From contig CAVVJT010000007.1 of assembly GCA_963748625.1 (NCBI GenBank), positions 256,001 through 320,000 on the forward strand: a DNA stretch of 64,000 nt, written 5' to 3'. Source of the DNA: an uncultured Chloroflexia bacterium. Its GTDB lineage: Bacteria; Chloroflexota; Limnocylindria; Limnocylindrales; CSP1-4. Below are positions 1 through 64,000 of the stretch, one piece after another (position 1 is the stretch's first letter; each line of letters starts with the position of its first letter). The translations under genes were made by a program, and so were the position numbers. The notes below the pieces were generated by a model that saw only the letters and a list, made by a program, of their open reading frames with translations, was not told the DNA's origin and did not search any database.

Positions 1-90
1 AACCTGCACGCCGGTCCGACCGAGCGTTCTGAGACCTGCCGGGTCCATGGACTCGTCTCCTGCCACTTGCCAATGGAGGGGATGACAGCA

Positions 91-122
91 GCCGGCGGCC
101 CGGCACGTGCCGAACCGCCGGC
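91..122 (-). terminator. Hairpin downstream of the ABC substrate-binding gene (probable terminator)
   Basis: Minus strand GCCGGCGG-TT-CGGC-ACGT-GCCG-GG-CCGCCGGC (U.G pairs) lies ~30 nt after the inferred stop; there is no strong U-tail. Confidence 0.5.
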
Positions 123-151
123 ATGTCCGCGCTCGCGCGCGGGATCTTTGA

Positions 152-1155
152 CTACTTCGCGTAGTCCTTCGACGTTGTCGATGGTCACGAGCTTGACCGG
201 CATGTAGACCTCGCGCTCCTTCTCGTTGTCGAACTTCGGCGTCTGCGCCGCCGAGGATCTGCTTGGCGAGGTCGACCGTGAGCGCGCCCATGCCGTACGG
301 GTCCTGGGCGACGGTTGCGGAGAGTCCGCCGTTCTGGATGAGGGTGATGGCCTCAGGGTCTGCGTTGAACCCGACCGTCACGATGTCCTTCACCGGGTCC
401 TTGCCAGCGTCCTTGATCGCGTTCGAAGCGCCACCCACCATCGGGTCGTTGCAGGAGAAGACGCCCGCGATGTCCGGGTCCTTGGCGAGGGCGTCCTTCA
501 TGACGGTGTAGCCCTGCTCGGCGACCGAGTTGCCGGACAGATCGGTGACGATCGTGTAGCCGAGCTCGGTGATCCGCTTCTCGAAGAACTCGTTGCGGCG
601 GGCCGCGTAGACGGCGTCCGGCGGGCAGCCGATCGACACCACCTTCTTGCTCGCGCCGTCGTGGGTCTTGATCTGGGCGTCCATGAACTCGGCCGCCAGC
701 GCTCCGCCGCCGCCGTTGTCGGAGATCACGATCGCGTCGTAGGGAGTGCCGCCGCCGCCGATGTCGTCGACGATGACCGGGACGCCCTTCTCCTTGGCCT
801 TCTGGACGATCGGGCCGAGAGCATCGGGCTTGAACGGGCTGATGATCAGGACATCGACCTCGTCAAGGAGTGCCGTAGCGCCCGTGACCATCTCGTTGAC
901 GTCCGACTTCTCATCATGCAGCACGAACTTCCAGCCGAGCTTCTCGGCGGCCTCGCGGGTGCCCTTCTCCATCGCCTGGAAGAACTCGTACTGCATGTCC
1001 CAGACGGAGAAGCCGACGGTGATGTCTTCGACGGGGGCGGCCGAGGGGGCGGACGAGGGGGCGGACGAGGGGGCAGGCGATGCGCTGCCAGTGCACGCTG
1101 CAGCGATGAGCGCCACGCTCATCACCGCCAGCGAGAAGCGCCTGTTGAACGACAC
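152..1155 (-). CDS. Sugar ABC transporter substrate-binding lipoprotein (RbsB-like); 3' end has two apparent single-base frameshifts
   Basis: Absent from the ORF track, read by hand. GGAGGA RBS, GTG start, lipobox LIAAAC, SSAPSSAPSAAP linker, VGFSVWDMQYEFFQAM, GVFSCNDPM, VGFNA, ATVAQDPYGMG. Removing one base near 248 and one near 170 gives the C-terminus ...QTPKFDNEKEREVYMPVKLVTIDNVKDYAK-stop. Confidence 0.85.
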
Positions 1156-1247
1156 GATCTCCTCCAATAAGGCGAGCTCCGGACTGGCACGGGACGGCAG
1201 GTAGAGCCGGCGGCCGTGGGCCCGGGAGGCGGACGCATGCAGCAGCT

Positions 1248-2318
1248 CTATGCGACCCGGGTCACCTCCTCCTGCCTGCGGCGTCGGAACGCGCGCCAGC
1301 TGGATGGGCGTGCGTTGCCGGTGCGCAGGCCGTCGATGGCCAGCGCGGTGATGAGCACGACCCCGAGCACGATGCGCTGGTAGCTCGCCGGGACGTGCTG
1401 GCTCACGAGGAAGTCGTTGAGGCCTGACACGAGGAGGACGGCGGCGAACGTCCCGATGAGGGTGCCCCGACCTCCCTTGAGGCTCGTGCCGCCGAGCACG
1501 ACGGCCGCGATGACCTGGAGCTCGAAACCTTCCGCGATGCCGCCGTCGGCCGTCCACACGCGCGTGACGAACGTGAGCGCGGCCAGGCCGACGCACACGC
1601 CGACGAGCGCGAACAGGAACATGCGCAGGCGAGCCTCGGAGATGCCGCAGAAGCGGGCCGCCTCGGGCGACGATCCGAAGGCGATCGTCCGCCGGCCGAC
1701 CACCGTGCGCCGGAGGATGACCCAGGCTGCCCCGAACACCCCGAGCATGATGAGGAACGGCACGGGGATGCCGAGCACGTCGGCGCTTCCGATGGCCACG
1801 AAGAGCGAGTCGGCCTCGGAGTAGGGAAGGGTCTTCGGCCCGTCCTGCGTCAGCACGAACGTGATGCCCCGGTACAGGAAGAGCGTGCTGAGCGTCGCGA
1901 CGAACGGGTTGACGAAGAGACGCGTGATGATCAACCCGTTCACGAGCCCGCAGCCGAGGCCCGCGGCGATCGCCGCGATGATCGCGAGCGGCGTGCCGCC
2001 CGCCGCATACCCCATGAGCGAGATCGCGCTGACGAGGGCGAGCTGACCGCCGACCGAGAGATCGAATGTCCCGTTCATGATGACCATCGTCATGCCCGCA
2101 GCGACGATCCCGACGTAGGCGCTCTCCCGCATGAGCGACTGGATGTTCGAGATGCTGAGGAAGCCCGGATCGATCACGGCGGCCACGACGGCGAGCGCCA
2201 GCAGCACCAGGGCGATTCCCCACCGCTCCCAGAGCGTGCTCAAACGGCGTGAGCGCGACAGCGCGAGCCTTGCCTGCGTGGCCGGCGGCGGAGGCGTCAT
2301 CCCGTTGGTCTCGTTCAT
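1248..2318 (-). CDS. Sugar ABC transporter permease (RbsC family)
   Basis: FDLSVG, PFVATL and [21 protein letters not shown] motifs; ATGA overlap with the upstream permease stop sets the start at 2318. Confidence 0.93.
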
Positions 2319-3319
2319 GACGGCCCTCTTCGGGCGCGGTGGTCGCGAAGACCCGTGACCGCGAGTGCCGCGACAAGCACGATGCCGACGCTGATGCGCT
2401 GATAGGCCGTCGCGACGTTGAGCAGGTTGAGCCCGTTGCGGATCGTCTCGAGCATCAGCGCCCCAAGGATGGTCCCGGCCACTGTCCCCCGGCCGCCCTT
2501 CAGGCTGGTTCCACCGAGGATGACCACGGTGATCGCACTGAGCTCGAAGCCGATGCCGAGGAGACCCGAGCCCTTCTGCAGCTGCGCGCTGATGAACAGG
2601 CCCCAGAGAGCGGCCGCAGCGCCCACCAGGACATAGACGAGCACGCGGATGCGGTTCACCGGCAGGCCGGTGACACCGGCCGCGTCGCGGTTGCTCCCGA
2701 TGGCGCTCACCCAGCGCCCGAAGCGCACGCGGTTGAGGAGCCACCAGGCGAGGACTGCCGCGACGCCGGCGAGGATGATCGGCATCGGGATCCCGAACGG
2801 CCGCGCCCCAACCAGGAGCTTGAGCCCGGGGTCGGCGACGATGACATCGTGTCCGTTGGTGTACACGAGCGTGATGCCCCGGACGATCACGAGGGTGGCC
2901 ATCGTGGCGATGAACGGCGTCACCTTGAGGCGCGTGACGACCAGCCCGTTGAACAGGCCGACGCATGCGCCCGCGGCGAGGCCGGCGCCCATGGCGAGGA
3001 TCGTCGGGGTGCCACCGAGGATGAGCGTGCACGTGATGGCGCCCGCGAACGCGACCACCGAGCCGACCGACAGGTCGAACTCCCCCATCACGAGACACAT
3101 CATCATCGCGAGGCTGGGGATGGCGATGATGCTCGCCTGGACGAGGAGGTTCTCGAGGTTCGTCGGCGTGAGGAAGGCGCTCGACATCACGGACAGGACG
3201 ACAATCAGCACGGCGAGCGGCAGGAGGAGCGGGACGGCACCGAGGCCCTTGCGCACCCGGTCGACGACTGTCCGACCGGTCGCGGCCGGGGTTCCCGAGC
3301 CGGCGTTGAGGACGCTCAT
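2315..3319 (-). CDS. Sugar ABC transporter permease (RbsC family)
   Basis: EFDLSVG, PFIATMA and [21 protein letters not shown] motifs; multi-TM. Confidence 0.93.
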
Positions 3320-4851
3320 CCCGACACTCCGATCCGCGCGCCGGTCGTCGCGCAGGCGATCACGTTCTCCGCCGTGAGGGTGTCGCGGGACAGCCGGCCC
3401 ACGACGCGCCCGGCCGAGAGGACGACGACCCGGTCGCTCATGCCCACGAGCTCGGGCAGATCGCTGCTCACCATGAGCAGGGCGGCTCCGTCGGCGGTCA
3501 GCCGGTTGAGCAGCTGGTGGATCTCCGCCCGCGCGCCGACGTCGACACCGCGCGTCGGCTCGTTGAGCAGGATGAGCCGGCCGCCCGGCGCGAGGGCGCG
3601 CCCGAGCATGACCTTCTGCTGGTTGCCGCCGGACAGCTCCGCGATCGACTGGTCGGGCCCGCGTGCCTTCACCCGCAGCGAGGTCATGTGGGTCTCGGCG
3701 AGCTCGCGCTCGGCCCGCATCGACAGCAGCCGCAGGAGCCCCCGCCTGACCTTGCCGAGGACCGAGATGCTCAGGTTCTGCTGGACGGAGAGGTCGGGCA
3801 TGATGCCGGCACGCTTCCGGTCCTCGTGGAGGAAGCCGACCCCAGCATCGAGGGCGTCGCCCGGGGTCCCCGGCGCGAACGGCATGCCGCCCAGCTCCAT
3901 CGACCCGGCTCGAACGGGCAGCGCCCCGAGGATGACCTGCGTGAGGTCGGACTGCCCTGCTCCGGCCACACCGCCGATCCCCACGATCTCGCCCTGCCGG
4001 ACCTCCAGGTCCACCTCGCGCAGCATCGAGCCCGCGGAGAGGCCGGTCAGCCGGAGCACCACGTCGCCGCTGGGAACCTGGTCGCGCTCCACGATGGACG
4101 ACACGTCACGGCCGACCATGAGGCGCACGAGCTCCGCCTCGGTCGCCTCGGCGATGCCGAGCGTCGCCACGTTGCGCCCGTCCCGCAGAACGGTCGCACG
4201 GTCGGCCACCTCGAAGACCTCCTCGAGGTGGTGGCTCACGTAGATGACGGCGCGGCCCTCGTCGCGGAGGCGACGGATGACGCTCATGAGCCGCGTGACC
4301 TCGGAGCTGTTGAGCGCGGCCGTCGGCTCGTCCATGACGATGACCCGGCCGTCCTGCGAGAGCGCCCGGGCGATCTCGACGAGCTGCTGGGCAGCTACGC
4401 CGATGTCCGCCACACGCGCGTCGGGGTCGATCTCCACGCCGAGCATCGCGAACAGCTCTCGGCAGCGCGCGCGGATCTCGCCGTACCGGATTCCGCGCGA
4501 GAGCCGGGAGATCGGCTCCCGGCCGATGTACACGTTCTCCGCCACGGTGAGATCGGGGAAGAGGGTGAACTCCTGGTAGATGACCGCAATGCCGGCCGCG
4601 ATCGCGTCGCTGGGGCTGACCGGGCTGAAGGCTCGGCCGCCAAGCCAGAGGCGCCCGCCGGTGGGCGTGTAGACGCCGCCGAGGATCTTGAGCAGCGTGG
4701 ATTTGCCGGCGCCGTTCTCACCGACGAGCGCATGGACCTCACCGGCACGCACGTCGAAGTGGACATCGTCGAGGGCACGGACGCCCGGAAAGTCCATGGT
4801 CACGTGCTCGACGTCGAGGAAGGCTGTGCTGGCGCCCTGGGCGCTCACCAT
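3316..4851 (-). CDS. Sugar ABC transporter ATP-binding protein (RbsA-type tandem ABC)
   Basis: Walker [36 protein letters not shown]; start trimmed to MVSAQG. Confidence 0.95.
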
Positions 4852-5079
4852 CGGTCCACGGTGAAACCTGCCTGCGACCCACTGTGGCCGGTCATCCGGC
4901 TCCCGTTCGGAGTACGACTGCCAGCCTGGATGAGAACTGTCGGACGATCCTACACCATGGTTGCGGCGCGGATTCGATCCGCCATCAGGTCGTCCGCGAC
5001 GCGCCGAGGCTCCCCATCCGATCGTCGACGGCGCCACCGCGCGGTGGCGCCGGTCCGTCCCGGGCTGCCGGCCCCGCGC

Positions 5080-6099
5080 TCAGGTCACGAGGACCGTTCG
5101 GAATCCCCGCCCCGCCTTCAGGTCCTCGAGCGCCTCGTTCGCCTGCTCGATCGGGCGGACCTGCTCGATGAGGTGATCTACCTCGAGGGTCCCCTCGAGA
5201 TAGAGGTCGATCGCATCCCGGATGTCGTCCGGGACGAAACCCCGGGACCCGAGCACGGCCAGCTCGCGCCAGAAGATGTCCACCGCACGAGCGCGGAAGT
5301 GGTCGAGGCTGCTCCCGATCAGCACCACGCGCCCTCCCGGCCCGCCCATCGCGATCGCCTGCTCGTCCACGGCCGCCGAGCCCACGCACTGGATCACCAC
5401 GTCCGGCCCATGGCCGCCCGTCAGGGCCTTGACCTCGGCGACGACGTCGTCGCCGGCCGCGATCGCCTCGTCGGCGCCCAGCCGGCGGGCAAGCTCGAGC
5501 TTCGCAGCCGACCGGGTGACCGCGATGACACGGGCGCCGAATGCCTTGCCGAGCTGGACCGCATTGGATCCAAGACCGCCGACGCCCAGGACGACGAGCG
5601 TCTCGCCGGCCTGGAGGTGCGCCACGCGCTTGAGGCCGTGGAGTGGTGTTGCCACGGCATCGGTGAGGACCGCGAGCACGGCCGGCGGCACGGGCGCCCG
5701 GGGCCTGATCAGGGCCTCGACCGGCCGCAGGACGTAGTCGGCGAATGCGCCATCCACGTCGACCCCCATGCGCTGGACATGCGGGCTGATGTTGGGCCGC
5801 CCACGCGCGGCCCACGGGTCACCGGGCGGCACGGTGATGTAGTACAGGGCGACCTGGTCGCCAGGGCTCACGGACGTGACGCCCTCGCCGACCGCGTCGA
5901 CGATCCCAGCTGCCTCGTGGCCGGGAACGATCGGCCACGGCACCTTGTCCCCGAAGCCGCCCTTCTGCAGGAACACGTCCGAGCCGCACACGCCGCACGC
6001 CTCCACGCGGATGCGCGCCTCACCGGCCCCCGGCTGAGGGATCGGCCGCTCCACGAGGCGGAGCGGAGCGCCCGGCTGGGCGAACTCGGCGGCACGCAT
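5080..6099 (-). CDS. Zn-dependent (MDR) alcohol/polyol dehydrogenase
   Basis: CGSD, GHE and GVGGLG motifs. The structural-Zn Cys cluster is replaced by TVPPGDPWAARGRPNISP. Confidence 0.9.
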   Translation of the reverse strand: MRAAEFAQPGAPLRLVERPIPQPGAGEARIRVEACGVCGSDVFLQKGGFGDKVPWPIVPGHEAAGIVDAVGEGVTSVSPGDQVALYYITVPPGDPWAARGRPNISPHVQRMGVDVDGAFADYVLRPVEALIRPRAPVPPAVLAVLTDAVATPLHGLKRVAHLQAGETLVVLGVGGLGSNAVQLGKAFGARVIAVTRSAAKLELARRLGADEAIAAGDDVVAEVKALTGGHGPDVVIQCVGSAAVDEQAIAMGGPGGRVVLIGSSLDHFRARAVDIFWRELAVLGSRGFVPDDIRDAIDLYLEGTLEVDHLIEQVRPIEQANEALEDLKAGRGFRTVLVT

Positions 6100-6142
6100 C
6101 AGCGAGCGCCCGCCGATGGCTGCGCTCGCCCGGCCGAGCCGC

Positions 6143-6892
6143 TCACCACGTCACGAACCCGCCGGCGATGTTGAGCATCTGGCCGGTCAGGTACGACGCG
6201 CGGGCAGAGAGCAGGAACAGGATGACCTCGGCGGCCTCGTCCGGCGTGCCTGCCCGGCGCATGGGGATCGCGTTGAGGCGTCGCTCGTTGAGCTCGTCGG
6301 GGGTGATGCCGTGGATGGGCGCGTTGAGCTCGAGGAACTGGCGCTGCATCGGGGTGTCGATGACCCCGGGCAGCACGCTGTTCACGCGCATGCCGCGCGC
6401 GGCGTGTGCCGTCGCGAAGGAGCGCGTGAGCGAGAGCACGCCCGCCTTGGCGGCGGCGTACACGGCCACCTCGGGAATCGTGCCCGTCTTCGCGGCGACC
6501 GATGAGACGGTGACGATCGCGCCGTCGTCGGGCAGCGCGGGCGCGAAGGCCTGCAGCAGGAAGAAGACCGACCGGAGGTTCACTGCGTGCAGGCGGTCCC
6601 AGTCGGCCTCGGTCACCTCGTCGATGCGCTGGCCCTGCGTCATGCCGTGGGAGAGCACGAGGGCGTGCACCCCCTCCGACGCGTCGAGGAGCCGCTGGCG
6701 GTCCTCGGTCAGCGTGAGGTCGGCCTGGATCGGCACAGCGCCGATCGCAGCGATCGACGCGCTCCCGGCCTCCGACCGGTGGACGCCGATCACCGTCCCG
6801 CCGCGCTCGACGAGGAGCGCAGCGGTGGCAAGGCCGATCCCGGAACCGGCGCCGGTCACGACGACCCGGCGCCCCGCGAACTCGCCCGTCAT
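6143..6892 (-). CDS. Short-chain dehydrogenase/reductase (SDR)
   Basis: TGAGSGIG, YAAAK, RVNSVLPG; TGATG overlap with the upstream SDR. Confidence 0.92.
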   Translation of the reverse strand: MTGEFAGRRVVVTGAGSGIGLATAALLVERGGTVIGVHRSEAGSASIAAIGAVPIQADLTLTEDRQRLLDASEGVHALVLSHGMTQGQRIDEVTEADWDRLHAVNLRSVFFLLQAFAPALPDDGAIVTVSSVAAKTGTIPEVAVYAAAKAGVLSLTRSFATAHAARGMRVNSVLPGVIDTPMQRQFLELNAPIHGITPDELNERRLNAIPMRRAGTPDEAAEVILFLLSARASYLTGQMLNIAGGFVTW

Positions 6893-7662
6893 CAATACAT
6901 CAGGAAGCCGCCCGACGCGTTGATGGTGGACCCGGTGATGTAGCTCGCGTGGTCGGATGCAAGGAACACGACCGGACCCGCAATCTCGACGGGCTCAGCG
7001 ACGTACCCGAGCGGGGTCTGCTTCTTCATGCTCTCGTAGATCTCCGGCGAGAGGCCGGTCATCAGCATCGGCGTGTTCGTCTGGCCGGGCGACACGCAGT
7101 TCACGGTGATGCGGTGCGCCCCGTAGGTGCGTGCGAGGCCACGGCAGGCGGACGTGATGCCGCCTTTCGTTGCCGCGTAGGCCACGGACCCGCCGAAGCC
7201 GCCGGTCCACCAGCCCTGCGAGCTGAAGAGAATGATGCGTCCGCCGTTCCCCTGTTCGATCATCGCCTTGCCCGCGGCGCGCGCGAGGAAGAAGGCGGCC
7301 TTGAGGTTCACGTCGTGCTGGAAGTCCCAGTCCTCCTCCGTGACCTCGTCGAGCGAGCCGCGCCGGCGCAAGACCGCGGCGACGTTCGCCAGGACGTAGA
7401 GGTTGCCGAGCTCCTCGCGTGCCCGAGCGACAAGCGCATCGTGCCCGGCGAGGTCGCGCAGGTCCGCCGTCACCCCCACGTGACCGCTGCCCTCGAAGCC
7501 GGCGACCACCTCGTCCACCTTCGCCTGGTCCACGACGTCGACGGCCATGACCTTCGCGCCCGTGGTCGCGAAGGCCTCCGCGACCGCACGGCCGATGCCG
7601 CCGGCCGCCCCCGTGACGATGACGCCCTTGCCCTCAAGCCCGGCGCCCACATTCCAGCTCAT
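6892..7662 (-). CDS. Short-chain dehydrogenase/reductase (SDR)
   Basis: TGAAGGIG, YAATK, VNCVSPG, YITG. Confidence 0.92.
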   Translation of the reverse strand: MSWNVGAGLEGKGVIVTGAAGGIGRAVAEAFATTGAKVMAVDVVDQAKVDEVVAGFEGSGHVGVTADLRDLAGHDALVARAREELGNLYVLANVAAVLRRRGSLDEVTEEDWDFQHDVNLKAAFFLARAAGKAMIEQGNGGRIILFSSQGWWTGGFGGSVAYAATKGGITSACRGLARTYGAHRITVNCVSPGQTNTPMLMTGLSPEIYESMKKQTPLGYVAEPVEIAGPVVFLASDHASYITGSTINASGGFLMY

Positions 7663-7699
7663 GTGTCCTCCTGTCCAGCGATGCCCGTCCGGGCACCCT

Positions 7700-8842
7700 T
7701 CAGTGCTTGGCGAGGTAGCGTTCGGTCCGATAGCGATCGACGACCTCGTCGATGATCTCGATGCCGAGCCCTGGCTTTGTCGGCGGGTAGTACCAGCCGT
7801 CCCGGTGGCCGAGGGGTTCGGTGACCAGCTCGTGCTGCATGGGGTTCTCGAGCGGCTTGACCTCGACGAGCTGGAACGCGGCCGATGCGAAGCTCATGGC
7901 CAGGCTGGCCGCGGTCACGATGGCCGATGACCAGCAGTGCGCGTTCGCCTGCCGCCGGTGGAACTCCACGCGCTCCACGGCCTTCATGGACCCGGTGATG
8001 CCTTCGGCGCGTCCGGGGTCGAGCCCTACCACGTCGACCGTCCCGGTCCCCAGGATCCGCTCATACCCGTCGACATCCCACTCCTTCTCACCGTAGGCGA
8101 TGAGCGACGTCGTCTTGCTGCGCAGGTTCAGGTAGCCCTCGTGGTCCCAGGCGCCCAGCGGCTCCTCGATCCAGTGGAGGTCGTACTCCTCGAAGGCGAG
8201 CACACGGCGGACGGCGGTCTTGACATCCCATTTGATGGCCCAGCCGCAGTCGAGCATGATCCACTTCCCCGGCAGGCCCTCGCGCATCCGCCGGATGTAC
8301 TCGACGTCGCGATCGTGGTCGTACCCGAGGCGGGCGTCGCCACGCTTGCCCAGGCCCACCTTGAGGCCGCAGAGGCCGGGCTCCACCCACTCCTGGGCCT
8401 CCTCGACCATCCGCCCGATGTCGGAGTAGTGCGCGTGGCTCGAAGCCACCGCCGGCAGGCGGTCGTGCACCGCACCGCCGAGCAGCTGGACCACCGGGAC
8501 CCCCAGCACCTTGCCCTTGAGGTCCCACAGGGCGATGTCGATCGCCGCGACGGCGAACGATGCCAGCCCGCCGCGATAGCCGTACCACCACATCTGGTCG
8601 CGCAGCGAGGTCCAGATCGCGATGTTGTCGAGCGGGTCCCGACCGATGACGCGGGCGGCCATGCCCTCGATGATCGACTTGACCGCGTAGCTGGCCTCCA
8701 GGAACGAGGTGACGGCCTCACCCCACCCGACGACGCCGTCGTCGGTCGTGATCTTCACGAGGCAGAGGTGGCGGGTCGAGTTGAAGTCGTTGGGCTCCGG
8801 GTAGCTGACCGGGATCGCCTCAACAGTCGTGACCTGGGACAT
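7700..8842 (-). CDS. Mandelate racemase/muconate lactonizing enzyme family protein (acid-sugar dehydratase-like)
   Basis: IDIALWDLKGK, metal ligands D(CGW), (WI)EEP and (YG)E, PGLG; GGAGG RBS before MSQVTT. Confidence 0.9.
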   Translation of the reverse strand: MSQVTTVEAIPVSYPEPNDFNSTRHLCLVKITTDDGVVGWGEAVTSFLEASYAVKSIIEGMAARVIGRDPLDNIAIWTSLRDQMWWYGYRGGLASFAVAAIDIALWDLKGKVLGVPVVQLLGGAVHDRLPAVASSHAHYSDIGRMVEEAQEWVEPGLCGLKVGLGKRGDARLGYDHDRDVEYIRRMREGLPGKWIMLDCGWAIKWDVKTAVRRVLAFEEYDLHWIEEPLGAWDHEGYLNLRSKTTSLIAYGEKEWDVDGYERILGTGTVDVVGLDPGRAEGITGSMKAVERVEFHRRQANAHCWSSAIVTAASLAMSFASAAFQLVEVKPLENPMQHELVTEPLGHRDGWYYPPTKPGLGIEIIDEVVDRYRTERYLAKH

Positions 8843-8865
8843 GGCTTCCTCCCTTGGCGAACGCC

Positions 8866-10257
8866 TCAGACCCGGATGGAGCGCAGACCGAGCGCTGAGG
8901 CCAGCGCGGGGATCTCGATGTCCAGCCGACCTGGGGCCAGGGCGTTGTGGTGGGTGGCCCCCGAGGCGATCCAGCGATCGATGGCCTCGATGGCAGACCC
9001 CGAGTCGAAACGGAACATCCCGTTGGGACCACGCATGGCGTTGTAGCGGGACTCGACGACCTCGCCTGTCGCCCACGCGAGCGTCCAGCTCGAGCCCGTC
9101 GGCGACAGGCTGAGGAGCGTCGCCGGACCGCGTCGCAGGCCGAACGAGAGGCCGCTGCCCTTGCCGCGGATCCCGGGGTAGTGGTCATTCGCCTCGAGGG
9201 TGACGCTCCCGGGCGGATCGGCCCAGGCCGGGTCGCCCTCCCCGCCGGCGGCAACCAGCAGGAGCCCCGTGTCGGCCTCCGGCGTGTACCCCTCGCAATA
9301 CAGCGCCGATCCCGCGACCTGCCTGGCGAGATGGAGCGCGATCGCCGTGGGCTGATCCCCCGTGCAGGCGATGCTCCGGCCCTGCTCGGCCTGGCAGGCG
9401 ACCGCGAGGCAGGCGGTGATCCCGACCCGCTCCGAGTCCCTGAACCACGGGCCGTGGCAGTTCACCGTCCCGGCAACCGCCCCCGCGCCCTCCATCGCCG
9501 CGTCGAGCGCCACCGCGACGCGCGCGCTTCGCTCAGCCTCCGTCCCCGGTTCCCCGGCCCAGCGACGGCGGACGTCGGCGAGCAGGGCCGTCGTCGTCGC
9601 GGGATCCGCCGCCTCAACGGCCGCCTCCCAGGTGCCGCGGTCGATCGCGACCTCGCGCATCCCCAGGGCCGCGAGATCCGACGTCGTGGCCTCGACGTCG
9701 AGGTAGCCGGGGATGGGGTCGCCGATCCGCAGGACCGTCGCGCCCCGCAGCGATCCGGCGGCGGCGGCGGCGCGCACGGTGCGCAGCAGGCGCGCGACAC
9801 CGGCCGGGTCGTCGTGCCCGGAGGTCACGACCAGCGGCGGACGGCCCTCGCGCACGCGCAGGTTGCCGTACATGAGGGCGCCGACGGTCGTCGTGTGCTC
9901 GGTCGCCTGGGCCTGGGTCAGCCCGTCCGCGAGGCGCGTCACGGTCGGCGCGTTCCAGATGACGAGCGGGGCCGTCGTGCCCTGCAGCGCGATCGCCGCA
10001 TAGCTCGGCGGTGCAGCCATCGTCGGGGCGAACACGACCGCGTCGAACCGGACCTGCGAGAGCACCTCCGCGGCTCTGCGCGCGCCCTCCTCGTCCTCGA
10101 TCAGCTCCGGAGCGACCACGTCGAACGCTTCGCCGAGCACCTCGGCCGAGCGTTGCGCGTGCGCGCGCATGCGCGCCGGGAAGTCCGGCGGCATCTGCGC
10201 GTCGAACATCGCGAAGCGCACGGAGATGAGCGCGATCTGCGGCCGGGGTGTGGTCAT
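8866..10257 (-). CDS. L-fucose/L-arabinose isomerase family protein
   Basis: VNCH, ACTGDQPTA, GPATLLSL and C-terminal GATHH resemble the FucI/AraA fold. Confidence 0.7.
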   Translation of the reverse strand: MTTPRPQIALISVRFAMFDAQMPPDFPARMRAHAQRSAEVLGEAFDVVAPELIEDEEGARRAAEVLSQVRFDAVVFAPTMAAPPSYAAIALQGTTAPLVIWNAPTVTRLADGLTQAQATEHTTTVGALMYGNLRVREGRPPLVVTSGHDDPAGVARLLRTVRAAAAAGSLRGATVLRIGDPIPGYLDVEATTSDLAALGMREVAIDRGTWEAAVEAADPATTTALLADVRRRWAGEPGTEAERSARVAVALDAAMEGAGAVAGTVNCHGPWFRDSERVGITACLAVACQAEQGRSIACTGDQPTAIALHLARQVAGSALYCEGYTPEADTGLLLVAAGGEGDPAWADPPGSVTLEANDHYPGIRGKGSGLSFGLRRGPATLLSLSPTGSSWTLAWATGEVVESRYNAMRGPNGMFRFDSGSAIEAIDRWIASGATHHNALAPGRLDIEIPALASALGLRSIRV

Positions 10258-11321
10258 CGCGACGCCAGCGGCGGGCAGGACGCCCGGAGCTCGAACTGCA
10301 TCGGCAGGATCACCGTCCGGGGCTCGACCTCCCCGCGGAGGTGCCGGAGCAGCAGCTCCGCCGCCTCGCGGCCCAGGCCGACCGTGTCGCGGCTGACGAC
10401 GGAGATGGGGGGGTCGTAGAGCTCTGCGAGGGGCACGTCGTCGCAGGTGACCAGGGCGATGTCGCGACCCGGACGGACCCCATGCCGGGCGAACGCGCGC
10501 AGGCAGCCCACCAGCGGCTGGTTGCCGCCGGCGATGATGGCCGTGGGCGGTTCGGGCATCGCCAGCAGGGCCTCGGTCGCCGTTTCCCCGTGCTCGGCGG
10601 ACAGCGAGCCCGCCCGAATGATCGTCTCGTCCGGGAGGCCTCGGCCGGCGACCGCCTCCCGCAGGCCGGCGATGCGCTCACGGACCGGGAAGATGTCCTC
10701 CGGGCCCGTCACGAGGGCGATCCGCCGGTGGCCCAGGTCGAGCAGGGCCTCGACCGCGAGGCGGACACCGTTGCGATGGTCATGGCGGACGGCGCTGACC
10801 CGGAAGCGGGGCGGCAGCTCGCGGTCGACGAGGACCAGGGGCAGCTTGCAGTCCTCGAGCGCCTGCAGGGTCTCCGGTGTCCGCTCGTTCGCGAGCGACA
10901 GGATCAGCCCGTCGACGCGTCGGCCCTCGAAGAACCTCACGTGCGCCGCGTCCAGGCGTGGATCGTTCTCCGAGTTCATGACCAGCATCGAGTAGCCGGC
11001 CTCACGCAGCCTGAGCTCCGCGCCGCACGCGATGTCCGCGATCAGCGGGTTGGAGATGTCGCCGACCACGAACCCGACCGACAGCGTGGCCCCGCGCCGC
11101 AGCGATTGGGCGAGGAAGTCCGGCTCGTACCCGAGCTGCTCGACGGCTGCCAGCACGCGGTCCCGCATGGGGGCCGACACGTCAGCGTGGCCAGATAGCA
11201 CCCGGCTCACCGAGGACATCGCCACCCCGGCGAGGTCGGCGACGTCGCGCATGCTCGCCCGACGGGTCGTGCGACCCAATCCCTCAGGTTCCCTTGCCAT
11301 GCTCCGCCGGATCGTCGCCAT
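10254..11321 (-). CDS. LacI family transcriptional regulator
   Basis: HTH SMRDVADLAGVAMSSVSRVL, LGYEPD and a periplasmic-binding-type C-terminal domain. Confidence 0.95.
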   Translation of the reverse strand: MATIRRSMAREPEGLGRTTRRASMRDVADLAGVAMSSVSRVLSGHADVSAPMRDRVLAAVEQLGYEPDFLAQSLRRGATLSVGFVVGDISNPLIADIACGAELRLREAGYSMLVMNSENDPRLDAAHVRFFEGRRVDGLILSLANERTPETLQALEDCKLPLVLVDRELPPRFRVSAVRHDHRNGVRLAVEALLDLGHRRIALVTGPEDIFPVRERIAGLREAVAGRGLPDETIIRAGSLSAEHGETATEALLAMPEPPTAIIAGGNQPLVGCLRAFARHGVRPGRDIALVTCDDVPLAELYDPPISVVSRDTVGLGREAAELLLRHLRGEVEPRTVILPMQFELRASCPPLASR

Positions 11322-11343
11322 ACAAGCCTTCCGGCTTCCCTCC

Positions 11344-11357
11344 CGGTATCGGTTTCA
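11344..11357 (-). promoter_or_regulatory. Putative LacI-type operator upstream of the lacI-family gene
   Basis: Minus-strand TGAAACCGATACCG resembles the site at 12685. Confidence 0.35.
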
Positions 11358-11396
11358 GCAACCCTAGCACAGCCCCTCGAAGCCTCGTGACGTCGA

Positions 11397-12533
11397 TTAC
11401 CGGTCGACGCGGTAGCGCTCGATGAACCCCTCGTCGAGGACCCAGCCGAGGCCGGGGCCGGCAGGGAGCGGGAGTTCCCCGTCGACGAGCGCCGGACGGT
11501 TGGCAAGCATCTGCCAGAAGATCGGGTCGCGTGCGGGCGAGAACGCCTCGACGTAGGTGCCGTGCGGGACGGACGCCAGCAGGTGGCTGGCCACCTGCGC
11601 CTCCTCGTGGTGACCCACCTGGATGTCGAAGGCGCTCGCAAGGGCGGCGACCCGCCGCCACTCGGAGGGGCCGCCGCCCCACGAGGAGTCGTAGTTGCAG
11701 ACGTCGATCCCGCCGTTGAGCATCATCTCGCGCATGCCCACCCGGCTGATCTCGCTCTGGCCGGCTGCGACGTCCACGTTCCCGCGGAGACGGACGTCGC
11801 GCAGGCCGCGGAAGTCGGCGTGCCAGCGGGTCGGCTCCTCGAACCAGCGTGGCTCGATGCCCTCAGCGCGGATGGCGGCGAGGAACGCGAGGGCCTGCGG
11901 GACCGTGAAGCCCTGGTTGGCGTCCACGACGAACAGGAAGTCCTCACCTGCATGGCGGCGCGCGCGCACGAGGCGCGCCGCATCCTCGGCGGGCGAGCGT
12001 GCCCCCACCTTGAACTTCATCCCGACCATGCCGTGTTCGCCCTGGAAGAAGTCGATCTCCCGCTCGATCTCCTGCCCCTTCGCCGCCTCCGAGTCCGGGA
12101 TGTAGTAGCCGCCGATGCCGATCATCGGGACGCGGTCGCGGTAGCCCCCCCAGAGACGCCAGAGGGGCTGCCCGTACGCCTTGCCGACGGCGTCCCAGAC
12201 GGCCGTGTCGATGCACGCGATCGCCTGCATCGCGTACCAGCGCGGCCGGAGCTGATCGAAGGTCGCGGGCAGCATCGCCTCCCAGACGCGCTCGGTCTGG
12301 AGCGCATCGAGACCTATCACGCGCGGAGCAAGCTCCTCGTGCAGGATCTGCAGGATCGCCGACTGGAGCGGCTCGTCCTCGTCGGCGGTGTACGCCTCGC
12401 CCACGATCCCGTCGGCGGTGTGGATGCGCGTGATGATGGTGCAGCGGTTCCGCATCCGATAGTGGCTGCCCGCGTAGGTGAACGGCAGCGGCACGCGGAT
12501 GGGAACCGTCTCAATCCGCTCGATCCGCAGCAT
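11397..12533 (-). CDS. Mandelate racemase/muconate lactonizing enzyme family protein
   Basis: IDTAVWD, KFK, DANQG, WFEEP, AGQSE, GHHEE; GGAGG RBS before MLRIERIE. Confidence 0.92.
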   Translation of the reverse strand: MLRIERIETVPIRVPLPFTYAGSHYRMRNRCTIITRIHTADGIVGEAYTADEDEPLQSAILQILHEELAPRVIGLDALQTERVWEAMLPATFDQLRPRWYAMQAIACIDTAVWDAVGKAYGQPLWRLWGGYRDRVPMIGIGGYYIPDSEAAKGQEIEREIDFFQGEHGMVGMKFKVGARSPAEDAARLVRARRHAGEDFLFVVDANQGFTVPQALAFLAAIRAEGIEPRWFEEPTRWHADFRGLRDVRLRGNVDVAAGQSEISRVGMREMMLNGGIDVCNYDSSWGGGPSEWRRVAALASAFDIQVGHHEEAQVASHLLASVPHGTYVEAFSPARDPIFWQMLANRPALVDGELPLPAGPGLGWVLDEGFIERYRVDR

Positions 12534-12684
12534 CAGCCCTCCTCCAGGCAGTCCTGAGAAGCATTCCAGAGTCGTTTCCAGATGGCCGATCCTACGTGCG
12601 CCTGGACGGCGGGTCAACGGCGCTCACGGGCGGCTGCCGTTTGACCGCTCGGGCCTGTGCCGTGCACAATGCCGATGGGGCGGC

Positions 12685-12698
12685 TGGAAACGGTTGCA
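12685..12698. promoter_or_regulatory. Putative LacI-type operator in the divergent promoter region
   Basis: TGGAAACGGTTGCA is an imperfect palindrome with a central CG, typical of LacI operators. A half-matching copy (TGGAAACGACTCT, minus strand) lies at 12568-12580. Confidence 0.5.
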
Positions 12699-12775
12699 CC
12701 CTCGAACCCCGAGCCGACCGACGGTCCACGCGAGGGTCCCCGGCCCGATCCGGGAGCGGACAAGGAGAGCAACGC

Positions 12776-13754
12776 ATGACCAGCCCTCGAACGCCGGCAG
12801 ACCCGGCGACGCTCGCCCGCTGGTATCGCCAGATGGTCGAGATCCGCCTGTTCGAGGACAAGGTCCAGCAGTTGTTCCAGACAGGCCAGATCGAGGGGAC
12901 GACCCATCTGGCCCAGGGTCAGGAGGCCGTCTCCGTCGGCTCGATCTCGGCCATGGAGCCCGGCGACGTCCAGACGAACACCTACCGCGGCCATGGGGAG
13001 GCGCTCGCCTTGGGCATGGACCACGAGGTGGCCTTCGCCGAGCTCATGGGACGCAGCGCCGGTTGCTCCAAGGGCCTCGGCGGCTCCATGCACCTGATCG
13101 ACGTGTCGAAGGGGAACATCGGTGCCAACGCGATCGTTGGCGCCGGCCTGCCGATCGCCCTGGGTGCGGCGATGGCGTTCAGGGTCCGCAGCGAGGGACA
13201 CGTCGCGCTGACCTTCATCGGCGACGGCTCGACGAACATCGGCACCTTCCACGAGACGCTCAACATGGCGGCGGTGTGGAAGGCGCCGGTCGTGTTCATC
13301 GTCACCAACAACCTCTACGGCGAGTACTCGCCGATACGCACGACGACGCCGCTCGACGATCTCGCCCGGCGAGCCGATCCGTACGGCATGCCCGGGATCA
13401 TCGTGGACGGCCAGGATGTTGAGGCCGTGCACGCGGCCGTGACCTCCGCGATCGCGCGGGCGCGGGCCGGCGACGGGCCCAGCCTCCTCGAGATGAAGAC
13501 CTACCGCTATCGCGGCCACTCCCGGTCGGATCCGGCGAAGTACCGGCCCGCGGGCGAGCTCGACGCCTGGAAGGCCAGGGATCCGATCACGATCCTGGGT
13601 GGGCGCCTCGCCGCCGCCGGGATCCTCTCGGAGGCCGAGCAGGCCGCGATCCAGGATGACGACCCAGACCGCGATCGATGCGGCCGCCCAGCGTGCGGCC
13701 ACGTCCCCGTACCTCGAGCTCGAGGAGACCGCCGACTATGTCTACGCTCGCTGA
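12776..13754 (+). CDS. TPP-dependent 2-oxoacid/acetoin dehydrogenase E1 alpha subunit (apparent +1 frameshift near 13658)
   Basis: GQEA, YRGH, GGSMH, GDG...NN TPP motif, TYRYRGHS. The alternate frame from ~13658 gives TTQTAIDAAAQRAATSPYLELEETADYVYAR-stop. Confidence 0.9.
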
Positions 13755-14754
13755 CGCCCCGGCAGCCACGGCCGACAGCTCCGCCGTGGAGATGACCTAT
13801 CGCGACGCGATCAACGCCGCCCTGCACGACGAGATGGAGGCCGATCCGAGCGTCGTGCTCCTGGGCGAGGACGTGGACGCGAGCGGTGGTGTGTTCAAGA
13901 CCAACGAGGGCTTGCCGCAACGGTTCCCGGGCCGCGTCCTGACCACCCCGATCTGCGAGAACGGCTTCACCGGTGTCGCCCTCGGGATGTCGCTGCAGGG
14001 CCTGCGTCCGGTCGTCGAGTTCATGTTCGCCGACTTCCTGCCGACCGCCGGCGACCAGATCGTGAACCAGCTGCCCAAGTACCGGTTCATGTCCGGTGGA
14101 CAGTTCGCGGTGCCGGTCACGCTCCGGGTCATCTCCGGCGCGACCGGACGTTTCGGGACCCAGCACAGCGCCACGGGTGAATCGTGGTACATGTCGCTGC
14201 CGGGGCTGCGCGTCTGCGCCGCGTCCACGCCCGGCTCGGCCTACGCGCTCCTGCGGGCCGCGATCCGTGACCCCAATCCCGTCCTCTTCCATGAGCACAA
14301 GGGCCTCTACGGCCGCAAGGGACCCGTCGAGCGCGGCACGATCGCCGACCTGGGCAAGGCGCAGGTCGTCCGGTCAGGCGCTGACGTGACCATCCTGGCA
14401 ACACTGATGATGGTCGAGCGGGCCCTCGAGGCGGCCTCGATGCTGGCCGCGGAAGGGATCGACGCGGAGGTGGTCGACCTCCGCTGGGTCCGGCCGCTCG
14501 ACATGGCGACGGTCAGCGCCTCGGTCGGGAGAACCGGCCGGCTCGTGATCGCGGAGGAGCAGGTCCACGCCGGCGGCTGGGGAGCCACGGTCATCAGCGA
14601 GCTGGCCATGGCCGGCGTCAGCTGGCGATCGGCACCGCGCGCCGTCAGCCTGCCCGCGGACATCCCCATCGCGTACAGCCCGCCGCTCGAGGATGCCGCC
14701 CTGCCCACGGCGCTGTCCATCGCCGCCGCGGCCCGTGCCTCGGTGCGCGCGTGA
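13738..14754 (+). CDS. TPP-dependent dehydrogenase E1 beta subunit
   Basis: LGEDV, TPICE, RPVVEFMFADF, QHS, VVDLRWVRPLD. Confidence 0.93.
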   Translation: MSTLADAPAATADSSAVEMTYRDAINAALHDEMEADPSVVLLGEDVDASGGVFKTNEGLPQRFPGRVLTTPICENGFTGVALGMSLQGLRPVVEFMFADFLPTAGDQIVNQLPKYRFMSGGQFAVPVTLRVISGATGRFGTQHSATGESWYMSLPGLRVCAASTPGSAYALLRAAIRDPNPVLFHEHKGLYGRKGPVERGTIADLGKAQVVRSGADVTILATLMMVERALEAASMLAAEGIDAEVVDLRWVRPLDMATVSASVGRTGRLVIAEEQVHAGGWGATVISELAMAGVSWRSAPRAVSLPADIPIAYSPPLEDAALPTALSIAAAARASVRA

Positions 14755-15926
14755 GCGCCACCGGGGCCTCCTCGACCGGGGGCCGGCCGTTCGACCACAC
14801 CTCCCTCATCATCGACCGCATCGAGACGATCGCTGTCCGGATCCCGCTCAAGCGCCGCTTCTCGGGCAGCGCCTACTCGATGGTCAACCGGTGCACGATC
14901 GTGGTCCGGCTGCACACCGCGGACGGGATCGTCTCCGAGTCCTACAGCGGCGACACCGACGCGGAGCAGGACCTCATCGTGGGGATCATCCACGATGAGC
15001 TCGCGCCGGCGATCCTGGGGCGGAGCGCCACGGATCCCGAGGGCGCGTGGCATGCGATGGAACCAGCCACCAATGACATCCTCCGGGAGCGTGGATACGC
15101 GCTCCAGGCGATCGCGGCGCTCGACACGGCGATCTGGGACGTCTTCGCGCGTGCGCTCGGCGTGCCGCTCTACCGCGCGTGGGGCGCGACCACGGACTCC
15201 CTCCCGATCTCGATCATCGGTGGCTACTACCACCTCGAGGGAGATGCCCTGGGGGACACGATCCGGTCCTACGTGGACCGGGGCTTCGCCGGCTGCAAGT
15301 TCAAGGTCGGCGGGCGATCGCCTGCGGTCGACGCCGAGCGGGTGCGGATGGCCCGCGAGGCGGCCGGACCGGACTTCGCGCTGATGGTCGACGCCAACCA
15401 GGGCTACACGCGCGAGGAGGCGGTGGCCTTCGGGCAGCTGGTGCGCGACCTGAACATCCGCTGGTTCGAGGAGCCTGTGCGCTGGACGAACGACCGGCGC
15501 TGGATGCGCGACGTGCGGTACCAGACCGGCATCCCCGTCTGCGCGGGCCAGAGTGAGACCACGCTGCGGGGAATCCGAGACCTGGTCGTCGACGGGGCCA
15601 TCGACGTGTCCAACTTCGACGCTTCATGGGCGGGCGGTCCGACGATCTGGCGCAAGGCCGCCGGCATGAGTGCGACGTTCGGGGTCCAGCTGGGCCATCA
15701 CGAGGAGCCCCAGGTCTCCGCCCACCTGCTGGCCTCGGTGGCGGACCACACCTTCGTCGAGTGCTTCGACGAGGAGCGGGATCCACTGTTCTGGAACATC
15801 TCCGACTTCCCGACGCGGATCAGCGGCGGGCGGTACACGCTCCCGTCCGGCCCCGGCCTCGGGCTGGAGCTGGACTGGGACTACATCCGCGCGCACCAGA
15901 TTGGGACACGGGTCACCGCGCGATGA
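14751..15926 (+). CDS. Mandelate racemase/muconate lactonizing enzyme family protein (paralog of 11397-12533)
   Basis: LDTAIWD, KFK, DANQG, WFEEP, AGQSE, GHHEE. Confidence 0.92.
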   Translation: MSATGASSTGGRPFDHTSLIIDRIETIAVRIPLKRRFSGSAYSMVNRCTIVVRLHTADGIVSESYSGDTDAEQDLIVGIIHDELAPAILGRSATDPEGAWHAMEPATNDILRERGYALQAIAALDTAIWDVFARALGVPLYRAWGATTDSLPISIIGGYYHLEGDALGDTIRSYVDRGFAGCKFKVGGRSPAVDAERVRMAREAAGPDFALMVDANQGYTREEAVAFGQLVRDLNIRWFEEPVRWTNDRRWMRDVRYQTGIPVCAGQSETTLRGIRDLVVDGAIDVSNFDASWAGGPTIWRKAAGMSATFGVQLGHHEEPQVSAHLLASVADHTFVECFDEERDPLFWNISDFPTRISGGRYTLPSGPGLGLELDWDYIRAHQIGTRVTAR

Positions 15927-17185
15927 GCGATCCGGCCGCGGTGGCCGGCCGGCCAGGACCGCTTGCCGGACTTCGCGTAGTCGCCGTGGAGCAGTACGGC
16001 GCCGGGCCGTTCGGCTCGCTGTACCTCGCCGACCTCGGCGCCGAGGTGATCAAGGTCGAGGACCCGGGCTCGGCGGGCGACGTGAGCCGCTACATCCCGC
16101 CGGGGCAGGAGGGCGAGGACAGCCTCTTCTTCGAGGCCTTCAACCGCGGCAAGCGGAGCATCGCGCTGGATCTCAAGAACGCGGCTGGTCGAGCCGTGTT
16201 CGAGCGGCTCGTCGCGGATGCGGATGCGGTGCTCAGCAACCTCCGGGGCGACCAGCCGGAGCGCCTCAGGATCACGTACGACCACCTCGCACGCGTCAAT
16301 CCGCGGATCGTGTGCGTGGCCCTGACCGGGTACGGCCGCAGCGGCCCGGGGGCCACCCTGCCGGGGTATGACGCCCTCATCCAGGCGGAGGCGGGCTGGG
16401 CGGCGCTCACCGGCGACCCGGATGGGCCCCCGACGAAGAGTGGCCTCTCGCTCGCCGACTACATCGCCGGCCTGACAGCGGCCCTGGGCCTCCTGGCGGG
16501 TGTGCTGGACGCGCGCGCAACCGGTCGGGGGCGGGATCTCGACACCAGCCTGTACGACAGCGCGCTCGCAATGCTCAGCTACCCGGCCACGTGGTACCTG
16601 TCGTCGGGCGTCCGGACGACCCGCCTGCCGCTGTCCGCCCATCCCTCGGTCATCCCGTTCCAGTTCTTCCGGACAGGCGACGGCTATCTCGCCCTCGCCT
16701 GCCCGAAGGAGAAGTTCTTCACCGCCCTGGTCCAGGCGATGGACCTGCCGGGTGTCGGGGAGGATCCGCGCTACGCGACGTTCGCCGCCCGGGGCGACCA
16801 CCGCTCGGAGCTCCTCGACACGCTCGAGGCGAGGTTCCTGGAGCGCACCACGGCCGAGTGGCTCGAGCGCCTCAGGGGCGTCGTGCCGGTCGCGCCGGTG
16901 CGCTCCATGGAGGCGGCGCTCGACACCAGTGAGCTTGAGAGCAGGGGCATGCTCGCCGCGTACGAGCACCCGGTGTTCGGGACGGTCCGCTCGGTCGGGC
17001 TGCCGATCACGGTCGGCGAGTACGAGCCGCGGTACCGCCGGGGACCGAGGCTGGGCGAGGACACGGCGGCCGTCCTCGCACGCCTGGGGTATTCCACTGA
17101 CCAGGCCGCCGAGCTCGCTCGCGACGGCGCGTTCGGCACTCCCGGCGGGAGCGGAGGGGTCCCCTCGGAGGGCGCCGCGGTCTGA
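15923..17185 (+). CDS. Class III CoA-transferase (CaiB/BaiF family)
   Basis: GPLAGLRVV, AGPF...LADLGAEVIKVE, NRGKRS, GYD; ATGA overlap sets the start. Confidence 0.93.
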   Translation: MSDPAAVAGRPGPLAGLRVVAVEQYGAGPFGSLYLADLGAEVIKVEDPGSAGDVSRYIPPGQEGEDSLFFEAFNRGKRSIALDLKNAAGRAVFERLVADADAVLSNLRGDQPERLRITYDHLARVNPRIVCVALTGYGRSGPGATLPGYDALIQAEAGWAALTGDPDGPPTKSGLSLADYIAGLTAALGLLAGVLDARATGRGRDLDTSLYDSALAMLSYPATWYLSSGVRTTRLPLSAHPSVIPFQFFRTGDGYLALACPKEKFFTALVQAMDLPGVGEDPRYATFAARGDHRSELLDTLEARFLERTTAEWLERLRGVVPVAPVRSMEAALDTSELESRGMLAAYEHPVFGTVRSVGLPITVGEYEPRYRRGPRLGEDTAAVLARLGYSTDQAAELARDGAFGTPGGSGGVPSEGAAV

Positions 17186-17243
17186 CCGCTCCCGGGCGTG
17201 CCCGGCCGGTGTCGCCGCTCCTGCACGGCCTACCGGCCCGGGA

Positions 17244-18281
17244 TCACCGGGACCCGTCGACCGGCTGCGCTCCCGCGTCGCGGGCGGCGTCGACCATCGC
17301 GACCACATTCTCGATCGGGGTCCCGGCAGCGACCTCGCAGCCGGTGCCGAGCAGGAAGCGCCGGCCGCCGCTCGCGTCGATCGCCCGTCGCGCCATGGCC
17401 GCGACATCCGCCGGCCCGGCCCGGAAGATCGAGGTGGGGTTCAGGTTCCCGCGCAGGCCGACGGCGGGTCCCGCCAGTGCCCGAGCCTCATCGAGCGGCA
17501 CGGGCGTGTCGAGGTCCAGGACATCGAGCCCGGTGGCCACGAGGTCCGGAATGATGGGCCGGATGTCCCCGCACACGTGCATCAGGACGGCTCCCGCTCC
17601 GTCGGCATGGAGACGCCGGATCATCTCGGTGTGGACGGGCTGCGCGAACCGGCGGTACATCGCGGGCGAGATGGAGCTCGGAGATGACAGGGCGTCGCCC
17701 AGCATGATCGCCTGACCCCCCGCCCGAACGAGCTCCGCCGCGAACACGACCGCCACCTCGGCGCAGAATGCGAACAGGTCGGCGGCGAACGCTGGGGCGT
17801 CGATCAGGTCGATCAGCAGTTGCTCGCCGCCCCGAAGCTGGCTCGCCATCGACAACGGCCCTCGGATGTTGGGCACGATCAGCACCGAGTCTCCGACGCT
17901 GCGCGCGAGGGTGCGGGTGGCGTCGAGGAACACGGGAAGCCGGCCATCCGAGCGCGGGTCGGGAACTTTGAGGCGCCGCAGGTCGGCAGGCTCGGTCAGG
18001 ACCGGCGCAACGACGCGGGGGAGCTCGTCGAACGGCTGCTCGACGGGCGCGCCCACGGCCTCGGCCTCGACCGTCACGTTCAGCGAGACGTGGATGGCGT
18101 CGTACCCGGCGCGCTGCTGCGCCGAGAGCAGGCAGTCGGCCATGATGGCGGGATCCGCCGCGAACCGCGAGACGGGGACCCCGGCCCAGCGCGCGGCTGC
18201 CGACACGACCATCGGGAACACGGGGACGCGATCGACCTGGTCGCCGGCCAGCGAGGCCAGGATCCGCTGCCTGGGGTTCAC
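17244..18281 (-). CDS. Uroporphyrinogen decarboxylase-fold protein, MtaA/CmuA-like Zn-dependent methyltransferase
   Basis: DRVPVFP, VEAEAVG, GRLPV, GPLS, HVCG, GNLNP and GTGCEV (HxC...C Zn ligands). Confidence 0.8.
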   Translation of the reverse strand: MNPRQRILASLAGDQVDRVPVFPMVVSAAARWAGVPVSRFAADPAIMADCLLSAQQRAGYDAIHVSLNVTVEAEAVGAPVEQPFDELPRVVAPVLTEPADLRRLKVPDPRSDGRLPVFLDATRTLARSVGDSVLIVPNIRGPLSMASQLRGGEQLLIDLIDAPAFAADLFAFCAEVAVVFAAELVRAGGQAIMLGDALSSPSSISPAMYRRFAQPVHTEMIRRLHADGAGAVLMHVCGDIRPIIPDLVATGLDVLDLDTPVPLDEARALAGPAVGLRGNLNPTSIFRAGPADVAAMARRAIDASGGRRFLLGTGCEVAAGTPIENVVAMVDAARDAGAQPVDGSR

Positions 18282-18314
18282 CGTCGTGGCTCCTCGCGTG
18301 ACCGGGGGCGCCGG

Positions 18315-18926
18315 TCAGCCGTGCGGTCGGTGCCGGGATGCCTCTTCGATACGGGCGCACTCCACCCGGGCGCTGAACTCCACGTTCGAGTAGTGCGCCA
18401 TCGTCTCCTCGAGCGTCGGCCCGGCGACATGGACGGTCCCATCGGGCTCGATGAGCAGGACATGCTTCATGCCGTTTGCGGCCGCCGTCTCGCGGGCGGT
18501 GGCGAGGGTGGCGGCCAGCCGCGGTCCGGCGAGAGCGCCTTCCTCCACGATGTGGTCGTCCAGGCGCGTGACGCCGCGCTTGCGCATCATGCTCGTGGCG
18601 TCCGGCATGGCACAGCCCTCGGCCAGCAGGGAGCGGAGATGGCGCGACGGGCCGGACACCGCGGCCACAAACTCAGGCCAAGCTGCGTACAACGCCCGGT
18701 GCAGCGCGTGGACGTCCGGATCGGCCGGCTCCGGTGGCGCCTCGAGGTCCCCATCTGCCAGCAGGCACGCCAGCGCCGTGGTCTCGTCGAGGCAGCGCAT
18801 CCCGTCCGGGGTGCGGCAGCTGATGGCGAAGCGCTCCAGGGTCACGAACTCGCTCTCGAACAGCCGTTCGAAGATGGTAACCAGGCTCGCGGTAGCGGCA
18901 GCCGGCACCTTCGGCGCGGCGCTCAC
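18315..18926 (-). CDS. Degenerate class II aldolase/adducin-fold protein
   Basis: HRALYAAWPE and VLLIEPDGTVHVAGPTLEE resemble the class II aldolase fold, but the HxH Zn motif is missing. Coupled by overlap to 18923-19573. Confidence 0.55.
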   Translation of the reverse strand: MSAAPKVPAAATASLVTIFERLFESEFVTLERFAISCRTPDGMRCLDETTALACLLADGDLEAPPEPADPDVHALHRALYAAWPEFVAAVSGPSRHLRSLLAEGCAMPDATSMMRKRGVTRLDDHIVEEGALAGPRLAATLATARETAAANGMKHVLLIEPDGTVHVAGPTLEETMAHYSNVEFSARVECARIEEASRHRPHG

Positions 18927-19573
18927 GCCCGACTCCCGACCCGGGCGACCCGGAGGCGGTCGCGAAGACGCTGCTCCTCCAGGCGCTGCCGGAGCACGTC
19001 GACAGCCCGGACGTTGGCCGACACGTCGCGGGCCACGGAGACCACGCCGTGGCCCGGGGAGATCGAGACGGCCCCGGCGGCGCGGGGGACCCCACGCAGA
19101 AGCGCCTCGACGCGCGAATCATGGGCTTCCGTCTGCGCCGGCAGGCCGGGCTCCAGCAGGCAGAGCGCCACGCCGAGCTCGTCCGCGGAGCCATGTACGA
19201 CCCCGGGTTCCCAGCGGCCGGCGGCGGCCGCGCCGAGCGCCTCGGGCAGGTGCAGGTGGAACACCGAGCCGACGTCGTCGAAGGCGCGGTACAGCCGGAG
19301 GTGGAGCGACGTCTCCCGGGAGACTCGCGCAGGGTCCCCGGCCACGACACCGCCGGCGAGATCGTGGACGACCGTGTCCTCGGCCGCCAGGCGCCAGCCG
19401 TCGTTCTCCGACGCCTTCGTCGGGGTGACGATGACGACATCGCCGATGCGCAGGCTCATGTTGCCGCCCTGCAGCTCGGTCAACCGCCGATCGTAGAGGA
19501 GGTATGCCACCCGGGCCAGGATGGTGCGCGCCGCCGCGAGCTGCGCGTCCGTCACGCCGATCAGGGTCTCCAC
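18923..19573 (-). CDS. Class II aldolase/adducin family protein (FucA/AraD-like)
   Basis: GGNMSLR, VTPT, SRETSLHLRLY, VFHLH, HGVV. Confidence 0.88.
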   Translation of the reverse strand: METLIGVTDAQLAAARTILARVAYLLYDRRLTELQGGNMSLRIGDVVIVTPTKASENDGWRLAAEDTVVHDLAGGVVAGDPARVSRETSLHLRLYRAFDDVGSVFHLHLPEALGAAAAGRWEPGVVHGSADELGVALCLLEPGLPAQTEAHDSRVEALLRGVPRAAGAVSISPGHGVVSVARDVSANVRAVDVLRQRLEEQRLRDRLRVARVGSRA

Positions 19574-20940
19574 GGGCCTAGTGTATCGATGGGCCACCAC
19601 GTCCGGGAAACCGGATTGGCGAAGCGGCGGCAGGCCGCGGCCAGTGACGACCCGCGCAGGGCGATCGCGGCCAGCCGCAGCGCGCCGATGCCCGAGGCCT
19701 CGTCCGACGCGAGGGTCGACACCGGCCGGCCGAGCAGGGTCGCCTTCAGCTGAAGCCCCCGGGCATGGGCTGCGCCGCCGCCGGCCGCCACGATCCGATC
19801 GACGCTCCCACCTGCGGCCGTCCACGCGTCCGCGTACTGGCGGAGGACGCCGGCGCAACCCTCGAGCAAGCCCTGGAGCACCTCGCCGGGCGGGGTGCCC
19901 GCCTCGATCGCCGCCCGCACCGCGTCGCCATCAGGGCGAACCAGGCGGCCCGTCGGGACGTCGGTGACGTCGTCCATCAGCATCTGGAGCCCGTGCGGGA
20001 CGGCGGCCTCCACGTCCGACAGCAAGTGGCCGAGCGGGACGCGAGAGTAGCTCAGGTAGCGGTCGTCGAGCAGGTATCGATGCGTCAGGCCACCGACGGC
20101 CTCGGCAGCCGACCTCGTGGCAGCAAGGTCACCGACCCCGGCAAGGTGCTCGTACGTGCCGGCGATGTTCACCAGGCGGTGCTCCTCCGGGTCACTCGCG
20201 CCGAGGAACGCGCAGCAGTTGTCCATCCCGCCCAGGACCACCCGCGCGCCGGTGGCCAGGCCCAACGCCGCAGCGGGGGCGGGGAGGACGGACCACGATG
20301 CCGTGGACGGGCGGATCGCCGGGAGGACATCCGCTGGCAGGTCGGCGGCCGCGAGGATCTTCTGGCTCCACGAGGACGTCGCAAGGTCCATCAGCATCGT
20401 GCGCGACGCCCACGATGGATCCTCCGCGTCGGCTCCGCACAGCCGCTCCACGAGGAAGCCGCGGAGCGAGCGGAACCGGTGCACCCGAGCCATGAGCTCC
20501 GGGTGGGTCTCCCGCCACCACAGCCAGTGGAGGAGGAAGGACGGCGTCCGCGGGTCCTGGCCGGTGATGTCGAGGAGGTCGTCGGCCGACAGCGCGACCC
20601 GGTCCATGAGGCCGGGGTGCCTTGTCGGCCGGATGTCTCCCGGGGCCAGGGCCGGACCCAGCGGGCGTCCCTCGCGGTCGACGGGCACCATCGCCGTGCC
20701 GAGGCAGGAGACGACAACAGTGTCGACAGGATCGTCGGGGTGCGCCGCCGCCAGCCCAGCCAGGAGCGACGTGGCTGCGGCCAGCATCGCGTCCGCTGGA
20801 AACGCCAGCTGCCCGGCGGCCTCGGCGAGCACTGGCGTCGGCACGCCGTGCACCGCCGTGATCCCGCCGGCCCAACCCGCGAGCACAGCCTTCATGCGCG
20901 ACGTCCCGATGTCCAGCGCAGCAACGCTCACGGCGTCCAC
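19561..20940 (-). CDS. FGGY family carbohydrate kinase
   Basis: ALDIGTSRMKA, ASRTMLMD, GGMDN, AGGGA. Confidence 0.9.
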   Translation of the reverse strand: MDAVSVAALDIGTSRMKAVLAGWAGGITAVHGVPTPVLAEAAGQLAFPADAMLAAATSLLAGLAAAHPDDPVDTVVVSCLGTAMVPVDREGRPLGPALAPGDIRPTRHPGLMDRVALSADDLLDITGQDPRTPSFLLHWLWWRETHPELMARVHRFRSLRGFLVERLCGADAEDPSWASRTMLMDLATSSWSQKILAAADLPADVLPAIRPSTASWSVLPAPAAALGLATGARVVLGGMDNCCAFLGASDPEEHRLVNIAGTYEHLAGVGDLAATRSAAEAVGGLTHRYLLDDRYLSYSRVPLGHLLSDVEAAVPHGLQMLMDDVTDVPTGRLVRPDGDAVRAAIEAGTPPGEVLQGLLEGCAGVLRQYADAWTAAGGSVDRIVAAGGGAAHARGLQLKATLLGRPVSTLASDEASGIGALRLAAIALRGSSLAAACRRFANPVSRTWWPIDTLGPWRP

Positions 20941-21126
20941 CCACCTGCCGGGGCGTCATGGTGGGCCGTTGCGCTCCCCGCCGCCGACCGGAGCCCGGGC
21001 CTCATCCTACTGGGCCTGCTTCCGCGACGCTGCCCGGCGGGCGCGGGCCGCGCTTGCGGTGCGGCGACCTTTCGCCGCGTTCCAGCGGGGTAGGCGCCAC
21101 GGGTCCCGGCCGGTAGACTTCAGACC

Positions 21127-21984
21127 ATGGCAGAGGCGTCCGCCCCCAAGCGTTCCAAGACCGCGATCCCGCGCAACCCGGGCCGCCATGACCTGGGCAT
21201 GAAGGCGACGCTCCTGTTCCCGGACAAGGACATCGTGGAGCGGTTCTACGTGCCGCTCGTCTACACGGCCTGCCGGACGTGCTACTCGGAGCTGGAGCCG
21301 CAGGAGATCTTCCGCCGGGCGGTGGCGGGTGAGGTCAACCCCGCGTCAATGCAGCGGCTGATCTCCAACGTGATCGAGTCCGGGCACGGCTCCACCATCG
21401 AGCACATCGTCTTCACGTTCGGCATCTCGGGCGTGTCGCGCACGCTCTCGCACCAGCTGGTGCGCCACCGCGCGGGCGTCGCCTTCGACCAGCAGAGCCA
21501 GCGGTACGTCAACTACAAGGCGGCCGCGACCATGCTCCCGGGCACGATCGCGGATGGGGCGCCGGAGCTGCGCTCGGCCTACGAGGACCAGATGGAGGGG
21601 TCGCTGGGCCTGTACGCCACGCTGGTGGAGGCCGGGATCCCGGGTGAGGACGCACGGTTCGTCTTCCCCAACGCCACCCGAACCAACCTCGTGATGACCA
21701 CGAACCTGCGGGCCCTGATCCACATGTCGGGCCTGCGCCTGTGCACGATGGCCCAGTGGGAGATCCGCCGTCTGTTCCAGCTGATCCGCCACGAAATCTT
21801 CACCGTGTCGCCGTTCCTGGGCTCGTTCCTTGCGCCCAAGTGCGTGCCTCTTGGATACTGCGACGAGTTCAACAACCGCGACGGGCACTGCCCTATCCGC
21901 CCCCACAAGGACGCCGTGCTCGAGGCCTGGGCGCAGAAGCGCGAGGCCGCGAAGACCGCCGGGCGGGACCTGCCAGTCACCTGA
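21127..21984 (+). CDS. thyX: FAD-dependent thymidylate synthase ThyX
   Basis: GHGSTIEH, RHRAGVAFDQQSQRY signature, EDARFVFPNA, RLCTMAQWEIR. Confidence 0.95.
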   Translation: MAEASAPKRSKTAIPRNPGRHDLGMKATLLFPDKDIVERFYVPLVYTACRTCYSELEPQEIFRRAVAGEVNPASMQRLISNVIESGHGSTIEHIVFTFGISGVSRTLSHQLVRHRAGVAFDQQSQRYVNYKAAATMLPGTIADGAPELRSAYEDQMEGSLGLYATLVEAGIPGEDARFVFPNATRTNLVMTTNLRALIHMSGLRLCTMAQWEIRRLFQLIRHEIFTVSPFLGSFLAPKCVPLGYCDEFNNRDGHCPIRPHKDAVLEAWAQKREAAKTAGRDLPVT

Positions 21985-22037
21985 TCGATCGTCAGCACAC
22001 CGCCGGCGACGCGCCGGCCCGAGGGAGGAACCAGCCA

Positions 22038-22271
22038 ATGCCCCAGGCCAAGGACATGTCGAAGTTCGTGGTCGCACTCTTCGTAGCCGCGGTGATCACC
22101 GGCCTCGCCGCCATCCCGGGAACCGCCTGGTCGGGCTTCGTCCACGTGGGCCTGCTGTTCTTCGGCTCGTTCGCGGGCATGCTGCTGCTGATGCACATGC
22201 TGGACAACGCGGCCCAGGACGCGCTCGGCGGGCCGGCCCCGAAGAAGGCGACCGCACACCGGAAGCGCTGA
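22038..22271 (+). CDS. Small two-TM membrane protein, unknown function (77 aa)
   Basis: GGAGG RBS before MPQAKDMSKF; two hydrophobic segments and a basic tail. Confidence 0.7.
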   Translation: MPQAKDMSKFVVALFVAAVITGLAAIPGTAWSGFVHVGLLFFGSFAGMLLLMHMLDNAAQDALGGPAPKKATAHRKR

Positions 22272-22286
22272 CCGTCCAGGCGCACG

Positions 22287-22317
22287 ACGGCCCGGCCTCC
22301 GAGGGATGCCGGGCCGT
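22287..22317. terminator. Hairpin terminator between convergent small genes
   Basis: ACGGCCCGGC...GCCGGGCCGT 10-bp stem followed by TTC. Confidence 0.7.
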
Positions 22318-22358
22318 TTCGATTCCCGTGGCCGGATGCGGGGCGCACCCGCGGGAGG

Positions 22359-22583
22359 CTACTTCTTCGGCGACTCCCGCTTGGGCTTCGCGGTCTTGCC
22401 TGAGGCGGAGGGAGGCGCCGATGGGCCACCCATCACCCGCAGCAGCAGCATCAGGCCGCCGGCGGCAGCCAGGCCGATCACTCCGAACTTGATCGTCTCC
22501 GCCAAGCCCATGGTCATGATGCCCAGGACCGTCATGACCCCTGCGAGGACCGCCATCACGATCAGGCGATTCAGGTACTTCAC
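22359..22583 (-). CDS. Small two-TM membrane protein, unknown function (74 aa)
   Basis: GGAGG RBS, GTG start; two hydrophobic segments and a Lys-rich tail. Confidence 0.7.
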   Translation of the reverse strand: MKYLNRLIVMAVLAGVMTVLGIMTMGLAETIKFGVIGLAAAGGLMLLLRVMGGPSAPPSASGKTAKPKRESPKK

Positions 22584-22631
22584 CGGAGGCCTCCCTCGAC
22601 CAGCCGTCCGGCCGGCGTCTTCGTCATCATG

Positions 22632-23501
22632 TCAGTCGGCCTCGAGGCCGGCGATGAACCGGCGGAGCACCTTCGCGAGCCGCGGCCCAGCAGCGGCACC
22701 CGCCTCGAGGACCTCGTCGTGGGCGAGCGGCACGCCCGAGTACCCGGCGCCGGCGTTCGTCACGAGGGACACGCCCGCCACCTCGAGTCCCACCCAGCGT
22801 GCGGCGATCGCCTCGAGCACGGTGGACATGCCCACGGCATCCGCGCCGAGGGTGCGCGCCATCCGGACCTCGGCCGGGGTCTCGTAGTTCGGCCCGAGGA
22901 AGCCCATGTACACGCCCTCGTCGAGCTCGACGCCCTCGGCATCGCCGGCCGCGCGCAGCGCCGCCCGGTGGGCGGGGGTCCACACGTCCGTGAGGTCAAT
23001 GAACCGCTCGCCGAGCTCGTCGGCGTTCGGGCCCATGAGCGGCGAGATCCCGGTGAAGTTGATGTGGTCGCTGATGACCATGAGCGTCCCCGGCCCATAC
23101 GCGGGGTTCGCGCCGCCAGCCGCGTTGGTCAGGATCACGAGGCTCGCGCCCAGCTGCTTGAACAGCAGGACCGGCTGCACCACCAGGCCCGGGGCGTTCC
23201 CCTCGTACACGTGGAAGCGGCCCTGGAGGACCACCACCGGCACGCCGGCCAGGTGGCCGAGCAGCAGACGGCCCGCGTGGCCCGGCGCCGTGGCCACCGG
23301 CCAGCCGGGCAGCGCCTCGAAGGGGATGGCGACCGGATCATCGATCTCGTCGGCGAGGCTGCCGAGGCCGGAGCCGAGCACGATGCCCACGCGCGGCACG
23401 AGGTCCGTGCGGGCTCGCACAGCGGCCACGAGCTCGGCCAGACGGGCGGGCTGCTCGGACGGGGGGATGGGACGGGAGCGATCGACGGCGGTATCGGTCA
23501 T
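22632..23501 (-). CDS. punA: Purine-nucleoside phosphorylase (trimeric family)
   Basis: IVLGSGLG, GHAG, GRFHVYEG, TNAAGG, GPNYETPAE, VGMST, VTN. Confidence 0.93.
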   Translation of the reverse strand: MTDTAVDRSRPIPPSEQPARLAELVAAVRARTDLVPRVGIVLGSGLGSLADEIDDPVAIPFEALPGWPVATAPGHAGRLLLGHLAGVPVVVLQGRFHVYEGNAPGLVVQPVLLFKQLGASLVILTNAAGGANPAYGPGTLMVISDHINFTGISPLMGPNADELGERFIDLTDVWTPAHRAALRAAGDAEGVELDEGVYMGFLGPNYETPAEVRMARTLGADAVGMSTVLEAIAARWVGLEVAGVSLVTNAGAGYSGVPLAHDEVLEAGAAAGPRLAKVLRRFIAGLEAD

Positions 23502-23593
23502 GGTGGCGAGGATAGGCGAGCCGGGACCGGTTGCGGAGGGGCTGCGCGCACGGGGCGCCGCACAGCGGGCAGGTGGCGCCGCACGGCGGGCAC

Positions 23594-23878
23594 GGGGCCT
23601 TAAACTTCGACGCCCGCCAGGAGTACTGACACCGGGATGCCAGTCGCGTCCTGCCGGGCGCCCAGCCGGCGAGCCCTTTCGGGCCAGCCCGCGCTGGTGA
23701 ACGAAGCGCTCGAAGCTGCCGGGGCACCGGACATGAAGCAAGCTCCCTGTCCCCGGCCTTGATGTGATCGCAGCCGTGGTGCCTGGTGCCGGGCGGTTGA
23801 GGTGATCTCAGCCCGGCCGTCCCGGTTCGGTCTTGAGGCGATCGCCTCCGACCCTGGACTCCGTCGGCCCCTTCGGGC
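23594..23878 (-). ncRNA. Candidate structured non-coding RNA (~285 nt), family not recognised
   Basis: Terminal pairing GGGGCC/GGCCCC and GACG/CGTC; at least five internal helices; GAAA and G(CUUG)C tetraloops; G.U wobbles on the minus strand; own sigma70 promoter. Confidence 0.6.
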
Positions 23879-23885
23879 AGAACGA

Positions 23886-23914
23886 ACGATAGGGCGGACG
23901 GCGGCCTGCTCCAA
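23886..23914 (-). promoter_or_regulatory. Sigma70-type promoter for the candidate ncRNA
   Basis: TTGGAG (23914-23909), 17 nt, TATCGT (23891-23886). Confidence 0.55.
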
Positions 23915-23919
23915 CGAGG

Positions 23920-23994
23920 TTGTCCACGAACTGCACCCCTGGCAGTGGCGATCCATCCACGTGGTTGCCCGCCGTGTGGACAGCCTGTGGACAG
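23920..23994. promoter_or_regulatory. Cluster of DnaA-box-like sequences
   Basis: TTGTCCACG (23920-23928) and two TGTGGACAG (23975-23983, 23986-23994), each one mismatch from TTGTCCACA. Confidence 0.45.
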
Positions 23995-24019
23995 ACGCGG
24001 GCGCCTGTCCGGCGCGCGC

Positions 24020-25096
24020 CTACCCGCCCAGGGCGAACATCTCCACCTTCGGCAGCCGGTCAGTCGCCGCGCTGCGCAACTCGGAGTAGCGGTCCGTGCG
24101 GGTGGCCCAGACAGCGGTCACAAGCGCCGCCAGCTCGTCGTCGGTGGCACCCGCCCGCAGCGGGGCCTTGAGATCGGTCCCGCCGGTCGCGAACAGGCAC
24201 GTGTAGAGGCTGCCCTCCGCTGACAGCCGGGCCCGGGTGCAGTCTCCGCAGAACGGCTGCGACACGGACGCGATGACGCCAACCTCGCCGCGCCCATCAC
24301 GGTAGGCGAACCGGTCGGCAACCTCGCCGCGATAGGACGCGGCGACTGGCTCCAAGGGCATCTCCGCGTCGATCGCGGCCAGGATCTCGTCCATGGGCAC
24401 CACGTCATCGAGGCGCCAGCCGTTGGAGTGGCCCACGTCCATGTACTCGATGAAGCGCAGGGTCACGCCCTCCTCGCGGGCCCAGCGGGCCAGGGGCAGA
24501 ATCGCGTCCTCGTTGAGGTGCCGCCGGATCACCGTGTTGACCTTGACCGGCGCAAGGCCGGCAGACTGAGCCGCGGCGATGCCGTCGAGCACCCGTGCCA
24601 CCGGGAAGTCCACGCCGTTCATCCGTCCGGCCACCTCGTCGTCGAGCGAGTCGAGGCTCACCGTGATGCGCTGCAGACCCGCCTCCGCCAGCGGACCCGC
24701 CAGCTGGCGAAGCGCGGAGCCGTTCGTGGTCAGGGTCAGGTCCACCGGCTCCCCGTCGGTGGTCCGCAGGCCGGCCAGGGACCCGATCAGCACGGGCAGG
24801 TCGCGCCGGACGAGTGGCTCCCCGCCCGTGATCCGCAGCTTGCGCACCCCGAGGCCCGTGAAGACCCCCGCAAGTCGCGTGATCTCCTCGAACGTCAGCA
24901 CCGCCTCGCGCGGCAGGAAGGCGAAGTCCCGTCCGAAGAGCTCGGCCGGCATGCAGTACGGGCACCGGAAGTTGCACCGGTCGGTGACTGAGATCCGCAG
25001 GTCGCGAAGTGCCCGGCCATACCTGTCGGGCAGGCCGGGACGCCCATCGAACGCGGCGTCGGTGGCCTGGGCATCGGGGCGCGGCTGCAGGTGCAC
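24020..25096 (-). CDS. moaA: GTP 3',8-cyclase MoaA (radical SAM)
   Basis: LRISVTDRCNFRCPYC, ITGGEP, TTNG, PFCGDCTRARL...CLF, C-terminal GG. Confidence 0.96.
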   Translation of the reverse strand: MHLQPRPDAQATDAAFDGRPGLPDRYGRALRDLRISVTDRCNFRCPYCMPAELFGRDFAFLPREAVLTFEEITRLAGVFTGLGVRKLRITGGEPLVRRDLPVLIGSLAGLRTTDGEPVDLTLTTNGSALRQLAGPLAEAGLQRITVSLDSLDDEVAGRMNGVDFPVARVLDGIAAAQSAGLAPVKVNTVIRRHLNEDAILPLARWAREEGVTLRFIEYMDVGHSNGWRLDDVVPMDEILAAIDAEMPLEPVAASYRGEVADRFAYRDGRGEVGVIASVSQPFCGDCTRARLSAEGSLYTCLFATGGTDLKAPLRAGATDDELAALVTAVWATRTDRYSELRSAATDRLPKVEMFALGG

Positions 25097-25316
25097 ACGA
25101 CCATGGTAGCCGGACGCCGCCAGGGGCAATGCAGCAGGGTTGGCGCATTCCACGAAGACCCTGCCAGGAGCGCCTTACGGCCCGTGGCCGGTGCGCCGGT
25201 ACCACAGTCACCGCGAACCAGTACCTCTAGCGACTGCTCCGCAGCCCACTCGTCCGCCTATGGTGCGTCTACGCCACGGCCCACCGTGAATCCGCCGAAG
25301 GAAGAGTGCCCAGACC

Positions 25317-27110
25317 ATGTCCTCCACCGAGACTCGATCCGGCTTCCGACTCCCCTGGACCTCCGACCGCGCGCACGACGGCCAGCCTGGCGGTGACCCG
25401 ACGGAGCTCGCGGCGGGACCCGCGCCGGATATGGCCCCGGGTGAGGCTGTCTGGCCTGACATCGACGTCAACGCACGCCTTGACATGCAGACCACCCAGC
25501 CCCGCCCGCATGCGCCCCTGCCCGAGGAGCAGCCGCGGGCCGCTGCAGACCAGCCACCCGAGGATCCCGCGCTCCAGGAGCCCGCTATGCCTGCCATCGC
25601 CCCCGTCCCCCCGGCTCCGGTCGCGCCGAGGAGGCCGTCGAAGCTCATGGCAGACCTCTCCGCCGCCATCCGGGCGACGGCGGACGCAGCCCGCATCGAG
25701 GTGCTGGCCGACAACGATGCCGACGTTGCTGCCGTGGTCGCCGAGATCCGCGCCACGTCCAAGGAGGGCGAGATCGTCCTCAAGCACCGGGCAGACGAGG
25801 ATGTCGCGGAGATCCGCGACTGGTCCAAGGCGGAGATCGCGCGCATCAAGGAGGAGACCGAGGCCCGCATCGAGGCTCGCAAGGCGCAGCTCGGCGACGA
25901 GATCGCCGCCCATGCCGCCGCGATCGAGACCCGTGTGGGCGCCGTCGAGAGCCTGGCCGCCTCCTACCGCAACGAGATGGAGGCCTACGCGGAGCGCCTC
26001 GCGCAGGAGGACGACCCTTCCCGCCTGGCCACGATGGCCGAGTCCATGCCTGACGCACCCGAGCTCGCAGGGATCGTCGCCGCCGACCTGGCCGACCTGC
26101 CGCAGCTGCCGGTCAAGGCCGAAGCCGGCACCGTCGACGTGGAGGCCAGCGCCGGGGAAGCCGACGTCGAAGCCGACGTCGAAGCCGCGGGCGAGGCCGA
26201 CGTCGAAGCCGTCGTCGAAGCCGCGGGCGAGGCCGACGTCGAAGCCGACGTCGAAGCCGCGGGCGAGGCCGACGTCGAGGTCGAAGTGGGAGAGGCACCT
26301 GCCCTCGAGGCTGTCGAATCCGACGTCGAGGCTGACGACGAAGCCGACGTCGTCGCGGCAGTGGCCGCAGCGGCTGAGGCCGTCGACCTCGACACCCCCA
26401 CCCACACCGGGGCCCCGTTCGGCTCCCCCACGCCCTGGGCCGTCGGCGACGAGTACCAGCCGCGCGCGGATCACGGCGCGCGGGGCTCTGACGTCCCGCG
26501 CTGGGCCGCCGGCGAGACCGTGAACGACGTTCCGCAGCCTGTCGACGGCAGCGATCCCGTGGATCGTGGCGCGATCATGGCCGCCCTCGAGGCAGCCGCC
26601 GCCGCGGTCGTTGCTGCCGAGTCTGCAGCTGATTCCGCTGACCAGGCCGAGGCCGCAGCCGACGTCGCCGAGACCGCCGCCGAGCTGGTGGTTGGACGCA
26701 CAGGGAGCGGGGACGACCTCGACCCCGAGGCGCAGGCTGCCCTCTCCGCCCGTGTCGACGCAGGTGGCTTCGACACAGAGTCCTTCACCGACCGCCTCGC
26801 CTCGCTCATGCCCGGTCACGATCCGGCCGTGGACGACGGGTCCGTGCACACCACCCAGGTGATCGTGTCCGGCCTCGTCTCGGTCGCCAGCATCGCCAGC
26901 TTCAAGCGCCATCTCGGGCGCATCGCCGGCGTCGACGGTGTCGCGGTGGCGAGCGGACCCGGGGGCGAGTTCGTCTTCAACGTGACGCATCGGGCCGACG
27001 TCTCCTTCCGGGATGCCCTGCCCACGCTGCCGGGCTTCGCGGCCCGCGTGACCAGCACCGGCGATGGCATCGTCACCGTGATGGCGCGCGATCCGGAAGC
27101 GGAGGGCTGA
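25317..27110 (+). CDS. Large acidic protein: coiled-coil region, long D/E/A-rich disordered linker, small C-terminal alpha/beta domain
   Basis: Codon-biased ORF; helical block KLMADLSAAIR...ERLAQEDDP; repeat EADVEADVEAAG; C-terminus QVIVSGLVSVASIASFKRHL...; ends 5 nt before the ATPase gene. Confidence 0.8.
   Translation: MSSTETRSGFRLPWTSDRAHDGQPGGDPTELAAGPAPDMAPGEAVWPDIDVNARLDMQTTQPRPHAPLPEEQPRAAADQPPEDPALQEPAMPAIAPVPPAPVAPRRPSKLMADLSAAIRATADAARIEVLADNDADVAAVVAEIRATSKEGEIVLKHRADEDVAEIRDWSKAEIARIKEETEARIEARKAQLGDEIAAHAAAIETRVGAVESLAASYRNEMEAYAERLAQEDDPSRLATMAESMPDAPELAGIVAADLADLPQLPVKAEAGTVDVEASAGEADVEADVEAAGEADVEAVVEAAGEADVEADVEAAGEADVEVEVGEAPALEAVESDVEADDEADVVAAVAAAAEAVDLDTPTHTGAPFGSPTPWAVGDEYQPRADHGARGSDVPRWAAGETVNDVPQPVDGSDPVDRGAIMAALEAAAAAVVAAESAADSADQAEAAADVAETAAELVVGRTGSGDDLDPEAQAALSARVDAGGFDTESFTDRLASLMPGHDPAVDDGSVHTTQVIVSGLVSVASIASFKRHLGRIAGVDGVAVASGPGGEFVFNVTHRADVSFRDALPTLPGFAARVTSTGDGIVTVMARDPEAEG
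26157..26279 (+). repeat. Coding tandem repeat, 36-bp unit (EADVEADVEAAG), about 3.5 copies
   Basis: GAAGCCGACGTCGAAGCCGACGTCGAAGCCGCGGGC repeated with few variants. Confidence 0.85.
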
Positions 27111-27115
27111 GTTCC

Positions 27116-28345
27116 ATGGCCACGTCCAAGTCCGGGCCGTCCGTCGCGATCCTGCTGCCCGCCTACGAGGTGGGGCCGGTCGCGACCGAGCTTGCGCATG
27201 GTGGCTTCGATCCGGTGCCGTTCGAGGATGTCCGCGATCTTGCCGCGCTCATCGCTGCCCGCCAGAACGTGGTGGCCGCGGTCCTCGACGCCGACACCGA
27301 CCCCGAGGGCGCCTCGGCAGCCTGGGACCTGCTGCACCGAGACGGGCGCGCGATCCCCTCCCTCATGGTCATCGACCCGGCCACACTCGACCAGTTCGAC
27401 ATGTCGGCGAGCGGGCATGACACCGACGAGTACCTCACGCGGCCGTACTCGGCAGAGTCGATCCGGTGGCGCGTCGAGGCCATGTGCATCCGCTCGGTCG
27501 CCGTCGACGACGGGTCGGGGCCGGTCCTCCAGTCATCCATCGACTCGGGCGACTGGGGCCGCCGCGGTGAGCTCATCGCCGTGTTCAATCCGAAGGGCGG
27601 CGTCGGCAAGACGCTGGTCGCGACGAGCCTCGCTGCCGCGCTGACGGCAGCCGGGAAGCGGGTGCTGCTCATCGATGCCGACACGGTGACCGGCCACGTG
27701 CCCATCTCGCTGGGCATGGACGGTGCACCCACCGTCGTCGACGCCTGGCGCGACGAGCTTGACGGCGGGCCGTCCCTGACCTTCACCGAGATGGCCTCGG
27801 CGCACACGTCCGGACTGCGGATCCTGCCGCTCTCGGACAGCCCGATCCACACCGAGATCCTGGACCCGGACCGCATCTCCTCCGCCATCGCCAGCGCGCG
27901 GCGCAACTTCGACTACGTGATCGCGGACCTGCACCCCTCGTACAGCCCGCTGAACCGCTCGGTCTTCGACAAGGCCGACCGGATCCTGGTCCCGGTGACG
28001 CCGGACCTGCCGGCGATCCGGGCCGTCATGAAGCTGCGCGAGGTGGCGGACGAGCTGGGCATGCGCGACCGCCTCGCGCTCATCGTCAACCGCTTCAACC
28101 ATGGCGTTCCGGTAACCGACATCGAGCATGCCGTGGGGCTCCCCTGCTACGCACAGGTCCGCTCGGCGGGGCCGGTCATCGTCAAGGCCACCAACCAGGG
28201 CCACACCCTCGTTGAGATCGCCCCCAAGGATGCGATCACCGCGGACTTCGCCATCCTCGCCGACCGGATCATGGGACGCGAGGTCGCGAGCGCCGCGAAA
28301 CCCGCCTTCCGGCTCTTCGGCCGGACCGCGGGGGTCAGGGCCTGA
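27116..28345 (+). CDS. MinD/ParA/CpaE-like ATPase with an N-terminal atypical receiver domain
   Basis: AVLD...DEYLTRPY receiver remnant; deviant Walker A PKGGVGKT, VLLIDAD, DYVIADL, LIVNR; C-terminal KPAFRLFGR. Confidence 0.88.
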   Translation: MATSKSGPSVAILLPAYEVGPVATELAHGGFDPVPFEDVRDLAALIAARQNVVAAVLDADTDPEGASAAWDLLHRDGRAIPSLMVIDPATLDQFDMSASGHDTDEYLTRPYSAESIRWRVEAMCIRSVAVDDGSGPVLQSSIDSGDWGRRGELIAVFNPKGGVGKTLVATSLAAALTAAGKRVLLIDADTVTGHVPISLGMDGAPTVVDAWRDELDGGPSLTFTEMASAHTSGLRILPLSDSPIHTEILDPDRISSAIASARRNFDYVIADLHPSYSPLNRSVFDKADRILVPVTPDLPAIRAVMKLREVADELGMRDRLALIVNRFNHGVPVTDIEHAVGLPCYAQVRSAGPVIVKATNQGHTLVEIAPKDAITADFAILADRIMGREVASAAKPAFRLFGRTAGVRA

Positions 28346-28346
28346 C

Positions 28347-29042
28347 CTAGTCGGGTCGCTCCGCCCCGGGGAGCGCCGGGGCTACGACACCCGTGCGCTT
28401 GTCCACCTGCACCACGCCGCGCAGGTAGAACCGGTTCACGAGGATCACGTCCACCTCGGGCTCGCTCACCACGTCCTCGCCGAGGGTGGCCCGTGCGTCG
28501 GTGACGGGCAGGAACATCTCCGTGGACCGGGCGAGCAGGCCCTCCGGCTCCGAGCCTGGGTGCATGAAGACGGTGCCCACCACGCGGAAGGGCGGCACCT
28601 CGAGGGCCACGTCGTACGGCACCTTGTGCACCTTGAGCGCCGCACGCTCGGTCTCGGACAGCGGCGGCAGGCTGTCCTCGCCGGCGGTCACCAGGATCAG
28701 GTCGTACGGGTCCACGCTCTGGAGGCCGGGGGCGGGATCGAGCTTGTCCGCCGCGGGGGCACCCCAGGAGACATCGCCGATCGCGATCGCCTCACGGCGG
28801 TTGAGCGCATCGGACAGGCGCCCGGAGATCTCCATGCGGCCACGCAGGCGCCAGTCCTCGGTCAGTGCCGTGAACGGGACCCCACGTGCCGCACCGGCGT
28901 GGAGGTGGCTGGAATCCACGCGGCCGGCCCCGGAGCGCGCGCCACCACCGCGCGTGGTGCCCTGGCCGGGACCTGCGCCGGTTCCCTGCGGACCTGGCTG
29001 GTCCTGCGCAGGCTGCTTGCGCTTGAGGAAGCCGAACGGCAC
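28347..29042 (-). CDS. Conserved hypothetical protein (DUF6812-like tandem beta domains)
   Basis: LRGRMEISGRLSDALN and VVGTVFMHPG...FLPVTDA...VILVNR; the family call is from memory only. Confidence 0.6.
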   Translation of the reverse strand: MPFGFLKRKQPAQDQPGPQGTGAGPGQGTTRGGGARSGAGRVDSSHLHAGAARGVPFTALTEDWRLRGRMEISGRLSDALNRREAIAIGDVSWGAPAADKLDPAPGLQSVDPYDLILVTAGEDSLPPLSETERAALKVHKVPYDVALEVPPFRVVGTVFMHPGSEPEGLLARSTEMFLPVTDARATLGEDVVSEPEVDVILVNRFYLRGVVQVDKRTGVVAPALPGAERPD

Positions 29043-29046
29043 GCGA

Positions 29047-31014
29047 TCAATCCTCCGCTCTGCCGGTGTTGCCCTTGATGGTATCCACAACGGTGGCGTC
29101 AGCCAGCGTCGTCACGTCACCGAGCGATCGGCCCTCGGCGATGTCGCGCAGCAGGCGGCGCATGATCTTGCCTGAGCGGGTCTTGGGCAGGTCGGGCACG
29201 AACAGGAGGAACTTGGGCCGCGCGATTGGCCCGATCACGTAGGCAACGTGCTCCCGGAGCTGGGTGGCCAGCTCGTCGGACGGCGCCTGGCCGGACTTGA
29301 GGATCACGAACGCGAAGATCGCCTGGCCGGTGATGGCGTCGCTCTTGCCCACCACCGCCGCCTCTGCGACGGACTGGTGGTCCACCAGGGCGGACTCCAC
29401 CTCCGTGGTGGAGATCCGGTGGCCGGCGATGTTCATCACGTCGTCCACGCGGCCCAGCAGCCAGAGGTAGCCCTCGTCGTCCTTCTTGGCGCCGTCGCCT
29501 GCGAAGTACATGCCCGGGAACCGGCTCCAGTAGGTCTGCATGTACCGTTCCGGATCACCGTAGATGCCGCGGAGCATGCCGGGCCACGGCCGCTTGAGGA
29601 CAAGAAAGCCGCCGGAGCCCAGCGGAACGGACTCGCCCTGCGCATCGACGACGTCGGCCTCGACGCCCGGCAGCGGGAAGGTCGCGGAGCCCGGCTTGGT
29701 GGTGGTGACGCCCGGCAGCGGGCTGATCATGATCTGGCCGGTCTCGGTCTGCCACCAGGTGTCCACCACCGGGGTGGTGCCGCCCCCGATGACGTCCTTG
29801 TACCAGCGCCAGGCCTCGGGGTTGATCGGCTCGCCCACAGAACCCAGCACCCGCAGGCTGGACAGGTCGTGTGCCGCCGGGATCTCCTCGCCCTGCTTCA
29901 TGAACGCGCGGATGGCCGTGGGGGCGCAGTAGAGGATCGAGACCTTGAGGTCCTCGATGATCTGCCACCAGCGATGCCAGTCCGGCGCGTCGGGGGCACC
30001 CTCGTACAGCACGCCGGTGGTCGCGTTGGCCAATGGCCCGTAGACGATGTAGCTGTGCCCGGTGACCCAGCCGATGTCGGCCGCACACCAGTAGACGTCG
30101 TCAGGCTTGATGTCGAACACGGCCCAGTGCGTGAACGCGGCGCCCAGCAGGTAGCCCGCGCTCGTGTGCAGGATCCCCTTGGGCTTCGCGGTGGTCCCCG
30201 ACGTGTAGAGCAGATACAGCATCTGCTCGCTGTCCACCGGCACGGGCGGGCAGACGTCCGACTGGCGGCCCACGATGTCGTGCCACCAGTGGTCGCGACC
30301 CTCGACCATGTGGGCGCCATCACCGAAGCGGTCCACCACGAGCATCGCGGTCACCGTGGGCGTGTTGACCACGGCCTCGTCGGCATGATGCTTGAGGCCC
30401 ACCTTCCTGCCGCGCCGCCAGCCACCGTCCGCGGTGATGACCACCTTGGCGCCGCAGTCGTTGATGCGGTCGCTCAACGCCTCGGCCGAGAATCCGCCGA
30501 AGACCACCGTGTGCGCGGCGCCGATCCGGGCGCAGGCAAGCATCGCGATCGGAAGCTCCGGGATCATCGGCATGTAGATCGCGACCCGGTCGCCCTTGCC
30601 AACACCCAGCTCCCGGAGGGCGTTGGCGGCCTTGGAGGTCTCGCGCTGCAGGTCCGCGTAGGTGAGCGTCCGGGTGTCGCCGGGCTCGCCGATCCAGTGA
30701 TACGCGACCTTGTCGCCGAGGCCCCGCTCCACGTGCCGGTCCACGCAGTTGTAGGTGACGTTCAGCTCGCCGCCCTTGAACCATTCTGCGTTGGGCAGGT
30801 TCCACTCGAGGGTCTGGTCGAACGGCGTGTACCAGGAGAGCCGTTCCCGGGCGAGCCGTCCCCAGAAGCCGACCGGGTCGGCGCCGGCCTCGTCATACAG
30901 CGCCGCCGTGGCGTTCGCCTGGGCGGTGAAGGCCGCGTCCGGCGCGAACTTCCGGGTCTCGGCGAGGAGGTTCTCGATCGCAGGCCCGCCCTGGGCCTCG
31001 GGGTCGACGGACAC
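29047..31014 (-). CDS. acs: Acetyl-CoA synthetase
   Basis: [50 protein letters not shown]; GGAGGA RBS before GTG. Confidence 0.97.
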
Positions 31015-31104
31015 GGAATCCTCCAGTGGCGCTCGTGGGTCGCGCAATGATAGTCGGGCAGTGGGTGGCGGCGGGCGGGTGGCGGCGGGCGGGTGGCGGG
31101 CCCC

Positions 31105-31722
31105 CTACCTCGCAGCGGCCGAGGTGTCCACGATCCACATCGAGGACAGCGGCCAGTACCGGACCAGGGCCCGGCCCACGATCGATGCGACCGGAACTGG
31201 TCCGAAGTCCCGCCCGTCCGAGGATGCCACCCGGTGGTCGCCCATCACCAGGACATGCCCTTCGGGGACGACCCACGAGCCGACATCCATCGTGACCTCC
31301 GTGGGCTCGGCGGTCCCGGTCTCGGGGTCCACGTGGAGATACGGCTCATCGAGTGCGGATCCGTTCACCCAGACCTGCCCGTCGCGGATCTCCACGGTGT
31401 CGCCGGCCACCCCCACGATCCTCTTGATGAAGGGCTCGCCGCGCTCGTCGAAGTCGGCCGGCGGGTGCAGGACGACCACCTGGCCGCGCGCGTACGGGGC
31501 CCAGAGGTGCGAGATCCGGTCCACGAGGACGTACTGGCCCGGCTCGAAGGTGGACTCCATCGATCCGCCGACGACGCGGAAGGGCTGCGCGATGAACACC
31601 TGGATCACGAAGAAGATGACAGCCGTGAGCAGGAGGGTCTGGGCGATCTCGACCATGATCCGCAAGGTCGGGCGCCGCCCGCCTTCCCTGGCCTCGGGAT
31701 CGACGGCCTCGGGTGCCGTCAC
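31105..31722 (-). CDS. lepB: Signal peptidase I
   Basis: TM anchor, GGSMES (catalytic Ser), FIKRIVG (catalytic Lys), MGDHR..SSDGR..GPV. Confidence 0.93.
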   Translation of the reverse strand: MTAPEAVDPEAREGGRRPTLRIMVEIAQTLLLTAVIFFVIQVFIAQPFRVVGGSMESTFEPGQYVLVDRISHLWAPYARGQVVVLHPPADFDERGEPFIKRIVGVAGDTVEIRDGQVWVNGSALDEPYLHVDPETGTAEPTEVTMDVGSWVVPEGHVLVMGDHRVASSDGRDFGPVPVASIVGRALVRYWPLSSMWIVDTSAAAR

Positions 31723-32651
31723 TCCGTGCCTGCCGACAGCTCGTCGTCGGACGGGCCGCCCGGCGTGAATGGATCGGGCGAGGGATCCCTGGCCAGCACC
31801 ACCCGCTGGGGTCGCGGGATCTCGATCCCGTGCGTGGTGAACGCCGCCAGCAGGCGCTTGCGCAGCTCGCCGCCCGCGGCCCACTGCTCGGTGGCACGGA
31901 CCAGCGCGAGCACCTTGAGCGTGATGCCGTACTCGCCCAGTGCCTCCACGCGCTCCACGTGCGGCGCCTCCATGATGCGCCGGCGCCAGGCCGGGTCGGC
32001 GTACATCGCCTCGCCCACGTCATTGACGACCAGGATCGCCTTCTCGATATCGGTCCCGTAGGCGACCGTCACGTCCTGGTTGATGCGGGCCCACACACGC
32101 GTCTTGTTGGAGGCCACCTTGACCTCGCCGTTGGGGACGTTGTGGACCACGCCGTCGAGGTCGCGCAGCGTGGTCCGCCGCAACGAGAAGTCCTCGACGG
32201 TCCCCGAAACGCCGGCGATCGTGACGACGTCGCCCTTGCTGTACTGGTTCTCGACCAGGATCAGGGCACCCGTGAAGTAGTCACGGACGATCGACTGGGT
32301 GCCGAAGCCCACGGCGATGCCCACGACACCGAGGCCGGCGACCGCCGGGCCGATGTTGAGGTTGAGCTCGCCCAGGATCATCAGCGCGGCGATCCCGATG
32401 ATGAAGATGCGCAGGACCGTGGTGCCCAGCCCCTCGAGCGTGTCCATCCGCTTCTTGATCTCGACAGCGGACAGCTCCTGCGCGGTGCCTTCGAGCGCCT
32501 CCCGGTCGAGCAGCGTCTTGACCACGCCGTGGACACCGAGGCGCGCCAGCTTGAGCAGGACCAGCGCGATGACGACGATCAGCAGGATCGGCAGCGCGGT
32601 GTCCCAGAGCGTCGTGGTGAGCTGGGCGGTGAGTTCCTCGGGAATCGTCAT
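31719..32651 (-). CDS. Small-conductance mechanosensitive channel (MscS family)
   Basis: AGLGVVGIAVGFGTQSIVRD, GDVV, GTVE, VPNG. Confidence 0.93.
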   Translation of the reverse strand: MTIPEELTAQLTTTLWDTALPILLIVVIALVLLKLARLGVHGVVKTLLDREALEGTAQELSAVEIKKRMDTLEGLGTTVLRIFIIGIAALMILGELNLNIGPAVAGLGVVGIAVGFGTQSIVRDYFTGALILVENQYSKGDVVTIAGVSGTVEDFSLRRTTLRDLDGVVHNVPNGEVKVASNKTRVWARINQDVTVAYGTDIEKAILVVNDVGEAMYADPAWRRRIMEAPHVERVEALGEYGITLKVLALVRATEQWAAGGELRKRLLAAFTTHGIEIPRPQRVVLARDPSPDPFTPGGPSDDELSAGTE

Positions 32652-32712
32652 GGCGCGCCCAGCCTAGCAGCCGGACGCGCCATGGTCGGTGGCGGCAGAC
32701 GGGCGGGCGCGC

Positions 32713-33483
32713 CTAGGCCGGCGTCCCTCCCAGGCGGACGGATACGGCAGCGGCAGACTCGCGGACGTGCTGGACGAGCTCCGGGAGACGCTGTGGCGTG
32801 AGCCGGAACGCGGGACCCCAGATGTCCAGTGCGGCGATGATGTTCCCACGGGCATCGTGGACCGGGGCGGCGATCCCGTTGACACCCGAGTCCCATTCCC
32901 CGAACGCCGTGGCGTAGCCGCGGCGCCGGACGCGGGCCAGCTCCTCGAGGAGCGGCTCGAGCCCGGTGATGGTCCGGTCGGTGAAGCGGTCGAGGCCGCG
33001 CCGGACGAGCCGGAGGACCTCCCGCTCGGGAAGCGAGGCGAGGAGCACCTTGCCGGCGGATGCCGAGTGCAGGGGGACCGCGCGGCCCGTCCAGTCGCCC
33101 ACGGCGACCAGGTTGGGCCCGTCGGCCTGGGCCACGGTCAGCATGGAATCGCCGTCGAGAACGCCCAGGCCGGTGGTCTCCCGGGTGGCGCGCGCGAGGC
33201 GCTCCAGCTCGGGCATCGCGAGCGCGCGCAGGTCCAGCGTGCGCTCGGCCTTCTCCGCGAGACGGATGACCACGAGGCCGAGCCGGTACTTGCCGGACTC
33301 CTCGTCCTGCTCCACCAGGCCCCGCTTCTCCAGGGTCGCCAGGAGGCGCGACGCGGTGGACTTGTGGAGGCCGAGGCGCCGGGCGAGCTCGGTCACGCCC
33401 GCTTCGCCATGACTGTCGCCCAAGGCGAGCAGCAGGGCCGCCGCCCGATCGACGGATCGGACGGCGTTCCCGTCAAGCGTCAT
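32713..33483 (-). CDS. IclR family transcriptional regulator
   Basis: VRSVDRA, GVTELARRLGLHKSTASRLL, SASAGKVLLA, GIAAPV. Confidence 0.95.
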   Translation of the reverse strand: MTLDGNAVRSVDRAAALLLALGDSHGEAGVTELARRLGLHKSTASRLLATLEKRGLVEQDEESGKYRLGLVVIRLAEKAERTLDLRALAMPELERLARATRETTGLGVLDGDSMLTVAQADGPNLVAVGDWTGRAVPLHSASAGKVLLASLPEREVLRLVRRGLDRFTDRTITGLEPLLEELARVRRRGYATAFGEWDSGVNGIAAPVHDARGNIIAALDIWGPAFRLTPQRLPELVQHVRESAAAVSVRLGGTPA

Positions 33484-33507
33484 GCGTTCGTCCTCTCCCG
33501 TGCGGCG

Positions 33508-34881
33508 TCAGTGCGCCGGAACGTCGAGCTCGCCCCGCGCGCGCAGCTCGAGGGCTGCGTCGAGCGAGTCGCTGAAGATCGCCAGGGTGCGGTCGACGAT
33601 GTCGCCCTGCGCGTGGGCCTCACAGACGAACCAGGGTTCGCGGCTGTCGGGCTCCGGCATGGCGCCGCGGGCGTGCATGCCCACCGCGATCGCGTCGTAG
33701 AGCTGGTGGTCCGTGTTGGCCCAGTCGCGGTACTCGGACGCCACCTTGTCCGTGAACATCACGCCGAACATCGACGAGTGGCCGGTCAGGTGGTAGGCAA
33801 GGCCCTTGGCGTCGAGCATCCCGGCGATGCCGGCCCGGAGCTTGTCGCCGGTCGCGTGGATGGTGGCCAGGGCATCCGTGTCACGCAGGATCTCGAGGGT
33901 CTTGCGGGCCGCTGCCGCGGCGACGCGGTTGCCCGCGTAGGTGCCGCCATGGCTGACCTTGCCCGGCAGGACCGACATGACCTCCTCGCGCCCGCCGAAC
34001 GCGGCCGCCGGATAGCCGTTGCCCATCGCCTTGGCATATGTGGCGAGATCCGGCGTGATGCCGAAGTACTCGGCAGCGCCGCCCTTGGCGAAGCGGAAGC
34101 CGGTCTTGACCTCATCGAAGATCAGGAGGATGCCGAACTCCTCGGTCAGGGCCCGCATCGCCTGGTGGAAGCCCGGCTGGGGCAGGATGCCCTGGGCGTT
34201 GCCCAGCACCGGCTCCACGATGATCGCTGCGATGTCCTCGCCCTGGCGCTCGAACAGGGCGCGCAGGCGTTCGATGTTGTTGTAGCGCGCCGGGATGATC
34301 GTCTTGGCGATCTCGGCCGGGATGCCGCGACCCCAGGCGAGACCGACCGGGTTGTCCTCGTCACCGAGGTCGGCCATGTTGTTGGGCGCGACCGAGATCA
34401 GCGCGTAGTCATGGACACCGTGGTACTGGCCTTCGAACTTCACGATCTTGGTGCGGCCCGTGAAGCCGCGCGCGACCCGCATCGCATGCATGGTCGCCTC
34501 TGTCCCCGAGACGGTCATGCGGGCCTTCTTGACCCACGGGTTGAGCTCCTTGAGGGTCTCCAGGGCGAGCACCTCGTCCTCACTGGTGAGCGAGAACGAG
34601 ACGCCGCGGCGCATCCGCTCGTTGACGAAGTCGTCCACGCGGTCGTCCCCGTGGCCGAGGATGACCGGCCCGTAGCCCATGCGCAGGTCGACGTACTCGT
34701 TGCCGTCCAGGTCCCAGACCAGGCCGCCCTTGCCCCGATCGACGTAGACCGTGTCCTCACCCCAGGCACGGAAGTTCGAGTTGGTGCCGCCGGGGAGGGT
34801 CTCAAGCGCCCGCCGGTACATGGCGAGCTGCTTCTGCCGGGCGAGCTTGGGTTCGGGGAGGGCTGCGGGTTCGGCCGTCAT
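33508..34881 (-). CDS. Class III PLP aminotransferase (glutamate-1-semialdehyde aminomutase-like)
   Basis: SGTEATM, FEGQYHG, IVEP, FDEVKTGFR, AKAMGNG, HGGTYAGN. Confidence 0.92.
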   Translation of the reverse strand: MTAEPAALPEPKLARQKQLAMYRRALETLPGGTNSNFRAWGEDTVYVDRGKGGLVWDLDGNEYVDLRMGYGPVILGHGDDRVDDFVNERMRRGVSFSLTSEDEVLALETLKELNPWVKKARMTVSGTEATMHAMRVARGFTGRTKIVKFEGQYHGVHDYALISVAPNNMADLGDEDNPVGLAWGRGIPAEIAKTIIPARYNNIERLRALFERQGEDIAAIIVEPVLGNAQGILPQPGFHQAMRALTEEFGILLIFDEVKTGFRFAKGGAAEYFGITPDLATYAKAMGNGYPAAAFGGREEVMSVLPGKVSHGGTYAGNRVAAAAARKTLEILRDTDALATIHATGDKLRAGIAGMLDAKGLAYHLTGHSSMFGVMFTDKVASEYRDWANTDHQLYDAIAVGMHARGAMPEPDSREPWFVCEAHAQGDIVDRTLAIFSDSLDAALELRARGELDVPAH

Positions 34882-34986
34882 GGTGTCTCCTGGCTTCTTC
34901 CCCGCCGCGCCCGTCCGGGACGCCGCCGCTGGGACCTGCGGCGTGCGGGGTGCCCGTTCCGTGCTGGCCCATAGGGCGGGACACGC

Positions 34987-35045
34987 GTTGCGGGCAGTGC
35001 AACAAGTGGTTCCGATCGTGCCACGCGGCTTTGACGGCTGTCAAA
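34987..35045. promoter_or_regulatory. Two palindromic operator-like sites in the divergent aminotransferase/oxidase promoter
   Basis: GTTGC-N7-GCAAC (34987-35003) and TTTGACGGCTGTCAAA (35030-35045). Confidence 0.5.
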
Positions 35046-35134
35046 CGGATTTCGTCCCATTGCTGGCCTTCCAGCTACGAATATCGAAGCCCTATTGGCG
35101 CCGTGGCCCAGTTTCCGCGTACATTGGGCTGACG

Positions 35135-36550
35135 ATGCGCCTGCCCAGCCGCCAGCCCGCCCGTGTCGACCCCGGTCCCGCCGGGGGCTCGTTCTGGTTC
35201 ACGACCGGTGACCCGGGCGAGCGTCGCCGGCCAGCGTCGGGCAATCGGACCGTGGACGTGGCCATCGTCGGCGGCGGGTTCACCGGCCTGTGGAGCGCCA
35301 TCCGCCTGCTCGACGCCGATCCGTCGCTGCGGGTGGTCGTCCTGGAGGCGGAGCAGGTGGGCTGGGGAGCATCGGGCCGCAACGGCGGGTTCGTCGCGTC
35401 GAGCCTGACCCACGGCCTGCACAACGCGCTCCTCCACTTCCCGGACGAGGTGGACCTGCTCCAGGCCGAGGGGCTGCGGAACCTGGCCGACCTGGTGGCC
35501 TTCGTGCGCGACGAGGGGATCGACGCGGAGCTTGAGGCAACAGGCACTCTCGACGCCGCAGTGGAGCCCTGGCAGGTGGACGCGCTCCGAGAGCACGTGG
35601 AGATCTCGAACACCCACGGCAACCCGCTGGTGTTCCTGGAGCGGGACGAGATCCAGGGGGTGGTCCACTCGCACCGCTTCCTGGCAGGTGTCCGCCAGGA
35701 TCCCGGGTTCTGCGTCCTGGTGAACCCGGCGAAGCTGGCCTGGGGGCTGGCCACGGCCGCCGAGCGCCGGGGCGCGACGATCCACGAGACCTCGCGGGTC
35801 ACCGGCCTGCGCCGTCGCGCCGGGGCCGTGGACGTGCTGGTGGACGGCGGGGCGGTCGTGACCGCCGGCCAGGTGCTCATCGGCACGAGCGCCTACAGCG
35901 GCTGGCTCAAGCGCCTGTCACCTGTGTTCGTGCCCGTGTACGACTACGTCCTGATGACCGAGCCGCTCAGCGACGCCCAACGCGATGCGATCGGCTGGAG
36001 CGGGCGCGAAGGCCTCGGCGATGCCGGCAACCAGTTCCACTACTCCCGCTGGTCGGCCGACAACCGGATCCTGTGGGGCGGCTATGACGCCATCTACCAT
36101 CCCGGCAACCGGGTCGACGCGCGGCATGACCTGCGCCCGGCGACGTTCCAGGCCCTGGAGGAGCACTTCCTCGACTACTTCCCCCAGCTGGCCGGGATCC
36201 GGTTCACCCACCGCTGGGGCGGGGCGATCGACACCACCACCCGCTTCACCGTCACGTTCGGCGAGGCGCTGGGCGGCCGGGTGCACTACGCGATCGGGTA
36301 CACCGGGCTTGGCGTGGGCTCGTCTCGCTGGGCGGCGGGCGTGCTGCGGGACAAGGTCCTGGATCCCGGAGCAGACCAGCTGAAGTTGCGGTTCGTGCAG
36401 TCCCGTCCCCTGCCGATCCCGCCGGAACCCTTCCGCACGCCGGTCGTCGAGCTGATGCGCCGCCAGGTGGTGGCCGCGGACGCGAACGAGGGCCACCGCG
36501 GGATGTTCCTGCAGGCGATGGACGCGCTGGGGATCGGCTTCGACTCGTAG
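35135..36550 (+). CDS. FAD-dependent oxidoreductase (DAO/PuuB-like amine oxidase)
   Basis: VAIVGGGFTGL, GASGRNGG, NPAKL, HRWGG, GYTGLGVG. Confidence 0.92.
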   Translation: MRLPSRQPARVDPGPAGGSFWFTTGDPGERRRPASGNRTVDVAIVGGGFTGLWSAIRLLDADPSLRVVVLEAEQVGWGASGRNGGFVASSLTHGLHNALLHFPDEVDLLQAEGLRNLADLVAFVRDEGIDAELEATGTLDAAVEPWQVDALREHVEISNTHGNPLVFLERDEIQGVVHSHRFLAGVRQDPGFCVLVNPAKLAWGLATAAERRGATIHETSRVTGLRRRAGAVDVLVDGGAVVTAGQVLIGTSAYSGWLKRLSPVFVPVYDYVLMTEPLSDAQRDAIGWSGREGLGDAGNQFHYSRWSADNRILWGGYDAIYHPGNRVDARHDLRPATFQALEEHFLDYFPQLAGIRFTHRWGGAIDTTTRFTVTFGEALGGRVHYAIGYTGLGVGSSRWAAGVLRDKVLDPGADQLKLRFVQSRPLPIPPEPFRTPVVELMRRQVVAADANEGHRGMFLQAMDALGIGFDS

Positions 36551-36815
36551 GCCTGGTGCCGGTGTGGCGCCGGGATGGGGTCGACCGGATCAACCTGGTG
36601 CAGCCAGGATCCACCCCCGGCACGCGAGGCCCACGCCCCCTGCAGCGCGCCCCAGCTGTGGGGCGACTCCGCACCCTGCACGCACACGCCGGGTCACAAC
36701 CTCGACCTCTCGCCCGCAGACCACGCTCAACGCAGCCCGAAACGCCCCCCACGTGAGGCGCTGTGCAGGCCGCCGGGGCCTGGAACGCGACGGACCGCTC
36801 CGGAACACGCGAGGC

Positions 36816-37631
36816 TCAGCGCACGCGGCCGCCCGCCACCGGTCGGTGCTCAGGCTCGCGGGCTGCGGCGGCGGCGCGCAGCTCGTCGTCGATCGGGATC
36901 GGCCGGAGGCGACCGGCCGACTCGAGCGCCACTTCGAGCGCGCCGTGGACAGCGGCCGTGCTGATGGCCGGAGTGACATCGGCAACCGCGCCTGCCGTGG
37001 CCGGGTCGAACGCGTAGTCGAGGGCCGCCGACACCTCCTCGAGCACGGACCGCACCCGCGCCCCGTCGTCGACAATCAGGGCGATGCTCGTGAGCGACGC
37101 CCCTGCGACCACGCGCTGCGCGATCCCGCCCAGCTTCACGCCCCCCGCGAGCACGCTGTGGCGTCCGGGGCAGTACTCCCCGGGGAGCTCGCCGGCGACG
37201 GCGGGCACGCCCAGCCCGACCAACGCCCCGATCACCAGGTCCGCGACCACCGCGAACCGCTCGCCGATGCGCGCCCTTGGCTCGGCATCGGCGTACGCCA
37301 GCTCCAGGACCACGGATCGCTCGTGGTAGGCAGCTGCCTTGCCGCCCGGCGCCCGCAGGACCGGGTCGAAGCCGTGGGCGTGTGCGGCTGCGACGGCGTC
37401 GTCGAACCCCGGCCGGAATGCGTCCACCCGGCCGAACGCGAGCGTGGGTCCCGGGATGTACAGACGCGCCGCCGCCGGCGCCCATCCACCGGCCACCCGG
37501 TCGAGCAGGGCGTGTGAGACGGCCAGCTCCCTGACGGCTCCGCCGCCGGCAGGATCGCGGAACAGCAGCAGGTCTGGTCGACCAGGCACGCGGAACGTGC
37601 GCTCAGGCGGCACGCCGCCCTCGCTCCGCAC
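36816..37631 (-). CDS. Lipoate-protein ligase family, LipL-like amidotransferase
   Basis: PTLAFGR, RAPGGKAAAYH, GEYCPGRHSV, KLGGIAQR; start approximate. Confidence 0.8.
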   Translation of the reverse strand: MRSEGGVPPERTFRVPGRPDLLLFRDPAGGGAVRELAVSHALLDRVAGGWAPAAARLYIPGPTLAFGRVDAFRPGFDDAVAAAHAHGFDPVLRAPGGKAAAYHERSVVLELAYADAEPRARIGERFAVVADLVIGALVGLGVPAVAGELPGEYCPGRHSVLAGGVKLGGIAQRVVAGASLTSIALIVDDGARVRSVLEEVSAALDYAFDPATAGAVADVTPAISTAAVHGALEVALESAGRLRPIPIDDELRAAAAAREPEHRPVAGGRVR

Positions 37632-37642
37632 GCCCCACTCGC

Positions 37643-39331
37643 TCAGCCTGCCGCGGGAACCCAGCCCGGCAGCTCCTTGGCCAGCGTGGCCAGCGGCAGC
37701 GAGCCGTGGCCGACCACCTCGTCGTGGAAGCGGCGCAGGTCGAACGCGGCGCCGTCGCGGGCCTCCAGCTCCTGGCGGAGCCGGCGGATCTCGCGCATGC
37801 CCAGCATGTAGCACAGCGCCTGGCCCGGCCAGCTGATGTAGCGGTCGGTCTCGATGTTGGCGTCGGTGGCCGAGAGGCCGGTCTTGAGCAGCCAGTCCAC
37901 CGACTGCTGGCGGGACCAGCCGAGCCCGTGCAGGCCGGAGTCCACGATCAGGCGCGATGCCCTCCACGCCTGGGCATCGAGCATGCCGAGCCGCTCGCCG
38001 GCGTCGCGATAGAGCCCCAGCTCGTCCGCGAGGCGCTCCGCGTACAGACCCCACCCTTCCACGTACGCACCACCGATGCGGCGGGCGCCGAGGCGGCGGT
38101 AGACGTTGAGCGACGGATCCTCCATCTCGAGGGTGATCTGGAAGTGGTGCCCGGGCGTCGCCTCGTGGTAGGTGGTTGACGCGAGCTTGGTGTACGTCCG
38201 GCTCGGCAGGTCGTACGTGTTCACGTAGTAGATGCCCGGCCGGGAGCCGTCGGGGGTGGGCGGGAAGTAGTAGGCGAAGGGGGCGACCTGCTCCTTGAAC
38301 GCCTCGACCGGCCGGACCTCGCAGCCTGCCCGCGGGAGTCGCCCGAACACGCGCCTGGCCGCCTCGTTGGCGCGGCCGATGTCCTCCGTCGCGCGGGCGA
38401 CCAGCTCCTCCTTGGACGCAGCCTGGTTGGCCGGCTCCGCCTCGAGCGCGCGCCGGTAGGCGGCGACGTCATCCCCGAAGCCCGCAACCTGCGCCAGTGC
38501 GCGGCGCTCGACGTCGATGGCCTCAAGTTCCGCGAGACCGATCGCGTGGACCTCGGCGGGGGCGATGTCGAGGCTTGTCCAGCTGCGGATCGCGTAGCGG
38601 TACTGCGCCTCACCGTCGGGCGCGGAGATCAGGCCGGGCACCTCGCGCGTGCTGGCGAGGTACTCGTCCCGCAGGACGGCGAGGTAGCGGGCGTCGGCAG
38701 GCTGCACGACCTCGCGGACGACCTCGGCGACGCGGGCGCGGGCGGCATCGTCCGCGACCGAGCAGGCGGTGGTGACCGGGTGCTGCTCGGCAGGCACGGC
38801 GCAGAGCTGCTCGAGCTGGGCGATGGTCAGCTCCGCCACGATCCGCGCGGCAGTGCGCCCCGAGGCGATGCCCTCGCGCAGGATCGCGGTGTTCGCGTCC
38901 ATGAACGGCCCATAGGCCCGGAGGCGCCGCAGCCAGCGCTCGAGGCCATCCGGCGTGGCGGCCGGCTGGAAGATCGCGATCTGGGCCAGGATCGTCTGGG
39001 GTCCGTCGATCTGGTTGACCTGGGTCATCTCGTGCGCCCCGATGGCCTCGCCCTCGACATAGAGGGCGGCGATCCGGCCGATCACGTCCCGCGTGATCCG
39101 GTCCTCAAGGTCCAGCTCGTCCTCGGGGATCGCGGCGACGGCGCCCTCGGCACGCCGGTACGCGGCGATCGTGTCCGCCCGGCCCTGCGGGCCCGGATCG
39201 TCGATGCGATCGTCGAAGCGGGAATCGCCGTACACCGTCGCCGTGAGGGGCGACAGCACGAGGAGCTCCTCCCAGAGGCGGGTGGCGATGGCATCGGTGC
39301 GCGATGACTGGTGCGTCACGAGGAACCCCAA
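37643..39331 (-). CDS. DUF885 family protein (metallopeptidase-like)
   Basis: HEATPGHHFQ, YVEGWGLYAE, RYISWPGQALCY, FDLRRFHD. Confidence 0.92.
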   Translation of the reverse strand: MGFLVTHQSSRTDAIATRLWEELLVLSPLTATVYGDSRFDDRIDDPGPQGRADTIAAYRRAEGAVAAIPEDELDLEDRITRDVIGRIAALYVEGEAIGAHEMTQVNQIDGPQTILAQIAIFQPAATPDGLERWLRRLRAYGPFMDANTAILREGIASGRTAARIVAELTIAQLEQLCAVPAEQHPVTTACSVADDAARARVAEVVREVVQPADARYLAVLRDEYLASTREVPGLISAPDGEAQYRYAIRSWTSLDIAPAEVHAIGLAELEAIDVERRALAQVAGFGDDVAAYRRALEAEPANQAASKEELVARATEDIGRANEAARRVFGRLPRAGCEVRPVEAFKEQVAPFAYYFPPTPDGSRPGIYYVNTYDLPSRTYTKLASTTYHEATPGHHFQITLEMEDPSLNVYRRLGARRIGGAYVEGWGLYAERLADELGLYRDAGERLGMLDAQAWRASRLIVDSGLHGLGWSRQQSVDWLLKTGLSATDANIETDRYISWPGQALCYMLGMREIRRLRQELEARDGAAFDLRRFHDEVVGHGSLPLATLAKELPGWVPAAG

Positions 39332-39445
39332 GTGCGGGCGCCGGCGGGCCCGACGCGGCCGTCTGCAACCAGGCCAGCGTACCCCCGGCGACGATCCGGT
39401 GAGGACCCACCGGTGCCCGATCTCGAGGTCAGCCCCCGAGGCGCA

Positions 39446-42157
39446 TCAGCCCCCGAACAGGGCGAGCTGGTCCCCCGTCCGCTCGATGACCGGGTCGAGT
39501 CCCAGCATGGGCTCCAGGTCGGCCAGGGAGATCTCCTCGCGGGCGGCCCAGTCCCGCACGTGGTTGGCCTTGACCAGGTGCCAGCCGCCGACGTCCATCT
39601 CGCGGCGCAGCAGGGGCGAGCGCTCCAGCTTGTGGCGCACCAGCTCCACGCGCTCGGGGAGGACGACGCACAAGCGGACAACCCGCTCGTCGGGGGGCAT
39701 GCGGCCGTGGCGGCGGAGGACCGGCTCGGACAGCATCGCCGTCCACTCGATCTCCCAGAGGAAGGCCATGCGCCCCCGGATGTACCAGACCACGTCGACG
39801 TCCTCGAGGTCGTCCGGCCGGACGCGACCCATGCCGGGTGGCCCCGAGATCTCACGGTCCGACAGGCGGTCTGCCAGGGGCCAGCCGTCCACGCGCCGGC
39901 CCTGCTGGCGCCCGGCGATCCAGCATTGGAAGCCCAGCCGGTGCCCGAGATCCACGACACCGGCGATCAGGCGGCTGTGCTCCTCGCTGCGGCGGGCGAG
40001 ATCGTCCAGCGTGGCCAGGCGCTCCGGCGTGCTGGCCAGGCTCCGGTAGCTGTCGAGGCAGGAGCGGACGAGGGCTTCATCAGGGAGGTCAGGGCCCGTG
40101 AAGAGGCTCGCGACACGGTCGAGGAAGGCGGCCTCCGACAGCGGGCCGGCGGTGGACAGGAGGCTGAAGACGGCCCACTCGACACGGTCGGCGAGCGGCA
40201 CGGCAGCGAGGTCCGCGTCCGCGCGCTGGCCCAGCCACCAGCGGTCGTCGTCGAGGCGGACCAGGCGGCTGCCGTCCGCACCCGCGAGCGCCCCACGGAC
40301 GAGGGCGAGGATCCGGTCCACGTGGTCGGCCGTCGACGTTCGCGCGACGGGAGTGGCGGCGTCGTCCGGCGCGGCATCGCGCCCACCCTGCCCGGTGTCA
40401 CCCGCGCCGTCGCCCGCAGCGGACTCCGGGGGACGCACGAGCCGGCGCAGATGACCGGCGCGGTCCAGGCCCACCAGGATCTCCCCCAGCAGCCCGCTGA
40501 AGCTCACCGGCTCGCCGCGCAGCTTGAGGACGTCCACCGTCGCGTCCACCACGGCGCGCTCTGCGTCGGCCGCGGAGAACGGTGCGGCCGGCCGGTGCTC
40601 CGGCACGGAGAAGATGCGATCGGATGGTGCGAGGTCCGGGTCGCCGGCCCCACCTGGCACCGGCGGCAGCACGACGTTGGCCCGCGTGCGCGGTCCACGC
40701 GGGATGGCCCCGGACCCTGGCGGGACCAGCTCGACCGCACCCCCGGTGTCGCGCCCGGCCTCGGGCAGGCGAGCACCGGCCAGGCGGTACCCGGCCGTCA
40801 CGCCCCCGAGTGCGCAGGCCACGAGCGACTCATGGCCCTCACCCTCGAGCATGAACACGATCCGCGCGTCACGGGCGAGCACGGGCTCGACGGCGCGGAG
40901 CGAGCGGGTGACGGAGGCCGCCTGCCAGGACCACCCGGCGCGGACCGACGGCCCGAAGACAGGCTCCAGGGGCAGCGTGGCGGCGGCATCCCGGCCGAGC
41001 ACCCAGGCCGTCCCGTGGTACGCCCAGGCGATCCGTTCGGCGGTCGGGTGCATGGGCGGCGTGCCCAGCACCAGGCGGATCCGGGGCCGGATCCCGGCGG
41101 TGCCCAGGTGGCGCGCCTCCACCGCGAGCGCGGTCAGCGCCGCCCCTGTCCCCTGCTTGAGGACCGCGGTCGCCGCACCCTCGGCAAGGCTGCGCAGGTC
41201 GTCGCCGAGGCGGGCAGGCACCGGGCCCCACGCGCCGCTCTCGAGACGCTGGACGAAGCCGCGGACCATGCGCACGCCGTCCTCGAAGGCCAGCCACGGG
41301 TTGCGTTCGCGCCATTGCGCGTTGCCGGGCAGCTTGACGTGGCCGGCTGTGATCTTGAGCGGTGCCACGCGGCCGGCCGATGTCGCCAGCCGGGTCGCGG
41401 GCAGCAGGGCATGGAGCAAGGCGAGGCGGAGCGCCGCCGAGATCGACGCTGCCCGCAGGTCGCCCTCGATCCGCTCCAGGATCGCGACCAGCGACGCCAG
41501 CTGGCGCGTCGTGTGGAGATCGAGCAGCTCGTCGGGGAGGGCCTCGCCGCCCTCGAGGACCGGGAAGCGGTCACGCAGCCCGGCGCGCACCTCCGAGCCG
41601 TCGGGATCCGCGGCACGGGCGATGTCTGTCGCATCCACCGGCGCCTGGCGCTGCTCGCCGCCGCCGAGCTGGTCACGGCAGACGGGACAGCGGTAGTGCT
41701 TGCGGATGGGGCGTGGGCCCGCGGGACGACCGTCCTCGTCGGTGGACTCGACCGCCCATGTGACCTCGTCGAGGATGACAGCTCGCCCGCAGGTGGCGCA
41801 ATGGCTGGCATACCGGTCCGTGATCGATGCCTTGAGGCTCGACTCACGGCGGGCCGACGCGGCGATGGCCTGGACGGCGGCGTCAAGGTGGCGCAGGTCC
41901 GGCGGGCGCAGGACGACCTCGGCCAGGAGGCGATCGAGCGGCGTGGTCTCAAGCGTGACGGCGGTCCGCTGGTGGTCGATGGCGGATCGCGCGATCCATC
42001 CGCCACGGCCGAACAGGTCGAGGACGATGTCGCCGGGGGACGAGGATGCCTCGAGGCGCGCGGCCACCAGCGCCGGCGCTGGGGGCGGGGCGAACCGCTC
42101 GTAGGCCGGCAGGCTGAACCCGGGTTCGGCGCGGAGGAGCAGGGCGCGACCAGCCAT
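39446..42157 (-). CDS. Degenerate Zn-ribbon adenine-DNA-methyltransferase-like protein with a C-terminal PD-(D/E)xK-like domain
   Basis: PGDIVLDLFGRGG (altered motif I), CATC/CPVC Zn ribbon, LVLGTPPM in place of DPPY, DVDVVW...WEIE. Confidence 0.7.
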   Translation of the reverse strand: MAGRALLLRAEPGFSLPAYERFAPPPAPALVAARLEASSSPGDIVLDLFGRGGWIARSAIDHQRTAVTLETTPLDRLLAEVVLRPPDLRHLDAAVQAIAASARRESSLKASITDRYASHCATCGRAVILDEVTWAVESTDEDGRPAGPRPIRKHYRCPVCRDQLGGGEQRQAPVDATDIARAADPDGSEVRAGLRDRFPVLEGGEALPDELLDLHTTRQLASLVAILERIEGDLRAASISAALRLALLHALLPATRLATSAGRVAPLKITAGHVKLPGNAQWRERNPWLAFEDGVRMVRGFVQRLESGAWGPVPARLGDDLRSLAEGAATAVLKQGTGAALTALAVEARHLGTAGIRPRIRLVLGTPPMHPTAERIAWAYHGTAWVLGRDAAATLPLEPVFGPSVRAGWSWQAASVTRSLRAVEPVLARDARIVFMLEGEGHESLVACALGGVTAGYRLAGARLPEAGRDTGGAVELVPPGSGAIPRGPRTRANVVLPPVPGGAGDPDLAPSDRIFSVPEHRPAAPFSAADAERAVVDATVDVLKLRGEPVSFSGLLGEILVGLDRAGHLRRLVRPPESAAGDGAGDTGQGGRDAAPDDAATPVARTSTADHVDRILALVRGALAGADGSRLVRLDDDRWWLGQRADADLAAVPLADRVEWAVFSLLSTAGPLSEAAFLDRVASLFTGPDLPDEALVRSCLDSYRSLASTPERLATLDDLARRSEEHSRLIAGVVDLGHRLGFQCWIAGRQQGRRVDGWPLADRLSDREISGPPGMGRVRPDDLEDVDVVWYIRGRMAFLWEIEWTAMLSEPVLRRHGRMPPDERVVRLCVVLPERVELVRHKLERSPLLRREMDVGGWHLVKANHVRDWAAREEISLADLEPMLGLDPVIERTGDQLALFGG

Positions 42158-42241
42158 GGGACCCAGATTGTGGCAGAGGCGGCGGCCGGACGCGAGCAGC
42201 CCGATGGCGGGGCCCGGAGGAGTGCCGGATCCCGGAACGAC

Positions 42242-42269
42242 GAAACCCGGCGCCTGGGCGCCGGGTTTC
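42242..42269. terminator. Perfect hairpin, probable intrinsic terminator after the TPR gene
   Basis: GAAACCCGGCGCC-TG-GGCGCCGGGTTTC. Confidence 0.75.
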
Positions 42270-42290
42270 CATCTCGGTGAATGCCGGGGC

Positions 42291-43148
42291 TTACGCCTCG
42301 TCGAGGTCGTCGGTCTCCTCGACGAACGCCTCGTCGGTGGTCTCCTCCGGCGGCAGGACGCGGTCGAGGTTCTCGATCTCCTCGTCCTCGATGTCGTCCT
42401 CGAGATCCTCCTCGAGATCCTCGTCCTCGCGGACCAGGGTTCCCTTGGTGTAGGGCCGCAGGTCCGTGGACTTGGCCGCGGTGGGGAAGCTGACCTTCCC
42501 GTAGTTGCGCGGGTCCTGGTAGACCTCGCGGATGATCAGCCGGACGTCCTTGTCGCCGAGCGACGTGACCCCGGCCAGGTACTTGTTGCCGTCGGCGAGC
42601 AGCTTGAGCAGGCGGGCTGCAACGCGCGGTTCGACCACGCCGATCCGGATGCCGTTGCTGAACGCGATCAGGCGGTTGCCGTCCGGAACCATCTCGACGG
42701 CATCGCCCGGGTTGACCTGCGCAAGCTCGGCGGAGCGCGCGAGGTTCGTGAGATGGGCGAAGCCGGTCTTGCCGGTCTCCTCCACGAAGATGCTGACCGG
42801 TGCCTTGGACCCGGGCTTGGCGGCGACCGTCTTCTCACCGGCCTCCACGATCAGGACCTTGAGCCGGTCGATGTTGCGCTCGGCGATCCGGTTGGTGGGA
42901 TCGATGGCGAGCGCCTTCTGGTAGTGCTCGCGTGCGTCGCCCAACTCGCCCAGCTCCCAGAGTGCCTTGGCCAGGCGGTTCTCGGACTCGGAGTCCGGGC
43001 CGAACTCCAGCAGGCGGCGGTTGGTCTCGGCCGCGTCCGCCCAGCGGGCGGCGGTCGCGTGGGCGATCGCCTGCTCCACGAGCTGCCGCTTCAGGCGGGT
43101 CTGGCCTGCGGGCGTCTGCGCGGCGGCGTCGATCTCGGGGAAGGTCAC
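42291..43148 (-). CDS. TPR protein with a C-terminal HIRAN-like beta domain and acidic tail
   Basis: AAAGGA RBS and GTG; TPR RLAKALWELGELGDAREHYQKALAIDP; C-domain VNPGDAVEM...RIGVVEPRVAARLLKLL...YLAGVTS...VRLII; D/E tail. Confidence 0.8.
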   Translation of the reverse strand: MTFPEIDAAAQTPAGQTRLKRQLVEQAIAHATAARWADAAETNRRLLEFGPDSESENRLAKALWELGELGDAREHYQKALAIDPTNRIAERNIDRLKVLIVEAGEKTVAAKPGSKAPVSIFVEETGKTGFAHLTNLARSAELAQVNPGDAVEMVPDGNRLIAFSNGIRIGVVEPRVAARLLKLLADGNKYLAGVTSLGDKDVRLIIREVYQDPRNYGKVSFPTAAKSTDLRPYTKGTLVREDEDLEEDLEDDIEDEEIENLDRVLPPEETTDEAFVEETDDLDEA

Positions 43149-43242
43149 GTGGAGGTCGTCCTTTCGGTCCATCGGAGTCGCGTCGGGCCGGGGGCGGGTC
43201 GTGCGGACACACCGAACCCAAGGACCGGGTCGCGAGCACATG

Positions 43243-43271
43243 TTTCTAGCACCGGGCGGGCGCCGCGTCAA
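43243..43271 (-). promoter_or_regulatory. Sigma70-type promoter of the TPR gene
   Basis: TTGACG (43271-43266), 17 nt, TAGAAA (43248-43243), with an extended TG. Confidence 0.6.
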
Positions 43272-43278
43272 ACCCGCC

Positions 43279-43391
43279 GCGTCTGACCCGCCGTGCAGGG
43301 CGTCAGCGTCTGACCCGCCGTGCAGGGCGTCAGCGTCTGACCCGCCGTGCAGGGCGTCAGCGTCTGACCCGCCGTGCAGGGCGTCAGCGTC
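43279..43391. repeat. Perfect 27-bp tandem repeat, 4.2 copies
   Basis: GCGTCTGACCCGCCGTGCAGGGCGTCA x4 plus GCGTC, with no spacers. Confidence 0.95.
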
Positions 43392-43480
43392 CCGCACCGC
43401 TTGGGCGGACCGCCTGGTCGGGCCGCGGGTTGGGCCGCGGGGCCGCGGGTTGGGCCGCGGGGGCCCACGTCCCGCCCAGC

Positions 43481-43606
43481 GGGCACTGCGTGCGGAAGTT
43501 AGTGCACTCGGCCCGCCTGGCGGCAGGTTGCCCCGGCGACGAACCGGGATCGGGCGTTGCAGCCCGCGTGGCGGGAAGGCTGCGCGGAACCCTGCACGCA
43601 AGGCCC
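43481..43606. ncRNA. Candidate structured RNA element (~126 nt)
   Basis: Closing stem GGGC-ac-TGCGTGCGG / CTGCACGCA-ag-GCCC, further GTT/AAC and GTGCA/TGCGC pairing, and internal hairpins; strand unresolved. Confidence 0.35.
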
Positions 43607-43658
43607 GTCCGGCGGGAGGCGGCCAGACCTGCTGGTGGACCCGTCCGGCGGGAGGCGG
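43604..43658. repeat. 19-bp direct repeat pair separated by 17 nt
   Basis: CCCGTCCGGCGGGAGGCGG at 43604-43622 and 43640-43658. Confidence 0.85.
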
Positions 43659-43701
43659 TGGCGTGAAGGGGCGGGCCTGCAGTCTCGGGACCCTGGCGCC
43701 G

Positions 43702-44520
43702 CTACGCCCCCACTTGCATGTTCCAGGCGACCACCACGACCGCCAGCGCCGCGAGCAGGATCGTCTCCCACAGGAACCGCGGCTCGCGGCGACGCGCCGG
43801 AGCACTCGCGTGGAGCGCGTCCCAGAGGTAGAACACCAGGGTCAGCGCCGCCGGCCCGACCAGCCGGGGCACGTTCATCGCCCGGATCGCCCCGGCCGCC
43901 ACGGCGATCACGATCGCGTACGTGAGCGCCGAACGTGCGGCGTCCCGGGCGCTCCCGTAACGCAGGGACGCGACGCGGTACCCGAGCAGCATCGCGATCA
44001 GCGCATCGTCGAGCGCGAGGATGATCAGCCAGCCATCGGTCAGCGAGGTGGGCGTGGAGGCGGTGCCCGGCTCCGGCAATCCGCCCGGGACAAGGGCCGC
44101 CATGCCCGAGAAGGCGACGAACGCCGCGACCACCGCCGTCGCCATCACCTTGGTTCGATCGCTGTCGGTGACGCCCGTGGCCTGCGTGAGCAGCCGCAGC
44201 TCCAGGTCCAGGATTCGGTCCAGCGCGATGGCGAACACTGCCAGCACGGGCACCAGCATCAGGCCCACAGGCACCAGCTGGATGGCGGCAGCCGCTCCGC
44301 CGGTCAGGACGGCCGGGATCAGCAGGGACTCGTACGGGCGCCCGGGCCGCTCGTCCGTCCGCAGCACCGCGGCCCCGGCAACCAGCACCACGACGGGCAT
44401 GAGGCCCGCAACAAGGAACGCGTCGGCGCGCTCCACGAGCCGCGCGAGGAGCACCAGGACGACCGCCACGAGCACGAGCTCACGGCGCGCCAGGTCCATG
44501 GAGGGGTCGCGCGGGGTCAT
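43702..44520 (-). CDS. Polytopic membrane protein, unknown function
   Basis: About 9 hydrophobic segments, GC3-biased codons, leaderless-type TACCAT-7nt-ATG start. Confidence 0.8.
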   Translation of the reverse strand: MTPRDPSMDLARRELVLVAVVLVLLARLVERADAFLVAGLMPVVVLVAGAAVLRTDERPGRPYESLLIPAVLTGGAAAAIQLVPVGLMLVPVLAVFAIALDRILDLELRLLTQATGVTDSDRTKVMATAVVAAFVAFSGMAALVPGGLPEPGTASTPTSLTDGWLIILALDDALIAMLLGYRVASLRYGSARDAARSALTYAIVIAVAAGAIRAMNVPRLVGPAALTLVFYLWDALHASAPARRREPRFLWETILLAALAVVVVAWNMQVGA

Positions 44521-44589
44521 CGGCGGGATGGTACGTCGCCCGGCCCCGGGAGGGTGGTTCCAGCGGGGAGGGCGGAGAGGGCGCCTTCG

Positions 44590-44629
44590 GCCGGGACCGT
44601 GGCGACTGCCGGGACCGTGGCGACTGCCG
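44590..44629. repeat. 18-bp tandem duplication (intergenic)
   Basis: GCCGGGACCGTGGCGACT x2 plus GCCG. Confidence 0.8.
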
Positions 44630-44650
44630 CGACCAGGGCGCGCGGCCCGC

Positions 44651-46508
44651 TCACACGCGGGACGGCTTGGCGGCCACCCACGCCAGCAGCTCGGCCAGCG
44701 GTCGGGCGTTCAGCACGTGCCTCGGCTCCACCCATGCCCGCCGTGCCTGGTCCACGCCCCAGCGCAGGTGGTCGAGCTCCTCGACCCGGTGCGCGTCGGA
44801 GTCGATCGCGACAAGGCACCCGGCCTCGATCGCCCGACGGGCCCGCTCCGGCGCCAGGTCCAGCCTGGGCGGCGACCCGTTGATCTCCAGCGCCGTGCCC
44901 GAGCGTGCGGCCGCCTCGATGACCGCGTCCCAGTCAAGGTCCAGGTCGTCCCGCTGGCCGATGATCCGCCCGGCCGGGTGCGCGATCACGTCCACGTGCG
45001 GACTGCGGATCGCGTTGAGCGTGCGCCGGGTCAGGTCGGCCCGGGACTGCCGGCGCGCGACGTGGACCGAGGCGACCACCAGGTCGAACTGCTCGAGCAG
45101 GTCGTCCTCGTAGTCGAGCGTGCCGTCCGCCCGGACCTCCAGCTCGCAGCCGTGGAGCAGCCGGAACCCGCCCGGGTGCGCGCCCTCGGGCATCGAACCC
45201 GCCGCCTCCTCCGCAGCGTACCGCGCGTTGAGCGCGGCGATGATCGAGCGCTGCTGCTCAACGCGGTCGGGGAACAGGCCCTTGGCGATGGCCAGGCTCT
45301 GCGAGTGGTCGGTGAGGACCTGGTAGGCATGGCCGCGACGCCGGGCGGTCTCGGCCATGACCTCGATCGGGTGGACGCCGTCGCTCCAGTCGGAGTGGCT
45401 GTGCAGGTCGCCGCGCAGGTCGTCGGGCGTGACCAGCGTCGGAAGGGCGCCGGACCTCGCCGCCTCCACCTCGCCCCGGTCCTCACGCAGCTCGGGCGGC
45501 ACGAACGCGAGGTCCAGGAACGCGTAGGCCGCGGCCTCGTCGGGGAAGGTCCGCAGCTCGGCGGCGTCGCCGTCCGCCGGCTGGCCATCGGCATCGAGGC
45601 GCAGGAAGCCCTTCTCCGACAGGGACCAGCCGCGGTCGCGCGCGATCCCGCGGAGCGCGCACGTTGTGCTCCTTGGAGCCGGTGAAGTGCACGAGGTACG
45701 TGCCGGCCTCACCGGGCGGCATGACCATCAGGTCCACCTGCGGCCCGCCGCGCAGGGTGACGCTCGCTTTCGCGTGCCCCGCACCCAGGACGCGCTCGAC
45801 CGCGCCCAGACCCGTGAAGCGCGCGATCACGTCGTCGGGCCGGTCGGTCTCGACCAGCAGGTCCAGGTCGCCCACCGTCTCGCGCCGCCGCCGCAGCGAC
45901 CCCGCCTGCACGATCCGGCGCACGCCCGGCGTGTCGGCCAGCGCGGCGACGAGGTCGTCCGAGATCGCCTGCGCCCGGTCGATGTACATCCGGTCCGGGC
46001 GCGACTCCAGTTGCGCGATCCCCTCGAGGATCCGCTGCTCGGTGCCCGCGGAGATCCCCTTCAGCCGCCGGAGCGCGCCCGCCTCCGCCGCGGTGCGCAG
46101 GTCGGCCAGCGTGGCGATGCCGGCGTCTTCCCAGATCGCGCGCACGGTCTTGGGGCCGACGCCGGGGATCGCGAGCATCTCCACGACCGATGCCGGGACC
46201 TCGGTGCGGAGCCGGTCGTAGACGGCCATGTGCCCCGTGGTGGCGAGCTCGACGATCTTGTCGCTGATGGCCTTGCCGACACCGGGAATGGGCCGCCGGT
46301 CGCCCGCCGCGTACGCCTCGGCTACGTCGAAGGGGGCGTGCGCGATCGCGTCGGCGGCGCGGTGGTAGGCGACCGTCTTGAACGGGATCTCGCCCTTGAC
46401 CTCGAGGATGTCCCCGATCTCGTGGAAGATGCGCGCGAGATCGCCGTTGGTGAAGGTGGGCGGGCCGTCGGCCGGATCGAGTCCGCGGGGGTCGTCGGTG
46501 AGCGGCAT
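44651..46508 (-). CDS. polX: DNA polymerase X / PHP 3'-5' exonuclease fusion (apparent single-base frameshift near 45658)
   Basis: HhH IPGVG, GSLRRRRETVGDLD, VDL and HFTGSKEHN are in one frame; PPELRE, DLHSHSDWSDG, TDHS and DSDAH continue in the next frame. Confidence 0.93.
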
Positions 46509-46561
46509 GGCCCACATGGTACGGGGCTGCGCGGTCGCCGAAGGCCAGGCGGCCCCGGAGG

Positions 46562-46633
46562 GCGCTGTCAGGCGGCCAACGCCGTCAGGCGGCCGCGCTG
46601 TCAGGCGGCCAGCGCTGTCAGGCGGCCAGCGCC
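46562..46633. repeat. 17-bp imperfect tandem repeat, ~4 copies, upstream of polX
   Basis: GCGCTGTCAGGCGGCCA x3 plus one variant copy, ACGCCGTCAGGCGGCC. Confidence 0.85.
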
Positions 46634-46637
46634 TGAC

Positions 46638-46976
46638 CTAGTGTCCCGATTCGCCCGTCGCTGGCGGCTTGCGTAGGACCGCCGCTCCGGGTCCTGTCTC
46701 CGTCCGGGTCCTGTCTCCGTCCGGCTGGCGCGCCGGACGGCCACACGGTGCGGCCGGAGCGCTCGATGCGCGGCTGGTGCGCAGGTCGTGCCCTCGGGAC
46801 CCTGCCGGAGCGCATGGACGGCGCACCGGGCGCACATCCCGCGACGTCACCGCTCCGTGTGCGCGCCGGGTGCGCACGGCAGCAGCCGTCGTGGGCGACG
46901 CCCGGTGATGCCCCTTCCGATCAGCGGCACGGGCACGCAGGGGTATCCGCCAGCCATTGGCGGCAGGAGACACTAG
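46638..46976. mobile_element. MITE-like non-autonomous element with CTAG ends
   Basis: Left end CTAGTGTC-N14-GCTGGCGG; the right end is its inverse (CCGCCAGC-N14-GACACTAG). The right CTAG overlaps the GGDEF stop codon. Internal 17-bp duplication (46686-46724) and long hairpin (~46821-46876); no transposase. Confidence 0.6.
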
Positions 46977-48505
46977 GCGGCAACCACCCGGTCGCGACCG
47001 CCCCGCTTGGCGCGGTAGAGGGCGCGGTCCGCATCGTCGATGACCACCTCGAGCGGAATGTCCGGCTCCTCGGCCACCGCCACGCCCACCGACACGCTGA
47101 CCCCGGGCACGCCCATCCGGCGCAGGTCCAGGGCGCCGACCGCACGCCGGACGCGCTCGCCCACCTCCACGGCGACCTCGGGTGACGGGTTCCGCAGCAG
47201 CACCGCGAACTCCTCGCCGCCGAAGCGCGCAGGGATGTCGTCGTCACGGACAGCCCCGGCGATGGCGCCGGCGACCTCGCGCAGCACGTGATCGCCCACC
47301 CCGTGCCCGAAGGTGTCGTTCAGCACCTTGAACCGGTCGATGTCGACCATCAGCACGCCCACCCGGTCCTCGGCGCGCCGGCGCCGGGCAAGGAGCCCCA
47401 CGTACTCGTCGAAGTAGCGGCGGTTGGGCAGGCCGGTGAGTGCGTCCGTGGTGGCGCGGGCCTCGGCGTCGCGAAGCGAGTAGACGCGGGCGAGCGCGGC
47501 CGACGCCTCGATCGCCGCGGCCTGCAGGAACCTGCCGGCGCTCTCGGGCCACTCGGCGCCACCGCGGCGGGCAAGGACGATCGCGCCCTCCACGCGGCCG
47601 TTGACCCGGAGCGGCGCCGCGCGGGTGTTGGACAGGCCGTACGTGTCCCGCACGCGGGACGCCAGGCGTTCCGCGATCCGCTGGTCGGCGCCCTCCCCGG
47701 CCGGCGCAGCGTGGGCCTGGCGCCGTCCCCGCGTCGCAATGTGCGGCGGCACTGGCCGGCCATCGCGGTCGCCACCGCCGGCACCGCCCATGACGCCCAC
47801 GGGCACCGCGGCCCGGGCATCGCTCCAGCTCCGGCCAAGCAGCAGCGGCGCGAGCTGCGGATCACCGGCGGGGTCGGGCTCGATGGCGACGGCGGTGAGG
47901 CGGCGCCCGCGCGAGGCCGCGATGGAGAGCTCGGTGACAGCCGCGTCCTGCGCCGGGTCCTCAAGCTCGCGCAGGGGCATCGTCGTGCGCGACGCCGCAG
48001 CCCCCGAACGCGTGGGCGACAGGACGGCCTCCAGCAGGCGGGCGTCGGGACGACGCCGGACAACGGCCACGTAGTCCGCACCGGTGCCCTCACCCACCTC
48101 TTCCACGATGGCGTCCACGATGGCGTCAGGCGAGACCGAGCGGGAGAGGCCGCGGAGGATTCGTGCGAACGATTCCGCCTCGCCGCGTCGGGCGCCCTCG
48201 AGGGCCTCGGTCGACGCCCGATCCCGCACGAGGGCGACGGAGATGCCTGCCACGAGCAGCACGACCAGCAGGTCGAGCAACGAGGGCTCCAGCACCAGGC
48301 GCACGCCCACGAGGATTCCGAGCAGGAGGAAGGCGGCAAGGATGGGTCGTCGCGGCAGACCCCGCAGCACCCCGCGGAGGCCGCCCTGCAGTTCGTGTGC
48401 CCAGTCGGTCCTCACCCTGGATAGGAAGGATGGGGCAAGGGGTACGCAAGGGCAACCACGCCGACCCGTACTGTCGGCGGACGGGTCCTGGTACTTCCGT
48501 ACCAC
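46973..48505 (-). CDS. Membrane-anchored GAF-GGDEF diguanylate cyclase (start uncertain)
   Basis: 2 TM, GAF-like region, TDALTGLPNRR, DIDRFKVLND, RDDD I-site, RFGGEEF. Confidence 0.92.
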   Translation of the reverse strand: MVRKYQDPSADSTGRRGCPCVPLAPSFLSRVRTDWAHELQGGLRGVLRGLPRRPILAAFLLLGILVGVRLVLEPSLLDLLVVLLVAGISVALVRDRASTEALEGARRGEAESFARILRGLSRSVSPDAIVDAIVEEVGEGTGADYVAVVRRRPDARLLEAVLSPTRSGAAASRTTMPLRELEDPAQDAAVTELSIAASRGRRLTAVAIEPDPAGDPQLAPLLLGRSWSDARAAVPVGVMGGAGGGDRDGRPVPPHIATRGRRQAHAAPAGEGADQRIAERLASRVRDTYGLSNTRAAPLRVNGRVEGAIVLARRGGAEWPESAGRFLQAAAIEASAALARVYSLRDAEARATTDALTGLPNRRYFDEYVGLLARRRRAEDRVGVLMVDIDRFKVLNDTFGHGVGDHVLREVAGAIAGAVRDDDIPARFGGEEFAVLLRNPSPEVAVEVGERVRRAVGALDLRRMGVPGVSVSVGVAVAEEPDIPLEVVIDDADRALYRAKRGGRDRVVAA

Positions 48506-48512
48506 CGCGTCG

Positions 48513-50336
48513 TCAGGACAGGGCGCTGCCCCTCCTGCCGCCGACCGGAAGCGCGTCGAGGAAGGTGCCCGTCGGCTGCCGCAGACCCGCCTGGACGACG
48601 TTGCCGCCTGCCGCCTTGGCGTCGTACAGACCCCGGTCGGCGATGGCGATCAGCTCCGTGGCGGTGCGTCCGTCGTGGGGGTGCGTGGCCACGCCGACAG
48701 AGGCCGTGATCGGGATCTCGCCCCGCCGCTCGGCGACGAACGGCGTCTCGCGGAAGGCCGCAACGATGCGCTCGGCGACGACGGCGGCGTCGGCGGTGTC
48801 GGTCTCGGGCAGGATCACCGCGAACTCGTCGCCCCCGTAGCGGGCCGCCACGTCGGATGCGCGCAGCGTGGAGCGGATGAGGTCCGCCACGTGGACGAGC
48901 ACGCGGTCGCCGAAGACATGGCCGAACGTGTCGTTGACCAGCTTGAAGTCGTCGAGGTCCAGCATGATCACGCTCAGCTGGCGGCGGGTGCGGACCGCAC
49001 GGACCACCTCCTCGGCCAGGCGCTCGTGCAGGTAGCGGTGGTTGAAGAAGCCGGTCAGCTGGTCGCGGTCCGCGAGGTTGCGCGCCGTCTCGTAGAGGCG
49101 GGCGTTCTCGAGCGCCATCGCCCCCTCGTGGGCCATCGTCCGGGCAAGGGTGATCCGCGCCACGTCCTCGGTGGGGTGGTCGAGGAAGCTGAGCTCCACC
49201 AGGCCGATGGCCTCGTCCTTGGCAACCAGGGGCAGCATGATCAGGCCGCGGGTCCCCTCCTCGCGCAGGAGGGCCACCTCGGCCTTGTCGGCATCGGGAT
49301 CGTCCGCGTCCACGACCTCCAGGCAGCGCTCGCGCAGGACGCGCCGGGTCAGGGGGTACCCGTCGAGCGGATAGTAGTCGTCCACCCGGTCGCGCAGCTC
49401 CAGCGGATGGCAGCCGAGGGTCCGGAGACGGTCGTGCGCTGCATCCCAGTCGCTGACCTGCGCGCGTTCGGCGCCGACGGCCCTGGCGAGGTGCTCGGCG
49501 AGCAGGTTGGCGACGGCATGCGGGTCGAGCGAGCGCGAGAGGGCGCTGCTCATCTCCAGCAGCCGGCGCAGCTCGGTCGCCAGGTGCTGCGCCTCGGCGA
49601 GGTGCGAGGCACTGGTGAATGCCGTGGCCGCCTGGTCCGCGAGGATGGACAGGAGTCGCACGTCCTCCGTGTCGAACTGGTGGAGGCCCAGCTTGGACAG
49701 CGTGATGACGCCCACCAGGACGTCGTCGTACACCATCGGCACGACCACCATCGACTCGTCGATGTCGTCCGTGCCCGGGATCGTCATCCCGCGCGGGTCG
49801 GCAAGGACGTCGTCCACGCAGAGTGGCGTCCGATGCTCGGCAACCCAGCCGGTGAAGCCCTCCCCCATCTTCGTCCGCAGGATGTCCAGGTCCACCTTCT
49901 CGTACGCCCCGACGCGTCCCTCGAACGCGACAGGCACGAGGTCATCGGGTGGCTCGAACAGGTAGACGCGGGCGTTGTGGTAATCCACGACCCGCCCGAC
50001 CTCCTCGACGACGGCCCGCCCGACGTCCTGCGGCGCAAGGCTCGCGCTCATGCGCTTGGCCGCATGCTGGAGAACGCCGAGCTGCTCCGTGCGTCGCTTC
50101 TCCACCAGGTGCGCTCGGCCCACGAGGATGCTCGAGATGAGGAGGATCCCGGCGGCGGTCAGGGTCCCGATGAGCGCGAGATCCTCGAACGGGTGGTCGC
50201 CCCCGTGCGCCACCCAGGCCACGATCCCGGCAAGCATGACGACCGCGCCCACGGCGAAGGCGACCGAGTGCATGCGCCCCGACAGCACGCTGCGCCGGGG
50301 CAGGACACGGGCCTGGACATGGGCTTGCGTCGACAT
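48513..50336 (-). CDS. Membrane-anchored GAF-GAF-GGDEF diguanylate cyclase
   Basis: 2 TM, two GAF domains (GEGFTGWVA), DQLTGFFN, DLDDFKLVND, RASD I-site, RYGGDEF. Confidence 0.93.
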   Translation of the reverse strand: MSTQAHVQARVLPRRSVLSGRMHSVAFAVGAVVMLAGIVAWVAHGGDHPFEDLALIGTLTAAGILLISSILVGRAHLVEKRRTEQLGVLQHAAKRMSASLAPQDVGRAVVEEVGRVVDYHNARVYLFEPPDDLVPVAFEGRVGAYEKVDLDILRTKMGEGFTGWVAEHRTPLCVDDVLADPRGMTIPGTDDIDESMVVVPMVYDDVLVGVITLSKLGLHQFDTEDVRLLSILADQAATAFTSASHLAEAQHLATELRRLLEMSSALSRSLDPHAVANLLAEHLARAVGAERAQVSDWDAAHDRLRTLGCHPLELRDRVDDYYPLDGYPLTRRVLRERCLEVVDADDPDADKAEVALLREEGTRGLIMLPLVAKDEAIGLVELSFLDHPTEDVARITLARTMAHEGAMALENARLYETARNLADRDQLTGFFNHRYLHERLAEEVVRAVRTRRQLSVIMLDLDDFKLVNDTFGHVFGDRVLVHVADLIRSTLRASDVAARYGGDEFAVILPETDTADAAVVAERIVAAFRETPFVAERRGEIPITASVGVATHPHDGRTATELIAIADRGLYDAKAAGGNVVQAGLRQPTGTFLDALPVGGRRGSALS

Positions 50337-50469
50337 CCGGTGAAGCGTGGCACCACGGGGTCCGGTGCGGCACCACCCGGAAGTACCGGTGGGGGCCCGG
50401 CACTTCCCAGATCGCTCCCGACCGCACCCTCGGGGTGCCCGTTCGCCCGGTGATAGCCTGCAGGCGGCG

Positions 50470-51942
50470 ATGAGCACCGGGCTCGGGCCCGGGATGCCGG
50501 AGGAGACAGACGTGCAGAAGGGCGGGCGTCGGTCGCCGGTGCCGACAGACGCACCCGTCGTCGACAACGGGGCCCGTCCGGGCGGCGTGGGGTGGACCGT
50601 TGCTGCCGTGCTGCTCCCGGCCCTCGTGGTCGCGCTGCTCGCCGGGTACCACCTCGGCCACCAGAGCTACTGGCTGGACGAGGCGCTCACCGTCGACTGG
50701 ATCATGCGGTCGCCGACCGAGATGCTCGCGGTCATCTTCGACCGCGAGGCCAACATGGCCGGCTACTACCTGCCGCTGTCGGCCTGGGTGGCGCTCGGCT
50801 CCGGTGCCGAGACGTGGGTCCGGCTGCCATCCCTCATCGCGGCCGCCGCCGCATCCAGCCTGGTGGTCCTGCTGGGCCGACGGCTGTTCGACCTGCGCAT
50901 AGGGTTCATCGCGGGAATCCTCCTCGCGTGCAATCCGATGATGCTGGAGCATGCACGTGACGCCCGGTCGTATGCCTTCGTCGCGCTTGTCGCCATCGCG
51001 GCCGCGCTCGCGCTCGCGAGGGCGATGGACAGGCCGACAACAGCCCGCTGGCTGGCCTACGGCGTGGTCGCGGGCGTCGGGCTGTGGCTGCACTTCCTCT
51101 TCGCGCTGCTCCTGGTCGCGCACGGGCTCACCGTCATGCTCCGCGGTCGGTCGGGCCTCGTTCGGAGTGCCTGGCCCGCCCTTGTGCCACTCGTCGCGAT
51201 CGGGGCCCCCGTCCTGGCGTTCGGGGCGGCAGGGGCGAGCAACCAGGTTGACTGGATCGAGCCGCTGAGCGCTGCCAAGGCGACGCGCGAGCTCGCGGCG
51301 CTGGCGGGCGGACCGGCGCTCGCGGTCGCGGGCATGCTTGCGATCCTGGTGGTGCTGCGTCGCTGGCGGGAGCCCTCGGTGCGCCTCACCCTCCTATGGC
51401 TCGTGGTGCCGGTCGTGCTGCTCTGCGCGCTCTCCGTGGTCAAGCCACTGCTGATGGCCCGCTACCTGATCGTCGTGGTCCCCGCCCTCTGCCTGCTGTT
51501 CGCCGTGGCGGCGGTCGCCTTGGGGCACAGGCGGCCGGTGGTGACGGTCGGACTGACCGCCGTCCTCGTCCTGGCGTCCGTTCCCGGGGTCCTGGATGTG
51601 CACACGGAGCGGCGGGATGACTGGCGGCACGCGTCCGGCTGGATGCGCGACAAGGCCCAGCCGGGCGACCAGCTCGTCGTCATCGGCCAGCGCCGCCTTC
51701 GCTCGCAGACCCTGCTCGACGGCTACTGGAAACGTGCCGGTGGCCCCCCGCTCGTCCTCGTCGACCGCGAGGACCCCGCCTCGCTTGCTCCGGTGCGTAC
51801 CTGGGTCGTGCTGAACCACGCACCTTGGGCGTGGACGAAGCCCGTGATCGAGCGGCTGGAGGCGACTGGTTCCCTCCGCCGGAGCGGGCAGTTCCCGGGG
51901 ATCGACGTCTTCCTGTACGAGCCCGACCCGATCGCCCCCTGA
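50470..51942 (+). CDS. GT-C fold membrane glycosyltransferase (GT39/PMT-like)
   Basis: SYWLDEA, RLPS, ARSYA, RYL, DDWR; multi-TM. Confidence 0.85.
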   Translation: MSTGLGPGMPEETDVQKGGRRSPVPTDAPVVDNGARPGGVGWTVAAVLLPALVVALLAGYHLGHQSYWLDEALTVDWIMRSPTEMLAVIFDREANMAGYYLPLSAWVALGSGAETWVRLPSLIAAAAASSLVVLLGRRLFDLRIGFIAGILLACNPMMLEHARDARSYAFVALVAIAAALALARAMDRPTTARWLAYGVVAGVGLWLHFLFALLLVAHGLTVMLRGRSGLVRSAWPALVPLVAIGAPVLAFGAAGASNQVDWIEPLSAAKATRELAALAGGPALAVAGMLAILVVLRRWREPSVRLTLLWLVVPVVLLCALSVVKPLLMARYLIVVVPALCLLFAVAAVALGHRRPVVTVGLTAVLVLASVPGVLDVHTERRDDWRHASGWMRDKAQPGDQLVVIGQRRLRSQTLLDGYWKRAGGPPLVLVDREDPASLAPVRTWVVLNHAPWAWTKPVIERLEATGSLRRSGQFPGIDVFLYEPDPIAP

Positions 51943-51997
51943 TGGCCGGGGCGTCGTTCGCCGCAGTCGGCTGGGCCGGATCGTGGGTCCTCCGCCG

Positions 51998-53221
51998 TCA
52001 GCCGGCAGCCTGGGCCTTGTACGTCACCTTGGCGCCCGTGGGCACGACCTGGATGAAGATCCGGCCTCGGACGAGGCTGATCTCCTTGCCGTCGGCATCG
52101 TAGAAGCGGGTCAGCGTGTGGCGCCCCAGCTTCTGCCAAGTCGCCTTGATCACGTGACCGTCCCGGAAGACCAGTGCCTTGCCAGAGCCGATGTGCCCGA
52201 GCAGCGGCCGATTGTGGTGGGCCTCGGATTCCGGATCCACGGAGACCTTCACCCACTGCACGATCACGTTCCGCGCGGTGACCTGCTTGCCGGTCGCAGC
52301 GTCGATCTGCCGCTTCCCGGAAACGGACCGGAGGTACTCGTTGCCTGCCGCGTCGTAGGTGTAGGACGTCGCCCCCCGGTTGTACGGGATGCGGATCGAG
52401 CCGGTCGTGGGGCGCTTGGCGGCGGGCAGGTCGTCGGAGAACGGACGCACCCCGAGACCATCGACCATCGTCGTCTGGTCGTACTCCCTGCCGGCGCGCC
52501 TGCGGACCGCGGAGGAGCTCGTCACGGCGTTGTGCGGCGCCACCCTCGACGTGTCCCGGTGGAACGCGGGGGCGCTCCCGTACATGGCGTCGATGTCGTA
52601 GATGTACTCGTCGTCGATGAGCGGGAGGTACGCGAGCGTCTTCGCGTCGCCGCCGTAATGCGCGAACGCGGAGCGGTACTCGCTTGCCCAGTTCACGAAG
52701 TACGGGCGCCCGCTGCGCACCGGCTCCACGCGCTTCGCCTCCTGCTCCTGGAACACCATCATGTACCGCGACTCGCCACCGTCCGCAGGGGCCTGGTACA
52801 CGATGGAGGCCGAGTTGAAGCCGTACTGGGGCCGCGCCTGGACGTTGTCATCGACCATGACGGCGACAGGGAGCCGGTCGCGTTTGCCAGCCACCGCGAG
52901 CACGCCGTCGAGCGGTGCGTAGTCGGCGCCGGGATCCAGCGTCGCCCCGGGGTCAGACGGCTCAGGCGCGAGGGACGCCGCCACGCTGGCGGATGCCGAT
53001 GGGCTGGGGGACGGCAGAGGGTCCGGTGAGGCCGACGGTGATGGCGAGGCCACCTGCGCGACGCTGGGCGCTGGCGTGCCGGAGGCAGGGAGCGAGGTCG
53101 GGGGCGGCGTGGGGCTGGTCGGCGAGCATGCGCCCAGGACCAGCAGCAGGCTCAGCGCAACCAGCGCAACCAGCGCGGGACGCGCGGCATTCAGGTGCAT
53201 CGTGGCGACCATCGGCTCCAT
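51998..53221 (-). CDS. DUF3048 family lipoprotein
   Basis: Lipobox VLGAC, Pro/Ser linker, PVAVMVDD, ARPQYG, PVRSGR, HYGG, APHN; start approximate. Confidence 0.85.
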   Translation of the reverse strand: MEPMVATMHLNAARPALVALVALSLLLVLGACSPTSPTPPPTSLPASGTPAPSVAQVASPSPSASPDPLPSPSPSASASVAASLAPEPSDPGATLDPGADYAPLDGVLAVAGKRDRLPVAVMVDDNVQARPQYGFNSASIVYQAPADGGESRYMMVFQEQEAKRVEPVRSGRPYFVNWASEYRSAFAHYGGDAKTLAYLPLIDDEYIYDIDAMYGSAPAFHRDTSRVAPHNAVTSSSAVRRRAGREYDQTTMVDGLGVRPFSDDLPAAKRPTTGSIRIPYNRGATSYTYDAAGNEYLRSVSGKRQIDAATGKQVTARNVIVQWVKVSVDPESEAHHNRPLLGHIGSGKALVFRDGHVIKATWQKLGRHTLTRFYDADGKEISLVRGRIFIQVVPTGAKVTYKAQAAG

Positions 53222-53305
53222 TCCCCGGGTTGCGCCAGCTGGCGTTCAGAACCCAAGGTACCTCGCCACGTGCATGCGCGACCGACCCGGCCCCTCCCGG
53301 CCGGG

Positions 53306-54628
53306 CTAGCGCTTGAGGCGTCCCCAGCCAACAGCCCAGGCTCGAGACAGCTGGCGCACATCCTCGGAGCGCGGGGCCAGGTCCCCCCAGCTGAACGCTC
53401 CAATCCGGATCTCCGCCGTGAGCAGGGCTGCACAGGTCAACACGTATGAGGTCGCAGTGGCGATCGCCGCACCAAGCGCACCCAACGACGGAATGAGCAC
53501 GAAGCTGAGGCCGAGATTGACCACGAGCACCGTCGACGCGACGGCGGTCGTGATCCCCAGCCGGTTCCGACGAGCGAGGTCGGCCATGGCGAGGCGGGCG
53601 ATGGTCAGCGCCAGAGTGGCGGGGAGGAGCACCAGGAACGGCGCGACCGACGCGGTGAACTCCGGTCCGTACAGGGCCGGGATCGCGAAGGGCGCGACAA
53701 CGCCCGCGACAAGGGTCAGCAGCCCGGCCAGCAGCAGGGTCTCGCGGATGAGGCGCGCCGTGGTTCCGCCACGCCGGACGTCATCGGATGCCATCCCCGA
53801 AGCGAGGATCACGGCGCCGGCGGCCGACGAGATGGCGAGCAGGGGCTCCGCTGTCTGGTAGGCGACCACATACACGCCGACCGCCGCAGCCGGGGCCAGC
53901 ACACCGATCATCAGCACGGCAGCACGCTGTTGTGCCAGTTGGGCCAGCTCACCAGGGTAGTTACGGACGCCCTGTCGGAGTGTGTTGACACCGAGCCCGA
54001 GATCTGGCGCCACCGCGGAGGTGCGGCGCACGTTCATGACAGCCATGCCGATTGCCGGCAGCCATGCTGCAAGCGCGAAGATCCACAGCGCCTGACCCAG
54101 TGTCCCCCTCATCGCCCACAGGCCGATGTAGCCGACCGCAGCGACGAGGTAGGGGAGGAAGGCGAGGACCGCCCCATGGACCGCACGGCCAAGGGCGAGT
54201 GAGAGCTGGATCAGGTGCGCGTTGAGCACGAAGCCAGCCGCACCAACGGCCATGATCCAGGGCCAGCCGGCGATGTCCTGGAGCGGTAGCGGGACAAGGC
54301 CGACCGCAGCGAGCAGCATGCCGATGGCCCCTGCCGCGATCCCAGCCACGACCGAGTGGAGGCTGCCGTTGGCGGCCAGCCTGGACACGGGGGTTGCCCG
54401 GTGCGTGGCCAGCACATAGCCCCCTACCGGGATCCCGAACGCGAGCGCGGTCGACAGGATGGTGATCACTGCCACCGCCCACCCGTGGGCGCCCCGATCC
54501 TCCGCGCCGAGGAGCCTCGTGAGGGCGATCGACCCGGCGAAGACCACGCCCATCGACGCCAGCCGCGCGACGAGGACCGTGGCGGTCACCCTGCTCGCGT
54601 CGCGAGGCTCCACGTCCCGGGCACTCAC
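53306..54628 (-). CDS. Polysaccharide flippase (Wzx/MOP family)
   Basis: TRLLGAEDRG, AVGVYVVA, LYGPEF, LIPSLGALGAAIAT. Confidence 0.85.
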   Translation of the reverse strand: MSARDVEPRDASRVTATVLVARLASMGVVFAGSIALTRLLGAEDRGAHGWAVAVITILSTALAFGIPVGGYVLATHRATPVSRLAANGSLHSVVAGIAAGAIGMLLAAVGLVPLPLQDIAGWPWIMAVGAAGFVLNAHLIQLSLALGRAVHGAVLAFLPYLVAAVGYIGLWAMRGTLGQALWIFALAAWLPAIGMAVMNVRRTSAVAPDLGLGVNTLRQGVRNYPGELAQLAQQRAAVLMIGVLAPAAAVGVYVVAYQTAEPLLAISSAAGAVILASGMASDDVRRGGTTARLIRETLLLAGLLTLVAGVVAPFAIPALYGPEFTASVAPFLVLLPATLALTIARLAMADLARRNRLGITTAVASTVLVVNLGLSFVLIPSLGALGAAIATATSYVLTCAALLTAEIRIGAFSWGDLAPRSEDVRQLSRAWAVGWGRLKR

Positions 54629-54699
54629 CGCACGTTCCCGCCGGTGACGGGGTGCTGTCGAACCAGCCCTCGTGCGGAGCGCCGGATACCATGCCGGCT

Positions 54700-55515
54700 A
54701 TGAGTCACCGCAGGCCGACGGTCAGCCTCGTCACCCCGTCCTTCAACCAGCGTCCCTATCTCGAGCAGGCGATCCGCTCGGTGCTGGAGCAGGACGAACC
54801 TCCCATCGAGTACTTCGTCCATGACGGGGGATCCAGCGATGGCAGCTCGGAGATCATCGAGAGGTTTGCCGATCGGCTGACAGGCTGGTACAGCCGCCCC
54901 GACGGGGGGCAGTCCTCTGCCATCAACGAGGGCTGGCGCAAGGCCAGCGGCGACCTTGTCGGCTGGCTCAACTCCGACGACTTCCTGCTGCCGGGAGCAC
55001 TCCGAACCGTCGCGGACGTGTTCGAATCCAGGCCCGAGACCGACCTGGTGTACGGACAGGTGCAGCTTGTGGACGGAGCCGGGTCCGGGATCGGCCTCAT
55101 CGGCGAGCCCTTCAGCCGGCGCACGCTCATCCTCTCGCGCTGTGTCATTCCACAGCCGGCTGCCTTCCTGCGGCGCCGCCTCCTCGCGGACATCGGGCTC
55201 CTGGACGAGGATCTGCATTACACGATGGACCTGGACCTGTGGCTGCGCGTGGCGGAGCGGTCGCGCCCGCTGTTTCTGCGTGCCCCGCTTGCCGGTGCGA
55301 CGGTCCACCCGGATGCCAAGACAACACGTGCACGGTCTCCGATGGCGCGGGAGCGCCAACGGGTGCGCGCCGGGTACGCTCGGGGCCCGGAGCGCATTGT
55401 GGTCAGGCTCCAGCCCATCGCATCGCAGGCCTACCATCGCGCGCCGGAACCCGTGCGGGAGCTCATCGAACGGAGCCGGCCCAAGCGGCTGCGAGCGGAT
55501 CGCCCGAACGGGTGA
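54700..55515 (+). CDS. Glycosyltransferase family 2
   Basis: VSLVTPSFNQ, DGGSSDGS, GQSSAINEG, WLNSDD, QPA, MDLDLWLR. Confidence 0.93.
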   Translation: MSHRRPTVSLVTPSFNQRPYLEQAIRSVLEQDEPPIEYFVHDGGSSDGSSEIIERFADRLTGWYSRPDGGQSSAINEGWRKASGDLVGWLNSDDFLLPGALRTVADVFESRPETDLVYGQVQLVDGAGSGIGLIGEPFSRRTLILSRCVIPQPAAFLRRRLLADIGLLDEDLHYTMDLDLWLRVAERSRPLFLRAPLAGATVHPDAKTTRARSPMARERQRVRAGYARGPERIVVRLQPIASQAYHRAPEPVRELIERSRPKRLRADRPNG

Positions 55516-55548
55516 CATCCGACGGGGGTGACGAGCGCCCGTAGCACG

Positions 55549-56835
55549 TCATGACCCGGCGGCATCGCCTGGCGGCGTCCCTGCTTCCGGATAGCGGTCT
55601 GCCACGAGGCGCCGGTACGCCGCACGCAGCCTGGTCTCCGACAGCTCCCACGCCACGCCCAGCTCGTCGAACCGAGCCGCCGCCCTGATCGCGGCCGCCT
55701 CGACGAGGTCCGGCCGCTCAGCGCAGATCTCGAGTTGGTACGAGAGTGCCTCGGCGGTCGGGTTGGCCACGATCCAGCCGGCGTCCCCGATCATCCGCCG
55801 GGTGTCATCCAGGTCGAAAGTGATCACGGGGCGCCCGATGGCGAGGTACTCCACGACCTTGGTCATGGTGGACACGTTGTTGAACGGCGTCGGAGGATCT
55901 GGCGAGATGCAGACGTGCGTCGAGGCCAGGAGCGGTACGAACTCCTCGGCACCGCGATAGCCGTGGAAGGTCACCACATCCCTGAGCCCGGCAGCATCGG
56001 CGCGGGCCTCGAGGGAGTGCCGGGCCTCGCCGTCCCCAACCAGGTCGACGTGCAGGTCCAAGTCCGGTCGCCGGCCAACGAGCGCAGCAACCGCGTCGAT
56101 GAGCGTCTCCACGCCGTCCTGGCTGCCCATGACGCCGAGATACCCCACGCGGAACGGCGCCGCGCCTGGAGATCGCCCGGCCGCCAGCGCGCGGAACCCT
56201 GCGGCGGGAGCGTTGCGCACGACCTCGATCCGATCCTCACTCACCCGGCCGCGACTGCGGGCCAGGTTCGCGTAGGTGTCGTTGGGCACGATCACCAGGT
56301 CGGCGGTGGCGTAGGATCGTGCCTCCAGCCACGTGGTGAAGCGCACCAGCCATCTGCCAATGCGCCGGTCGCCCCACTTTGCCGCCGCGAGCTCCGGGTT
56401 GGCATCATGCTGGTCGTAGACGTACTTGACGCCCCAGGGGCGGGCGATGCGCGCAAGGAGGAAGAACAGGTCCGGTGGGTTGCAGCCGTGGATGACATCG
56501 ATCCGGTGTGCCAGCCCGCACGCTGCAAGCCACGCAGCCGTGGCAGCCAGCGATGGGATGTACTCCAGGAGATAGCCCGCGACGCCGCTCGCAGCGCGCT
56601 GCGGATACCGCAGGATCCGCACGCCATCGCGCCATTCGGTCAGCGCCCGCGTGCTCGCATCGCGTCCACGGGGGCAGATGACCGTCACCCGCCAGCCATC
56701 ACCTGCCAGGGACGTCGCCTCGAGCCACACGCGGCGGTCCAGCGGCACCGGGAGGTTCTCATCCAGGATCGCGACATGCGGGCGGCCGCGACGTGAGGCG
56801 TCCCCGGATCCTCGTGATCTCCAATCTCTACCCAA
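55549..56835 (-). CDS. Glycosyltransferase family 4 (start uncertain)
   Basis: ENLPVPLDRRVWLEA, HGCNPPD, YDQHD, GVMGSQDG, STMTKVVEY. Confidence 0.9.
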   Translation of the reverse strand: MGRDWRSRGSGDASRRGRPHVAILDENLPVPLDRRVWLEATSLAGDGWRVTVICPRGRDASTRALTEWRDGVRILRYPQRAASGVAGYLLEYIPSLAATAAWLAACGLAHRIDVIHGCNPPDLFFLLARIARPWGVKYVYDQHDANPELAAAKWGDRRIGRWLVRFTTWLEARSYATADLVIVPNDTYANLARSRGRVSEDRIEVVRNAPAAGFRALAAGRSPGAAPFRVGYLGVMGSQDGVETLIDAVAALVGRRPDLDLHVDLVGDGEARHSLEARADAAGLRDVVTFHGYRGAEEFVPLLASTHVCISPDPPTPFNNVSTMTKVVEYLAIGRPVITFDLDDTRRMIGDAGWIVANPTAEALSYQLEICAERPDLVEAAAIRAAARFDELGVAWELSETRLRAAYRRLVADRYPEAGTPPGDAAGS

Positions 56836-57884
56836 GCGATGCCCACCCCAGCTTCGGGACCTTCGTGAGGGCGCGCGTGGACGCCCTGGCAGCCTGTGGC
56901 GCAAGCGTGACCGTTGTCGCCAACACGGACCCGGCCGTTCATCGCCGGCTTGCCCGGAAGTATGCCAGCCTCGCCGGGCGCGCCGTCCTCACCGGCCTCC
57001 GCCTCGCGCGCGCCAGAGCTCGGCCGGACGTGGTGGAGGCGCACATCGCCTTCCCCACGGGCCTGGTCGCCCTCCCCGTGGCCTGGCTCCTCCACCGGCC
57101 GCTGGTGCTCTTCGCGCATGGAGCCGACGTCACCGTTGTCCTCGACCGGTCGCGTGCCTCCCGCATCGTCGGCTCGTGGCTGCTGCGCCGGGCCAGCCTT
57201 ATCGTGGCCAACAGCGACTTCCTTGCTGGCGTGATCACCGCGGCGCTGCCCGATGTCGCCCCCCGCACGGTCGTGGTGAGCCCGGGCCTGGAGGTCGAGC
57301 GGTTCTCGCGACGCGGGCCGGACGAGCCGCCCTCCGGGGCCCGTGAAGGGATTCTGTTCGTTGGCCGGCTGGTGCCGCAGAAGGGGGTCCACATCCTGGT
57401 TGAGGCACTCGCCGGCATGCCTGCTGGCGCGCCTGTCCGTCTCACGATCATCGGTGTCGGGCCCGAGATGGAGGTCCTCCAATCCTTTGCGCGCCGTCAC
57501 GGCGTCGCAGCCACGTTCGCGGGCGAGCAGGACAGGGACGAAGTGGCACGAGCGATGCGCTCTGCTGCCATGGTCATCGTGCCGTCGACGTACGAGGAGC
57601 CACTGGGCCTGGTGGCATTGGAGGCGATGGCGGCCGGCGCCCTGGTGGTTGTCACCGCCACGGGTGGACTGGGATCGCTCGTGGACGACGGAATCACGGG
57701 AATCGTGGTTGCGCCAGGCGATCCAGCAGCCCTGCGGGACGGCGTCGAGCGAGCACTCGCTATCCTTGCCGCTCCAGCACGCCGAGCCGATGTCGGAGCG
57801 GCTGCCCTGGCCTCAGTCCAGCGCCACGATGTCCGCCAGTCAGCGCGGGCAACGCTGGAGATCTTTGGGGGGCTTAGTCGATGA
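56793..57884 (+). CDS. Glycosyltransferase family 4
   Basis: ILVISNLYP, HGADV, FVGRLVPQKG, EEPLGLVALEAMA. Confidence 0.92.
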   Translation: MRRPRILVISNLYPSDAHPSFGTFVRARVDALAACGASVTVVANTDPAVHRRLARKYASLAGRAVLTGLRLARARARPDVVEAHIAFPTGLVALPVAWLLHRPLVLFAHGADVTVVLDRSRASRIVGSWLLRRASLIVANSDFLAGVITAALPDVAPRTVVVSPGLEVERFSRRGPDEPPSGAREGILFVGRLVPQKGVHILVEALAGMPAGAPVRLTIIGVGPEMEVLQSFARRHGVAATFAGEQDRDEVARAMRSAAMVIVPSTYEEPLGLVALEAMAAGALVVVTATGGLGSLVDDGITGIVVAPGDPAALRDGVERALAILAAPARRADVGAAALASVQRHDVRQSARATLEIFGGLSR

Positions 57885-59242
57885 CGCCCGAGATCCCGGT
57901 CCCGGTCCTGCTGCTCCTCAGTGCATGCATCGGCCTTGCGGCAGTCGCCTGCGCCGCACTCGTGGTGCGCTGGACGCGGTGGGGGCCGGCCGGCGGGATC
58001 GCGCTGCTCGCCGCAACGCCGCTGGTCCCGCACGTCCAGGTCGCACTCGGGTTCAGCCTCGACGACATCCTCCCGTTGCTCGGGCTGGGTGCCCTGCTGC
58101 TCAGCGTGCGCCTTCGGAACCTCCGCCGCCTCAGCGTGCATCCGGTCCTGACGATCGGGCTGATCCTCATGATCGGGGCCGCGCTGCTCTCCGCGGTTGT
58201 CAACAGGTGGGACGCGGCATCGCTGTTCACCATGGCCGCCCGGTCCGCGGGCCGGTTCGCCTTCCTCGCGGCGATCGCGGTGACCGTCGCCGTCGCCGTC
58301 CCGGCCCCGACCCGGCGGAAGGCCGTCGCGATCGGGATCGCGCTCACGGGGGCGGCGGAAGCGGCCTTCGGCCTGTTCGCATTCGCGGTCCCGTCCATCG
58401 GCCTCGGACTCGAGCCGACCAAGAGCTACTCGGTCCTCCATTTCGAGGTCCCCGGGCGACTCGCCGGAACGCTCGGCATCTCCCCGAACTTCCTCGGCGC
58501 GATCTTCATCCTGTCGGTCCTCCTGTCGGCGGGTCTCGCTCTCGATGCGAAGTCGCGCAAGGTGGCAGTCACCTGGTGGGTGCTGACGGCCATGCAGACG
58601 CTTGCCCTGGTCCTGACGTTCACCCGCGCGTCACTCGGCATCACGCTCGTCGCCCTGGTGGCCCTCGTGCTCTCGCGCGGGAGGATCCGGTACCTCGTCC
58701 CGGTCGCGCTTGCCGTGGTCGTGGGCTTCACGATGACGCCGGCGCTGCAGCGCTTCACGGCAGACATGCCTGACCGCCTCGCGCTCTGGTCATCGGCGGC
58801 CCTGATGATGGTCGATCACCCGATCGCGGGCGTGGGACCCGGCCAGTCGGTCGTCGTGGAGCGTGCCAACCCGGATCGCTACATGACCACGGCGTTCGGC
58901 TCGGCCACGAACAACGCGCACAACACGATCCTGCTTGCCGGTGCCGAGACCGGTGTCGCAGGGGCGATTGGATCGCTGATGGTCAACCTGTCACTCGCAC
59001 TTGGTGCTGTGCTCGTCGTGCTTCGCGCTCGCCGGCTGGGTCGCTCCGCGGTCGAGTCGGCTGCAGGGATTGCCGTGCTCGGCTACCTCATCCAGGGCCA
59101 GGTGAACAACCTGTTCACGGTTGCCGCCTCCGGCACGCTGTTCGCCCTGCTGGCCGGAGCGTTCGTGCTGCCCTCGATCCGCCGTCGGCAACGCGCCCCG
59201 GTCAGCGCCAGCGAGCGCCCAGCGGACCCTCTGCCGAGTTGA
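57881..59242 (+). CDS. O-antigen ligase/Wzy-type polymerase family protein
   Basis: RLAGTLG..PN, TFTRA, R..LW, HPIAGVG, AHNT..AETG. Confidence 0.88.
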   Translation: MTPEIPVPVLLLLSACIGLAAVACAALVVRWTRWGPAGGIALLAATPLVPHVQVALGFSLDDILPLLGLGALLLSVRLRNLRRLSVHPVLTIGLILMIGAALLSAVVNRWDAASLFTMAARSAGRFAFLAAIAVTVAVAVPAPTRRKAVAIGIALTGAAEAAFGLFAFAVPSIGLGLEPTKSYSVLHFEVPGRLAGTLGISPNFLGAIFILSVLLSAGLALDAKSRKVAVTWWVLTAMQTLALVLTFTRASLGITLVALVALVLSRGRIRYLVPVALAVVVGFTMTPALQRFTADMPDRLALWSSAALMMVDHPIAGVGPGQSVVVERANPDRYMTTAFGSATNNAHNTILLAGAETGVAGAIGSLMVNLSLALGAVLVVLRARRLGRSAVESAAGIAVLGYLIQGQVNNLFTVAASGTLFALLAGAFVLPSIRRRQRAPVSASERPADPLPS

Positions 59243-60977
59243 GCCGGTACCCCTCTGATCCCGGCCCCAGGTAGAGGAAGTCAGGGCTGGATGCGTCCGT
59301 CGACAGGAAGCCCGGGCTGCGCCGCACGACCCCTCCGCCGAACCTGACCCGGCTCGTGCTGTTGCGCAACCCCAGGGAGCCCGACAGCGACGAGTACGAG
59401 ACGTTGACCCGGGCGCCGCTCTTCGCGTAGAACACGTACCCCGTGCCGCCACGGATGATGGAGTCGCGCACGGTGACGGAGCCCGCCTTGATGTAGAACG
59501 CGCTATGGCCCAAGGTGCGCGTGGTGCCTGTCCGATAGATCGTCTCGTTGTCGAACAGCTTGCCGCGGGTCGTCGACTCCGTGGTGACGGCATGCGTGTT
59601 GTCCGTGTAGGTGTTGCGATAGAAGCGAACCGATCCTGTGGAGTCCTCGGCGGCGTACTTGCCATCCCAGATCAGGACCGCCGTGTCATTCCGGTGGAAC
59701 CGGTTGAACGTGATCTCGTTGCCCTCGAGCGGGCTGCCAGCAGCATTCACCTGGTAGAGCATCAGGCCGCGCCGCATCTCCCGGACCGTGTTGCGCGTGA
59801 TGACGTTGTGGCTGGCCCCCTGCTCGATGTCGATGCCCTGGACCTGGCCCCCGTACTGCCCAGCACTTGTCGGCACGTTGCGCCCGCCCTCGAAGACGGA
59901 GTTGCGAACGGTGTTGTACCGGCACTTCGAACCCGTGAGCTTGATCCCCTGCCCGAGGTTCTCGGACGCATACGCGCCGTCCACAAGGTTGTGCTGGGCG
60001 CCGTTGTCGAGCTTCACCAGCTGGATGGTGTTGCGGGTGCCGCTGACGCGAAGGAAGGTGTGGTAGGTGCTCGCCGTGAAGAACCCCATCGGGTTGTTGT
60101 AGCTGGCGTCGATGTCCTGCGCCGTCCCGTGGGTGCTTGATCCCGTGAACCCCACGCCCATGGTCGTGTGCCGGATGCGGAACCCCCGGATGGCGACGTA
60201 GGCCGAGCCGCTGGCCACGAGGAGGCCCTTGTAGTGCGGGATCTCGACGAGGTGGTCGTTGGGATCCAGGCTCGTGGACGCGCCTGCCGGAGCGCCCCAG
60301 CCGCCAAGCCGCACGTAGAGCGTCTTGCCGTTCCAGTACTGGGATCCGGGCGCCGCCTGGAGTTCCGCCAGCGTGGGGACGTCCTTCGGCCTGCGGAGCG
60401 GTTGGGCCGTGTCCACGAAGACGCGCTCCTGGAGCAGGCCCCGGACGCTCGACTCGTATCCGCTGATCGAACTGGTCCACGGGGTCGCCCACACGTCCGG
60501 GTAGCGGGCGCGGTCGGGCTGCGTCCACCGCTGCTCGCCCGGGCGGCTCACGACCTTCGCGCCGGAGATGATGGGGCGCACGTAGTCTCCGGTCCCGTAC
60601 CCCGCGGCCTCGATCACGATGGGCGTCGAGGCGGTCCCGTTGATGAACCACTGCGATTCCGTCAGGGTCTCGTGGTAGACGTAGTCGTCGTAGCCCTTCA
60701 CCTCGAGGCGGCCGCCGTAGCGGATCTCCCAGAGACCTCGCTTGACGGTGGCGAAGGCGGTCTGCGGGCTGTGACCGTCGTGGCCATCGTCCGAGCCGGT
60801 CTTGCCGTCCACGTAGATGGTGGGCCGGGTGGCGCCAAGCGCCGTCTGGGGAAATGTCGCGCCGGATCCGAAGACGACGACCAGGGCGACCAGCAGCCCG
60901 AGCAGGTTGACCAGTTGACGAGCGCGCGACCGGTGCATGGCGCGACGGTAGCGCCCCGGGGCCGTTCCGGCGCTCAA
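59202..60977 (-). CDS. Secreted right-handed parallel beta-helix protein
   Basis: Signal peptide, IYVD..GSDD..G.S...AFAT (DUF1565-like start), repeated Asn/Gly beta-helix coils; start may be 60938. Confidence 0.8.
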   Translation of the reverse strand: MSAGTAPGRYRRAMHRSRARQLVNLLGLLVALVVVFGSGATFPQTALGATRPTIYVDGKTGSDDGHDGHSPQTAFATVKRGLWEIRYGGRLEVKGYDDYVYHETLTESQWFINGTASTPIVIEAAGYGTGDYVRPIISGAKVVSRPGEQRWTQPDRARYPDVWATPWTSSISGYESSVRGLLQERVFVDTAQPLRRPKDVPTLAELQAAPGSQYWNGKTLYVRLGGWGAPAGASTSLDPNDHLVEIPHYKGLLVASGSAYVAIRGFRIRHTTMGVGFTGSSTHGTAQDIDASYNNPMGFFTASTYHTFLRVSGTRNTIQLVKLDNGAQHNLVDGAYASENLGQGIKLTGSKCRYNTVRNSVFEGGRNVPTSAGQYGGQVQGIDIEQGASHNVITRNTVREMRRGLMLYQVNAAGSPLEGNEITFNRFHRNDTAVLIWDGKYAAEDSTGSVRFYRNTYTDNTHAVTTESTTRGKLFDNETIYRTGTTRTLGHSAFYIKAGSVTVRDSIIRGGTGYVFYAKSGARVNVSYSSLSGSLGLRNSTSRVRFGGGVVRRSPGFLSTDASSPDFLYLGPGSEGYRLNSAEGPLGARWR

Positions 60978-61017
60978 CCGAACGTCACGCGCAGGCTAGT
61001 ACTCGTGTCCCCGCCCA

Positions 61018-62322
61018 CTACGCGGCGGATCCGTCGTCACCTTGTCGCAGCGCGCGGCCAACGCCCCGGTAGCTCAAACCTGCCTTCGTGATCGTCGCAG
61101 GGTCGAGCAGGTTCCGGCCGTCGTAGAGGCTGCTGCCCGTCATCCGCCGACGGAGGGCCCGCCAGTCAAGGTCCCGGTAGACGGGCCACTCCGTGCCGAT
61201 GACCAGCGCCGCGGCGCCATCGGCCACGTCCTCGGGCGTGGCGACGGTCCGCAGGCCGGGAAGGGCGGCTTCGGCGACGCCGGGGCTGACCACGGGATCG
61301 TGGCCGACAACGCGCAGGCCGGCGTCAAGCAGCTCCCGTGCCACGGCGAGGGCAGGCGAGCCGCGCAGGTCGTCGGTGCCCGCCTTGAAGCTCAGGCCGA
61401 GCAGGCCGACGGTGTGCTCCCCGGGCCCGAGGTCGCGGACGATGCGGCCCGCGAACCGCGACTGCTGGTCGGCGTTCACCAGGCTGATCGCACGGGCGAC
61501 GTGCATCGGCAGCCCGCGCCGGCGGCCGGCGTTGGCCACCACCTCCAGCTCTTTCGGGAGGCAGGACCCGCCGAACCCGAGGCCCGGCCGCATGTACGTC
61601 GTGCCAATCCTGGGATCGAGTCCGATGCCTTCCAGGATCTCGTCGACCTCCACGCCGTACTCCTCGGCGAGGCTTGCGACCTCGTTGACGAAGCTCAGCT
61701 TGAGCGCGAGGAATGCGTTGGCAACGTTCTTGACGAGTTCGGCGGCTTCAACGCTCACGAGGAGCCGCGGAGCATGAACATCCGCGTACAGCGCCTCGAG
61801 CAGCTCGAGGTGGGCCGCCTCGGTCTCCGGGAAGCGACCGATGACGATGCGGCTTGGCTCCTGCACGTCCTTGAGCGCCTCGCCCTGCCGCAGGAACTCC
61901 GGGTTCGTGGAGAGCCGACGACCATCCGGGCGCCCCATGAGCCCGGGCAGCCGCCGCGAGATTCCGGGTGGCAGGGTGCTGCGCACGCTGACGTCGGCAT
62001 CGGGATATGCCCGCAGCGCATCGATCGCGGCATCGAGCTGGCTGAGGTCGGAGCGTCCACCCTCGCCGATGGGTGTCCCGACCGCGACCAGCGTCATGTC
62101 GCCCGGACCGGCGCCTTCAAGCGTTGACATCACGTCGACGCGCTCCCGGACAGCGGCGAATGCCTCCCGCAACCCTGGTTCCTCGATGGGCATGGCACCA
62201 CTGAGCAGCGACTGCCGGCGATCATCGCGGCGCTCGACGAACGTCACGTGGTGGCCCGCTGTCGCCAGCCCGATACCCGTCACGAGGCCGACGTAGCCCG
62301 CGCCGATGATCGTGACGCGCAC
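61018..62322 (-). CDS. ugd: UDP-glucose/GDP-mannose 6-dehydrogenase
   Basis: GAGYVG, AVGTP, NPEFLRQG, GFGGSCLPK, LGLSFKAGTDDLRGSP, DGRN. Confidence 0.93.
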   Translation of the reverse strand: MRVTIIGAGYVGLVTGIGLATAGHHVTFVERRDDRRQSLLSGAMPIEEPGLREAFAAVRERVDVMSTLEGAGPGDMTLVAVGTPIGEGGRSDLSQLDAAIDALRAYPDADVSVRSTLPPGISRRLPGLMGRPDGRRLSTNPEFLRQGEALKDVQEPSRIVIGRFPETEAAHLELLEALYADVHAPRLLVSVEAAELVKNVANAFLALKLSFVNEVASLAEEYGVEVDEILEGIGLDPRIGTTYMRPGLGFGGSCLPKELEVVANAGRRRGLPMHVARAISLVNADQQSRFAGRIVRDLGPGEHTVGLLGLSFKAGTDDLRGSPALAVARELLDAGLRVVGHDPVVSPGVAEAALPGLRTVATPEDVADGAAALVIGTEWPVYRDLDWRALRRRMTGSSLYDGRNLLDPATITKAGLSYRGVGRALRQGDDGSAA

Positions 62323-62331
62323 AGGCCCTCC

Positions 62332-63720
62332 CTACCGGCCGGCCAGCATGGCCGGGACGGTCCTGACCATGATCTTGAAGTCCAGCCACAGCGACCACCG
62401 GTCGATGTAGCGGAGGTCAAGCTCCACCCACCTGTCGAACTCCGTCTCCAGGCGCGCGCTGACCTGCCACAGCCCCGTGATGCCCGGCTTCATGGACAGC
62501 CGGCGGCGGTGCCAGAGGTCGTAGTCGTCAACCTCGCCGGGGATCGGCGGCCGCGGGCCGACGATGCTCATCTCCCCGCGCACGACGTTCCAGAACTGCG
62601 GGAACTCGTCGAAGCTCGTCCGCCGGAGGAGCCGTCCAACTCGCGTGATCCGGGGATCGTCATCGATCTTGAAGGCGGGCCCGTCGATCTCGTTGAGGGA
62701 CGCGACCTCGGCAAGGCGGGCTTCGGCATCGGGCACCATCGTCCGGAACTTGATGATCCGGAACCCGCGCCCATTCAGCCCCACGCGGGTCTGGCGGAAG
62801 AACACCGGGCCTCCATCCTCGAGCCGGATGGCTGTTGCGATCACGAGGAGCACCGGTGCCAGCACCAGCAGGACGCCAAGTCCCATGACGATGTCCACCA
62901 GGCGCTTCGTCCCCAGGGCGAGGAGGCGGTCCGGGCCATTGGTGATCGTGAGGACCTCCTCGCGGTCGACCATCTCGACGCGGCCCCCGGCGACGGGGGC
63001 GAGACCCGGGACCAGGACCAGCCGGAGCCGCTTGCCCTCCTGCTGGGCCAGTGCGACCACCGGTTCCAGGTACACGAGCTCATCCGGCTCGAAGACAGCA
63101 AGGATCTCGTCCACCGCGTCCCCGTGGACGATCCGTTCGATGTCCTCGATCGGACCGATCACCGAGGGGCAGCTCCGGGACGGCCGGCCGAGGTGGCCGA
63201 CGACCCGGTACGCGAGCGCCGGGTGCTGCTCGAGTTGGGTGGCCAGGCGTCTGGCCCGGGCGCTCGTCCCGAGCACCAGGATTCGCCGGGTGCCGATGCT
63301 CAGGGTCCGGGTCACGACGAGGCCGGTCCGGAACAGGCGTCGCTGGACGATGGAGAAGGCCACCTGGGCGACGAACAGGCTGACCAGGAACAGGCGGCTG
63401 ACGTCGGGGGCGTGGATGAGGAACAGGAGCGAGAACACGCCGACCAACATGAGCACGGCGGCCTGGGCGATGTCCAGCGCCTCCCGCCGGAACGTCCACC
63501 GCGCCCGGAGCTGGTCGAGCTCGTGGAGCCACTCGGCGCCCATCCACAGCAGGCCGTACCCGAGCGCCCAGGCCCACCATGGGCCGCCGGCATGGTCCCA
63601 GGCCTGTTGCCAGGACGGACCCAGGCGGACCTGCGAGACCACGACGAACAGGATGGCCGCCGCAACGCCATCCGCGAGCAGCAGCAGCGCGCGCAGGAGG
63701 TTGAGGTGGTGGCGGATCAC
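62332..63720 (-). CDS. Polyprenyl-phosphate glycosylphosphotransferase (WcaJ/WbaP-like priming sugar transferase)
   Basis: KRLVD, KFRTM, DDPRIT, SFDEFPQ..NV..GEMS.VGPRP, KPGITGLWQV. Confidence 0.95.
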   Translation of the reverse strand: MIRHHLNLLRALLLLADGVAAAILFVVVSQVRLGPSWQQAWDHAGGPWWAWALGYGLLWMGAEWLHELDQLRARWTFRREALDIAQAAVLMLVGVFSLLFLIHAPDVSRLFLVSLFVAQVAFSIVQRRLFRTGLVVTRTLSIGTRRILVLGTSARARRLATQLEQHPALAYRVVGHLGRPSRSCPSVIGPIEDIERIVHGDAVDEILAVFEPDELVYLEPVVALAQQEGKRLRLVLVPGLAPVAGGRVEMVDREEVLTITNGPDRLLALGTKRLVDIVMGLGVLLVLAPVLLVIATAIRLEDGGPVFFRQTRVGLNGRGFRIIKFRTMVPDAEARLAEVASLNEIDGPAFKIDDDPRITRVGRLLRRTSFDEFPQFWNVVRGEMSIVGPRPPIPGEVDDYDLWHRRRLSMKPGITGLWQVSARLETEFDRWVELDLRYIDRWSLWLDFKIMVRTVPAMLAGR

Positions 63721-64000
63721 GGGCTCTCGGTGGCGTACCGACTGTCCTCGCCGAAGATCTTCCGCGAGAGCTTGGCCACCTTCTCCATGTCAAGGCGCAG
63801 GGTGTACACGCCGCCCGTCGACGACGTCGGCGGGTGGTAGGCGTACGGAGGACCAAGGACGATGCGCTCCATCGCGTCGGGATCGACGTTGCGGGCGATC
63901 TCGATGAACTCGTCCATGCGCTCGGTCGGCAGGTTGGTGCGGACGGTGTCGCCCGCCGCCTGGATGACACCCGGCAGCTGGGGGATCATGGCCGGTGATG
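63717..64000 (-). CDS. Probable LCP (LytR-CpsA-Psr) family protein, C-terminal part (truncated by window)
   Basis: AAGDTVRTNL...IF-type C-terminus; overlaps the start of the sugar transferase. Confidence 0.55.
   Translation of the reverse strand, partial: SPAMIPQLPGVIQAAGDTVRTNLPTERMDEFIEIARNVDPDAMERIVLGPPYAYHPPTSSTGGVYTLRLDMEKVAKLSRKIFGEDSRYATESP

Follow-up and report, generated by a model that had tools for sequence, protein, structure and literature searches.

A family-specific gene for a structured non-coding RNA between moaA and a phosphorylase gene in Chloroflexota

A structured RNA gene occupies the moaA–phosphorylase gap

In the 64,000-nt stretch of DNA from an uncultured Chloroflexia bacterium that was analysed here (the window), the gap between moaA and a phosphorylase gene is a genuine gene for a folded, non-coding RNA of ~280 nt. 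A single GTDB family of Chloroflexota, from soil and freshwater, harbours this RNA, which is a member of a small multi-gene set with a common promoter and 5' clamp. A domain search placed both flanking genes on the minus strand, 520 nt apart; the upstream gene was identified as MoaA by its Radical_SAM and Mob_synth_C domains, and the downstream gene as a PNP_UDP_1 purine nucleoside phosphorylase. The RNA is ~279 nt in the window and 171–349 nt among its relatives, and its conservation ends on the 3' side at ...GUCGAAGUUUAA (23600). The features of the locus are collected in Table 1.

The minus strand folds with -152.5 kcal/mol (z -3.68), which none of 200 shuffles equalled, whereas the plus strand, folded as a control, gave z -0.62 with 51 of 200 shuffles as good. 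A preliminary description of this region, made from the DNA letters, had proposed a stand-alone structured RNA on the minus strand with its own promoter. The strand assignment is borne out by these scores, and the proposal as a whole by an RNA that is conserved, covarying, single-copy and without an Rfam family. The Rfam search, which had been named as a check, was blank: the RNA had no match at the gathering score when the whole window was scanned, none at E ≤ 10 over 23400–24100, and none at E ≤ 1 over the loci of eight relatives.

Two further identities were considered and rejected. RNase P RNA, SRP RNA and tmRNA are all located elsewhere in the genome, which rules out a housekeeping RNA in disguise. 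The body of the RNA is single-copy in the genome, which rules out a dispersed repeat; the promoter and the first ~15 nt are the only parts of the gene that recur elsewhere in it.

Two contigs assembled from RNA libraries, obtained in two studies, lie inside the RNA: one covers 23643–23800 at 100% identity, the other 23674–23869 with 11 differences, and both span the boundary between domains 1 and 2 (see below). Being assembled, they give neither strand nor level, and DNA carry-over is possible; in three of the four RNA-library runs, words of the query were all but absent. For the flanking genes the RNA libraries gave one weak 62-nt piece (24942–25003), and absence of cover does not equal silence here.

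Table 1. Positions of the RNA gene, its parts and neighbouring signals in the window.
Feature	Position	Strand	Basis or remark
Two DnaA-box-like octamers TGTCCACA	23993–23986 and 23982–23975	minus	read from sequence
Proximal DnaA-box-like element GTGGACAAC	23919–23927	minus	4 nt upstream of -35
-35 hexamer TTGGAG	23909–23914	minus	TTGACC in many relatives
-10 hexamer TATCGT	23886–23891	minus	TAnnnT in relatives; 17 nt after -35, 7 nt before GCCCGAAG
RNA	23600–23878	minus	alignment A1, models R1 and R2, covariation; start predicted at G23878
P1 5' strand (clamp) GCCCGAAG	23871–23878	minus	pairs with 23715–23708; CG<->UA and AU<->GC exchanges
Loop 1 GAUCGCCUCAA	23833–23843	minus	caps hairpin 23859–23819
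Loop 2 GAUCACCUCAA	23797–23807	minus	caps hairpin 23817–23788
Loop 3 GAUCACAUCAA	23759–23769	minus	third hairpin, read from alignment and loop count
GCCGGGG...CUUG...CCCCGGC hairpin	23718–23757	minus	holds 23-nt insertion; absent from 21 of the 22 A1 rows
P1 3' strand CUUCGAGC	23708–23715	minus	one C.A mismatch to 5' strand in the window's copy
P2 5' strand GCUUCG	23702–23707	minus	helix 13; position of U-rich tail in paralogues without domain 2
P2a hairpin GCCC-GAAA-GGGC	23673–23684	minus	helix 14; two-sided changes in each of its 6 pairs
Near-invariant 32-nt core GGACGCGACUGGCAUCCCGGUGUCAGUACUCC	23620–23651	minus	helix 17
P2 3' strand CGAAGU, then UUAA	23604–23609	minus	covariation
TATCCT, 7 nt, then ATG (23501) of the phosphorylase gene	23499–23514	minus	read from sequence

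The RNA is family-specific and covaries

Of 24 genomes from the genus, 22 carried a full-length relative, as did 30 of 44 from the GTDB family, each in one copy; 106 genomes from the rest of the class yielded just two weak matches. The preliminary description had held that many dispersed copies would make the element a repeat; one copy per genome was found instead. A 21-nt pattern inside domain 2 fetched 80 loci, of which 78 were full-length relatives.

Covariation was scored on an alignment of 96 rows that was fitted to the model, 77 of them from the 78 model-matching loci fetched by this pattern. In it, 95.7% of the cells were paired, against 33–52.5% in slid controls. Both sides had changed in 45 of 68 pairs (16–21 in slid controls), and the covariation score was 0.260 (at most 0.054 in slid controls). 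None of 500 shuffles reached the observed values. The alignment of homologues, again a check named beforehand, thus revealed strong covariation. Because the fetch pattern lies inside domain 2, the invariance of that stretch is built into those rows; in 22 BLAST-derived genus sequences, which are free of this bias, the core was invariant except at three positions, two of which form a covarying pair.

These results also bear on the reading that there is no RNA gene at all and that the region is a 118-aa ORF (23956–23600) or a DNA-level element made of DnaA boxes and GATC sites. In 79 of 86 relatives an open sense frame spans at least 95% of the RNA, and the region contains DnaA-box-like sites as well as three GATC sites; however, open frames are expected at a G+C content of 71%. 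The frame is not kept among relatives: the distance between conserved anchors, taken modulo 3, was 0, 2 and 1 in 34, 33 and 18 RNAs, respectively, and RNA lengths differ by non-multiples of 3. In addition, the 118-aa ORF belongs to no Pfam family, the compensatory changes and the strand asymmetry are signals at the RNA level, and the element was found in RNA libraries. We consider this reading barely credible.

The consensus fold consists of two adjacent domains

The consensus fold has two side-by-side domains, in which the 5' end of the RNA pairs with its middle and closes domain 1. The helix concerned, the P1 clamp, is formed by the 5' GCCCGAAG and CUUCGGGC in mid-RNA, and it covaries. In alignment A1, which consists of 22 genus sequences, the 5' end pairs with columns 174–180, and the 3' end pairs with columns 181–185. 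The preliminary description had joined the two ends by a closing helix, GGGGCC-GACG with CGTC...GGCCCC; this helix was seen solely in the fold of the window's copy, and its GGCCCC (23599–23594) lies beyond the conserved part of the RNA.

Domain 1 varies in size: it bundles one to five hairpins, each with GAUC(A/G)C(A/C)UCAA as its cap, and the window has three of them. The hairpins at 23859–23819 and 23817–23788, which had already been drawn from the letters, recur in relatives and covary. The CUUG-capped helix at 23757–23718, which had been counted as part of the architecture, did not hold up: it contains a 23-nt insertion found in 1 of the 22 genus sequences, that of the window. The third hairpin (with its loop at 23769–23759), the repetition of the loop motif and the two-domain layout had been missed. 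Among 78 relatives, the number of loops was one in all 28 RNAs of 171–200 nt, usually three in the 255–265-nt forms and up to five in the 345–349-nt forms, and the copy number of the hairpin differs between genera. In alignment A1 the loop sequences are better conserved than their stems.

Domain 2 comprises 105 nt, arranged as a three-way junction that includes an irregular, near-invariant hairpin. It is closed by P2, a GCUUCG/CGAAGU helix that lies directly 3' of P1: GCUUCGUU after the clamp pairs with CGAAGU ~95 nt downstream, enclosing the domain, and no U-rich tail ends the RNA at that place. In the near-invariant core, a helix of 8 bp that includes G.U pairs and ends in a CCCG loop sits on top of two internal loops. 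Two helices proposed earlier belong to this domain, the GCCC-GAAA-GGGC hairpin at 23684–23673 and the CUGGCAUC/GGUGUCAG helix at 23643–23626; both recur and covary in relatives. The G.U pairs of the latter, which had been taken as a sign of the RNA strand, persist in 22 of 22 genus sequences. Outside the moaA/phosphorylase locus, domain 2 was never found.

This layout argues against a 6S- or Ms1-like RNA polymerase binder, the function that had been suggested from the letters. The RNA does resemble 6S and Ms1 RNAs in falling within 200–300 nt in the window, in having its own promoter and in being stand-alone and probably abundant, as its presence in RNA libraries seems to indicate; moreover, the ~98%-complete genome has no recognisable 6S gene, so that the 6S role is unfilled in it. 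The 6S model (RF00013) gave no match at E ≤ 10 in 23400–24100, nor did it at E ≤ 1 anywhere in the 98.3%-complete genome, but this model detects 6S RNA in only 5 of 14 control genomes, and the lack of a match carries little weight. In 6S RNA, the paired 5' and 3' ends close a long irregular rod that has a large central bubble, whereas the present RNA has two adjacent domains, ends that do not pair with each other and no such rod. A length range of 171–349 nt that arises through the gain and loss of hairpins is unlike a promoter mimic, and a paralogue in the same genome, C4:514260, with ~195 nt and clamped ends, would be a better 6S candidate. Ms1 was compared with the RNA through the blank all-Rfam scan alone. 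Overall, we regard a 6S- or Ms1-like role as very improbable.

A common promoter and clamp connect the RNA to other small-RNA genes

As read from the sequence, the putative promoter is sigma-70-like, with a DnaA-box-like element (GTGGAYAAC) flush against the -35 hexamer. This proximal box is at the same place in 83 of 86 distinct loci. Further boxes lie upstream of it in 60 of the 86, with a mean of 1.34 per 158 nt, and 84 control stretches contained none. A scan of 23400–24100 with consensus promoters and terminators returned nothing at its thresholds; on the promoter it was silent because the hexamers reach only 7 of 12. The TTGGAG-17-TATCGT promoter of the preliminary description stands as to its sequence, and its support is that the whole arrangement is conserved in relatives. 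No recognisable terminator follows the RNA in the window, and a canonical hairpin with a U-run follows it in some relatives (L065, L105 and L063).

The cassette of promoter plus clamp occurs in four copies in the genome, at the RNA and at three other small-RNA genes. Across the family it was found in one to four copies in 30 of 35 genomes, and in other families in 0 of 85 genomes; a reversed control pattern gave no matches. The paralogues have the transcript start GCCCGAAGGGGC and the helix of the 5' end with a 3' segment, and those that lack domain 2 end with the clamp and then a U-rich tail. The same loop is present in related small RNAs without domain 2, namely C10:1155775 in the same genome, L171, L173 and G062. 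Among the cassette members, the RNA is the only one tied to the moaA/phosphorylase locus. The same DnaA-box-like element also precedes an rsmG-like gene in this genome, a gene located beside the customary origin-region set.

The RNA may act in trans by binding protein

We tentatively favour the reading that the RNA is a stand-alone structured RNA that acts in trans and binds protein, either titrating or scaffolding it. The reiterated loops would then serve as repeated docking sites for one putative factor, titrating or scaffolding it, domain 2 would provide another, separate module for binding, and the common promoter would put the RNA and its paralogues under one regulator, possibly DnaA. We know of no RNA-binding protein that recognises the GAUC(A/G)C(A/C)UCAA loop. 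It tells against a trans-acting protein binder that repeated loops suit a base-pairing small RNA equally well, and that the phosphorylase mRNA of one group of relatives probably includes the RNA.

If the RNA acted by base pairing, its conserved loops would be seeds that pair with mRNAs, and the CCUC loops would copy the 16S anti-Shine-Dalgarno tail and occlude sites of the extended type GAGGUGAUC. The loops are indeed the best-conserved single-stranded parts of the RNA, and the GAUCACCUC of loop 2 amounts to 9 nt identical to the 16S 3' tail GGAUCACCUCCUUUCU of the same genome. Multi-loop small RNAs with identical seeds exist in other bacteria and provide a precedent. However, every member carries a loop of the type GAUCACAUCAA, which lacks an intact CCUC core, and this is the sole type in all 28 single-loop short forms. 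The exact 11-mer loop occurs once when either strand of the genome is searched, inside the RNA itself, and therefore has no perfectly complementary target. When the motif was relaxed, 18 of 23 matches lay outside these RNAs, did not fold like the hairpins and were mostly within long open frames; the matches that fold like the module are those in two small RNAs and one intergenic hairpin, C3:315188. Furthermore, seed pairing has no need of the near-invariant 32-nt core of domain 2. Mimicry of the 16S tail as the core function is weakened by the presence of the GAUCACAUCAA type, rather than the CCUC form, in every member, and a base-pairing role appears unlikely.

The RNA, or at least domain 2, might alternatively be a 5' regulatory element of the phosphorylase gene that responds to a metabolite or binds a protein and sets read-through or translation. 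At 67 of 78 loci the RNA is followed by the phosphorylase gene in the same orientation, usually starting 40–130 nt past the RNA, and both the restriction of domain 2 to this locus and the lack of a terminator between the two in the window fit a leader. In many short-form relatives, a conserved hairpin, GCGGGCC...GGAGGCCCGC, directly follows the RNA and half-buries a GGAGG located 5 nt before AUG or GUG. With the hairpin and the start codon directly after the RNA, there is no room in those relatives for a separate promoter.

The situation in the window's genus is different. There the GGAGG-burying hairpin is absent, the spacer is unconserved, and TATCCT or TATGCT lies 6–7 nt before ATG with no GGAGG, which gives a leaderless look. 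Inspection by eye showed TATCCT, TATGCT or TAGACT 6–9 nt upstream of the start codon of many relatives. From these motifs, the phosphorylase gene of the window's genus looks like one with a leaderless-mRNA promoter, and hence like a separate transcription unit. The canonical terminators mentioned above lie between the RNA and the phosphorylase gene, and at least seven loci have the RNA but no phosphorylase gene within 700 nt, some with a convergent gene instead; that the RNA is kept at these loci also speaks for a stand-alone RNA. Conversely, in one genome of genus g5 the phosphorylase gene follows a cytidine-deaminase-like gene and has no RNA, and genus g6 has a syntenic small RNA without domain 2. 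A possible anti-sequestering pairing of the domain 2 3' strand with the downstream hairpin was confined to one subgroup, and the competing pairing is not conserved across the hairpin-bearing group. Finally, neither the association with a single gene family nor a promoter and clamp common to unlinked small-RNA genes is typical of riboswitches. A cis-acting leader seems to us an improbable account of the RNA, and we retain the trans-acting, protein-binding RNA as the preferred one.

A more specific version of the latter is highly speculative. DnaA, acting through the box at -35, would drive the clamped small RNAs as a replication-linked regulon; the reiterated loops of the present member, which copy the 16S tail (GAUCACCUC), would titrate a tail-reading factor or extended Shine-Dalgarno sites, and its domain 2 would recruit a second partner. 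If true, such a regulon would link the status of the replication initiator with translation and with the salvage of nucleosides.

Comparison with known small RNAs

CsrB/CsrC and RsmX/Y/Z are protein-titrating small RNAs. The present RNA is like those of the Csr/Rsm type in having paralogous genes, hairpins that differ in number but share one loop motif, and a common upstream promoter element. The loop bound by CsrA/RsmA is A(N)GGA, whereas that of the RNA is GAUCACAUCAA and its loop consensus contains no GGA; the upstream element is DnaA-box-like rather than a GacA/UvrY site, and domain 2 has no Csr/Rsm counterpart. The resemblance is one of design only, with no homology.

Y RNA and YrlA are likewise structured small RNAs with a clamping helix. 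In the RNA, however, the 5' end pairs with the middle and not with the 3' end, and no Rfam match was found. A search for a gene with the TROVE domain (Ro60, PF05731) found none in the 98.3%-complete genome, and the control rang in Deinococcus radiodurans and Bacteroides thetaiotaomicron. The missing Ro60 gene and the pairing of the 5' end with mid-RNA rule out a Y-RNA-like reading. The raiA-motif RNA, OLE, ROOL and GOLLD are similar to the RNA in being conserved, multi-helix and lineage-restricted, with a function that is not evident from context; all are Rfam families, none of which matches, and the RNA is smaller, modular and found in one Chloroflexota family.

Limnocylindria are abundant in soils and lakes and barely cultured. 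In the literature we found no description of small RNAs in this class, including Ellin6529, and the portions of the sources available to us contained nothing relevant on a Chloroflexota small RNA with a DnaA box or on DnaA-box promoters of structured RNAs. With its strong covariation, a hairpin number that varies between genera and a near-invariant second domain, the RNA defines a well-delimited new family. It is linked to a type of promoter with DnaA-box-like sites that recurs at sister small-RNA genes and at the rsmG-like gene. Should the boxes bind DnaA, the locus would be a natural example of regulatory RNAs that, as a family, are under the control of the replication initiator; should they not, the RNA would remain well suited for entry into Rfam and for work on its structure and partners. 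The modular number of loops and the multi-gene set, both missed in the preliminary description, bear most on function.

A covarying minus-strand fold without an Rfam match

The preliminary description had placed a structured transcript on the minus strand between moaA and the purine nucleoside phosphorylase gene. The minus-strand fold of this stretch had an energy of -152.5 kcal/mol (z -3.68; 0 of 200 shuffles equal), whereas the plus strand gave z -0.62 (51 of 200 shuffles equal), in agreement with the proposed orientation. Rfam 15 at the gathering score matched no family in the entire 64-kb window; thus, no tRNA or riboswitch is recognisable in positions 1-64000, including the region upstream of moaA. 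Scans of 23400-24100 at E ≤ 10 and of eight relatives' loci at E ≤ 1 gave no match either, confirming that the RNA has no known Rfam identity. RNase P RNA, SRP RNA and tmRNA were rejected because all three were found elsewhere in the own genome.

RNAalifold predicted 68 pairs for the genus alignment, 16 of them with compensatory changes. Over 86 distinct sequences, in an alignment fitted to the model, 95.7% of cells were paired, 45 of the 68 pairs had changed on both sides and the score was 0.260; slid controls reached 33-52.5% of cells, 16-21 pairs and a score of at most 0.054, and none of 500 shuffles attained the observed values. The predicted helices covary, as expected of a structured RNA, and it is barely conceivable that no RNA gene is present at all. 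A listing-level search of the literature returned no account of the RNA. It represents a new family of RNAs whose general kind is familiar.

The RNA is overlapped by a 118-aa ORF that matched no Pfam family; 79 of 86 relatives have an open sense frame, which a G+C content of 71% would lead one to expect. The distance between two conserved anchors fell into all three mod 3 classes (34, 33 and 18), and a protein-coding reading was rejected on these grounds. Two RNA-library contigs, drawn from two studies (158 nt, 100% identity, 23643-23800; 195 nt, 11 differences, 23674-23869), lie inside the RNA and span the boundary between its two domains. They lend weak support to transcription, as assembled contigs carry neither strand nor level and these may stem from DNA carry-over.

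Two abutting helices define two domains

Helix P1 closes domain 1, and P2 follows directly and closes domain 2, a three-way junction with a variable GNRA-type hairpin and a long irregular hairpin (Table). Since P1 and P2 abut on a continuous strand, the 5' and 3' ends of the RNA would adjoin in a single stacked helix. This layout replaces the one drawn earlier: P1 joins the 5' end to 23715-23708, and the CUUG hairpin holds a 23-nt insertion found in the window copy only (0 of 21 other aligned genus sequences). The proposed GGGGCC/GGCCCC closing helix likewise occurs in the window copy only; conservation stops at ...GUCGAAGUUUAA.

Table. Features of the RNA locus and of related promoters in the own genome
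Feature	Position	Strand	Remarks
Intergenic gap, 520 nt	23501-24019	minus	MoaA gene (Radical_SAM + Mob_synth_C) to PNP_UDP_1 purine nucleoside phosphorylase gene
P1 5' strand GCCCGAAG	23878-23871	minus	predicted RNA 5' end; pairs with CUUCGGGC
P1 3' strand CUUCGGGC	23715-23708	minus	one C.A mismatch in window copy
Three domain 1 hairpins, window copy		minus	loops GAUCGCCUCAA, GAUCACCUCAA, GAUCACAUCAA
Fourth domain 1 hairpin, CUUG cap	23757-23718	minus	contains 23-nt insertion
P2 5' strand GCUUCG	23707-23702	minus	directly after P1; pairs with CGAAGU
P2 3' strand CGAAGU	23609-23604	minus	closes domain 2
Variable GNRA-type hairpin, domain 2	23684-23673	minus	
Upper 32 nt of long irregular domain 2 hairpin	23651-23620	minus	almost no variation
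Start signal of phosphorylase gene, window copy	23499-23514		TATCCT/TATGCT/TAGACT type
Sister sRNA gene, ~131 nt	C3:102388	+	cassette, start GCCCGAAGGGGC, 12-14-bp clamp and U-rich tail; outside window
Sister sRNA gene, ~195 nt	C4:514260	+	cassette, start GCCCGAAGGGGC, 12-14-bp clamp and U-rich tail; outside window
Sister sRNA gene, ~85 nt	C10:1155692	+	cassette, start GUCCGAAGGGGC, 12-14-bp clamp and U-rich tail; outside window
Fifth promoter of box type, perfect TTATCCACA	C7:1232755	-	about 220 nt upstream of rsmG/gidB-like gene; outside window

Distribution among relatives and a possible origin of domain 2

Homologs were found in related genomes. BLAST detected a full-length counterpart in 22 of 24 same-genus genomes (69-73% identity across about 300-350 nt, single-piece matches); the two that lack one have completeness values of 88% and 73%. 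A search of the genome collection with a 21-nt pattern, taken from where the RNA is best conserved, gave at least 119 matches, and among the matches listed nearly all record titles named Chloroflexota, Limnocylindria or Limnocylindrales. R1, a model built on 22 genus sequences, matched 78 of 80 loci fetched by this pattern; the two Streptomyces loci had no R1 match and were discarded as chance matches. R1 was also run on genomes drawn evenly from the class and matched 33 of 151 (own genome counted), with one copy in each. With the own genome left aside, the matches comprised 30 of the 44 genomes from the window's family and, weakly, 2 of the 50 from a second family; the 56 genomes of three further families gave none. 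In the own genome the RNA is single-copy, which argues against a dispersed repeat.

A model restricted to domain 2 matched 29 of the 44 genomes of the family and none of the other 106, once per genome and in the same places as R1. The 21-nt pattern lies inside domain 2. Of the 96 covariation rows, 77 derive from the 78 loci that this pattern had retrieved and R1 had matched, so the 21-nt invariance is built into those rows; in the 22 BLAST-derived rows, free of this bias, the domain 2 core was invariant save three positions, two of which form a covarying pair. Outside this group, the weak R1 matches are sRNAs that consist of domain 1 alone, have the same loops and a U-rich tail, and neighbour neither moaA nor the phosphorylase gene; genus g6 has a syntenic sRNA without domain 2. 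The P2 5' strand sits where paralogues have their U-rich tail, which suggests that domain 2 arose when read-through extended the RNA and the extension was captured into a helix. By these comparisons, the RNA family is restricted to a single Chloroflexota family, and the RNA is a distinct two-domain variant within a local sRNA set.

A promoter type shared with sister small-RNA genes

Alignment of 86 distinct loci gave a common upstream order: (C/G)GTGGA(T/C/A)AA(C/G), 4 nt, TTGACC or TTGGAG, 17 nt, TAnnnT, 7 nt, GCCCGAAGGGGCC. The element beside the -35 hexamer, present at 83 of 86 loci, agrees at 8 of 9 positions with the DnaA box, TTATCCACA. Further upstream boxes averaged 1.34 per 158 nt (60 of 86 loci) versus 0 of 84 control stretches, which are coding and differ in composition. 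The window's own -35/-10 hexamers are weak, and a consensus scanner called neither promoter nor terminator there.

The promoter and identical first 12 transcribed bases recur at three further sites in the own genome (locus handles L002/L152, L003/L166). The 5' end of each sister RNA clamps to ...CCUUCGG(G/A)(C/U), ahead of a U-rich tail. The 85-nt RNA contains one hairpin with loop GAUGACAUCAA; as a 6S candidate, the 195-nt RNA, located upstream of a NUDIX-like ORF, would be preferable to the moaA/phosphorylase-locus RNA. The cassette pattern occurred 1-4 times per genome in 30 of 35 window-family genomes and was absent from all 85 genomes that belong to other families; its reversed control gave no matches. 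Perfect TTATCCACA occurs only twice in the own genome, once in the fifth promoter, 70 kb from dnaA (C7:1162392). The loop module recurs, without the promoter cassette, in an intergenic hairpin outside the window at C3:315188(-), GGC-G-GAUGACAUCAA-GCC.

Reiterated loops and a possible mode of action

Among relatives the RNA measures 171-349 nt, varying with the count of loop-bearing hairpins in domain 1: all 28 RNAs of 171-200 nt have one, invariably with a GAUC(A/G)CAUCAA loop, RNAs of 255-265 nt usually have three, and those of 345-349 nt have as many as five. In the long forms L025 (genome G021), L078, L033 and L066 (344-349 nt), domain 1 is enlarged by big insertions or by two additional loop hairpins, suggesting that the hairpin module was recently duplicated within the RNA.

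Because conserved loops are reiterated in variable number, sister genes share one promoter type and a second module is invariant, we tentatively read the RNA as one that would act in trans and bind a protein. Its design is similar to that of the Csr/Rsm titrating RNAs, with no homology. The loops might instead be seeds of a base-pairing sRNA, which we consider unlikely. Loop 2 of the window copy has 9 nt in common with the own-genome 16S 3' tail; mimicry of this tail is a long shot, because the loop type of every member breaks the CCUC core. The 6S/Ms1-like role suggested earlier is quite improbable and was not supported for 6S: the 6S model had no match in the own genome, and the RNA is not shaped like 6S. 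The own genome has no gene for Ro60 (TROVE domain), which disfavours a Y-RNA role.

Relation to the phosphorylase gene

Within 700-nt flanks, the phosphorylase gene lies downstream on the same strand at 67 of 78 loci and moaA upstream at 52 of 78; seven or more loci lack a phosphorylase gene 3' of the RNA. We consider it unlikely that the RNA is a leader of the phosphorylase gene. Two kinds of start signal were seen among relatives (e.g. L024, L057, L036, L039). In the window's genus and many others, an unconserved spacer is followed by TATCCT/TATGCT/TAGACT 6-9 nt before the start codon, with no GGAGG, and the phosphorylase mRNA has the look of a leaderless one. In contrast, a group of short forms has a conserved hairpin directly 3' of the RNA that carries GGAGG 5 nt before AUG or GUG; in this group, RNA and gene are probably transcribed together. 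Some relatives have a canonical hairpin and U-run terminator 3' of the RNA. Since junction types vary and at least those seven loci lack the gene, the RNA is not bound to it; a cis effect may exist in some lineages. At locus L187 of genus g5 (G053:C10), the phosphorylase gene lies directly 3' of a cytidine-deaminase-like gene with no RNA between, in what looks like a nucleoside-salvage operon.
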